Shown here: piece by piece, positions 1 through 8,718 of the stretch | Numbering within the stretch: the first letter of the stretch is position 1 | Layout: every line of letters starts with the position of its first letter | IMG/VR virus record: IMGVR_UViG_2681813271_000005 | Reading direction: 5' to 3' (one strand) | DNA from: a virus | Taxonomy: Duplodnaviria; Heunggongvirae; Uroviricota; Caudoviricetes | DNA length: 8,718 nt | Notes under the pieces: generated by a model | The model's database searches: none | The model's input: the letters and a program-made list of their open reading frames with translations, nothing else | What the model was told of the DNA's origin: nothing | Program-made: the position numbers and the translations under genes

Positions 1-43
1 GGTTTTTAAATAAATAAAGAAAGAAGATATTCGAGGTAACAAA

Positions 44-601
44 ATGGCATCCTTTTCAAATCAAATAAAAGTAACGAACTTTCAAATTAAAAGTACTGAA
101 CCGATCTATTCTAATCAAACATGGACAGGTCAACGTATCATGAGAAGTACTGGAATTCAATACTATCAAATTCAGTTCACCCTTAATTTTAATCCTGCAT
201 CACTAAATGAAGTGAATAGCTTTTTAGCTCAATATGCACAGGGCAAACCTTTCACTATGTCATTGGGGCTTGCAGGTACATATTACGGTAAACAGACTGG
301 TGCAGTAACCGCTACTGCTCTCACTAAACCGGGTAATATGGTTGTACCTATCAGTACTAACACATTAGCTGTGGGTGAGTGGGTACAGTTTTCCAATCAC
401 AATAAGCTATATCGAATCGTAGAACGTACCAGTACTTCAATTACTATTTTCCCTGCTCTACAAAATACAGTACAGGCAAGTGAAGCACTCAAATATAACA
501 ATCTCATGATCGAGGCTGTATTAGATCCAGACAATGATTATTCATTGCCTATTGGGAACATCATGAATATTACATTGAAAGCAACGGAGAATATCATCTA
601 A
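44..601 (+). CDS. Minor tail protein, lambda gpM-like N-terminal region with a C-terminal extension of roughly 75 aa
   Basis: ATG at 44 preceded by GAGGT (33-37) at 6-nt spacing. Residues about 40-74 (YYQIQFTLNFNPASLNEVNSFLAQYAQGKPFTMSL) resemble, from memory, the lambda gpM core (TYSVTLSVPREEATVLESFLEEHGGWKSFLW). The stop overlaps the next start (TAATG at 599-603). It is the first gene of an M-L-K-I/J-like series. Confidence 0.6.
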   Translation: MASFSNQIKVTNFQIKSTEPIYSNQTWTGQRIMRSTGIQYYQIQFTLNFNPASLNEVNSFLAQYAQGKPFTMSLGLAGTYYGKQTGAVTATALTKPGNMVVPISTNTLAVGEWVQFSNHNKLYRIVERTSTSITIFPALQNTVQASEALKYNNLMIEAVLDPDNDYSLPIGNIMNITLKATENII

Positions 602-1223
602 TGGACTCAGGTATATATACTAATGCTAATCTTCTTAAGTACTGGAAGTTAGTCAGAGGTACAACCAAGACAAGATTAACACTAATGGAAATTATGAGCT
701 TAGGCGTTAATGTTACTTGTTTTGATGTACTACCAAAAGGTACTAATGGTTTTCACTGGACGGATTCACTAATTGATATAGATCTGGATGGTTATAAGTA
801 CATAAGTTTCCCCGACATTATCAGTGGTTCATTACCTTCATATTCTGAACAAAAGGGCATGTCTAATGATGCTATCAATTTTAAAATTAGCAATGTAAAC
901 GCCTCGGTTCGTGCTCTTGCCCTTGGTGGTTTCTTGAAAGATGCACAGATGAATATCAAGTTAGTAATTCTCAATCCATATGATAGTACTGTAATTGATT
1001 CAATGCTCATGTTTACGGGGTTTATTGACTATGTACAGGCAGTAACTGATCCAAATCAGAAGCAAAACGAAATGACTATATATGTGAATTCTGTCTATAA
1101 GAAATTAGACAGACAACCTGCATTAATTGCCGCCAACTCAGTATATCAATCTTACTATAGAAATGATGAGTACTTTAGTCTGTTAGGTCAAGTTAATCAA
1201 AATCAGAACTGGAAATACAAGTA

Positions 1224-1224
<1 letters not shown>
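601..1224 (+). CDS. Minor tail protein, gpL-like by position and size only
   Basis: 207-aa ORF coupled to its neighbours by TAATG overlaps at both ends. Its position between the gpM-like and gpK/I/J-like genes matches lambda L. I could not find the lambda L C-terminal Cys cluster, so the assignment is positional. Confidence 0.45.
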
Positions 1225-4923
<3,699 letters not shown>

Positions 4924-5080
4924 TAAATAATTCAGGGATTATTAACTGTAACCTCATTTCAAAAGGATACATAAATGAAATCTAATGAACGTACTTTCAA
5001 TAGTACCAGTACTAACCCATTCAGTATTAGCGGAAAAGAAACAATTGGAATGAAGAAAAGGATTTACAGGAGTAAGAGCT

Positions 5081-5377
5081 ATGGCACAGGGATTACAATG
5101 TTGGAATGCAGCGGGTGTATTAGTAGTAGATCTGACTGATTATAACATACGTTTTATGGGTACTTATACTGTCAAGGCTACTTCTGCACAGACCTATACT
5201 GTATCAGTACCAAATATGAAAACTACAGGCTGGTTTGTACACTATGCCCCCGCCAGTGATACCTTTAATGAGTGGTCAGCCTTTTGTAATAATGGGTCAT
5301 TTACTGCGGTTTATTTGCCAACATATGCACCGTTAGCTGGTAACTACACTTTTAACGTATATAAGTGGACGGCGTAA
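5081..5377 (+). CDS. Hypothetical protein; paralog of the next gene at its N-terminus; possible tail-tip accessory protein
   Basis: 98-aa ORF with AGGAG (5068-5072) 8 nt before the ATG. The N-terminus MAQGLQCWNAAGVLVVDLTD aligns with MA-GFEVYNSAGALTIDSTN of the next ORF. It lies immediately downstream of the J-like gene. Confidence 0.55.
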   Translation: MAQGLQCWNAAGVLVVDLTDYNIRFMGTYTVKATSAQTYTVSVPNMKTTGWFVHYAPASDTFNEWSAFCNNGSFTAVYLPTYAPLAGNYTFNVYKWTA

Positions 5378-5378
5378 G

Positions 5379-6035
5379 ATGGCAGGTTTCGAGGTATATA
5401 ATTCAGCGGGTGCACTGACTATAGATAGTACTAACAAGTCGATAATGACGGGTGCAGTAAAGGCCATGGGAAATCTAACTGATACGGGATACTACACAGG
5501 CTTTACCTGTGCCTTCGGTAATGGTGGATCGCTCGGTTTCGTTATGCCATCAGTAGTAGCTAACAGGAACACAACACAGTACTGGTTCCAGATACAGAAA
5601 GACGGGGCATGGTGTTTCCCTGGTGCCTATATGTTCCAGCCTGGCATGGGCAGGTTCATGACAAGTAGTCACACGGCTACCCCCACATCTGGTTTTCTTG
5701 ATGTGTTCAGTGAAGAAGGTACTTTAATCTGGTCTGCTGCATCAGCGGCAACAATGCCACGTATCAGGGGATTTTTGACAGCACCTGCGGCTACCGATCT
5801 CAGTACTGCCATTACGGTAACGTCTCCAGTAGCTGATCCCTGGTTCTGCTGGTCACAATGTCCGGGGAACATATCAGATGATGGTACAGTAATTGGGTAC
5901 TCTGGTCTGGTTATCAGGCGTAATTCCAGTACTTCATTCAGTCTACAGTACGTTTCAAAGAACCAGAAAACCTACCGCCAGGCAATGGGGAATAATGGTA
6001 TCCAGATAGCATTGGCGACATTTACAGGGTATTAA
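5379..6035 (+). CDS. Hypothetical protein; paralog of the previous gene at its N-terminus; Cys-containing; possible receptor-binding or tail accessory protein
   Basis: 218-aa ORF starting 1 nt after the stop of the previous gene. It shares the N-terminal motif G[LF]xx[WY]N[AS]AG[AV]L[TV][VI]D[LS]T[DN] with that gene. Contains four Cys, including FCWSQCPG. Confidence 0.55.
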   Translation: MAGFEVYNSAGALTIDSTNKSIMTGAVKAMGNLTDTGYYTGFTCAFGNGGSLGFVMPSVVANRNTTQYWFQIQKDGAWCFPGAYMFQPGMGRFMTSSHTATPTSGFLDVFSEEGTLIWSAASAATMPRIRGFLTAPAATDLSTAITVTSPVADPWFCWSQCPGNISDDGTVIGYSGLVIRRNSSTSFSLQYVSKNQKTYRQAMGNNGIQIALATFTGY

Positions 6036-6036
6036 T

Positions 6037-6078
6037 ACAATAACAATAACAATAACAATAACAATAACAATAACAACA
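6037..6078. repeat. Hexanucleotide tandem repeat (ACAATA)x6 plus one imperfect unit (ACAACA)
   Basis: Read directly from the sequence: six perfect ACAATA units at 6037-6072 and ACAACA at 6073-6078. It sits between the stop of the 5379-6035 gene and the AAGGGA ribosome-binding site of the 6092 gene. Confidence 0.9.
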
Positions 6079-6091
6079 AAGGGATTTCAGT

Positions 6092-6364
6092 ATGGATATC
6101 GGTGCTATTTTAGCTCTTGTTATTTCTGGATGCGTATTCCTTTATACTATCTTTAGAGATAATACAAAGGATACGAATGATCTATTAACTCGCGTTGCTA
6201 CTCTTGAAACTACCATTGCTGTACTGGAAAGTAGTATTTCCCGTATTGAGGATGATCAGGATAAGATGAGAGATACACTAAGTAAACTGGAAACACAAAT
6301 CCATGAACTTGATGTTAAGATTGAAAGGATTATTGCAATTCTTCAGCAGAAACAACGACCATAA
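6092..6364 (+). CDS. Small membrane-anchored coiled-coil protein (one N-terminal TM helix); candidate lysis regulator, spanin-like or superinfection-exclusion protein
   Basis: 90-aa ORF with AAGGGA (6079-6084) 7 nt upstream. The N-terminus IGAILALVISGCVFLYTIF is a hydrophobic helix of about 20 aa. The rest is charged with heptad-like periodicity (LETTIAVLESSISRIEDDQDKMRDTLSKLETQIHELDVKIERIIAILQ). It ends at the bidirectional terminator and is convergent with the lysozyme gene. Confidence 0.55.
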   Translation: MDIGAILALVISGCVFLYTIFRDNTKDTNDLLTRVATLETTIAVLESSISRIEDDQDKMRDTLSKLETQIHELDVKIERIIAILQQKQRP

Positions 6365-6365
6365 A

Positions 6366-6402
6366 AAAAGGCATAGTATGTCATTCGTACTATGCCTTTT
6401 CT
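6366..6402. terminator. Bidirectional rho-independent terminator
   Basis: Perfect 9-bp stem GGCATAGTA (6370-6378) / TACTATGCC (6388-6396) with a 9-nt loop. An A-run (6363-6369) lies upstream and a T-rich tract (6397-6415) downstream, so it works on both strands. It sits between convergent genes, with the - strand stop codon at 6403-6405. Confidence 0.8.
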
Positions 6403-6852
6403 TTATTTGTTTTTAAGTACTGCAATCATGGAATTCACACGGTTTGGTGTCTGCCTGTACCATAGAGAACACTTAGCCTGTTTAATTGCTTCAAGGTAAT
6501 CATGTGCTTTCAGGGCTGCTAACATCTTACGGAATTTCTTCACCCCGCCAATACCTAACTGGAAGGTCATGATAATAATAAAATCATTCCAGTCATCGGG
6601 AAGATTTAACCCTAATGTCTGTACCTGCATAATTGTTTTGGCTAAATCGCGAGATAGTAACTTGTCTGCTTCGCTTTCAGTAATGCCAGTACTAAAATCT
6701 TCTCCCGCCTGAATTAAGTGACCATATCCAATAGTACTACATCCTAAACTATCAGCATATGGATAGAATTTCCCATTTCTGAAGTACTTCAAATTTGCCT
6801 GATACTCTTTAGTACCTTCATATTCTTTTAATCGTGTTTTTAAATCGCTCAT
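6403..6852 (-). CDS. Endolysin, T4 lysozyme-like (glycoside hydrolase family 24 muramidase)
   Basis: 149-aa ORF. The catalytic signature E12-G ... YAD34SLGCST40IGYGHL matches the T4 lysozyme Glu/Asp/Thr triad and the TIGxGH motif. The C-terminal SLWYRQTPNRVNSMI closely matches T4 lysozyme SRWYNQTPNRAKRVI, and MTFQLGIGGV matches MVFQMGETGV. No N-terminal hydrophobic (SAR) segment. Confidence 0.9.
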   Translation of the reverse strand: MSDLKTRLKEYEGTKEYQANLKYFRNGKFYPYADSLGCSTIGYGHLIQAGEDFSTGITESEADKLLSRDLAKTIMQVQTLGLNLPDDWNDFIIIMTFQLGIGGVKKFRKMLAALKAHDYLEAIKQAKCSLWYRQTPNRVNSMIAVLKNK

Positions 6853-6862
6853 TTACTAAATA

Positions 6863-6881
6863 CCTATAATGAATTTATAGG
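6863..6881. promoter_or_regulatory. Perfect palindrome CCTATAA-N5-TTATAGG in the 36-bp divergent intergenic region; contains a TATAAT -10-like hexamer (6865-6870); candidate operator or divergent promoter core
   Basis: Read directly: CCTATAA (6863-6869) and TTATAGG (6875-6881) are reverse complements. TATAAT sits 18 nt upstream of the ATG at 6889, with AGGA (6879-6882) as ribosome-binding site. On the - strand, TATAAA (complement of 6872-6877) lies upstream of the lysozyme start. Confidence 0.35.
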
Positions 6882-6888
6882 AATATTT

Positions 6889-7323
6889 ATGATGAGTGAA
6901 TGGAAATACTCGGATGATTGGAGCGAGGAGGAAATGTTATCCGGTGAATATGCTGGTTTCGTTTATATCTTTCAGTTTGAGGATGGTTCTAATTATGTCG
7001 GTGCTAAGCAAATCTATCAGCGGGTTAAGGATGCGAGAAAGCTAAAGCCCACTTCAAAGGAAAATGGCTGGCGTGAGTACCTCAGTAGTTCCAATGTCGT
7101 TAAAAACAAAATTGAAAATGGTGAACAGTACTCAAAAACGATTCTATGGTGCTTCGCAACTATGCGAGAGGTAATGATTGTAGAGGCAATACTGATCCTT
7201 CATCAGATGCTTAAACCGGAATGTTTGAATCTGGCAATGATGAGTAAGATTAGATCACCAAATGCAAAGGATAAAAAAAGACTACTCGGAATAGTACAGG
7301 AACTATTGGAGTACTTGAATTGA
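6889..7323 (+). CDS. GIY-YIG family nuclease, short free-standing catalytic domain (homing-endonuclease-like)
   Basis: 144-aa ORF. AGFVYIFQFEDGSNYVGAKQIYQRVKDAR matches the GIY-(10-11 aa)-YVG motif plus the conserved Arg, as in I-TevI SGIYQIKNTLNNKVYVGSAKDFEKRWKRH. A downstream MREVMIVEAI is consistent with the conserved catalytic Glu helix. There is no long C-terminal DNA-binding domain. Confidence 0.7.
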   Translation: MMSEWKYSDDWSEEEMLSGEYAGFVYIFQFEDGSNYVGAKQIYQRVKDARKLKPTSKENGWREYLSSSNVVKNKIENGEQYSKTILWCFATMREVMIVEAILILHQMLKPECLNLAMMSKIRSPNAKDKKRLLGIVQELLEYLN

Positions 7324-7332
7324 GGTAAATAT

Positions 7333-7911
7333 ATGGCAAGTGGAATAAATGGGATTGGTAGTATAAGGAACTATATACAAACGCAGGGAGTTAGATTAAA
7401 TAATCAATTCCAGAATGAAATAATTAAACGTTCCAAGCTACTATCCCAAAGAATGCAGGGTGATTTGAATAATAGCGTTGACCGTGGGGCAGTGGGCTTT
7501 ACTCAACGTTCCATCCTTTTCTTCTATAGAAAGGTTGGGAGAAATTCAGTTACATCGACCATCATGGTTAAAGATATTCAGGCTAAGTACCTTTATCAAG
7601 TACTGGTACAGCCAAAGGCAATTGATAAGTTTATACCTACTTCATCTACAAGATTAACTAAGCAGGGCAACATTTCAGGACTGAAAAAGAATCTTTTAAG
7701 TGAACGATATAAGGTAGTGAAGGGTAAGAATGGTAAAGAACGATTAATTGATACCGCAAAGAAAGATACCAAGAAGAAAACCAAACGTGTAATTGGCTTA
7801 CGTGAGAAGAAACAACGTCGCCTTATCTATGACTTCTATAAGGAAGCCAATGATGGTGTAAGGGTAATTATGAGCGGTATTCAGGGAACATTCAGGATAA
7901 GTAGACAATGA
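7333..7911 (+). CDS. Hypothetical protein with a strongly basic Lys/Arg-rich C-terminal region; possible nucleic-acid-binding protein
   Basis: 192-aa ORF with GAGGT (7322-7326) 6 nt before the ATG. Lys/Arg-rich tract KGKNGKERLIDTAKKDTKKKTKRVIGLREKKQRR. The stop overlaps the next start (ATGA at 7908). Confidence 0.5.
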   Translation: MASGINGIGSIRNYIQTQGVRLNNQFQNEIIKRSKLLSQRMQGDLNNSVDRGAVGFTQRSILFFYRKVGRNSVTSTIMVKDIQAKYLYQVLVQPKAIDKFIPTSSTRLTKQGNISGLKKNLLSERYKVVKGKNGKERLIDTAKKDTKKKTKRVIGLREKKQRRLIYDFYKEANDGVRVIMSGIQGTFRISRQ

Positions 7912-8219
7912 ATTTTGAGCAACATTATGGTGATTTAATAAGCAAGATTAAGCTAAATGGCATGACACCAGATGGTAATAGTATGCCAATTAACAAATGT
8001 TTTCTTGATAAGAAATTTCAAAAGGTCGTTAAGAAAAGTAATTATCAGATTGATAGCTATATGAACGTTATTTATGAGAAGAAGAAAGATTTCAAAGTTG
8101 GTGAAGTACTTGAATGGGAATTACAGGGTGAAAAGATGCCTGTATTTCTAATTGAGAGTAAAAAGCTCTTTGTGAAGGGTAAACATTTTTGGGTATATGC
8201 CGTGGGGATTATTGAATGA
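7908..8219 (+). CDS. Hypothetical protein
   Basis: 103-aa ORF coupled by ATGA overlaps to the upstream gene (7908) and the downstream gene (8216). No recognisable motif. Confidence 0.45.
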   Translation: MNFEQHYGDLISKIKLNGMTPDGNSMPINKCFLDKKFQKVVKKSNYQIDSYMNVIYEKKKDFKVGEVLEWELQGEKMPVFLIESKKLFVKGKHFWVYAVGIIE

Positions 8220-8249
8220 TTAGTATATTGATTGAGTTTCTGAAGTCAG
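8216..8249 (+). CDS. 5' end of a hypothetical gene, truncated by the assembly gap
   Basis: ATG at 8216 overlaps the previous stop (ATGA). Only 11 codons (MISILIEFLKS) are readable before the N-run; the rest of the tracked ORF is X. Confidence 0.25.
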
Positions 8250-8565
8250 NNNNNNNNNNNNNNNNNNNNNNNNNNNNNNNNNNNNNNNNNNNNNNNNNNN
8301 NNNNNNNNNNNNNNNNNNNNNNNNNNNNNNNNNNNNNNNNNNNNNNNNNNNNNNNNNNNNNNNNNNNNNNNNNNNNNNNNNNNNNNNNNNNNNNNNNNNN
8401 NNNNNNNNNNNNNNNNNNNNNNNNNNNNNNNNNNNNNNNNNNNNNNNNNNNNNNNNNNNNNNNNNNNNNNNNNNNNNNNNNNNNNNNNNNNNNNNNNNNN
8501 NNNNNNNNNNNNNNNNNNNNNNNNNNNNNNNNNNNNNNNNNNNNNNNNNNNNNNNNNNNNNNNNN
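8250..8565. other. Assembly gap (run of N)
   Basis: 316 consecutive N characters read directly from the sequence. Its true length and content are unknown. Confidence 0.99.
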
Positions 8566-8639
8566 TTGGTGGAAGCTGAAAGATTTTTCCTTTAATATGT
8601 GTTTTGAGTTAATAAAATAGCAATCTAAGGATTTGATTT

Positions 8640-8718
8640 ATGAGTGATGCAATTACTACAGCAGCAATAAAAAAATTGTATGGACTATCCGCTGGGCAAT
8701 GTAATATTTGCCGAACTT
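8640..8718 (+). CDS. 5' end of a hypothetical gene running off the window; contains a C-x2-C motif
   Basis: ATG at 8640 with AAGGA (8627-8631) 8 nt upstream. It translates MSDAITTAAIKKLYGLSAGQCNICRT with no stop before the window ends. The CNIC motif could begin a zinc-binding or HNH-type domain, but the fragment is too short to say. Confidence 0.35.
   Translation, partial: MSDAITTAAIKKLYGLSAGQCNICRT

Follow-up and report, generated by a model that had tools for sequence, protein, structure and literature searches.

The locus described here, from a virus of the Caudoviricetes (IMG/VR record IMGVR_UViG_2681813271_000005), bears on how the separately encoded receptor-binding proteins (RBPs) of T1-like and many lambdoid siphophages are attached to the tip of J. 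It has two adjacent genes beside a J-like gene, the products of which start alike and then diverge. The window referred to below is the whole stretch of 8,718 nucleotides that was analysed. A preliminary description of it had proposed tandem paralogous genes for tail-tip accessory or receptor-binding proteins, in which a conserved N-terminal module carries interchangeable bodies. On balance, the two genes probably form a terminal cassette for host recognition, made up of an RBP and a small tip subunit, in a siphovirus prophage of the lambda/T1 type from Shigella sonnei / E. coli.

Layout of the locus and its transcription unit

The following features are used throughout:

1621-4923, plus strand: 1100-aa J-like protein of the central tail fibre / tail tip
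4711-4920, plus strand: last 70 residues of J, ending in LRVRMGLW; proposed docking platform for the cassette proteins
4924-5080, plus strand: J-to-cassette spacer, without terminator or significant RNA fold
5081-5377, plus strand: 98-aa small tip protein (putative) of the phrog_7961 family, predicted lectin-like beta-sandwich; AGGAG 9 nt 5' of the ATG
5090-5140, plus strand: N-terminal hairpin of the 98-aa protein, residues 4-20, GLQCWNAAGVLVVDLTD; aligns to the 218-aa N-terminus
5379-6035, plus strand: 218-aa DUF8377 protein (PF28254, phrog_4524), predicted RBP
5385-5435, plus strand: N-terminal hairpin of the 218-aa protein, residues 3-19, GFEVYNSAGALTIDSTN, from conservation and AF2
5688-5735, plus strand: second, internal occurrence of the hairpin pattern (residues 104-119, SGFLDVFSEEGTLIWS), the best-conserved block in DUF8377
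6037-6076, no strand: (ACAATA)x6.7 hexanucleotide VNTR between the cassette and the next gene; TRF score 80, 100% matches
6092-6364, plus strand: final gene of the operon, for a 90-aa coiled-coil protein with a membrane anchor
6366-6400, no strand: terminator-like 15-bp stem-loop, which closes the J / 98 / 218 / 90 unit and is shared with a convergent lysozyme gene

Both ORFs of the cassette are on the plus strand, with 1 nt between the stop codon of the 98-aa ORF and the ATG of the 218-aa ORF, and 157 nt between the end of the J-like gene and the 98-aa ORF. As neither a gene nor a terminator intervenes, the cassette (5081-6035) lies directly beside a gpJ homologue, the position of the "RBP loci downstream of gpJ" known in T1-like and lambdoid siphophages (Maffei 2021, PMC8594841). 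A 54-aa ORF (4975-5139) that overlaps the start of the 98-aa gene is probably spurious. The spacer has no Rfam match and an RNA fold z-score of 0.27; relatives have spacers of 0 to 242 nt. The only terminator-like site between 4800 and 6500 is the stem-loop at 6366-6400. [quoted passage not shown]

The VNTR behind the cassette occurs in 2, 5, 6, 7 or 10 units among loci that are otherwise identical. The 90-aa protein downstream of it has a KD(19) of 2.42 at residues 3-21, no detectable cleavable signal peptide, and weak matches to DUF2730 and to Rz-like and coiled-coil PHROGs; a role as an exclusion or lysis accessory is possible.

The J-like protein matches Phage_Tail_Tip (4.8e-20), Phage-tail_3 and fn3 in Pfam, "central tail fiber J" in PHROG (1.6e-61) and, in PDB sequences, T1 gp33 (9l9p), the SU10 needle (7z4b) and the J-like gp24 (23gd). 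Its last 70 residues are by far its best-conserved part, with identities of 73% to NBD2, 63% to HK639, 58% to IsaakIselin and 51% to Sd1, as opposed to 11-33% for the rest of J. Most of the top tblastn matches of this C-terminus are phages that bear the same cassette. In the cryo-EM structure of T1 the distal part of J is unresolved (PMC11945409).

Megablast of the locus gave no match in 50,697 phage records nor in 5,426 complete E. coli genomes. By exact-protein look-up the element was found in Shigella sonnei and E. coli drafts, adjoining mipA-gapA. It is a low-GC prophage, the distal tail protein of which has T5-like features. IS elements interrupt the J gene of several Shigella genomes, in which the cassette may therefore be non-functional.

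A shared N-terminal hairpin

The two ORFs had been said to have alignable N-termini, to share a stretch of DNA in the same position and to diverge afterwards, and all three observations held. The sequence CAGCGGGTG has only two occurrences in the window (5109 and 5404), which share the same aligned codon positions, and 35 of the 57 aligned N-terminal nucleotides are identical between the ORFs. Global alignment of the first 20 residues of the one protein with the first 19 of the other gives a BLOSUM62 score of 41. This score was reached in 1 of 20,000 shuffles of the N-termini (mean 6.8, sd 3.9), so that the similarity survives the shuffled-sequence control that the preliminary description had named as a refuting test; among 2,313 real 19-mers of other proteins of the window, none scored above 23. 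When the two families were compared as profiles with hhalign (54 relatives for the 98-aa protein, 35 for the 218-aa protein), the alignment was confined to 17-20 columns at the extreme N-termini (probability 84.8%, E 6.5e-6, score 38.9), and 300 column shuffles gave a mean score of 13.1 (sd 2.6) and a maximum of 22.5. No similarity was detected between the bodies once the N-termini had been removed (profile-profile E 0.36). The term "paralogous" therefore applies to some 20 N-terminal residues and not, on this evidence, to the genes as a whole. From the structural models, a common beta-sandwich ancestry of the two bodies is plausible.

Both N-termini are predicted to form a small beta-hairpin. 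In the 98-aa protein, G4, Q6, W8, G12 and D20 are invariant among the 54 relatives, and the AF2 model places strands at residues 6-8 and 14-17 (pLDDT 73-80, below that of the body). In the 218-aa protein, G3, F4 and N8 are invariant and G11, L13 and D16 are conserved in at least 90% of the 35 relatives, with modelled strands at 5-7 and 13-16 (pLDDT 67-73). The consensus common to both starts is G-(L/F)-(Q/E)-x-(W/Y)-N-x-x-G-x-L-x-(V/I)-D. In the monomer models the pLDDT of both hairpins is below that of the bodies, as expected for interface elements. A motif HMM built from the two families of the window alone was run on 100,736 six-frame residues from eight other loci, and the top five matches were all in proteins of post-J cassettes. 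A count of three hairpins per cassette, tried separately, was inconsistent and was dropped, the motif HMM being too family-specific.

The hairpin is proposed to dock both proteins on the ~70 conserved residues that end J (...LRVRMGLW). This C-terminus was also searched for a hairpin copy of its own; the likeness (hhalign E 0.0027 for the small family, 8.5e-4 for DUF8377) is not significant, as scores this high arose from column shuffling in 9 of 150 trials for the former and in 4 of 150 for the latter, and it was kept as a lead only.

A possible, if rather unlikely, alternative is that the shared N-terminus is the first beta-hairpin of a repeated beta-sandwich unit and has no role in attachment. 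The 98-aa protein would then be one unit, the 218-aa protein two and proteins of 313-320 aa three, with paralogy at the level of domains, and the proteins could still be components of the tip or RBPs. The motif recurs within the 218-aa protein, and the hairpin may for that reason simply mark the start of such a unit. In the internal copy, which is the most conserved block of DUF8377, S104, G105, G114 and W118 are invariant and L107, D108, V109 and L116 nearly so among the 35 relatives, and its modelled strands (108-110 and 116-119) are in the same register as those of the N-terminal hairpin. The pattern is also internal in the large proteins of HK022 and Sd1 and in the LptD-binding RBP of Oekolampad, described as two lectin-like sandwiches (PMC12685063), to which the models of both window proteins match. 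A natural 313-aa fusion (P0307), encoded after a protein with a J-type C-terminus, holds the small-family unit twice (1-94 and 204-242). However, the alignment between the N-terminal and the internal hairpin is marginal (E 0.003-0.012) and its scores of 18-22 fall inside the shuffle range, and the bodies lack sequence similarity to each other. Moreover, the N-terminal copies are far better conserved across families than all else and co-occur with the conserved C-terminus of J, which speaks against this alternative.

Families, folds and the likely role of the pair

The family had not been recognised in the preliminary description. The 218-aa protein belongs to Pfam DUF8377: a precomputed PF28254 match is listed for the exact protein and for all 77 homologues, and it matches phrog_4524 over its full length (1.6e-54). 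The 98-aa protein, which matches phrog_7961 (9.1e-16) and phrog_2427 (1.2e-9), is its recurrent small partner, and the locus type had already been correlated with YncD. Neither protein has a significant family in NCBIfam or in a Pfam set that lacks the PF28254 model. The small protein is a member of a superfamily of ~100-aa proteins (341 clusters; phrog_7961 / 2427 / 557) with a G-L-Q-x-W-[DN]-x-x-G hairpin, which consistently follow a J-type C-terminus directly and precede a hairpin-first protein of 200-245 aa with a variable body. PHROG cross-matches join the small families 7961, 2427 and 557, and also link the N-terminus of the small proteins to that of the large family 4062.

In the structural comparison the model of the 218-aa protein has a single strong PDB match, the validated LptD-binding RBP of Oekolampad, and the 98-aa model, a predicted lectin-like sandwich that resembles domains of virion RBPs, matches the same structure. 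The DUF8377 protein would accordingly be the RBP, soluble and all-beta, in the fold class of the Oekolampad protein, and the 98-aa protein, as a single lectin-like beta-sandwich, would be a small tip subunit or an adaptor that accompanies it; both would be present in the virion. No report on virion proteomics of NBD2 was found in a literature search. PDB sequence searches with the profiles of both families and with the FhuA-type proteins gave nothing meaningful; matches to antibody heavy chains (E 0.004-1) were discarded as chance, and membership of the bulb-type (B_lectin) beta-prism lectins (PF01453 / beta-prism II fold) was rejected.

By tblastn, the adjacent pair was found beside J in HK639, in Drexlerviridae (IsaakIselin, NBD2, Henu7), in Klebsiella phages and in Cronobacter SG01 and ENT39118, with full-length identities of 33-45% to the HK639 and IsaakIselin pairs. 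The label "tail fiber protein" on the matches in CS01, SG01 and ENT39118 merely reflects overlap with the annotated end of J; the small ORF is unannotated in these records. The order J (...LRVRMGL[WF]), small gene, DUF8377 gene is kept in 78 of 80 IMG/VR loci, a fixed pair within this family rather than the interchangeable bodies that had been expected. The same order with hairpin-first bodies other than DUF8377 was seen in Stenotrophomonas Yut1, Achromobacter ART and a Ralstonia phage, in FhuA-type loci (HK022, Sd1, SaltyDalty), and in 4 of 4 informative distant representatives picked at random. The C-terminus of J, the small protein and a hairpin-first large protein are thus conserved together across distant phages. 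The core of the preliminary proposal, tail-tip accessory or receptor-binding proteins with a conserved N-terminal module on variable bodies, is supported by the match to an RBP fold and by the occurrence of the same hairpin on unrelated bodies of 200-245 aa in other phages.

IsaakIselin targets YncD, and allelic variants of the locus track receptor specificity (PMC8594841). A preprint defines a YncD-associated family by >30% identity over >99% coverage of the RBP (bioRxiv 10.64898/2026.04.02.716166); the 218-aa protein, taken as the RBP of the locus, is 35.6-37% identical to the homologues of IsaakIselin and NBD2 and 41.9% to HK639 gp25, over 100% of the query. As the nearest characterised relatives depend on YncD, YncD is the lead candidate receptor, the link to the locus type being correlative; at 33-37% identity the specificity of the relatives is not transferable.

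In a distinctly less likely reading the 218-aa RBP is assembled with the help of the 98-aa protein, a chaperone comparable in role to lambda Tfa or T4 gp38/gp57. The small protein would then be missing from the mature virion, and the hairpin common to the two proteins would reflect their transient pairing. Genes for fibres and RBPs often have a dedicated chaperone gene before or after them, and the small size of the protein, the apparent tight translational coupling and the invariant adjacency of the two genes would fit. However, the 98-aa gene is located upstream and not downstream of its supposed client, its product is predicted to fold as a stable lectin-like sandwich of the type found in virion RBPs, and it has no similarity to the Tfa or gp38 families. 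In addition, the small unit is found naturally fused to a large body, which suggests that the association is permanent.

That the pair are moron or superinfection-exclusion factors of the host envelope, and not parts of the virion, is very improbable. [quoted passage not shown] However, no signal peptide, TM segment, lipobox or positive n-region was found in either protein, their KD(19) maxima of 0.92 and 1.16 compare with 2.42 in the 90-aa neighbour, and neither shows the lipoprotein features of the Cor, Llp or Rtp45 type. The predicted fold matches that of a virion RBP, the genes would belong to the end of the late tail transcript, and the locus type tracks the phage's own receptor use. A chance resemblance of unrelated ORFs, to which the whole-length BLASTP of the 98-aa against the 218-aa protein (not significant, E 5.4) might point, is refuted by the shuffle and profile controls; in addition, distant phages conserve the motif in each of the two families.

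Should the hairpin be what docks the proteins, it would offer a handle to predict or engineer receptor specificity by exchanging cassettes; otherwise the locus is still an ordinary RBP cassette of an already catalogued type. A wider and doubtful extension would make the hairpin a universal docking code, in which the one hairpin of the small protein and the two of the large protein plug onto the three chains of a trimeric J-type beta-prism tip. The threefold symmetry of J would in this way be converted into one asymmetric RBP, and single chains of 313-320 aa (P0307, the DUF6453 LptD RBPs and the 314-aa protein of My1) would carry all three hairpins. If true, the four seemingly unrelated RBP families of T1-like and lambdoid phages (the FhuA, BtuB, LptD and YncD types) would share one origin and one mechanism of attachment, together with relatives in Ralstonia, Stenotrophomonas, Achromobacter and T5-like phages. 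It would also account for the free movement of cassettes between phages and provide a rule for engineering receptor swaps.

Comparison with known systems

Three points stand out in the comparison with known loci: the fold that DUF8377 appears to have in common with a validated LptD RBP, the partner of ~100 aa that is conserved across cassettes with differing large proteins, and the same hairpin at the start of both partners in many phage lineages, always after a conserved C-terminus of J.

The LptD-binding RBP of the Oekolampad / Rtp44 family (DUF6453, PF20051; PDB 9RPT) has, as judged from the model, the same fold as the 218-aa protein, whereas no sequence relationship exists between DUF6453 and DUF8377 (hhalign E 0.045, not significant). 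No DUF6453 match was obtained in Pfam at E<=10, while Rogue1 gp39 scores 461.8 bits. In contrast to the pair, the DUF6453 RBP is a single chain of 310-320 aa that has no separate small partner and comes with a lipoprotein exclusion factor (PMC12685063). The tail-proximal part of this RBP, the only one of its class for which a structure has been solved, is disordered.

In the FhuA-type cor cassette (T1, HK022, N15, phi80), phrog_557 (~100 aa), phrog_425 (~212-227 aa) and Cor follow J in the same order. Its small protein starts with MAYGIQTWDASGK and has a weak but detectable relationship to the small family of the window (15.9 bits, common phrog_2427 matches). The large protein, in which the hairpin pattern is internal, has no detectable similarity to DUF8377 and belongs to a different family. 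This cassette has the Cor lipoprotein, and the function of the two proteins upstream of it is disputed; they have been read as possibly related to superinfection exclusion (PMC13164509).

T5 follows a like logic, in that the monomeric RBP pb5 sits non-covalently on the pb4 tip, the end of a trimeric central fibre. The C-terminal domain of J is 51% identical to the C-terminus of pb4 of the T5-like phage My1, the next gene of which codes for a hairpin-first protein of 314 aa. However, T5 pb5 itself has no sequence relationship to these proteins, its gene lies elsewhere in the genome of T5, and no fold match to it was seen. Lambda lom / stf / tfa are alike solely in their position downstream of J; neither protein matched the Lom, Stf, Tfa or Ail/Lom families in Pfam, PHROG or NCBIfam, and in lambda J itself binds the receptor.

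The closest system is the YncD-associated locus of Drexlerviridae and relatives (IsaakIselin/Bas10 bas10_0026-0024; NBD2 gp50-48; HK639 gp24-25), which has the same small (~100 aa) and DUF8377 (~215 aa) families beside J and a likewise conserved C-terminal domain of J. The pair is co-directional with J here and in HK639, whereas it is convergent with J in Tempevirinae and Vilniusvirus. Bas10 and NBD2 have a third gene, for a protein with a signal peptide (bas10_0024 / NBD2_48), which is absent here, as it is from HK639; in its place the window has the membrane-anchored 90-aa coiled-coil protein, which is unrelated to NBD2_48 (19% identity). In conclusion, the locus is a divergent prophage copy of an already known, poorly understood YncD-type cassette.

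Layout of the tail operon

The cassette, i.e., the ORFs of 98 and 218 aa, lies in the following gene order:

44-601, + strand: distal tail protein resembling pb9 of T5
601-1224, + strand: tail protein
1224-1628, + strand: DUF6950 protein
1621-4923, + strand: J-like central fibre of 1100 aa, with matches to Phage_Tail_Tip, Phage-tail_3 and fn3
5081-5377, + strand: 98-aa ORF, with AGGAG upstream
5379-6035, + strand: 218-aa ORF
6037-6076: perfect hexanucleotide tandem repeat, (ACAATA)x6.7, lying after the 218-aa stop and before the ribosome-binding site of the 90-aa gene
6092-6364: last gene of the J operon; its 90-aa product has a transmembrane helix at the N-terminus plus a coiled coil, and weak matches to DUF2730 and to Rz-like PHROGs
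6366-6400: terminator-like 15-bp stem-loop, common to the J operon and the convergent lysozyme gene
6403-6852, - strand: phage lysozyme gene
6889-7323: SegE-like GIY-YIG homing endonuclease gene, just 3' of the tail operon

The spacer between J and the cassette measures 157 nt, and a gap of 1 nt separates the 98-aa stop from the 218-aa start. The two genes form a late-operon pair, the first terminator downstream being that at 6366-6400. A 54-aa ORF in the spacer (4975-5139), which overlaps the 98-aa start in another frame and is annotated in some assemblies, is probably spurious because relatives have spacers of 0-242 nt. Otherwise identical loci in other Shigella and E. coli assemblies carry 2, 5, 6, 7, or 10 (ACAATA) units, which makes the repeat a genuine VNTR, with a possible influence on how strongly the 90-aa gene downstream is expressed. 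The GC content of the 218-aa gene is 47.3%, against 31-41% in all other genes of the window (40.7% in the 98-aa gene), a hint that a phage of higher GC content was the source of the cassette. Translation of the last ORF of the window is not meaningful, since it contains an assembly gap (N run at 8250-8565).

The shared N-terminal hairpin

The preliminary description had aligned the N-termini of the two ORFs. The quoted residues are right, and the window has just two copies of the 9-mer CAGCGGGTG (5109 and 5404), at the same aligned codon positions. BLASTP of the two whole proteins was not significant (E 5.4), but this is the wrong test because the module is only 20 residues long. Alignment of the first 20 versus 19 residues gave a BLOSUM62 score of 41, which was reached by 1 in 20,000 shuffles (mean 6.8, sd 3.9); the best real 19-mer from other window proteins scored no more than 23. 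Family profiles, built from 54 relatives for the small protein and 35 for the large one, were compared by hhalign, which yielded a probability of 84.8%, an E of 6.5e-6, and a score of 38.9 (maximum of 300 column shuffles, 22.5), in an alignment covering exactly both N-termini. The relation was not found with profiles from which the N-termini had been removed (E 0.36). The shared module of about 20 residues, with divergence after it, is thus confirmed as stated. The genes had also been called paralogous; that holds for the module, whereas whole-gene paralogy was overstated, the bodies being unrelated as profiles.

The same hairpin was found on other bodies. In Stenotrophomonas phage Yut1, Achromobacter phage ART, and a Ralstonia phage, a J with the same C-terminal sequence is followed by a small and then a large protein. 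The ~100-aa proteins open with MAQGIQAWDGAG, MPAGLQTWDQYG, or MVVGLEIYNAAG, and the large ones (212-233 aa), which belong to other families (phrog_4062 / 6061), also open with the hairpin (MPYFETRNANN..., MPAGLYIRNANS...). At the FhuA-type loci of HK022, Sd1, and SaltyDalty (L010, L012, and L014), the ~100-aa protein opens with MAYGIQTWDASGK; this phrog_557 protein is weakly related to the small family of the window and also matches phrog_2427. In the ~210-aa partner (phrog_425), the pattern is internal (WGMAIWDSSGKLVL). [quoted passage not shown]" They share the hairpin architecture, and their sequences lack any obvious signal peptide or segment that would span a membrane; the labels look like misnomers that are spreading into genome annotations.

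A 17-column motif HMM built from the two window families only was run against eight other loci translated in six frames (100,736 residues), and all five top matches fell in post-J proteins, either N-terminally or around residue 110. The number of hairpins per cassette, with three as the candidate count, could not be established with this model. When the small-family profile was searched against 1.84 billion representative proteins, 341 clusters were found, nearly all of 86-108 aa. Five distant representatives were picked at random; upstream context was available for four, and each of these lay after a protein ending in a J-type C-terminus and before a hairpin-first protein of 200-244 aa (DUF8377 in two cases, without a Pfam family in two). 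On a phage-like metagenome contig (L178, 5001-5942), the small and large partners are naturally fused: the small-family model matches P0307 (313 aa) at residues 1-94 and a second time at 204-242, and this protein comes directly after one of 307 aa whose J-type C-terminus ends in ...NNVIKVYDSGGTLRVKIGDLSA. The expectation of a conserved N-terminal module on variable bodies was right.

Distribution and partners of the pair

Near-identical DNA of the locus was absent from the phage collection and from complete E. coli genomes. The exact protein is present in many assemblies of Shigella sonnei and E. coli, in which the prophage adjoins mipA-yeaE-yeaD-gapA-msrB. In two chromosomes, L007 (S. sonnei 53G, HE616528) and L008 (CP179990), IS elements interrupt J of this prophage, with both cassette genes left intact and identical; part of the Shigella population carries a decaying prophage. 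Using tblastn, the pair was detected in lambdoid HK639 (gp24, gp25), in the Drexlerviridae IsaakIselin/Bas10, NBD2, Henu7, and IME347, in many Klebsiella phages, and in Cronobacter phages SG01 and ENT39118, whose records lack an annotation for the small ORF. In every listed group both proteins were always adjacent to each other and to J. Among the 80 IMG/VR loci recovered using the small protein, the order J (...LRVRMGL[WF]), small protein, DUF8377 was seen in 78; the other two look degenerate.

DUF8377 (PF28254) is listed for the exact 218-aa protein and for all 77 homologues found, and the protein matches the equivalent phrog_4524 (1.6e-54). The 98-aa protein matches phrog_7961 (9.1e-16) and phrog_2427 (1.2e-9), and its first ~55 residues also match the N-terminus of the 230-aa family phrog_4062. 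Signal peptides and transmembrane segments are absent from both proteins. AlphaFold2 gave confident, all-beta models of the two (pLDDT 86.1 and pTM 0.79 for the 218-aa protein, pLDDT 88.4 for the 98-aa protein), with lower confidence in the N-terminal hairpin than in the body. Foldseek against BFVD returned uncharacterised proteins of 218-286 aa from Acinetobacter and Pseudomonas phages, and also the protein after pb4 in the T5-like Pectobacterium phage My1. The DUF8377 model shares its fold with the validated LptD-type receptor-binding protein (RBP). Kinship of DUF8377 and DUF6453 at the sequence level was not supported, and a bulb-lectin relationship was rejected.

The last 70 residues are the most conserved part of J, with 51-73% identity to NBD2, HK639, IsaakIselin, and Sd1 versus 11-33% elsewhere; for the cassette proteins, identity to their NBD2 counterparts is only 33-37%. 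This domain (4711-4920) is 51% identical over 109 aa to the C-terminus of My1 pb4 (locus L016), after which My1 encodes a hairpin-first 314-aa protein with a weak DUF6453 match. It also matches the SU10 tail needle (7z4b), in which the homologous domain is a beta-prism, an F2-pyocin fibre (25vf), and T1 gp33 (9l9p), and is common to sipho-, podo-, and tailocin tips. The end of J looks like another hairpin copy, but this candidate was rejected, as column shuffles reach its hhalign scores in 3-6% of trials.

A probable receptor-binding locus

Co-conservation is three-way, linking the C-terminus of J to the small protein and to the large, hairpin-first one. We propose that the 218-aa protein would act as a monomeric RBP capping the trimeric J fibre, that the 98-aa protein may be a small tip subunit or adaptor, and that the hairpins of both could dock onto the conserved J C-terminal domain. 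As the main alternative, the hairpin could be no more than the opening element of a sandwich unit that is repeated. Residues 104-119 of the 218-aa protein (SGFLDVFSEEGTLIWS) show the pattern again; they form the most conserved block of DUF8377, with a strand register in the AlphaFold2 model that matches the N-terminal hairpin, although alignment of this internal copy with the N-terminal ones is only marginal. Docking and a repeated unit are not mutually exclusive. A chaperone function of the 98-aa protein is less likely, as is an exclusion role for both proteins, which one recent paper still suggests for the FhuA type (PMC13164509). The slot used by related cassettes for an exclusion protein is occupied here by the 90-aa protein, which is unrelated to those proteins.

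Maffei et al. described a "bona fide RBP locus downstream of gpJ," the allelic type of which tracks the terminal receptor, and showed that IsaakIselin requires YncD (PMC8594841). The pair belongs to this type of locus. [quoted passage not shown] Structural validation exists solely for the LptD type (PMC12685063). The tail-tip, receptor-binding role first assigned to the genes was largely right. An outer-membrane barrel is the probable receptor, with YncD as the lead by homology, but an identity of 33-37% is too low for an assignment.

To our knowledge, the literature searched holds no mention of the modelled fold link between DUF8377 and the LptD RBP, of a conserved ~100-aa partner superfamily across cassette types, or of a shared hairpin heading both partners. 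Together these make the docking question directly testable; the anchoring role suggested at first for the N-terminal module is still a hypothesis. In comparison with the known systems, the window locus is a new, divergent prophage case of an established locus type.

Follow-up and report, generated by a model that had tools for sequence, protein, structure and literature searches.

The window analysed here, an 8,718-nt stretch of DNA, comes from the tail and lysis end of an AT-rich prophage of the siphovirus type in the Shigella sonnei chromosome, and it contains a perfect ACAATA hexanucleotide array in the spacer between two of its genes. We conclude that this array is probably a hypervariable VNTR of the MLVA type, driven by slippage and largely neutral, in a prophage that is decaying. 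The best reading makes it a common type of repeat, fast to slip and of the sort on which strain typing relies, and not an evolved switch. The array and the features around it are as follows.

6037..6076, + strand: perfect hexanucleotide tandem repeat (ACAATA)6.7, the variable-number part, established with Tandem Repeats Finder, the sequence, a chance control and related loci
6039..6080, + strand: the same tract divided into triplets, 14 A-R-N (here A-A-N) in a row, with its end one base ahead of the G run in the ribosome-binding site
5379..6035, + strand: upstream gene, 218 aa, phrog_4524, precomputed Pfam DUF8377; its stop codon TAA (6033-6035) is one base before the repeat
6079..6084, + strand: Shine-Dalgarno-like AAGGGA, read from the sequence, with G6083 8 nt before the ATG
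6092..6364, + strand: downstream gene, 90 aa; hydrophobic anchor at the N terminus (residues 4-21), followed by a coiled-coil tail
6366..6400, no strand assigned: strong hairpin of 15 pairs between an A run and a T run; bidirectional terminator
6012..6041, + strand: promoter-like TTGGCG-18-TACAAT, 9/12 matches, a lead only
6117..6124, + strand: TTGTTATT in the downstream ORF, perfectly complementary over 8 nt to the AATAACAA of any repeat unit

Tandem Repeats Finder reported a single array in the whole window, at 6037-6076, with a period of 6, ACAATA as the unit, 6.7 copies, 100% matches and zero indels. In order, the sequence reads ...GGG TAT TAA (6033-6035), T, (ACAATA)6, ACAA, CAAAGGGATTTCAGT and ATG (6092), and an end at 6078 is reached when a degenerate seventh unit, ACAACA, is counted in (copy 6061-6078, 94%). 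In 500 first-order Markov simulations of the window, the period-6 tract had a mean length of 12.5 nt and a maximum of 17 nt, as compared with 40 nt in the actual sequence, indicating that the ACAATA tract is not a product of chance. Its length is far above the chance level, as expected for a VNTR, in which a short unit is repeated head to tail well beyond what chance would give. The repeat lies between the TAA of the 218-aa gene (ORF 5379-6035) and the ribosome-binding site of the 90-aa gene (ORF 6092-6364), and the repeat region ends 15 nt short of the ATG of the latter. The sequence-only reading, which had placed a perfect ACAATA hexamer array between a stop codon and the ribosome-binding site of the next gene, was correct both in its coordinates and in its description. 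We found no ORF of at least 20 aa across the repeat on either strand. For each unit, the frame of the downstream ATG gives CAA TAA and that of the upstream gene, past its stop codon, gives AAT AAC; the array is untranslated.

Among 18 S. sonnei-type genomes we observed eight alleles of the repeat, with the allele counts drawn from assemblies. These alleles form a perfect series, (ACAATA)5, 6, 7 and 8, and a second series led by ACAAAA, namely ACAAAA(ACAATA)6, 8, 9 and 10. In the complete genomes, strain 53G has 5 units, ATCC 29930 has 1+6 and 830292 has 1+10. An assembly artefact is an unlikely source of these differences, given that the arrays are shorter than a read and that three finished genomes differ from one another. 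Across contigs, the distances between the two genes are 38, 44, 50, 56, 62, 68, 74, 80 and 86 nt, all of which differ by multiples of 6. By comparison, the flanks of the S. sonnei-type loci show 0 mismatches in 900 + 2,100 nt and 0-2 mismatches over up to 8.2 kb. Because eight alleles occur within near-identical flanks, the repeat is hypermutable relative to its surroundings, and it changes orders of magnitude faster than single sites. Thus, copy number differs within one species between conserved flanks and does so by whole units, the signature of slippage, both of which are properties of a VNTR; a hypermutable simple sequence repeat is also one of the properties of a contingency locus. The proposal that copy number would change in 6-nt steps without altering any reading frame is borne out by the eight alleles and by the lack of an ORF across the repeat. 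An invariant copy number across isolates had been named as an observation that would speak against that proposal, and copy number is not invariant.

The number of full units across the related loci ranges from 1 to 10, and expansion was seen in S. sonnei only. Six loci, in prophages that are 95.5-97% identical, carry one unit in a 38-nt spacer and show no change in length despite 3-4.5% divergence of their flanks; in three of the six cases, the mipA of the host shares only 71% identity with the S. sonnei gene. This one-unit allele, the proto-allele, reads TAAT ATAAAT ACAAAA ACAATA ACAACAAAG. A two-unit intermediate is present in a 98.3% relative (L010), and spacers that are A-rich and simple in other ways, such as (AAT)5 in L029, occupy the site in more distant relatives (74-87% protein identity). 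The progression from one to two to five or more units marks a threshold of instability and the stepwise birth of the array. The Shine-Dalgarno region differs between these alleles as well. In the alignment, AGAGG replaces AAGGGA in the one-unit alleles, all of which have AAAGAGGTTCCAGT ahead of the ATG, and AAAGGGATTTCAGT occupies that place (6079-6091) in the S. sonnei-type alleles and in the two-unit intermediate. AAAGAGGTTCCAGT is closer to the Shine-Dalgarno consensus than is AAAGGGATTTCAGT, and the change in the ribosome-binding site and the start of the repeat expansion fall in the same lineage.

The sequence-only reading had assumed the setting of a compact phage genome. Instead, the DNA belongs to a chromosomal prophage of S. 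sonnei that is being broken up by IS elements. Exact-protein look-ups placed mipA and yeaE next to the prophage in bacterial chromosomes; with look-ups of exact sequences, the conservation of the flanking genes is no evidence either way. Chromosomal copies are found in HE616528 (S. sonnei 53G), CP026802 (S. sonnei ATCC 29930) and CP179990 (S. sonnei 830292), and the species of these three complete genomes was confirmed from papers. We identify the DNA as a prophage because it occupies a chromosomal site by mipA and yeaE and has phage structural genes upstream, namely those for a portal, a protease-capsid protein, a Peptidase_S74 fibre, a major tail protein and a tape-measure protein. Within the window, the tail-tip module consists of a distal tail protein, a phrog_2048 tail protein, a DUF6950 protein and a J-like central fibre of 1,100 aa with fn3 and Phage_Tail_Tip domains. 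The J-like fibre gene is followed by a 98-aa ORF, the 218-aa gene, the 90-aa gene, a lysozyme gene (6403-6852, minus strand), a nuclease gene and genes without an assigned function. Along the J-like gene (1400-4900), the G+C content varies from 0.33 to 0.475, and in the rest of the window it is about 0.35-0.39; these swings suggest a mosaic origin of the fibre domains. A run of 316 N at 8250-8565, either masked or unsequenced, breaks the last ORF (8216-8620) and makes the right end of the window uninterpretable. In related loci, a 97-aa ORF occupies the place of this run.

Relatives of this prophage are scarce outside S. sonnei-type genomes. Among INPHARED phages, neither a megablast search with the window nor a blastn search with positions 5700-6420 gave a match, and the 218-aa protein has relatives there only at the protein level, with at most 45% identity; the comparison of spacers therefore drew on no sequenced phage. 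A megablast search of 5,426 complete E. coli genomes gave no match, and a search in distant mode gave only relatives of 65-75% identity, one of which (L041) has a 67-nt, AT-rich spacer with no tandem repeat. The GTDB species representatives contain only two distant relatives, in Scandinavium and Pluralibacter, and IMG/VR holds two identical and eight diverged copies. A 95.5%-identical prophage (L002, L006 and L009) adjoins a mipA/yeaE pair with no more than 71% identity to the S. sonnei pair. A search with the mipA region of L006 gave no match, a result that this low identity explains. Given this divergence of the neighbouring genes, the host is probably of a different enterobacterial genus, in which the same phage lineage would occupy the same chromosomal neighbourhood.

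IS elements are present at sites that differ by strain, including at least three sites in the J-like gene, the tape measure gene and positions elsewhere. Since the elements lie at different places in different strains, the prophage is decaying in S. sonnei. In one strain (GCA_026013135.1), the 90-aa gene is interrupted around codon 15 by an IS2-like element, and it is dispensable in at least one strain. This insertion is at 6755-8085 of L017 (= L038, GCA_026013135.1), with the IS end TAGACTGGCCCCCTGAATCTCC and a GTATT target duplication. It lies about 50 nt downstream of the repeat, within the ORF and outside the repeat itself, and we saw no sign of the recombination hotspot that had been suggested for the array.

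The gene downstream of the repeat encodes a small protein for which sequence comparisons gave little. The 90-aa protein has a weak match to phrog_739 (Rz-like spanin; E 2.7e-5), also matches phrog_1009, and otherwise has generic coiled-coil matches; these weak matches only hint at a lysis-type protein. A DUF2730 ('releasin') label came from a weak precomputed match that our own Pfam scan did not reproduce: DUF2730 was absent at E = 10 among the top 25 Pfam families, and NCBIfam likewise did not return it. No homologue of the 90-aa protein was found in INPHARED phages, and a search for an embedded lipoprotein or o-spanin ORF found none. The convergent lysozyme (6403-6852) has neither a signal nor a SAR segment, and we recognised no holin or spanin pair near it. 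A lysis factor of no recognised type is one possibility for the small membrane protein. The hairpin at 6366-6400 serves both convergent genes, the 90-aa gene and the lysozyme gene (6403-6852, minus strand). Directly after the lysozyme gene, at 6889-7323 (+), is a gene for a SegE-like GIY-YIG nuclease (Pfam E 2e-16) that looks to be of the homing-endonuclease type, here inside a temperate siphovirus prophage; its product is 129, 143 or 144 aa long depending on the strain. The order of a DUF8377 gene, a small N-terminally anchored protein gene, a convergent lysozyme gene and a GIY-YIG nuclease gene is conserved, and it is kept even in E. coli prophages that are only 65-75% identical (L041, 1204-2666).

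On the other side of the repeat, a relative of the 218-aa protein is named 'DUF8377 family phage-derived protein' in RefSeq. The 98-aa (phrog_7961) and 218-aa (phrog_4524/DUF8377) genes form a pair at 5081-6035, downstream of the J-like fibre gene. Counterparts of this pair at 33-45% identity occur in HK639-like phages as well as in siphophages of E. coli and Klebsiella, among them vB_EcoS_NBD2 and Skenny, and the pair is annotated as hypothetical everywhere. It may constitute a conserved tail-tip accessory module.

The history that we favour begins with the proto-allele. An A-rich, cryptically simple intercistronic spacer would have expanded once the prophage reached the S. sonnei lineage, and from about five perfect units on, slipped-strand mispairing during replication would add or remove 6-nt units far faster than point mutation changes single bases. 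Whole-unit changes, stable short alleles and unstable long perfect alleles are all features that match slipped-strand mispairing. Hexamer loops are too large for MutS-dependent repair. The repeat is probably carried on a single long late transcript with its 3' end at the 6366-6400 hairpin, and changes in its length would only stretch an unstructured, A-rich spacer. We infer slippage as the mechanism, co-transcription of the repeat and neutrality of the variation. Given that the prophage is decaying in S. sonnei, selection most likely acts little or not at all on the variation, which would mark the history of strains instead of serving as a selected switch. Serial passage of E. coli O157 gave VNTR rates of 4.4e-5 to 1.8e-3 mutations per generation, nearly always by whole units and higher for long alleles (PMC3777172). 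Many Shigella VNTRs are located in pseudogenes, as are 15/36 of the VNTR loci of S. flexneri (PMC2806262), and a neutral origin fits. The array does abut a ribosome-binding site, which counts against neutrality, as do its perfect (AAN)n form, the 4-6 such triplets that most relatives keep at this place and the predicted drift in Shine-Dalgarno accessibility, and selection could be an alternative cause of the expansion seen in S. sonnei only.

A role for the array in expression, as proposed in the sequence-only reading, could be exerted at the promoter, in the RNA or by phase variation. The promoter-like match TTGGCG-18-TACAAT at 6012-6041, with 9/12 matches, raises the possibility that transcription starts inside the repeat and that copy number sets the length of the 5' leader. 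Its -10 hexamer, TACAAT, is formed from T6036 together with the first repeat unit, and the proto-allele has TATAAA in the same place, which would favour a genuine element. However, we found 6 promoter-like sites in 4800-7000 as compared with 7.4 expected from shuffles, and the four ACAAAA-led alleles, half of the eight in S. sonnei, turn TACAAT into TACAAA with loss of the conserved final T. Furthermore, no terminator was found between the tail genes and the 90-aa gene. Since the tail operon upstream is not closed off from it, the 90-aa gene does not need a dedicated promoter, and the simplest reading of the repeat is an intercistronic spacer in the late transcript. We therefore regard a promoter or leader-length element as highly improbable. 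An RNA structural switch was ruled out by a partition-function scan over copy numbers, in which the RNA of arrays with at least five units was predicted to be about 87-92% unpaired, the predicted accessibility of the start codon was steady at 0.35-0.41 over 0-15 units, and that of the Shine-Dalgarno sequence dropped modestly from 0.86 to 0.58 over the same range. In the ensemble, TTGTTATT is predicted to pair only weakly with the repeat, although such pairing could loop out the start site. Because this octamer codes for the conserved residues LVI, its conservation is uninformative with regard to RNA pairing. No Rfam family reached its threshold for the repeat region.

It is scarcely credible, in our estimation, that the array is a classical contingency (phase-variation) locus, in which selection keeps the repeat for reversible switching of a function in phage or host interaction. 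Such a role would accord with the hypermutability of the repeat and with its position adjoining a gene for a membrane-anchored product, the candidate for control. A contingency repeat would, however, be expected to switch expression either from inside an ORF, with a unit that is not a multiple of 3, or from a place between or next to the elements of a promoter, and this is not what we observed: a 6-nt unit at a non-coding site is unable to shift a frame, and the repeat is not between the hexamers of the sole promoter-like match. Relatives that look intact have one unit only, the prophage is ridden with IS elements, and the candidate gene is disrupted in one strain. Of the properties of a contingency locus, hypermutability is the one that we observed in the array. 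The contingency-type expression modulator that had been envisaged thus finds no support, given that the array is non-coding, that the promoter match is at the chance level and spoiled in half of the alleles, that start-codon accessibility is predicted to be flat and Shine-Dalgarno accessibility to fall modestly, and that the downstream gene is IS-disrupted in one strain.

A further alternative acts on translation. In this case, the (AAU-AAC)n leader would recruit Hfq, through its distal face, or ribosomal protein S1, so that copy number sets the degree to which translation of the 90-aa protein is repressed or enhanced, and a high-copy transcript might titrate Hfq. Motifs of the form (ARN)3-6, particularly AAN motifs, are ligands of the Hfq distal face, and (AAN)3 in the mutS leader is enough for direct translational repression (PMC5580658). 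The tract has the at least three consecutive A-R-N triplets in a leader predicted to be single-stranded that such a site would have (motif per PMC5580658). There are 14 triplets in the window and 6 to 24 in other alleles, the 14-triplet tract takes in a degenerate tail, ACAACAAA, that is common to all alleles and ends at the Shine-Dalgarno sequence, and the tract is predicted to be about 90% unpaired. With regard to known Hfq (A-R-N)n sites and the CA motifs of CrcZ, the repeat is similar in being a perfect (AAN)14 beside a ribosome-binding site and predicted to be single-stranded (PMC5580658), but known functional Hfq sites have 3-6 triplets and are not tandem microsatellites. A cmscan search also aligned the region to the 5' end of the Hfq-sequestering sRNA CrcZ (RF01675; E 2e-4). 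The score of 25.2 bits (16 on a shorter stretch) is far below the gathering score of 95, however, and the alignment covers only the A-rich, CA-motif 5' segment, through AAnAAnAA motifs; this match is a resemblance of motifs and not homology.

Comparison with diverged relatives bears on the same proposal. Six of nine (6/9) keep 4-6 ARN triplets beside the Shine-Dalgarno sequence, and 5/6 of these reach nominal significance when compared with composition shuffles (p 0.02-0.05; the sixth, L026, has p = 0.34). However, there are just two triplets in L022, L030 and L031, homology means that the relatives are not independent, and spacers that are 51-62% A make AAN runs cheap, such that a constraint on the spacer from the kept triplets is suggestive at most. 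In addition, a dispensable downstream gene in a defective prophage would leave little for selection to act on. We consider it unlikely that copy number sets translation in this manner, and quite improbable that the array is a copy-number-tunable (AAN)n landing pad for Hfq or S1 that grades translation of a possibly lysis-related membrane protein. If copy number were to tune translation via Hfq or S1, the locus would be a rheostat set by slippage that works on the RNA instead of by frameshift or promoter spacing. If the reading in which Hfq is titrated were true, alleles of at least 20 triplets might make a prophage-encoded Hfq sponge analogous to CrcZ, and S. sonnei strains would differ in Hfq availability by allele.

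Regarding the favoured reading, that of a largely neutral VNTR, we asked how the locus relates to repeats already in use for typing. The S. sonnei MLVA scheme comprises 26 VNTRs, several of them with 6-bp units, at 2-18 copies (PMC3310650). Two 6-bp loci, SS15 and SS17, had just 2-4 copies in 1,672 isolates (PMC3310650), and because of this range they do not fit the locus described here. The forward primers of seven variable loci, SS1, SS3, SS6, SS9, SS10, SS11 and SS13 (PMC3420240), were absent on both strands, at up to 3 mismatches, from the window and from the 12-kb loci L004, L008 and L016. The motif words were not found in the Shigella VNTR papers, nor as a repeat unit in the S. flexneri supplement. 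Judged on the forward primers of these seven loci and the ranges of SS15 and SS17, the locus seems to lie outside the commonly used S. sonnei panel. As a highly variable 6-bp repeat of S. sonnei it offers a practical marker and, since no spacer seen exceeds 86 nt, one that can be scored in short-read assemblies. The locus also provides a natural series of microsatellite birth, with one, two and at least five units, in a datable clonal pathogen.

Repeats in leaders or promoters are known to grade expression in other bacteria, as with the 7-bp repeats of H. influenzae hmw1A/hmw2A, the AGAT repeat of M. catarrhalis uspA2 and the TAAA repeat of N. meningitidis nadA. Those repeats occupy promoters or leaders dedicated to surface adhesin genes that are under immune selection, and their effects have been measured. 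The array resembles them in being a non-coding repeat upstream of a start codon, but it differs from them in its location, which is an intercistronic spacer of a defective prophage. Closer counterparts exist in S. sonnei itself, in SS9, SS10, SS11 and SS13, which are reportedly MLVA loci of Liang et al. 2007. Like the array, these are loci of the same species that have a 6-bp unit, vary between clonal isolates and have conserved flanks (PMC3310650). The 5-10 full units observed here compare with ranges of 2-18, 2-10 and 2-9 at S. sonnei 6-bp MLVA loci (PMC3310650). Likewise, the VNTRs of E. coli O157:H7, for example O157-10, are short-unit repeats in an enterobacterial chromosome that gain and lose whole units, at 1e-5 to 1e-3 per generation (PMC3777172). 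While these are other loci with other sequences, the faster mutation of their long alleles matches the contrast observed here between stable one-unit alleles and unstable alleles of at least five units (PMC3777172).

Follow-up and report, generated by a model that had tools for sequence, protein, structure and literature searches.

A membrane-anchored coiled-coil protein beside the lysozyme gene of a Shigella sonnei prophage: a candidate divergent relative of the Mu releasin (DUF2730)

We analyzed a stretch of phage DNA of 8,718 nucleotides (the window) and focused on the open reading frame at positions 6092 to 6364 of its plus strand, which encodes a small single-pass membrane and coiled-coil protein of 90 residues (TM-CC). 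Our best explanation, in which we place moderate confidence, is that TM-CC is a divergent member of the DUF2730 superfamily, that of the releasin gp25 of phage Mu, and acts as an accessory protein of lysis. The protein combines a membrane-anchored coiled-coil architecture with conservation and synteny across related loci and with a collinear profile similarity to DUF2730; its topology, its dimeric state and its role in lysis we infer. Releasin was absent from the candidates listed in the first-pass annotation of this DNA, which had considered i-spanins, antiholins, holins and superinfection-exclusion proteins and had suggested a lysis-related role. That role is favored by the adjacency to the lysozyme gene across the lineage and by the similarity to DUF2730, while the spanin and holin candidates named for it fare badly.

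Results

The window is part of a Shigella sonnei prophage. The exact 90-residue protein is found in S. sonnei chromosomes (e.g. HE616528.1), and the prophage adjoins mipA at the same chromosomal site in many genomes. Its packaging genes are of the lambda type, with a Phage_portal_2 portal, a gpA-type terminase (174 and 148 bits) and a Nu1-like small subunit, and it further carries a protease-capsid fusion and a tail-tip module made up of Dit, DUF6950 and Phage_Tail_Tip proteins. No cultured relatives of the capsid and tail-tip proteins were found above ca. 31% identity, and the genomic context of the best cultured match, phage DCP80, was uninformative. By megablast, the region had no match in complete-genome collections of phages and E. 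coli, and tblastn of the 90-residue protein against phages gave one chance match (E 1). The 1100-residue tail-tip gene (1621 to 4923) is intact in the window and interrupted by insertion sequences in several S. sonnei genomes, as seen when the window gene was compared with loci L001, L002, L004, L006 and L015; the prophage is thus decaying in S. sonnei.

The TM-CC gene begins with an ATG located 7 nt behind a Shine-Dalgarno motif read from the sequence (AAGGGA, 6079 to 6084), and its translation is MDIGAILALVISGCVFLYTIFRDNTKDTNDLLTRVATLETTIAVLESSISRIEDDQDKMRDTLSKLETQIHELDVKIERIIAILQQKQRP. Close homologues number 113; Enterobacter, E. coli and Shigella account for most of them and other Enterobacterales for a few. 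Among 1.8 billion representative proteins, a search with a profile returned approximately 27 clusters (50% identity) at E<1e-10, the matches being full-length at ca. 79 to 97 residues apart from a few truncated fragments. Every sufficiently long contig carries the gene at a fixed position and at 23% to 100% identity. Eleven contigs found through their capsid genes were recovered in the TM-CC search as well, the other capsid contigs being mostly too short to include the region. Judged by sequence comparison, the gene is under purifying selection, with dN/dS values against relatives of 0.07 to 0.25 in comparisons with unsaturated dS, and homologues, selection and profile comparison confirmed in this sense that the reading frame is a real gene and goes beyond a chance ORF.

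One N-terminal transmembrane helix followed by a charged, heptad-like coiled coil had been proposed for the protein, and both elements were borne out. Residues 3 to 21 (IGAILALVISGCVFLYTIF; codons at 6098 to 6154) form the top-scoring 19-residue Kyte-Doolittle segment of the protein with a mean of 2.42, a hydropathy peak that by the same measure far exceeds those of all other proteins in the window, with the N-terminus of the tail-tip protein as the one exception. Met-Asp alone precedes this helix and a conserved juxtamembrane Arg22-Asp23 pair follows directly after it. A single heptad register, read by hand from the sequence output and considered with an AlphaFold2 model, then extends across residues 31 to 87 (codons at 6182 to 6352) and comprises eight heptads without a stutter, 15 of the 17 a and d positions being hydrophobic. 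The a positions (V35, I42, I49, Q56, L63, I70, I77 and L84) are mostly beta-branched and the d positions (L31, L38, L45, I52, M59, L66, L73 and I80) mostly leucine. Q56 at a core a position is kept in most members of the TM-CC family and is invariant in the closest homologues, while R34-E39 and D55-R60 could serve as g-e' pairs. By established coiled-coil rules, the a/d pattern suggests a parallel dimer. The AlphaFold2 model, for which a 40-sequence alignment was used as input, shows residues 4 to 88 as one continuous helix with a mean pLDDT of 92.

The distribution of charges around the transmembrane segment is uniform across the family. Lysine or arginine precedes the segment in 0 of 40 members, most of which have aspartate or glutamate there, and the 15 residues that follow it contain a mean of 3.35 lysine or arginine residues in the same 40 members, a pattern also shown by Mu gp25. 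Together with the positive-inside rule, this predicts an N-out/C-in topology with a cytoplasmic coiled coil. TM-CC would then have 2 residues before and 69 residues after its transmembrane segment, compared with 4 and 73 in gp25. Spanins, on the other hand, are N-in/C-out, carry lysine or arginine before the transmembrane segment, are longer and contain two helical segments. Three i-spanins analyzed alike, including lambda Rz and the 99-residue protein of locus L022 described below, have lysine or arginine before the segment, as do all other i-spanin controls judged by eye. The predicted C-in orientation thus speaks against TM-CC as the inner-membrane subunit of an Rz or LysB type spanin, as do its soluble domain, which is an unbroken 69-residue helix with no hinge, and the lack of cysteine in that domain in 37 of 40 members.

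The TM-CC gene (plus strand) is convergent with a lysozyme gene at 6403 to 6852 (minus strand), and the bidirectional terminator that the two genes had been proposed to share was recovered as a hairpin at 6363 to 6403. This hairpin folds with -21.7 kcal/mol on the plus strand (z -8.3) and -19.1 kcal/mol on the minus strand (z -6.8), and because it is bordered by one run of A and one of T, which provide U-tracts on both sides, it should be able to end transcripts arriving from either direction. No terminator was found between the TM-CC gene and the late genes upstream of it. The lysozyme itself is a soluble GH24 (T4-type) protein of 149 residues (PF00959, 45.7 bits) without a SAR, signal or transmembrane segment and without a hydrophobic N-terminus (highest KD19 0.85). 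Its closest phage matches, at ca. 47% identity, are the lysozyme domains of jumbo-phage baseplate-hub or tail lysozymes, not free endolysins. Inverted repeats of the kind that would point to an invertible segment were not present around the lysozyme gene.

Two further elements occupy the neighboring spacers. The lysozyme and GIY-YIG genes diverge from a spacer of 36 nt in which a palindrome, CCTATAA-TGAAT-TTATAGG, occupies 6863 to 6881. Its plus strand includes TATAAT and its minus strand TATAAAT, and it may represent putative overlapping divergent -10 elements, serving the lysozyme gene and the rightward genes, or an operator. The spacer 5' of the TM-CC gene holds 6.7 copies of a hexanucleotide repeat, (ACAATA)n, at 6037 to 6076, the copy number of which differs among S. 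sonnei genomes (roughly 1-2, 5, 6, 8 and 10). At the site of this repeat, ca. 40 nt before the ATG, relatives have a conserved TATAAATA box which is often its sole occurrence in 10 kb, and the repeat may have taken the place of an element resembling a promoter. We do not claim the TATAAATA box as a T4-type late promoter; it is not enriched across these phages.

TM-CC adjoins the lysozyme gene in ca. 55 related loci, down to 23% identity, although these loci are not independent samples and gene order kept within one lineage is weak functional evidence. The adjacency holds in both observed gene orders and in one locus with a co-directional lysozyme gene. The common order is tail tip, (genes for proteins of 98 and 218 residues), TM-CC, lysozyme on the opposite strand, GIY-YIG, and genes for proteins of 192, 103 and 97 residues. 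Based on these sequence comparisons, the fixed core is formed by TM-CC, the lysozyme, the GIY-YIG protein and a holin. The SegE-like GIY-YIG protein (144 residues; 6889 to 7323, plus strand) occurs at the same position in all related loci with enough sequence, shows 36-100% identity across loci and has no extra DNA-binding domain. Such constant placement is unlike that of a sporadic homing endonuclease, and the protein may have become domesticated within the module. The two conserved genes for the 192- and 103-residue proteins (7333 to 8219, plus strand) are shared across related loci, and no informative family or PDB match was obtained for either product. Their homologues lie straight after the tail-tip gene and 5' of TM-CC in L025 (6043 to 6956), L086 and L087 (443 to 1353), so the two genes do not belong to the fixed part of the lysis core.

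Variants of this arrangement are informative. L086 represents the second gene order (order B), in which the genes for TM-CC, the lysozyme, the GIY-YIG protein and the holin are contiguous, while L025 has a lysozyme remnant only and no holin. In L024 the TM-CC and lysozyme genes point in the same direction, and the terminator 3' of TM-CC is retained. L022 (9093 to 9903) has an unrelated holin of 96 residues followed by the 99-residue i-spanin-like protein and a 75-residue lipoprotein with an LSGC lipobox, which matches LysC at 26.0 bits, just below the cut-off of 27. This locus therefore holds an i-/o-spanin pair of its own besides TM-CC. In the scanned regions of the other loci checked, the Shigella prophage included, no spanin candidates were found.

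The first-pass annotation had reported no canonical holin with two or three transmembrane helices in the window, which is explained by an N run (8250 to 8565) that masks most of a holin candidate gene. This gene, located four genes downstream of TM-CC at 8216 to approximately 8579 (plus strand), encodes a GTA_holin_3TM type protein of 97 residues in unmasked copies (L003, 12125 to 12418). The N run spans 316 nt compared with 246 nt of real sequence, so that the reading frame is broken in the window and the end coordinate is approximate. The Shigella copy of the 97-residue protein lies above the Pfam threshold for GTA_holin_3TM (25.0 vs. 24.8 bits) and also matches a holin PHROG. A separate holin candidate is present in all complete loci, either of the GTA_holin_3TM type or, in L022, of another type. 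Two holin alleles that are ca. 42-46% identical to each other have been swapped among near-identical prophages, and identical TM-CC proteins are paired with both of them (L003 vs. L004 and L047). In L086, a holin of 81% identity is found together with a TM-CC protein of 26% identity. At the level of these alignments, the pattern shows mosaic exchange confined to the holin.

The window ends within a gene for a 264-residue protein with an N-terminal HNH nuclease domain; the gene covers 8641 to 8718 here and runs on outside (L003, 12479 to 13273). The HNH domain resembles CBASS/SAVED-HNH effectors and PDC-M68A (E 2e-21 to 4e-23). The gene belongs to a variable cargo region 3' of the holin, in which other relatives carry AbiGi-like or other genes.

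Mu gp25 comprises 99 residues in an N-out/C-in topology, 4 of them periplasmic and 73 forming the cytoplasmic domain (PMC9239132); it is not a holin. It is annotated as releasin and DUF2730 (Pfam PF10805, InterPro IPR020269) and is a member of phrog_736. In the only published survey, DUF2730 was confined to Mu-like phages among 34 cultured isolates, and no known role was given for DUF2730 proteins paired with soluble endolysins. Comparing TM-CC with gp25 by BLASTP yielded 24% identity and a pairwise E of 0.004. Matches to phrog_736 were obtained for the window protein (E 3e-4) and for the family members P0119 (1.8e-7, its top family) and P0129 (2.8e-5). Rz-like spanin PHROGs score about as high as phrog_736, and controlled tests of the link to DUF2730 were therefore run; because coiled-coil and transmembrane sequences inflate profile scores, we relied on decoys. 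An ungapped alignment with gp25 (shared positions MD..LAL and R34-V35..L38-E39) had only 15 identities in 90 positions and a negative score and was set aside.

Using hhalign, the TM-CC family alignment (A2) matched an alignment of Mu-type gp25 only at 72% probability and a diverse DUF2730 alignment (A4) at 91.5% (E 8.7e-7) over 71 collinear columns, which extend from the transmembrane segment to the C-terminal motif. The gap-stripped score of A2 against A4 was 43.2, compared with 20.0 +/- 4.3 (maximum 33.4) for 200 A4 decoys in which columns were permuted in heptad blocks while the transmembrane segment was kept; none of the 200 reached the real score. We further scored five DUF2730 proteins of different Mu-like phages with the TM-CC family HMM, namely gp25 and four proteins taken from Table S1 of the releasin paper (Vibrio 1.028.O, Pasteurella AFS-2018a, Pseudomonas JBD25 and Alteromonadaceae B23). 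All five scored 12.0-16.4 bits, whereas six controls consisting of i-spanin or transmembrane-plus-coiled-coil proteins scored -0.6 to 7.5 bits. When whole heptads were permuted and the transmembrane segment was kept, decoys reached the real HMM scores in 0-11 of 300 trials. The HMM alignments were also mutually consistent, with a 2-residue insertion in DUF2730 at its conserved proline.

Several observations set TM-CC apart from typical DUF2730 proteins. The invariant DUF2730 proline (P53 in A4) is absent, the aligned position being without proline in every soluble domain of A2. The PF10805 gathering score was not reached in the family, the best member P0129 scoring 23.8 bits against a cut-off of 24.9 and Mu gp25 scoring 50.4. 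PF10805 is assigned to the window protein and to many relatives in a precomputed Pfam table, with PF10805.15 entries mostly flagged 'weak', and it was not among the 25 best Pfam matches of the window protein. Recognized DUF2730 proteins were not retrieved by the family HMM in the search of 1.8 billion proteins. With respect to gene position, we looked for placement downstream of the endolysin gene at a distance of up to five genes, as in DUF2730; the TM-CC gene adjoins the endolysin gene but lies upstream of it, convergent in most loci and co-directional in L024. Finally, the phage is not transposable, as seen from its gpA/Nu1-type terminase, Phage_portal_2 portal and fixed integration site. 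Overall, we regard the evidence from sequence profiles for remote homology between TM-CC and DUF2730 as good, not conclusive. Given the score below the Pfam cut-off, the missing proline, the non-transposable phage, the upstream gene and the non-SAR endolysin, TM-CC would be a divergent releasin variant and not a plain member.

Other database searches gave less specific results. Pfam, NCBIfam, PADLOC and PDB sequence searches with TM-CC or its family returned sub-threshold coiled-coil matches only (PspA, FlaC, CLZ, SMC, EzrA, sigma-1 and GCN4 fusions), and the source names 'PspA/IM30', 'EnvC' and 'CwlO-like' probably stem from matches of this kind. Weak spanin matches were present, to the 'Rz-like spanin' family phrog_739 (E 2.7e-5), to phrog_89 and phrog_7686 for some members and to TIGR03495 LysB for P0129 (E 0.003), but in the converse direction true i-spanins received 7.5 bits or less from the family HMM.

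Discussion

Among known systems, TM-CC most resembles Mu gp25 and other DUF2730 proteins. It shares with them a length of ca. 90-100 residues, an acidic N-terminus of few residues, one transmembrane segment, a predicted N-out/C-in topology, basic juxtamembrane residues, a helical cytoplasmic domain of ca. 70 residues, a hydrophobic LL(L)E-type end motif and a gene close to the endolysin gene. It differs in its unbroken heptad coiled coil without the invariant central proline, in staying below the Pfam gathering score and in its phage, a cos-packaging, site-specifically integrated prophage as opposed to a transposable one. Unlike that of gp25, its gene is upstream of and convergent with the endolysin gene, and it is accompanied by a holin and a GH24 lysozyme that is soluble.

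If TM-CC is a divergent releasin, it would insert into the inner membrane with its two-residue N-terminus in the periplasm and its 69-residue C-terminal helix in the cytoplasm, and it would dimerize via the cytoplasmic coiled coil, probably in parallel. It would then assist the holin-endolysin pathway as an accessory factor and be part of a conserved lysis cluster that ends the late region of a prophage with lambda-type packaging. As the cognate lysozyme is soluble, the release of a SAR anchor, which is the mode of action of Mu gp25 and the only one demonstrated in this family, is not available to TM-CC.

A second possibility, which overlaps with the releasin explanation rather than opposing it, is that TM-CC is a holin cofactor or antiholin whose coiled coil binds the charged N-terminal cytoplasmic segment of the holin and times hole formation, comparable to XhlA and XhlB. 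XhlA works with the holin XhlB in PBSX of Bacillus subtilis. Like XhlA (PF10779), TM-CC is a small membrane and coiled-coil protein with a separate holin and lysin, encoded in a lysis cassette that follows the tail genes. It shares its cluster with the holin, all four core genes being contiguous in gene order B. There are also weak XhlA-type matches, to PF10779 at 29.2 bits in P0129 and to the 'hemolysin' families phrog_1193 and phrog_937. The PF10779 match, however, is below the Pfam threshold (29.2 vs. 34.7 bits) and covers the coiled coil only, and in XhlA, a protein of a Gram-positive host, the domain order is the opposite, with the coiled coil first and the transmembrane segment last. Moreover, holin alleles move independently of TM-CC, as in L003 compared with L004 and L047 and in L086, and the L022 holin is unrelated; this independent pairing makes a holin-specific partner unlikely. 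A dual start of the holin/antiholin kind was rejected, since the MGM or MIM found in some relatives adds no charge. We consider a cofactor of this type unlikely.

TM-CC could also be a membrane protein expressed from the prophage, involved in superinfection exclusion or lysogenic conversion and encoded in a small transcription unit of its own. The TATAAATA box ca. 40 nt upstream in relatives and the strong terminator would together give a moron-like layout of promoter, gene and terminator, and the gene is located just after tail-tip and fiber genes. In other siphophages, genes such as cor lie just after the tail-tip or fiber genes. Superinfection exclusion, which had been among the initial suggestions, nevertheless fits poorly with a core gene that keeps its position across 23% to 100% identity while the variable cargo lies further right, after the holin. 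PADLOC returned no match to a defense family beyond coiled-coil noise, and the lack of a terminator 5' of TM-CC leads us to expect late read-through into the gene. Taken together, we see only a small chance for this explanation.

That TM-CC is the holin itself, with one transmembrane segment and a charged cytoplasmic tail, is very improbable. The protein is small, has one transmembrane segment and a highly charged C-terminal domain and is encoded next to the endolysin, but every complete locus contains a separate holin candidate, the nearest relative Mu gp25 is not a holin, and the GTA_holin_3TM protein four genes downstream makes the proposed holin role unnecessary.

The weakest of the explanations, and one we find hardly tenable, is the i-spanin with an outer-membrane partner: the N-terminal transmembrane segment followed by a charged helical domain, the lysis neighborhood and PHROG matches of similar weakness do recall i-spanins such as lambda Rz, P2 LysB and Mu gp23 (phrog_739, 89 and 214), and no other spanin was found in the ca. 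28 kb of Shigella prophage scanned (a spanin could still be encoded in the early region), yet TM-CC has none of the N-in/C-out topology, the basic residue before the transmembrane segment, the two helices or the o-spanin partner, no lipobox ORF being embedded, overlapping or neighboring and none occurring in ca. 28 kb (L003, L013). To our knowledge, i-spanins always have an o-spanin lipoprotein gene. The spanin pair that L022 encodes in addition to TM-CC also speaks against this explanation.

One additional likeness may serve as a lead only. PspB is a single-pass inner-membrane protein of ca. 75-90 residues with a cytoplasmic leucine-zipper-like helix. TM-CC is similar to this component of the envelope stress response (TIGR02976) in size and architecture, and P0129 matches it at E 0.0035; the score of 17.6 bits is far from the threshold of 51.7, however, and a PspC or PspA context is missing.

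Conclusion

In conclusion, we characterized a conserved membrane-anchored coiled-coil protein in the lysis cluster of a Shigella prophage and suggest, with moderate confidence, a divergent releasin of the DUF2730 superfamily. Among the classes of phage lysis proteins, releasin is the latest addition. With distinctly lower confidence, we speculate that DUF2730-type proteins could be general membrane-tethered lysis factors of the cytoplasmic face, which also occur in non-transposable phages that use a holin and a soluble endolysin, and which may gate the holin or interfere with the Psp system in the manner of PspB. The releasin explanation would correct database names such as 'PspA/IM30 family protein' that are based on coiled-coil similarity alone. 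If it is true, TM-CC is a fixed element of a lysis core that includes a GIY-YIG protein and mostly has no recognizable spanin nearby, and the TM-CC branch, carried by widespread uncultured prophages of Enterobacteriaceae, would provide a second and simpler genetic system in which to study DUF2730 proteins together with a soluble endolysin.

Follow-up and report, generated by a model that had tools for sequence, protein, structure and literature searches.

The window analysed here, a stretch of 8,718 nucleotides, contains a cassette in which J and the genes for proteins of 98, 218 (DUF8377) and 90 aa lie on the forward strand, a lysozyme gene lies on the reverse strand, and seg and the genes for proteins of 192, 103 and 97 aa follow on the forward strand. 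The lysozyme gene (6403–6852, reverse strand) begins with ATG and encodes a soluble GH24 (T4-type) protein of 149 aa, a probable prophage endolysin. All other reverse-strand open reading frames in the window are short and nested in forward-strand genes, which leaves the lysozyme gene as the only credible gene on that strand there. The original prediction had called it the sole reverse-strand gene. This holds within the window but not for the whole prophage, where the genes for a 190-aa protein (upstream of the window, before the distal tail protein) and a 151-aa protein (downstream, near the end) are also reversed. Both of these are absent from relatives, and the lysozyme gene is therefore the only conserved reverse gene.

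The exact lysozyme protein is found in chromosomes of Shigella sonnei, e.g. 53G (HE616528.1, with the prophage at about 1.44–1.49 Mb), and the assembly collection indexes it in 747 blocks. On either side of a run of Ns, the window shows 100% identity to an IMG/VR provirus of S. sonnei, and the remaining prophage genome was read from IMG/VR contigs. The right end of the S. sonnei prophage adjoins mipA-yeaE-yeaD-gapA-msrB, with the lysozyme gene ~4 kb from that end. Upstream of the window are genes for a lambda-type portal, a protease-capsid fusion, a fibre-like protein, the major tail protein and the tape measure, followed by the tail-tip genes of the window itself. The element is a temperate prophage of siphovirus type, roughly 35 kb long, whose integrase is a serine recombinase. 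All open reading frames are intact in the window copy. In several S. sonnei genomes (L002, L003, L010, L011), IS elements split the tail-tip, tape-measure or 90-aa gene, and where the tail-tip gene is split the element may be defective. A megablast of 5000–8200 gave no match in cultured phages or in 5,426 complete E. coli genomes, and because this DNA search was empty relatives were found at the protein level.

The lysozyme reaches 45.7 bits against Pfam PF00959 (Phage_lysozyme; cut-off 22.3, E = 1e-11), so that the T4-type lysozyme reading frame first predicted here is a real one. In phmmer the protein matches PDB chains of T4 lysozyme (T4L) and gp5 with E-values of about 1e-11 to 1e-9, the best sequence matches being 6xc0 and 7cn7. 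The only match in NCBIfam is also to GH24 and is far sub-threshold, and an Rfam search gave nothing above threshold. Residues E12, D34 and T40 are invariant across the homologues (sets of 17 and 26) and occupy the same columns as E11, D20 and T26 of T4L, with an extra 13 residues inserted between the catalytic Glu and Asp. The AF2 model (pLDDT 94.3, pTM 0.87) is matched by Foldseek to T4L and the gp5 lysozyme domain with a probability of 1.00 and TM scores of 0.72–0.78, and shows the two-lobed T4L fold. No 19-aa segment anywhere in the protein attains a Kyte-Doolittle hydropathy of 1.5 or more, and the N-terminus (MSDLKTRLKEYEG) is charged. The lack of a SAR or signal sequence noted from the DNA alone is thus borne out, and no transmembrane domain (TMD) was found either. 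Within the family, the median pairwise dN/dS is 0.14. By profile, catalytic residues and predicted fold the protein is a member of the GH24/T4-type family, a putative muramidase and most likely the endolysin of the prophage.

The protein resembles T4 lysozyme (gene e) in its predicted fold, its Glu-Asp-Thr triad, the absence of a signal sequence and its stand-alone gene. It differs in having only 29% identity over the alignable part, as well as in the 13-residue insertion. Unlike T4, the prophage is a temperate element of siphovirus type in which no T4 late-transcription machinery is known, and whereas the T4 holin gene t is at a locus distant from gene e, a holin-like gene is 1.4 kb off here. 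The sequences closest to the lysozyme among cultured phages are those of the jumbo myoviruses RaK2, K64-1, GAP32 and JNE01 (45–48% identity over ~95%), and the top PHROG match is 13211, 'baseplate hub subunit and tail lysozyme' (E = 2e-39). The gp5 and jumbo-phage hub lysozymes are, however, annotated as baseplate or tail proteins, or are parts of them, in large lytic myoviruses, whereas the protein described here is a free 149-aa protein of a 35-kb temperate element. These PHROG and PDB matches, the best of which are to lysozyme domains of tails or baseplates and not to endolysins, count against the endolysin view.

The lysozyme gene converges with the gene for the 90-aa protein (6092–6364, forward strand), which is the last gene of the late operon and is present in all related loci. 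Between the two is an intrinsic terminator (6366–6400, both strands), 2 nt past the stop codon of the 90-aa gene and 3 nt past that of the lysozyme gene, which is common to the forward-strand late operon and the reverse-strand lysozyme gene. It was found as both a scan match and an inverted repeat, and is flanked on both sides by runs of A and T. The hairpin has predicted energies of -21.7 kcal/mol on the forward strand and -19.1 on the reverse strand (z = -8.3 and -6.8), in agreement with the bidirectional terminator originally proposed. A hairpin is kept at the same spot in all relatives, where it is formed by two unrelated stem sequences (GGCATAGTA... or GGGGC...). The lysozyme gene is its own monocistronic unit bounded by this terminator. 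Expression apart from the main late operon is anatomically plausible, since the bidirectional terminator and the short divergent spacer at the other end of the gene delimit the unit.

The 90-aa protein has a single TMD at residues 3–21 followed by an acidic coiled coil, and its charge pattern suggests an N-out/C-in topology. It matches PHROG 739 ('Rz-like spanin', E = 2.7e-5) and phrog_1009 (E = 4.6e-6). It also shows similarity to Mu gp25, the 'releasin' (DUF2730, PF10805; Chamblee et al. 2022, PMC9239132), in which ~2–4 outside residues likewise precede an N-terminal TMD and a cytoplasmic acidic coiled coil of ~70 aa, and whose gene likewise adjoins that of an endolysin. The two proteins are collinear with 24% identity (E = 0.004), while hhalign gives a probability of only 18.6% (E = 1.3e-3). 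PF10805 is not among the Pfam matches of the 90-aa protein in the window, and DUF2730 appears for 5 of 12 homologues, sub-threshold at E-values of 3.9e-4 or weaker and among generic coiled-coil families. In contrast to Mu, the endolysin has no SAR domain to release and the phage is not Mu-like, although DUF2730 types paired with cytoplasmic endolysins also exist, with roles that are unknown (PMC9239132). Two other identities were considered for the 90-aa protein and rejected. As a lipoprotein or o-spanin it fails because the Cys14 of the lipobox-like ISGC is not conserved, and as a homologue of the Mu gp23 i-spanin it is given an hhalign probability of 0.3%. A lipobox scan of all open reading frames of at least 30 aa in the window likewise gave no o-spanin lipoprotein near or within 6092–6364, and no u-spanin candidates were found. 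The sequence features make a role as a lysis accessory possible for the 90-aa protein, either releasin-like or i-spanin-like.

On its other side the lysozyme gene is separated from seg by a palindromic spacer of 36 bp (6853–6888) between the two divergent start codons. Each arm holds the Shine-Dalgarno (SD) sequence of one gene together with its complement, around an AT-rich loop, and the hairpin in the window has predicted energies of -8.0 and -7.1 kcal/mol. Twelve diverged loci share this architecture, with predicted energies of -5.9 to -14.3 kcal/mol and z-scores of -1.9 to -7, and in all of them either strand, as RNA, is predicted to fold with the SD sequence paired. Spacer length varies from 36 to 45 bp among members, and every one contains the palindrome. 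Invariant outer arms (TAAATA/TATTTA) enclose inner arms that covary (CCTATA/TATAGG, CCTT/AAGG, CCTCA/TGAGG, TTCC/GGAA), as judged from folds taken per sequence; the MAFFT alignment is not structure-aware, so there is no formal pair count. Some palindromy is to be expected anyway from two divergent, similar ribosome-binding sites. Read 5' to 3' on either strand, the start codon of the other gene and the 5' arm together give (C/T)ATAAATA.

The spacer is a candidate for a divergent promoter/operator or for an SD-sequestering hairpin. Of the divergent promoter region in the original prediction, the short divergent spacer is confirmed, but a scan of the 36 bp for the sigma-70 consensus gave no promoter at the scan threshold and the promoter itself is presumed. 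The sequence TATAAATA, considered as a reused late-promoter motif, was rejected as no further copy occurs in the window. In T4 gene e and I-TevI, longer transcripts fold so that a hairpin conceals the ribosome-binding site, and the DNA encoding the 5' arm of that hairpin contains late promoters (PMC3014915). For gene e the ribosome-binding site is described as part of the 3' arm, which is also its predicted place here, and the spacer recalls these translational hairpins, although only as an analogy.

Beyond the spacer, seg (6889–7323, forward strand) is the first gene of the divergent unit. It encodes a 144-aa protein with a SegE-type GIY-YIG nuclease domain (PF19835, 60.7 bits, cut-off 25; PHROG 7363, homing endonuclease) in which the GFVY...YVG motif is conserved, so the nuclease neighbour recognised from the DNA alone is indeed present, with a divergent start 36 bp away. 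The gene occurs at the same site in most loci with 44–100% identity and a dN/dS of 0.13, and has decayed to a C-terminal remnant in four. No clean empty site was found among the related loci, nor the sporadic presence of a selfish mobile gene. The conserved 192-aa protein encoded next (7333–7911, forward strand) has a long N-terminal helix and is probably a virion neck protein (HK97 gp10-like head-closure/connector). It is followed by the gene for the 103-aa protein (7908–8219, forward strand), which is conserved in most loci and has a weak homologue in phage DCP80. The stop and start codons of this gene overlap with those of the 192-aa and holin-like genes, which indicates translational coupling, and its product has no family matches in Pfam, PHROG or NCBIfam.

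The last gene of the seg-192-103-holin unit is holin-like and lies at 8216–8579 (forward strand). Its interior is hidden by the run of Ns (8250–8565), and its end coordinate is nominal because the mask is 316 nt long where the real sequence has 246 nt. The sequence was taken from L001 and L019, which match the window exactly to the left and right of the mask, and in these unmasked copies the gene encodes 97 aa. The protein reaches 25.0 bits against PF11351 (GTA_holin_3TM), a borderline score with a cut-off of 24.8 (E = 2.9e-5), and matches PHROG 3427 (holin) with E = 1.9e-4. PF11351 is also matched by 9 of 13 homologues (best E = 2.2e-6) and missed by the other four. The N-terminal helix of the protein is amphipathic, and its C-terminal region (residues about 52–96) is hydrophobic. 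Read by eye, this region appears to be two transmembrane helices, the second of them recognised from the conservation of the hydrophobic stretch; in a hydropathy scan most homologues had a single segment at threshold, and only 2 of 14 had another one towards the C-terminus. Both the marginal gathering score and this arrangement of helices are points of likeness to the GTA-type 3TM holins, the family of the Rhodobacter capsulatus GTA release holin. The difference is that the protein here has only a putative holin role and belongs to an enterobacterial prophage. A tblastn search of cultured phages gave no homologue. The gene is present in almost all related loci as two allelic types (about 80–100% or about 40–45% identity) that do not track lysozyme identity and therefore indicate recombination between the two genes. 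On these sequence grounds, the 97-aa protein is the probable holin of the prophage.

These two neighbours change the picture of a lysozyme with no adjacent holin or spanin that was first drawn for this locus. The convergent neighbour is a membrane coiled-coil protein, and the holin-like gene at 8216 was missed because the Ns hide its interior. Its start is 1.36 kb from the lysozyme gene, three genes away in the same conserved cassette. The proposed likeness to the gene e arrangement of T4 is accordingly partial: the signal-less lysozyme does stand alone on its own unit, but the probable holin is not distant.

The order and orientation of the cassette are the same in about 18 distinct loci at no fewer than three different chromosomal sites, with lysozyme identities of 58–100%. 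The homologues with 58–99% identity come from prophages of E. coli, Enterobacter, Pseudescherichia, Phytobacter and Citrobacter. Every family member has the lysozyme, whereas the reverse-strand cargo genes of the region occur only sporadically. Cassette genes co-diverge under purifying selection, with dN/dS values of 0.12–0.25 for the neighbours of the lysozyme, and the GC content of the lysozyme gene (37%) falls within that of its neighbours (35–41%). Comparison of these sequences shows the backward orientation to be an old, conserved trait of the prophage family and not a recent insertion. The term 'orphan', applied to the gene by the original prediction, does not fit a reversed gene whose whole neighbourhood is conserved in diverged prophages at different integration sites. 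The search for homologues and their context that was suggested at the time has found conserved orientation and context with a holin-like gene nearby, which is essentially the outcome named there as telling against the idea.

Among cultured phages, the structural module is most closely related to the first ~25 kb of Escherichia phage DCP80 (PQ671644), with ~30% amino acid identity in the capsid and tail tip. Directly after its tail-tip gene, DCP80 also encodes counterparts of the 192- and 103-aa proteins along with a GH24 endolysin (37% identity). There, however, the endolysin gene is on the forward strand downstream of the 192- and 103-aa homologues, and no homologue of seg, the 90-aa gene or the holin-like gene was detected. 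The presence of these genes after J in DCP80 shows that the cluster following the tail tip is ancestral and that the inversion is specific to this prophage family. On sequence comparison, the rearrangement is ancient and family-wide.

A second set of lysis genes was sought in the rest of the element. One relative of 35.6 kb, whose lysozyme is 94% and whose portal is 99% identical, could be read almost end to end, from the integrase through the right end (L021, L041, L105). Its genes are ordered as serine recombinase, small genes, an HNH gene, a 510-aa ATPase-like protein, DUF6998, terS, terL, portal and onward. A Pfam, PHROG and TMD survey of this nearly complete relative revealed no second muralytic enzyme, holin family or spanin. 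The called genes of the S. sonnei prophage, from the portal to the prophage end, include no further lysozyme, amidase or peptidase match. The lysozyme is thus the only muralytic enzyme found, where the S. sonnei copy covers the part from the portal rightward and the 35.6-kb relative that from the integrase to the portal. Two genes upstream of terS, one encoding a 146-aa protein with three TMDs and the other a 121-aa secreted protein, were considered as the real holin or lysis genes and rejected. Neither has family matches, and as they occur in only 4 and 2, respectively, of 36 related loci they are taken to be cargo.

The overall explanation considered probable is that the lysozyme is the endolysin of this family of ~35-kb temperate prophages, here in the S. 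sonnei copy beside mipA, that its reversed layout is conserved, and that the 97-aa protein is its likely holin. The lysozyme would gather harmlessly in the cytoplasm until the holin permeabilises the inner membrane, and would then reach the wall. The holin in this scheme would be the GTA_holin_3TM-type protein at the end of the divergent seg-192-103-holin unit. From the anatomy of the locus, transcription of the lysozyme gene would start in or just right of the spacer and stop at the bidirectional terminator. The membrane-anchored coiled-coil protein of 90 aa might, more tentatively, aid envelope disruption. No o-spanin or u-spanin was found in these searches, which leaves the outer-membrane step unaccounted for and counts against the explanation.

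The proposed logic, in which a soluble endolysin needs a holin to reach the wall, is that of the lambda SRRzRz1 and P22 13-19-15 cassettes. The layout, however, is different. In contrast to those cassettes the lysis genes are neither contiguous nor co-oriented, the endolysin gene being reversed and separated from the holin-like gene by the GIY-YIG gene and two late genes. The cluster is also at the far end of the tail module instead of upstream of the terminase genes, and a two-component spanin was not found.

Several other explanations of the gene can be weighed against an endolysin of conserved layout. The original prediction suggested mosaic acquisition, and an orphan lysozyme gained recently in this way, perhaps together with the neighbouring homing endonuclease, would leave the real holin elsewhere. 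Such a gain would be compatible with closest cultured relatives that are hub lysozymes of jumbo myoviruses (about 47%) and not siphovirus endolysins, and with a SegE-like gene only 36 bp away. The forward-strand endolysin that follows the 192- and 103-aa homologues in DCP80 also shows that rearrangement happened at some point. However, about 18 loci, with identities as low as 58%, keep the same orientation and neighbours, the gene has the GC content of the genes around it, the members of the cassette, including seg, have all diverged together under purifying selection (dN/dS 0.14 for the lysozyme against 0.12–0.25), and the holin-like gene is within the cassette itself. A recent mosaic origin is therefore highly improbable. 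It is also unlikely, though somewhat less so, that the lysozyme is an accessory or virion-associated peptidoglycan hydrolase acting in DNA entry, or cargo expressed in the lysogen, and not a lysis endolysin. Late-region reverse-strand genes are often cargo, and a role of this kind would account for a separate, reversed unit beside the tail and neck genes, where the lysozyme gene lies between the tail genes and that of the probable neck protein. The 'tail lysozyme' PHROG match and the presence of the T4 gp5 lysozyme domain among the top PDB sequence and fold matches point the same way. The protein is, however, a bare catalytic domain of 149 aa with no structural or attachment domain, the nearly complete relative has no other muralytic enzyme that was found, and the holin-like gene is a constant neighbour. 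The cargo version also has to contend with the occurrence of the gene in every member, while the reverse-strand cargo genes of the region are sporadic.

A different kind of alternative is that the S. sonnei element is decaying and non-inducible, with the intact lysozyme gene idle there. The IS insertions in the tail-tip, tape-measure or 90-aa gene would agree with decay, as would the absence of a visible integrase at the mipA-proximal end in S. sonnei. The window copy, on the other hand, has all of its reading frames intact, the identical protein recurs in the 747 blocks of the assembly collection, and purifying selection across the family indicates that the gene is functional in the lineage. 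Decay is judged improbable, and would bear on present use in one host and not on the identity of the gene as the endolysin of the prophage.

A more speculative proposal, by analogy with T4 gene e and with Mu, combines the spacer and the 90-aa protein. The spacer would act as a two-way switch, in which only transcripts starting inside the palindrome are translated while read-through transcripts fold and hide the ribosome-binding site. The 5' arm with the start codon of the other gene would supply the -10-like (C/T)ATAAATA, and the 3' arm the ribosome-binding site. The 90-aa protein would be a distant releasin (DUF2730)-like lysis factor working with a cytoplasmic endolysin in a non-Mu-like phage that has no spanin. 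This combined proposal is doubtful, but if the switch were true, one symmetric element would couple or time the endolysin against the seg-neck-holin unit.

Based on these observations, the question of an 'orphan' lysozyme is mainly closed. The gene itself is most likely an ordinary GH24 endolysin of a widespread, uncharacterised family of enterobacterial prophages, and it is the layout, conserved and lineage-specific, that is unusual. This family (serine integrase, ~35 kb, structural genes only ~30% identical to those of any cultured phage) has no studied member, and its lysis genes are dispersed and partly reversed with no recognisable spanin. The only features that might repay experiments are the palindromic spacer with its two ribosome-binding sites and the releasin-like neighbour. 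The family would offer a compact natural case for the co-ordination of a cytoplasmic endolysin and a holin from a symmetric divergent control element, and could also show whether small membrane-anchored coiled-coil proteins replace spanins.

The holin-like gene, which encodes a product of 97 amino acids, occurs as two allelic types, with either ~80–100% or ~40–45% identity to the type in the window. When the alleles of the related loci L014, L021, L026 and L034 were compared with those of L001 (an unmasked copy of the window), L012 and L029, lysozyme identity was uncorrelated with the holin-like type. In L021, part of a 35.6-kb relative, the lysozyme is 94% and the holin-like protein 45% identical to that of the window, and in the prophage locus L029 the corresponding values are 69% and 86%. 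These mismatched sequence identities indicate recombination within the cassette. In the window itself, most of the holin-like gene is hidden under a run of 316 N (8250–8565). The masked stretch is 246 nt in identical unmasked copies, and the mask is therefore not length-preserving; it also produces a false ORF of 134 amino acids (8216–8620) in the ORF list of the window.

The SegE-like GIY-YIG gene (6889–7323, forward strand) is kept at one site down to 44% identity, with a dN/dS of 0.13, and is decayed in four loci. Its product is just 142–144 amino acids long, and therefore has no room for a DNA-binding domain. The gene has the appearance of a nuclease that was domesticated or has long been resident, and not of an element still actively homing.

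The end of the S. sonnei prophage (window 8640–8718 and onward) carries three cargo genes, located here in L001. These encode a DNA methyltransferase of 241 amino acids (6248–6973; phrog_3820, E = 3e-103), a 151-amino-acid protein with three TMDs that is encoded on the reverse strand of the prophage (7008–7463), and a 264-amino-acid protein (7489–8283) whose N-terminal HNH nuclease domain resembles those of CBASS SAVED-HNH effectors (PADLOC, E = 4e-23). This region is wholly different from one relative to another.

Escherichia phage DCP80 (PQ671644) is classed as Straboviridae/Gaprivervirus and has T4-type motA and ndd. However, its first ~25 kb encodes head and tail genes of siphovirus type, as a module that is akin to the S. 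sonnei prophage. Either chimeric assembly or an unusual kind of mosaic could explain this record.

An A-R-N type repeat upstream of the 90-amino-acid gene (6037–6076) is present in 2, 5, 6, 7 or 10 copies depending on the S. sonnei genome, and is absent from relatives in other hosts. It has a weak, partial match to the Rfam CrcZ family (25 bits versus 95), and is possibly an Hfq-binding or phase-variable leader.

In four S. sonnei genomes (L002, L003, L010 and L011) the tail-tip gene (1621–4923) is split by IS elements encoding HTH_Tnp_1/rve transposases, at positions that vary between genomes. One S. sonnei genome also has the tape-measure gene and the 90-amino-acid gene (6092–6364) split by IS elements. 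These insertions are independent inactivations of the prophage across S. sonnei genomes.

What the first reader, a model, noticed from the sequence alone, without database searches (positions are those of the whole stretch)
6853..6888. Palindrome CCTATAA-N5-TTATAGG spanning the whole core of a 36-bp divergent promoter region
The only sequence between the divergent lysozyme and GIY-YIG starts is built around a perfect 7-bp inverted repeat with a 5-bp spacer, which also supplies a TATAAT -10 hexamer for the + strand and a TATAAA on the - strand. This symmetry suggests a dimeric regulator binding site that could control both transcripts, or overlapping back-to-back promoters.
Basis: seen in the sequence. 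Interest (0 to 1): 0.45.

Follow-up and report, generated by a model that had tools for sequence, protein, structure and literature searches.

The report
Shared hairpin controlling two divergent phage genes
The 7-bp palindrome is real, but it is only the tip of a longer conserved inverted repeat between a prophage lysozyme gene and a nuclease gene, which most likely works like the phage T4 lysozyme leader: a promoter-like TAAATA motif sits in one arm of a hairpin that hides the ribosome-binding site held in the other arm.

Summary
The palindrome CCTATAA-tgaat-TTATAGG is at 6863-6881, in the 36 bp between the lysozyme and GIY-YIG starts. On its own it is close to chance (P about 0.06). It is the apex of a longer imperfect inverted repeat, 6846-6898, that runs from start codon to start codon.

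The window is a Shigella sonnei prophage. About 28 diverged relatives keep the divergent gene pair and the repeat. In all of them TAAATA and TATTTA are invariant, while the inner arms and the loop length (5-16 nt) vary, and the arms vary together. The GG of each arm is the Shine-Dalgarno of the outward gene. Each 5' arm carries xxTAAATA, a variant of the T4 late-promoter word TATAAATA.

In relatives, exact TATAAATA lies 26-44 nt upstream of operon-first genes, has no -35 partner, and never occurs on the antisense strand. The same design recurs before other genes in the family. The T4 gene e leader has this design and the same 10-mer, ATAAATACCT.

Best reading: two facing T4-late-type promoters fused with two hairpins that hide the ribosome-binding sites. 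A fixed-geometry dimeric-regulator operator is not supported. No gp55 homologue was found, and no transcript ends are mapped.

The parts
6863..6881 (.). The reported perfect palindrome CCTATAA-tgaat-TTATAGG. It is the apical helix and loop of the longer inverted repeat.
   Evidence: It folds alone at only -5.5 kcal/mol (+) and -4.6 kcal/mol (-). Its sequence and loop length are not conserved in relatives.
6846..6898 (.). Extended imperfect inverted repeat spanning both start codons. As RNA of either strand it forms a hairpin whose 3' arm holds the Shine-Dalgarno and the AUG of the downstream gene.
   Evidence: -18 kcal/mol, z -6.8 on +; -12 kcal/mol, z -5.3 on -. The same hairpin forms in 17 IMG/VR relatives. 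In the 11 of the GTDB genome loci that keep the divergent neighbour it was seen by reading the sequences and by covariance-model matches; those were not folded.
6855..6862 (+). ACTAAATA, a T4-late-promoter-like word (6 of 8 to TATAAATA; TAAATA invariant in the family). It lies 34 nt before the GIY-YIG ATG. It is the inferred promoter of the GIY-YIG operon and also the spacer between the lysozyme Shine-Dalgarno and its ATG on the other strand.
   Evidence: Relatives have TATAAATA, AATAAATA or CATAAATA here.
6884..6891 (-). CATAAATA (7 of 8 to TATAAATA), 39 nt before the lysozyme ATG. It is the inferred lysozyme promoter. Its complement is the spacer plus ATG of the GIY-YIG gene.
   Evidence: It is exact TATAAATA in L018, L021, L025, L031, L032, L040, L078 and L082.
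6879..6882 (+). AGGA, the Shine-Dalgarno of the GIY-YIG gene, inside the right arm of the palindrome.
   Evidence: 6 nt to the ATG at 6889 and 9 nt to the ATG at 6892. Relatives have TAGG, AAGG, GAGG or GGAG at this place.
6862..6866 (-). TAGGT, the Shine-Dalgarno of the lysozyme gene, inside the left arm of the palindrome.
   Evidence: AGG lies 10 nt before the ATG. Conserved as AGGT, AAGGT or GAGGT in relatives.
6403..6852 (-). Lysozyme gene (149 aa, GH24, T4 e-like; 30% identical to T4 e).
6889..7323 (+). SegE-like GIY-YIG nuclease gene (144 aa). It is the first gene of a conserved operon (GIY-YIG, 192 aa, 103 aa, and a holin-like gene of about 96 aa).
6366..6400 (.). Bidirectional intrinsic terminator between the end of the rightward late operon and the 3' end of the lysozyme gene. 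It makes the lysozyme gene a one-gene unit and means the GIY-YIG operon needs its own promoter.
   Evidence: 15-pair stem followed by a T run; I1. The - strand also has a T run.
9..16 (+). A second copy of the promoter-like word (AATAAATA), 28 nt before the distal-tail-protein ATG at 44. Six relatives have exact TATAAATA at the homologous place.

Best explanation
The palindrome is the top of a compact, two-way expression-control element, not a protein operator. The 36-bp spacer plus the first codons of both genes form one inverted repeat (6846-6898).

Each arm does two jobs. On one strand it carries a -10-only promoter word of the T4 late type: ACTAAATA at 6855-6862 for the GIY-YIG operon, and CATAAATA at 6891 down to 6884 for the lysozyme gene. 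On the other strand the same bases are the Shine-Dalgarno (the GG of the palindrome) and the A/U-rich spacer of the gene that points outward.

Inferred mechanism. RNA polymerase starting a few bases downstream of either word begins inside the repeat, at about 6868-6870 on + and about 6876-6878 on -. That RNA lacks the 5' arm, so its ribosome-binding site is free. Any longer RNA that reads in from outside contains both arms and folds a hairpin that buries the Shine-Dalgarno and the AUG, so lysozyme and the nuclease are not made from it. On the - strand such RNA could come from oppositely oriented accessory genes at the prophage right end that may be expressed in the lysogen. On the + strand it could come from read-through of the terminator at 6366-6400. 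The two promoters face each other and overlap, so they should also compete for polymerase.

Shown here: the anatomy; conservation with co-varying arms; recurrence of the design at other genes of the family; and the behaviour of TATAAATA as a footprinted, strand-specific word upstream of genes. Inferred by analogy with T4 gene e, I-TevI, segB and mobE: the start sites, the translational block, and the factor that reads the word.
For: (1) Anatomy. The Shine-Dalgarno and AUG of each gene lie in the 3' arm, and xxTAAATA lies in the 5' arm, on both strands.

(2) Conservation. About 28 distinct relatives, with lysozyme 54-94% identical, keep the divergent pair and a start-to-start hairpin. They come from IMG/VR contigs and from prophages in Pseudescherichia, Phytobacter, Pluralibacter, Scandinavium, Enterobacter, Pseudocitrobacter, Buttiauxella, Kluyvera and an Escherichia species. 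L041 has perfect 15-bp arms.

(3) Co-variation. The inner arms change together: CCTATA/TATAGG, CCTTA/TAAGG, CCTCA/TGAGG, TCCATA/TATGGA, TTCC/GGAA. On the model-fitted alignment 87.9% of cells pair, against 39-52% when partners are slid. Six pairs change on both sides, with 49 compensatory cells, and 0 of 500 shuffles reach this. The model finds the element out of sample in the GTDB loci, and only at that spot.

(4) Recurrence without a divergent neighbour. The same design stands before unrelated genes whose upstream neighbour is co-oriented, so the overlap of two genes' signals cannot explain it. Examples: L057 3805 TATAAATATCCTCATA-ctaacca-TATGAGGATATTTTTTATG; L057 near 4075; L052 5027; L070 2010; L072 5338; and the methyltransferase gene (L022, and uvig240 position 33185).

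(5) Evidence for the promoter word. In 232 kb of family loci TATAAATA occurs 26 times on the gene strand and 0 times on the other, one of the two most asymmetric A/T-only 8-mers. Nine of the 26 lie in the 2% of positions that are non-coding and 15-60 nt before a start codon (P about 1e-9, not corrected for homology between loci). The word is kept before the terminase small-subunit gene, the distal-tail-protein gene and the 90-aa gene while its flanks diverge, with no -35.

(6) Precedent. The T4/RB55 gene e leader reads TTATAAATACCTTCTATAAATACTTAGGAGGTATTATG and folds the same way. Our model hits it weakly (25.5 bits, E 0.16). The mechanism is documented for T4 e, soc, 49 and I-TevI (PMC3014915, section 29) and for I-TevI to I-TevIII, segB and mobE (PMC2988022, section 12). 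T4 late promoters are -10-like elements with no -35 (PMC7892883).
Against: No transcript 5' ends, RNA-seq or translation data were available, so every functional step is inferred.

The S. sonnei copies are only 7/8 and 6/8 matches to TATAAATA.

No homologue of the T4 late sigma gp55 was found in the family (tblastn, nothing better than E 3.8). Pfam and PHROGs also give no sigma-like protein among the genes tested. What reads the word is therefore unknown.

The six outer pairs (TAAATA/TATTTA) never vary. They give no covariation evidence, and two inverted copies of one promoter/RBS module explain them equally well.

The shuffle test ignores relatedness, the alignment was fitted to the structure, and each locus contributes both strands.

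In this divergent layout, long read-in RNAs would have to be antisense to the neighbouring gene. Their existence is plausible but unproven.

The stems are A/U-rich and weak (core helix about -5 kcal/mol).
Confidence: 0.55

Rival explanations
1. The symmetry is a by-product. Two identical promoter-plus-RBS modules are packed head to head, so each TAAATA is inevitably the complement of the other gene's TATTTA spacer. The resulting inverted repeat has no function of its own as RNA structure.
For: The six outer pairs are invariant rather than co-varying. Some relatives break the inner pairing (L029, L073, L078). L085 keeps GATAAATA before the lysozyme gene with no hairpin.
Against: Nothing in this model requires the two Shine-Dalgarno variants to be the same in one genome, yet they usually are: UAGG/UAGG, AAGG/AAGG, GAGG/GAGG. 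The hairpin design also recurs before genes that have no divergent neighbour. In L027, L028, L074, L076 and L080 the repeat sits beside the nuclease gene while the lysozyme Shine-Dalgarno lies outside it.
Confidence: 0.2
2. Ordinary overlapping sigma-70 promoters use the core hexamers the first reader named: TATAAT at 6865-6870 for the + strand and TATAAA (6879 to 6874) for the - strand.
For: A perfect TATAAT is present in S. sonnei. The A+T-rich centre offers some -10-like hexamer in every relative.
Against: There is no -35 or TG extension, and the scan does not call a promoter here on either strand. The hexamers are not conserved in sequence or position, whereas the flanking TAAATA is invariant. 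Starts from these hexamers would leave leaders that barely include the Shine-Dalgarno.
Confidence: 0.08
3. The palindrome is an operator for a dimeric regulator. The regulator could be the GIY-YIG protein repressing itself, as I-TevI does at its own late promoter. It would shut both promoters.
For: The repeat is perfectly two-fold symmetric and overlaps both putative promoters. I-TevI binds an operator that overlaps its late promoter (PMC2988022, section 10).
Against: Half-site sequence and spacing both vary among relatives, with loops of 5-16 nt. There is no second copy in the prophage. No helix-turn-helix regulator was found among the annotated genes.
Confidence: 0.07
4. The element acts at the DNA level. 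The repeat would extrude as a cruciform or single-strand hairpin that serves as a nuclease or nicking site, or as an origin, for the adjacent conserved GIY-YIG enzyme.
For: The GIY-YIG gene is a core gene of the family and always lies next to the repeat. No replication genes were recognised in the family.
Against: The same hairpin design precedes unrelated genes far from the nuclease gene, and the Shine-Dalgarno is always in the 3' arm. G.U-type pairs are tolerated (L027, L028, L083), which fits RNA pairing rather than DNA pairing. There is no precedent for this role.
Confidence: 0.03

Closest known systems
Phage T4 gene e (lysozyme) leader: a hairpin that sequesters the ribosome-binding site, with late promoters TATAAATA in its 5' strand (McPheeters et al. 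1986, as reviewed in PMC3014915, section 29)
   Same: The downstream gene is a T4 e-type lysozyme. The 5' arm is ATAAATACC..., and the 3' arm is ..GG + TATT(T)AT + ATG. The 10-mer ATAAATACCT is shared with relatives. The promoter word sits inside the arm, so transcripts started there lack the inhibitory strand.
   Different: The host element is a temperate, siphovirus-like prophage of about 35 kb with a serine integrase and a lambda-type terminase, not a T4-like myovirus. No gp55 was detected. The upstream neighbour is divergent, not co-oriented. The lysozyme is only 30% identical to T4 e, so common descent of the leader is not shown.
Hairpin and late-promoter control of T4-family homing endonuclease genes (I-TevI, I-TevII, I-TevIII, segB, mobE; PMC2988022, section 12)
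   Same: The second gene is a SegE-like GIY-YIG nuclease whose Shine-Dalgarno and AUG lie in the 3' arm, with a late-promoter-like word in the 5' arm.
   Different: Here the nuclease gene is a fixed core gene of the family (in 43 loci) rather than a sporadic mobile insertion. It shares one palindromic element with the lysozyme gene.
Overlapping or bidirectional divergent bacterial promoters that exploit the symmetry of the -10 element (own knowledge: Warman et al. 2021, Nature Microbiology; not checked here)
   Same: Two promoters on opposite strands occupy the same few tens of base pairs, and sequence symmetry is used.
   Different: In that class two sigma-70 -10 hexamers overlap back to back and the starts are about 18 bp apart, pointing outward. 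Here the conserved words are 21 bp apart edge to edge and face each other, the inferred starts cross by a few bases, and the words are not sigma-70 -10 hexamers.
Palindromic operators of dimeric repressors, and the I-TevI autorepression operator (PMC2988022, section 10)
   Same: Two-fold symmetry over a promoter region.
   Different: The half-site sequence and spacing are not conserved, there is a single copy, and no cognate regulator was found.

Membership tests
T4 gene e-type translational-control hairpin with embedded late promoter | [quoted passage not shown] | tested here: met
   Folds of both strands of the window and of 17 relatives. AGGA at 6879-6882 and the ATG at 6889 lie in the + strand 3' arm. 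AGGT lies in the - strand 3' arm and the lysozyme ATG sits at its base.
T4 gene e-type translational-control hairpin with embedded late promoter | The late-promoter word TATAAATA lies in, or overlaps, the 5' strand of the stem | tested here: inconclusive
   S. sonnei has CATAAATA (7/8) and ACTAAATA (6/8). At least eight relatives have exact TATAAATA on the lysozyme side. TAAATA is invariant in 53 aligned rows.
T4 gene e-type translational-control hairpin with embedded late promoter | The structure is under selection (arms co-vary) | tested here: met
   6 pairs with changes on both sides, 49 compensatory cells, 0 of 500 shuffles reach this, and slid controls pair at 39-52% against 87.9%. Caveats: the alignment was fitted to the model, the sequences are related, and both strands of each locus are included.
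T4 gene e-type translational-control hairpin with embedded late promoter | Short transcripts start inside the stem, and longer read-in transcripts contain the whole stem and are poorly translated | not testable with these tools
   No transcript-end or expression data were available. This needs 5' end mapping and leader fusions.
T4-type late transcription (gp55-dependent, -10-only promoters) | The promoter is a -10-like TATAAATA with no conserved -35, placed before late genes | tested here: met
   In relatives, exact TATAAATA lies 26-44 nt before the terminase small-subunit, distal-tail-protein and 90-aa genes, the flanks diverge, and there is no -35. Strand counts are 26:0 and the enrichment before starts has P about 1e-9.
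T4-type late transcription (gp55-dependent, -10-only promoters) | The phage encodes a gp55-family sigma (and gp33) | tested here: not met
   tblastn of T4-type (RB55) gp55 against 23 family loci gives nothing better than E 3.8. Pfam and PHROGs scans of the non-structural proteins show no sigma-like hits. gp33 was not searched. Remote homologues cannot be excluded.
Operator of a dimeric DNA-binding regulator | Half-site sequence and centre-to-centre spacing are conserved among relatives, and there are usually further copies in the genome | tested here: not met
   Half-sites vary and loops range from 5 to 16 nt. There is a single copy in the window, in about 30 kb of the prophage and in flanking DNA.
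Sigma-70 promoter pair | -35 and -10 hexamers with 16-18 bp spacing, conserved | tested here: not met
   The scan gives no site in 6853-6888 on either strand. The core hexamers are not conserved.
Intrinsic terminator | G+C-rich stem followed by a U run | tested here: not met
   The terminator scan does not call it. The stem is A/U-rich with only two to three G-C pairs.
Any curated Rfam family | Match to a covariance model | tested here: not met
   An E-value-mode scan of 6300-7400 gives no hit over the repeat.

The most novel reading that the evidence does not exclude
An uncultured, widespread family of temperate siphovirus-like prophages of Enterobacterales runs its genes on T4-late-type, -10-only TATAAATA promoters and T4 gene e-type hairpins that hide the ribosome-binding site, yet has no recognisable gp55. 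The family is about 35 kb, about 38% G+C, and has a serine integrase and a lambda-type terminase. This would imply either an unrecognised late specificity factor or dependence on the late machinery of a co-infecting T4-like phage. In this family two such promoter-hairpin modules have fused into a single palindrome that serves two divergent genes at once.
Probability: 0.3. Interest if true: 0.7.

Novelty: new variant of a known kind. Interest (0 to 1): 0.5.

Why it matters
If correct, a control logic regarded as a T4-family speciality is used by an unrelated temperate phage lineage, common as prophages in Shigella, Enterobacter, Klebsiella-group and other enteric genomes. That logic has two parts: late promoters consisting only of a -10-like word, and leader hairpins that let only promoter-proximal transcripts be translated.

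Here it appears in a more economical, two-way form. It would explain how a prophage keeps a lysozyme and a nuclease silent despite read-through transcription. It also raises a concrete, testable question: which factor reads TATAAATA in these phages?

In practical terms, annotators should not read such start-to-start palindromes as operators.

Tried and rejected
Nucleotide similarity. Megablast of the window against 50,697 phage records found nothing. Megablast of 6050-7950 against 5,426 complete E. coli genomes also found nothing. The closest isolated phages have capsid identity of 31% or less.

Sigma-70 scan. It gave no promoter in the intergenic region, and 20 sites in the window against 29.8 expected, so it carries no signal.

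Rfam. No family matches the repeat.

Search for the factor that reads TATAAATA. tblastn with gp55 was negative. The conserved 192-aa protein next to the nuclease gene has only 'hypothetical' homologues. Its AlphaFold model is mediocre (pLDDT 65.5, pTM 0.51), and Foldseek against the PDB gave nothing below E = 1, so it stays uninformative. The small genes before the terminase small-subunit gene (73, 146 and 121 aa) are not conserved in the family and look like membrane or secreted accessory genes.

A strict ungapped stem scan anchored on TAAATA missed most cases because of bulges. A fold-based scan replaced it.

IMG/VR scan for ATAAATACC-N(4-30)-GGTATTTAT. It returned more than 120 hits. Of the 80 read, 13 are further lysozyme/GIY-YIG pairs of this family and 43 have no adjacent start codon. 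A hit count of this order is about what my own rough composition estimate predicts by chance. The word pair alone is therefore not diagnostic.

RaK2, whose lysozyme is the best phage hit (46%), has TATAAATA 40 nt upstream but no hairpin. The hairpin does not simply travel with the lysozyme lineage.

McPheeters 1986 (PMC311593) is not held. The T4 facts are cited from two reviews.

Full report
OBSERVATION

The window reads catTTACTAAATACCTATAATGAATTTATAGGAATATTTatg across 6850-6891.
- The - strand lysozyme ORF (6403-6852, PF00959) and the + strand SegE-like GIY-YIG ORF (6889-7323, PF19835) are separated by 36 bp.
- The perfect palindrome CCTATAA-N5-TTATAGG is at 6863-6881. It is unique in the window even with 2 mismatches allowed.
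- A 7-bp perfect inverted repeat is not rare in so A+T-rich a 36-mer: 6.2% of shuffles have one. The window has 2 such repeats against 4.1 +/- 2.4 expected.
- The symmetry runs much further, however. Positions 6846-6898 fold as a bulged hairpin of -18 kcal/mol on the + strand (z -6.8) and -12 kcal/mol on the - strand (z -5.3).

WHERE THE WINDOW COMES FROM

- The lysozyme and the distal tail protein are encoded, residue for residue, in hundreds of Shigella sonnei assemblies, among them strain 53G (HE616528.1). They lie in a prophage beside mipA, yeaE and gapA.
- The 36-bp region is identical in all 14 S. sonnei loci fetched. The palindrome has no second copy in about 30 kb of the prophage or in the flanking chromosome.
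- There is no nucleotide match among 50,697 phage records or 5,426 complete E. coli genomes. No isolated phage has a capsid more than 31% identical.
- I rebuilt a 35.6-kb relative, IMG/VR UViG_3300048924_000240, called uvig240 here, from four loci. It shows the layout: serine integrase, small genes, an HNH nuclease, lambda-type small and large terminase, portal, protease-capsid fusion, tail genes, a J-like fibre, lysis genes, then lysozyme facing GIY-YIG, followed by conserved genes of 192, 103 and 96 aa.
- In the window a strong bidirectional terminator (6366-6400) separates the rightward late operon from the 3' end of the lysozyme gene. The lysozyme gene is therefore a one-gene unit, and the GIY-YIG operon needs its own promoter.

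COMPARATIVE ANATOMY

Protein-guided scans gave about 17 distinct IMG/VR relatives (lysozyme 54-94% identical). They also gave 11 prophages in type genomes of Pseudescherichia, Phytobacter, Pluralibacter, Scandinavium, Enterobacter, Pseudocitrobacter, Buttiauxella, Kluyvera and an Escherichia species. All keep the divergent pair.

Read from the lysozyme CAT to the nuclease ATG, they all have the form CAT-(0-4 nt)-xxTAAATA-(0-2)-CC...[A+T-rich, 5-16 nt]...GG-(0-2)-TATTTAxx-(0-4 nt)-ATG. Three points follow.

1. The palindrome core is not conserved in sequence or in loop length. The core hexamers TATAAT and TATAAA are lost in most relatives.
2. The GG of each arm is the Shine-Dalgarno of the outward gene (UAGG, AAGG, GAGG or GGAG). 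TATTTA is the spacer before its start codon.
3. The arms stay complementary while they change: CCTATA/TATAGG, CCTTA/TAAGG, CCTCA/TGAGG, TCCATA/TATGGA, TTCC/GGAA. L041 has 15 perfect pairs.

All 17 IMG/VR sequences fold the hairpin on both strands.

I built a covariance model from them. It finds the element in the independent genome loci, only immediately upstream of the lysozyme gene. It also hits, weakly, the T4-type gene e leader (25.5 bits, E 0.16).

On the model alignment 87.9% of cells pair, against 39-52% with slid partners. Six pairs change on both sides, giving 49 compensatory cells, and 0 of 500 shuffles reach this. The caveats are that the alignment is fitted to the structure, the sequences are related, and both strands of each locus are present. 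The six outer pairs (TAAATA/TATTTA) never vary. That says nothing about structure, but it shows sequence-specific constraint.

THE TAAATA WORD

The 5' arm on either strand ends in a variant of TATAAATA, the T4 late-promoter word. The S. sonnei forms are CATAAATA for the lysozyme gene and ACTAAATA for the nuclease gene. Many relatives have the exact word.

- Across 11 related loci (232 kb, structural genes on +), TATAAATA occurs 26 times on + and never on -. With ATAAATAA (43:0) it is the most strand-asymmetric A/T-only 8-mer.
- Nine of the 26 copies lie in non-coding DNA 15-60 nt before a start codon. Only 2% of positions meet that condition (binomial P about 1e-9, not corrected for homology between loci).
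- In uvig240 the word stands 41 nt before the first gene after the integrase gene, 26 nt before the small-terminase gene, 35 nt before the distal-tail-protein gene and 38 nt before the 90-aa lysis-region gene. There is no -35-like hexamer.
- Before the distal-tail-protein gene it is exact in six lineages whose flanks differ.

This is how T4 late promoters look: a -10-like element and nothing conserved at -35 (PMC7892883). The distances from CATAAATA and ACTAAATA to their start codons (39 and 34 nt) fall within the same range.

PRECEDENT

The T4 gene e leader, read here from phage RB55 (taxonomically T4), is TTATAAATACCTTCTATAAATACTTAGGAGGTATTATG. It folds with the Shine-Dalgarno and the AUG in the 3' strand and the promoter words in the 5' strand.

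The reviews state that early read-in transcripts form this structure and are translated about 100-fold less. Transcripts from the late promoters lack the 5' strand and are translated (PMC3014915, section 29). The same arrangement controls I-TevI, I-TevII, I-TevIII, segB and mobE (PMC2988022, section 12).

Here both genes are of exactly those kinds: a T4 e-type lysozyme (30% identical) and a Seg-like GIY-YIG nuclease.

The design is also not confined to this gene pair. In family members it precedes unrelated genes whose upstream neighbour is co-oriented. Examples are L057 3805 (TATAAATATCCTCATA-ctaacca-TATGAGGATATTTTTTATG, -13.8 kcal/mol), L057 near 4075, L052 5027, L070 2010, L072 5338 and the methyltransferase gene. 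There the 5' arm has no other job than to pair with the ribosome-binding site.

MOST LIKELY MECHANISM

These steps are inferred. Two facing promoter words start transcription inside the repeat, at about 6868-6870 rightward and about 6876-6878 leftward, assuming the T4 spacing of about 6-7 nt (own knowledge). The resulting short-leader mRNAs lack the 5' arm and are translatable.

RNAs that enter from outside carry both arms and hide the Shine-Dalgarno and the AUG. Two sources are plausible:
- oppositely oriented accessory genes at the right end of the prophage (a 151-aa gene in S. sonnei; a lipoprotein-like 83-aa gene and a 305-aa gene in uvig240);
- read-through of the terminator at 6366-6400.

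The two promoters overlap, so they should also exclude each other.

The operator idea and the choice of hexamers are not supported.

WEAK POINTS

- No transcript data were available.
- The S. sonnei words are imperfect copies of TATAAATA.
- No gp55 homologue was found.
- The conserved 192-aa neighbour gave no structural clue.
- Much of the symmetry (TAAATA/TATTTA) would arise anyway from packing two identical modules head to head. That by-product reading is the main rival (about 0.2).
- In L027, L028, L074, L076 and L080 the repeat abuts the nuclease gene and leaves the lysozyme Shine-Dalgarno outside it. G.U-type pairs there favour the nuclease-sense RNA. The nuclease side may therefore be the primary target in some lineages.

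NOVELTY

The mechanism is textbook for T4. The new aspects are two:
- its use in a temperate, siphovirus-like prophage family with no cultured member and no detectable gp55;
- the fusion of two promoter-hairpin modules into one palindrome that serves divergent genes.

I rate it a new variant of a known kind, with interest about 0.5.

Noticed in passing
window, 35 sites (92, 146, 353, 431, 638, 985... 7599, 8105); all family loci: The palindromic hexamer AGTACT is about 10-fold over-represented: 35 copies against 2.7 expected in the window, 122 against 11.5 in a 35.6-kb relative, and 7-12 fold in every family locus. It is at expectation in the flanking S. sonnei chromosome and in T4-type DNA. 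Sites fall in all three reading frames and in intergenic DNA, with a median spacing of about 207 bp, so selection acts on the DNA itself. The cause is unknown. It could be the target of the family's conserved methyltransferase or of the core GIY-YIG nuclease.
   Followed up: partly
window 6037-6076: A perfect hexanucleotide tandem repeat, (ACAATA) x 6.7, lies just upstream of the 90-aa gene. A close relative has the promoter-like TATAAATA at this place instead. Gene coordinates in different S. sonnei assemblies differ here in steps of 6 bp, so the copy number is polymorphic between strains.
   Followed up: partly
window 6366-6400: A 15-pair hairpin with T runs on both strands lies between the 90-aa gene and the 3' end of the lysozyme gene. 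It is a bidirectional intrinsic terminator.
   Followed up: yes
window 6889-7323 and relatives: The SegE-like GIY-YIG gene is a conserved core gene. It is present at the same place in 43 loci (41-100% identical) and is always followed by conserved genes of 192, 103 and about 96 aa. It does not behave like a sporadic homing endonuclease. At 144 aa it has little beyond the catalytic domain.
   Followed up: partly
window 9-16 and 4922-4929: Two further copies of AATAAATA lie on the + strand. One is 28 nt before the distal-tail-protein start, where relatives have exact TATAAATA. The other overlaps the stop codon of the 1100-aa J-like gene, ahead of the next small ORFs.
   Followed up: partly
L011 9427-9999 (just left of the window) and L001 7008-7463: Oppositely oriented accessory genes of unknown function (157/190 aa and 151 aa) are inserted in the tail module and at the right end of the prophage. 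Relatives carry different genes at these spots: a lipoprotein-like 83-aa gene and a 305-aa gene.
   Followed up: no
L002, L003, L007, L008, L013, L014 (other S. sonnei strains): Insertion sequences interrupt the 1100-aa J-like gene, the tape-measure gene or the lysis region at different places in different S. sonnei strains, so the prophage is decaying in this species. The window itself carries intact copies.
   Followed up: no
window about 8250-8570: A run of N masks most of the ORF at 8216-8620, which translates as X. G+C drops to 0.16 in that composition bin for this reason.
   Followed up: no
L117, L119, L161, L108, L166, L171 (IMG/VR): The same symmetric word pair, ATAAATACC...GGTATTTAT, also sits between unrelated divergent gene pairs in other small viral contigs. 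Most other hits of the pattern have no adjacent start codon and look like chance.
   Followed up: no

Follow-up and report, generated by a model that had tools for sequence, protein, structure and literature searches.

The locus described here raises the question of whether a short, free-standing GIY-YIG nuclease gene next to a phage lysozyme gene is a mobile homing endonuclease, an enzyme directed against host DNA, or a resident component of the phage genome. The gene is located in an 8,718-nucleotide stretch of DNA from a member of the Caudoviricetes (IMG/VR record IMGVR_UViG_2681813271_000005), which is referred to as the window. In our assessment, the gene probably encodes a resident, vertically inherited, nuclease-only SegE-type protein of a siphovirus-like enterobacterial prophage family, retained for a phage function.

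On the forward strand, at positions 6889-7323, an ATG-initiated open reading frame (stop codon included) encodes a product of 144 aa, exactly as described in the initial annotation, and an AGGA Shine-Dalgarno sequence lies approximately 9 nt 5' of the ATG at 6889. In a Pfam scan, residues 5-104 of the product match PF19835 (SegE_GIY-YIG) with 60.7 bits against a cutoff of 25 (E 2e-16), and a PHROG scan gives a match to PHROG 7363 'homing endonuclease' (E 9e-14). A precomputed assignment to PF19835 is carried by all 24 of the 24 close homologs. No second domain, such as a NUMOD, HTH or Zn-finger DNA-binding region, was found by Pfam in the 144-aa protein. PADLOC returned only a weak generic 'HEase' match (21 bits) and no PD-T4-3 match for the nuclease, and NCBIfam gave no model for the nuclease or its neighbours. 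The top PHROG match of the nuclease is PHROG 447, labelled 'NAD synthetase'. This label agrees with neither the Pfam assignment nor the fold and motifs; it is probably a propagated mis-annotation and was disregarded. The following elements can be distinguished within the gene:

6889-6948, forward strand: acidic N-terminal stub, aa 1-20 (net charge -6; pLDDT 79-92)
6955-7002, forward strand: the 'GIY' (G23-F24-V25-Y26) and 'YIG' (Y36-V37-G38) motifs on beta-strands 1 and 2, from homolog alignments and an I-TevI alignment
7021-7029, forward strand: R45-V46-K47; R45 pairs with R27, the catalytic Arg of I-TevI, and with a T4 EndoII Arg, and K47 is invariant in the prophage clade
7069-7092, forward strand: subfamily signature W61-x-x-Y64-x-S66-S67-S68, corresponding to 'DGYLGSG' in T4 SegE
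7183-7230, forward strand: E99 (codon 7183-7185), a Glu on helix 92-106 predicted to bind the metal, and the Asn N114 (codon 7228-7230), from homolog alignments and the AlphaFold model
7246-7317, forward strand: C-terminal basic patch (K120, R122 and K129 invariant) and amphipathic helix aa 126-143, from homolog alignment and the AlphaFold model

Conservation was assessed in 24 close homologs (57-97% identity) and in 134 wide-family representatives (101 short and 33 long) obtained by an exhaustive profile search. Residues G23-F24-V25-Y26, Y36, G38, Q41, K47, W61, Y64, S66-S68, E99, N114, K120 and R122 are invariant in the 24 close homologs. The GIY and YIG motif residues, which are part of this set, are also found in 131 of the 134 wide-family representatives, the other three being alignment gaps. 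Across the 134 representatives, Y26, Y36, G38, K40, W61, Y64, S67, E99 and N114 are essentially invariant in short and long forms alike, and the window protein retains all of these subfamily-invariant residues. The signature is positioned between strand 2 and helix 2, and its W61, Y64 and S67 are approximately 100% conserved in the wide set.

Sequence profiles do not reach a solved structure: an hhalign comparison of the family with I-TevI was not significant, and searching the family profile against PDB sequences gave only spurious PUF-domain matches. The catalytic residues are therefore anchored by motif alignment, spacing and fold. In a MAFFT alignment with the I-TevI sequence (as in PDB 1MK0/1LN0, apart from the engineered active-site substitution of each entry), Y6, Y17, G19, K22, R27 and K29 of I-TevI correspond to Y26, Y36, G38, K40, R45 and K47. 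The spacing of 15 residues between E99 and N114 is the same as that between E75 and N90 in I-TevI. Both the Arg and the Glu that the initial annotation singled out for such an alignment are consequently alignable, R45 with R27 and E99 with E75, by motif and spacing.

The assignment of R45 as the catalytic Arg comes from sequence alignment, and hhalign also pairs this residue with an Arg of T4 EndoII. In approximately one third of the family members, this position is occupied by K, G, H, P, S or N, and T4 SegE lacks the whole segment, sharing in this comparison just the Y-x-[SG]-S signature, the Glu and the Asn with the window protein. The canonical Arg is therefore not defining for the SegE subfamily; the invariant basic residues nearby are K40 and K47. 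T4 SegE is an active enzyme. The variability at R45 indicates that current understanding of catalysis in the PF19835 subfamily is incomplete.

The AlphaFold model of the 144-aa protein (pLDDT 90.9) has the alpha/beta GIY-YIG fold and is closest to I-TevI, PD-T4-3/CMoRE, UvrC, T4 EndoII and the N-terminal catalytic module of T4-like Seg enzymes. The top matches in BFVD, which contains viral predicted structures, are SegE-like proteins of T4-like phages, with TM scores of 0.80-0.81 normalised to the query over approximately 150 columns. Over its entire 144 aa, the protein superposes on just the catalytic module of the Seg enzymes of 271-359 aa, indicating that it corresponds to that module only. 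The gene is thus predicted to encode a complete SegE-type GIY-YIG catalytic module and nothing else, and, judging from sequence and model together, its product is a genuine GIY-YIG nuclease-domain protein rather than a chance motif match. After N114, just 30 residues remain, comprising a short basic patch and one helix (126-143); the C-terminal 28 residues have a charge of +3. This patch and helix possibly form a minimal DNA contact or an oligomerisation element. At the other end of the protein, W5 and W11 of the acidic stub are invariant in the prophage clade. The description of the protein in the initial annotation is well supported by these data: the GIY-YIG assignment by PF19835, PHROG 7363, the model and the SegE-like BFVD matches, the acidic N-terminal extension by the net charge of residues 1-20, and the lack of a long DNA-binding tail, the minimal size and the relatedness to Seg enzymes by the short C-terminus, the family and the superposition on the Seg catalytic module alone.

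The T4-like Seg enzymes, including T4 SegE and SegD, RB16p243, Bp7 gp184 and ST65p046 of Aeromonas phage 65, belong to the same PF19835 family. They share the pattern F-V-Y ... Y-x-G-x-K ... W-x-x-Y-x-S-S ... E ... N with the window protein, and the TM score on their N-terminal module is 0.80. These enzymes have a length of 205-359 aa and contain C-terminal DNA-binding regions, whereas the window protein is the nuclease alone. Their genes are also distributed differently: they occur sporadically in gene gaps of lytic phages (nrd gaps in the nearest annotated relatives), whereas the window gene is present in a temperate phage at a fixed position and shows no presence/absence polymorphism. The catalytic domain of I-TevI (PDB 1LN0/1MK0) is more distant, with only 16-22% identity, and was undetected by sequence profiles. 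Its helix-1 region is replaced in the window protein by an extended segment with the WxxYxSS signature, and the linker, Zn finger and HTH of I-TevI are absent from the window protein.

Short members of PF19835 are frequent. Among the best 150 of 389 representatives, 101 have a length of at most 175 aa, and proteins of approximately 115-170 aa account for about two thirds, so that within these best 150 the short proteins make up most of the detectable diversity of the family. Some of them have already been named 'SegE-like GIY-YIG domain-containing protein' in UniProt/BFVD, and a search of the accessible literature found no mention of PF19835 or SegE-like proteins. The short gene itself is therefore of an already known type (PF19835, GIY-YIG superfamily), and the modestly new points are its fixed place in a lysis cassette and the existence of two allelic builds.

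The lysis and late cassette in which the gene is located consists of the following features:

6366-6400, no strand: hairpin with a 15-bp stem and flanking A and T runs, between the convergent genes g90 and lysozyme
6403-6852, reverse strand: endolysin (phage lysozyme, PF00959), the constant upstream neighbour, adjacent in 62/62 loci
6853-6888, no strand: spacer of 36 bp separating the start codons of the divergent lysozyme and nuclease genes; it contains a conserved inverted repeat, consensus ATAAATACC ... GGTATTTAT
7333-7911, forward strand: g192, the constant downstream neighbour, whose model resembles an HK97 gp10-family neck/tail protein
7908-8219, forward strand: g103, conserved yet faster-evolving, in the same operon
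8216-8509, forward strand: g97, a 3-TM holin (PF11351 GTA_holin_3TM, 25.0 bits, cutoff 24.8; PHROG 3427 holin)

An N run of 316 bases in the window (8250-8565) masks most of g97, and the g97 coordinates were transferred from a Shigella contig (L001, 11328-11621) that is protein-identical over the flanking genes. The likeness of g192 to HK97 gp10 comes from a predicted model, with weak Pfam support. The predicted rightward operon runs from the nuclease, as the first gene, through g192 and g103 to the 3-TM holin, and is divergent from the endolysin; in relatives, g192 is usually translationally coupled to the nuclease, whose stop often overlaps the g192 start (ATGA). The initial annotation had placed the gene where the structural/lysis module meets unknown genes. 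This placement is partly right: a 3-TM holin (PF11351) is among the downstream genes, and the nuclease gene is therefore inside the lysis and late cassette. The lysis genes themselves are split, with the endolysin on one strand and the holin four genes off on the other.

Further upstream, positions 44-4923 of the window encode a distal tail protein, the hub-like g207, the DUF6950 protein g134 and a 1100-aa J-like tip protein (fn3, Phage_Tail_Tip). The hairpin at 6366-6400 is likely a bidirectional intrinsic terminator ending this tail operon. In the spacer between lysozyme and nuclease, each arm of the inverted repeat bears the ribosome-binding site of one gene. All 8 of the 8 relatives compared retain the repeat, and in Kluyvera its arms have changed in an apparently compensatory manner; the spacer measures 32-43 bp across the window and loci L007, L010, L012, L015 and L019-L021, with a loop that varies in length and sequence. 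The inverted repeat could be an operator or an mRNA hairpin. Its motif AGGTATTTAT showed no enrichment elsewhere in the window, and a sigma-70 promoter scan gave results at chance level. The spacer is too small to contain two promoters.

The evolutionary behaviour of the gene can be followed in 62 related loci, consisting of 57 IMG/VR loci and additional chromosomal loci, including ones retrieved via the neighbour g192. Lysozyme is directly upstream of the nuclease in all 62 loci, and g192 is directly downstream in 59 of the 59 untruncated loci. No empty site was observed in the 62 loci, nearly all of which were found via the nuclease or an immediate neighbour, a sampling that would miss relatives lacking both. 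The loci span at least 10 genera, including Shigella, E. coli, Enterobacter, Serratia, Citrobacter, Kosakonia, Kluyvera and Rahnella-like hosts, and many integration sites. Homologs at 85, 69, 66 and 58% identity are present in prophages at different host sites with an identical local order, namely J-like, 98, DUF8377, g90, lysozyme (reverse strand), nuclease, g192, g103 and g97. In the loci retrieved via g192, from Pluralibacter, Phytobacter, Kluyvera, Serratia, the E. cloacae complex, Citrobacter and Kosakonia, a PF19835 gene encoding 141-148 aa is always directly upstream of g192, with identity down to 43%. In Serratia, the lysozyme gene is flipped to the same strand, and the position of the nuclease is unchanged.

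The only disruption found is one internal deletion. In an IMG/VR locus (L084:4962-5090), codons ~18-111, representing the whole catalytic core, are deleted and a 1-nt frameshift is present. The locus retains the start and the 3' end of the gene as well as two undamaged neighbours, which indicates decay and not an empty site.

The sequence divergence of the gene also follows its surroundings. The identity of the nuclease tracks that of its flanks, with Pearson correlations of 0.81 with lysozyme and 0.63 with g192. Synonymous sites are saturated (pS 0.62-0.84 versus pN 0.08-0.41), and dN/dS is approximately 0.07-0.12 where computable, similar to the neighbours and indicative of purifying selection. 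The GC content of the gene is ordinary (0.393 versus 0.388 for the window). The nuclease gene is a fixed, vertically inherited part of the lysis cassette and not a recent mobile insertion. The initial annotation's suggestion of a mobile homing-endonuclease insertion, for which it had proposed a comparison with relatives lacking the gene, is not supported by these results: no empty site is among the 62 loci, the gene order with its flanks is conserved in all of them, a pattern that the initial annotation had itself named as speaking against mobility, and co-divergence, ordinary GC content and purifying selection point the same way. A separate DNA-binding module, presence/absence polymorphism and a history decoupled from the flanks, which characterize the homing-endonuclease class, are all absent here.

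Three close relatives of the nuclease are longer, at 196 aa (P0109), 305 aa (P0112) and 300 aa (P0114). Each of these long relatives carries a Cys/His-rich module at the N-terminus, with a weak match to PF05265 (DUF723), and homology is evident among the modules of the long forms (33% identity, E 2e-23). DUF723 is a predicted Zn-finger DNA-binding domain of homing endonuclease genes (HEGs) of the GIY-YIG/T5orf172 type (Barth et al. 2023, PMC10448857). The paper on the ssDNA nuclease Ssn contains no mention of DUF723 or SegE. P0112 and P0114 occupy the same slot between lysozyme and g192, and their prophages differ in tail tips and integration sites. In the long alleles, the segment equivalent to the acidic stub of the short form (aa 1-20) links the Zn-finger-like module to the nuclease. 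A rough NJ tree places the long forms within the short forms rather than at the base. By sequence comparison, the window gene is a nuclease-only build of a gene that elsewhere has a DNA-binding module plus nuclease architecture. The presence of two builds in one slot provides a natural experiment on the gain and loss of DNA-binding modules by a GIY-YIG core.

In the mechanism favoured here, the nuclease would be made together with the lysis and late genes, and would be a catalytically active, Mg2+-dependent enzyme with a single active site that nicks or cleaves DNA. Lacking a sequence reader of its own, it may have low specificity, act with a partner, or self-associate via the basic patch and the C-terminal helix. 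As for its target, the leading candidate, although a tentative one, is host or competing-phage DNA, which would be cleaved in the course of lytic growth; structure-selective trimming of branched DNA before packaging is a clearly weaker candidate, and a defence or exclusion function in the lysogen an improbable one, with other functions making up the rest.

The history of the gene looks like that of a homing-endonuclease-type nuclease that was fixed and then kept for a phage function (domestication). A parallel is provided by the GIY-YIG/T5orf172 nucleases of the ICP1-PLE system (Odn and others), which are HEG-type nucleases kept for a phage-beneficial function (PMC8263062, PMC10448857). These nucleases use DUF723/CapR-like Zn-finger modules, as does the long allele in the slot of the window gene. 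They differ in that they belong to the T5orf172 subfamily, have kept their DNA-binding domain and have a function that was shown experimentally, whereas the function of the window gene is only proposed here. The window gene adds a temperate-phage case to the small set of HEG-type nucleases seemingly kept for a function of their host element. It also corrects a likely mis-annotation: pipelines label such genes 'homing endonuclease', whereas here the gene is a fixed, selected component of a cassette.

A more specific form of this reading, which we consider somewhat doubtful, is that the domesticated Seg-type nuclease is a core late gene with two interchangeable builds, translationally coupled to the HK97-gp10-like neck-type protein and working as a two-protein or virion-linked nuclease. 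If true, such a nuclease could, for example, process DNA at packaging or attack the DNA of resident or competing phages, rather than being a selfish element. As a separate candidate, g192 was considered as the missing DNA-binding partner of the nuclease and was dropped, since its model resembles the HK97-gp10 neck/tail protein.

Other explanations can be weighed against retention of a resident nuclease for a phage function. The first is an enzyme like T4 EndoII (DenA), which would nick or cleave the host chromosome during lytic growth for shut-off and nucleotide recycling. This idea, also put forward in the initial annotation, holds as a functional analogy only and fails as family kinship: T4 EndoII belongs to PF01541 and not to PF19835, and the hhalign probability against the window protein is 1%. 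The T4 EndoII gene belongs to the early genes of a lytic phage whose DNA is modified, and genes for host-DNA degradation are typically early and not lysis-linked, which counts against such a role. In addition, no evidence was found of a self-protective DNA modification in this temperate phage, a methyltransferase being present only in the variable cargo of some family members. This explanation is considered unlikely.

The second is a prophage defence or exclusion nuclease acting in the lysogen, similar to PD-T4-3/CMoRE or another single-gene GIY-YIG system. [quoted passage not shown] Unlike CMoRE, the window protein has no C-terminal sensing domain, as it ends 30 residues past N114, and its motif is F-V-Y-I-F, without the third Tyr. 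The PADLOC search, as mentioned above, gave no PD-T4-3 match, and the gene is embedded in and coupled to conserved late and lysis genes, outside the variable cargo. A defence function of this kind is improbable.

The third is an inert relic of a homing endonuclease, which would serve in DNA binding or regulation, as an assembly factor for g192 or as a leader for translational coupling. The canonical Arg position is not conserved in the family, no DNA-binding domain is present, the coupling to g192 is tight and one lineage tolerates deletion of the core, all of which fit a relic. Against this, Y26, Y36, G38, E99 and N114 are nearly invariant in short and long forms, which would be difficult to account for if the protein were not catalytic. 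The canonical Arg segment is also missing from T4 SegE, an active enzyme, and purifying selection acts over the whole protein; the relic explanation is therefore regarded as quite improbable. Least probable, and by our judgement very improbable, is an active free-standing Seg-like homing endonuclease that was recently inserted beside lysozyme and spreads by intron-less homing through cutting gene-less relatives: PF19835 membership with Seg-type HEGs in T4-like nrd gaps as the nearest annotated relatives, the 'HEase' match and the Zn-finger-like long alleles in the same slot, whose module was gained, lost or exchanged, would fit it, whereas the lack of empty sites across the loci, genera and integration sites, the co-divergence with the flanks under strong purifying selection, the unremarkable composition, the missing DNA-binding module and the stop/start overlap with g192 in several relatives speak against it.

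The resident nuclease can be traced to chromosomal prophages. In the assembly collection, 686 blocks contain contigs with the exact 144-aa protein, among them the Shigella sonnei chromosomes HE616528.1 and CP026802.1. In Shigella, the gene is located approximately 3.7 kb from the right end of the prophage, beside the host genes mipA-yeaE-yeaD-gapA-msrB. Positions 5001-8240 of the window (outside the N run) are identical to IMG/VR UViG 2690316276_000015, and megablast of the region found no match among GenBank phages or complete E. coli genomes. The best cultured-phage match to the tail-tip protein has approximately 30% identity, and this distant likeness of the tail-tip module (44-4923) to cultured phages points to a prophage lineage without an isolated representative.

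In S. sonnei HE616528.1 and CP026802.1 (L002:2151-8041 and L004:3475-8029), the gene for the 1100-aa tail-tip protein is broken by IS elements (HTH_Tnp_1 and rve), and in several Shigella strains (L004:10445-10945) g192 is frameshifted to 166 aa. These IS insertions and the g192 frameshift indicate that the Shigella prophages are probably defective. The nuclease is intact and identical across hundreds of assemblies despite the damage to the tail tip and g192. Together with the core deletion in locus L084, the decaying Shigella prophages suggest that the nuclease gene is not needed for prophage carriage.

Between the cassette and host mipA, the Shigella contig carries cargo genes (L001:11682-13717). 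One encodes a 264-aa protein with an N-terminus like that of an HNH-type CBASS effector/PDC-M68A (PADLOC E 4e-23), and another encodes a 241-aa DNA methyltransferase (PHROG 3820, E 3e-103). At the same cargo position, other family members carry different genes, encoding a KAP NTPase, a DUF3800 protein or a serine recombinase.
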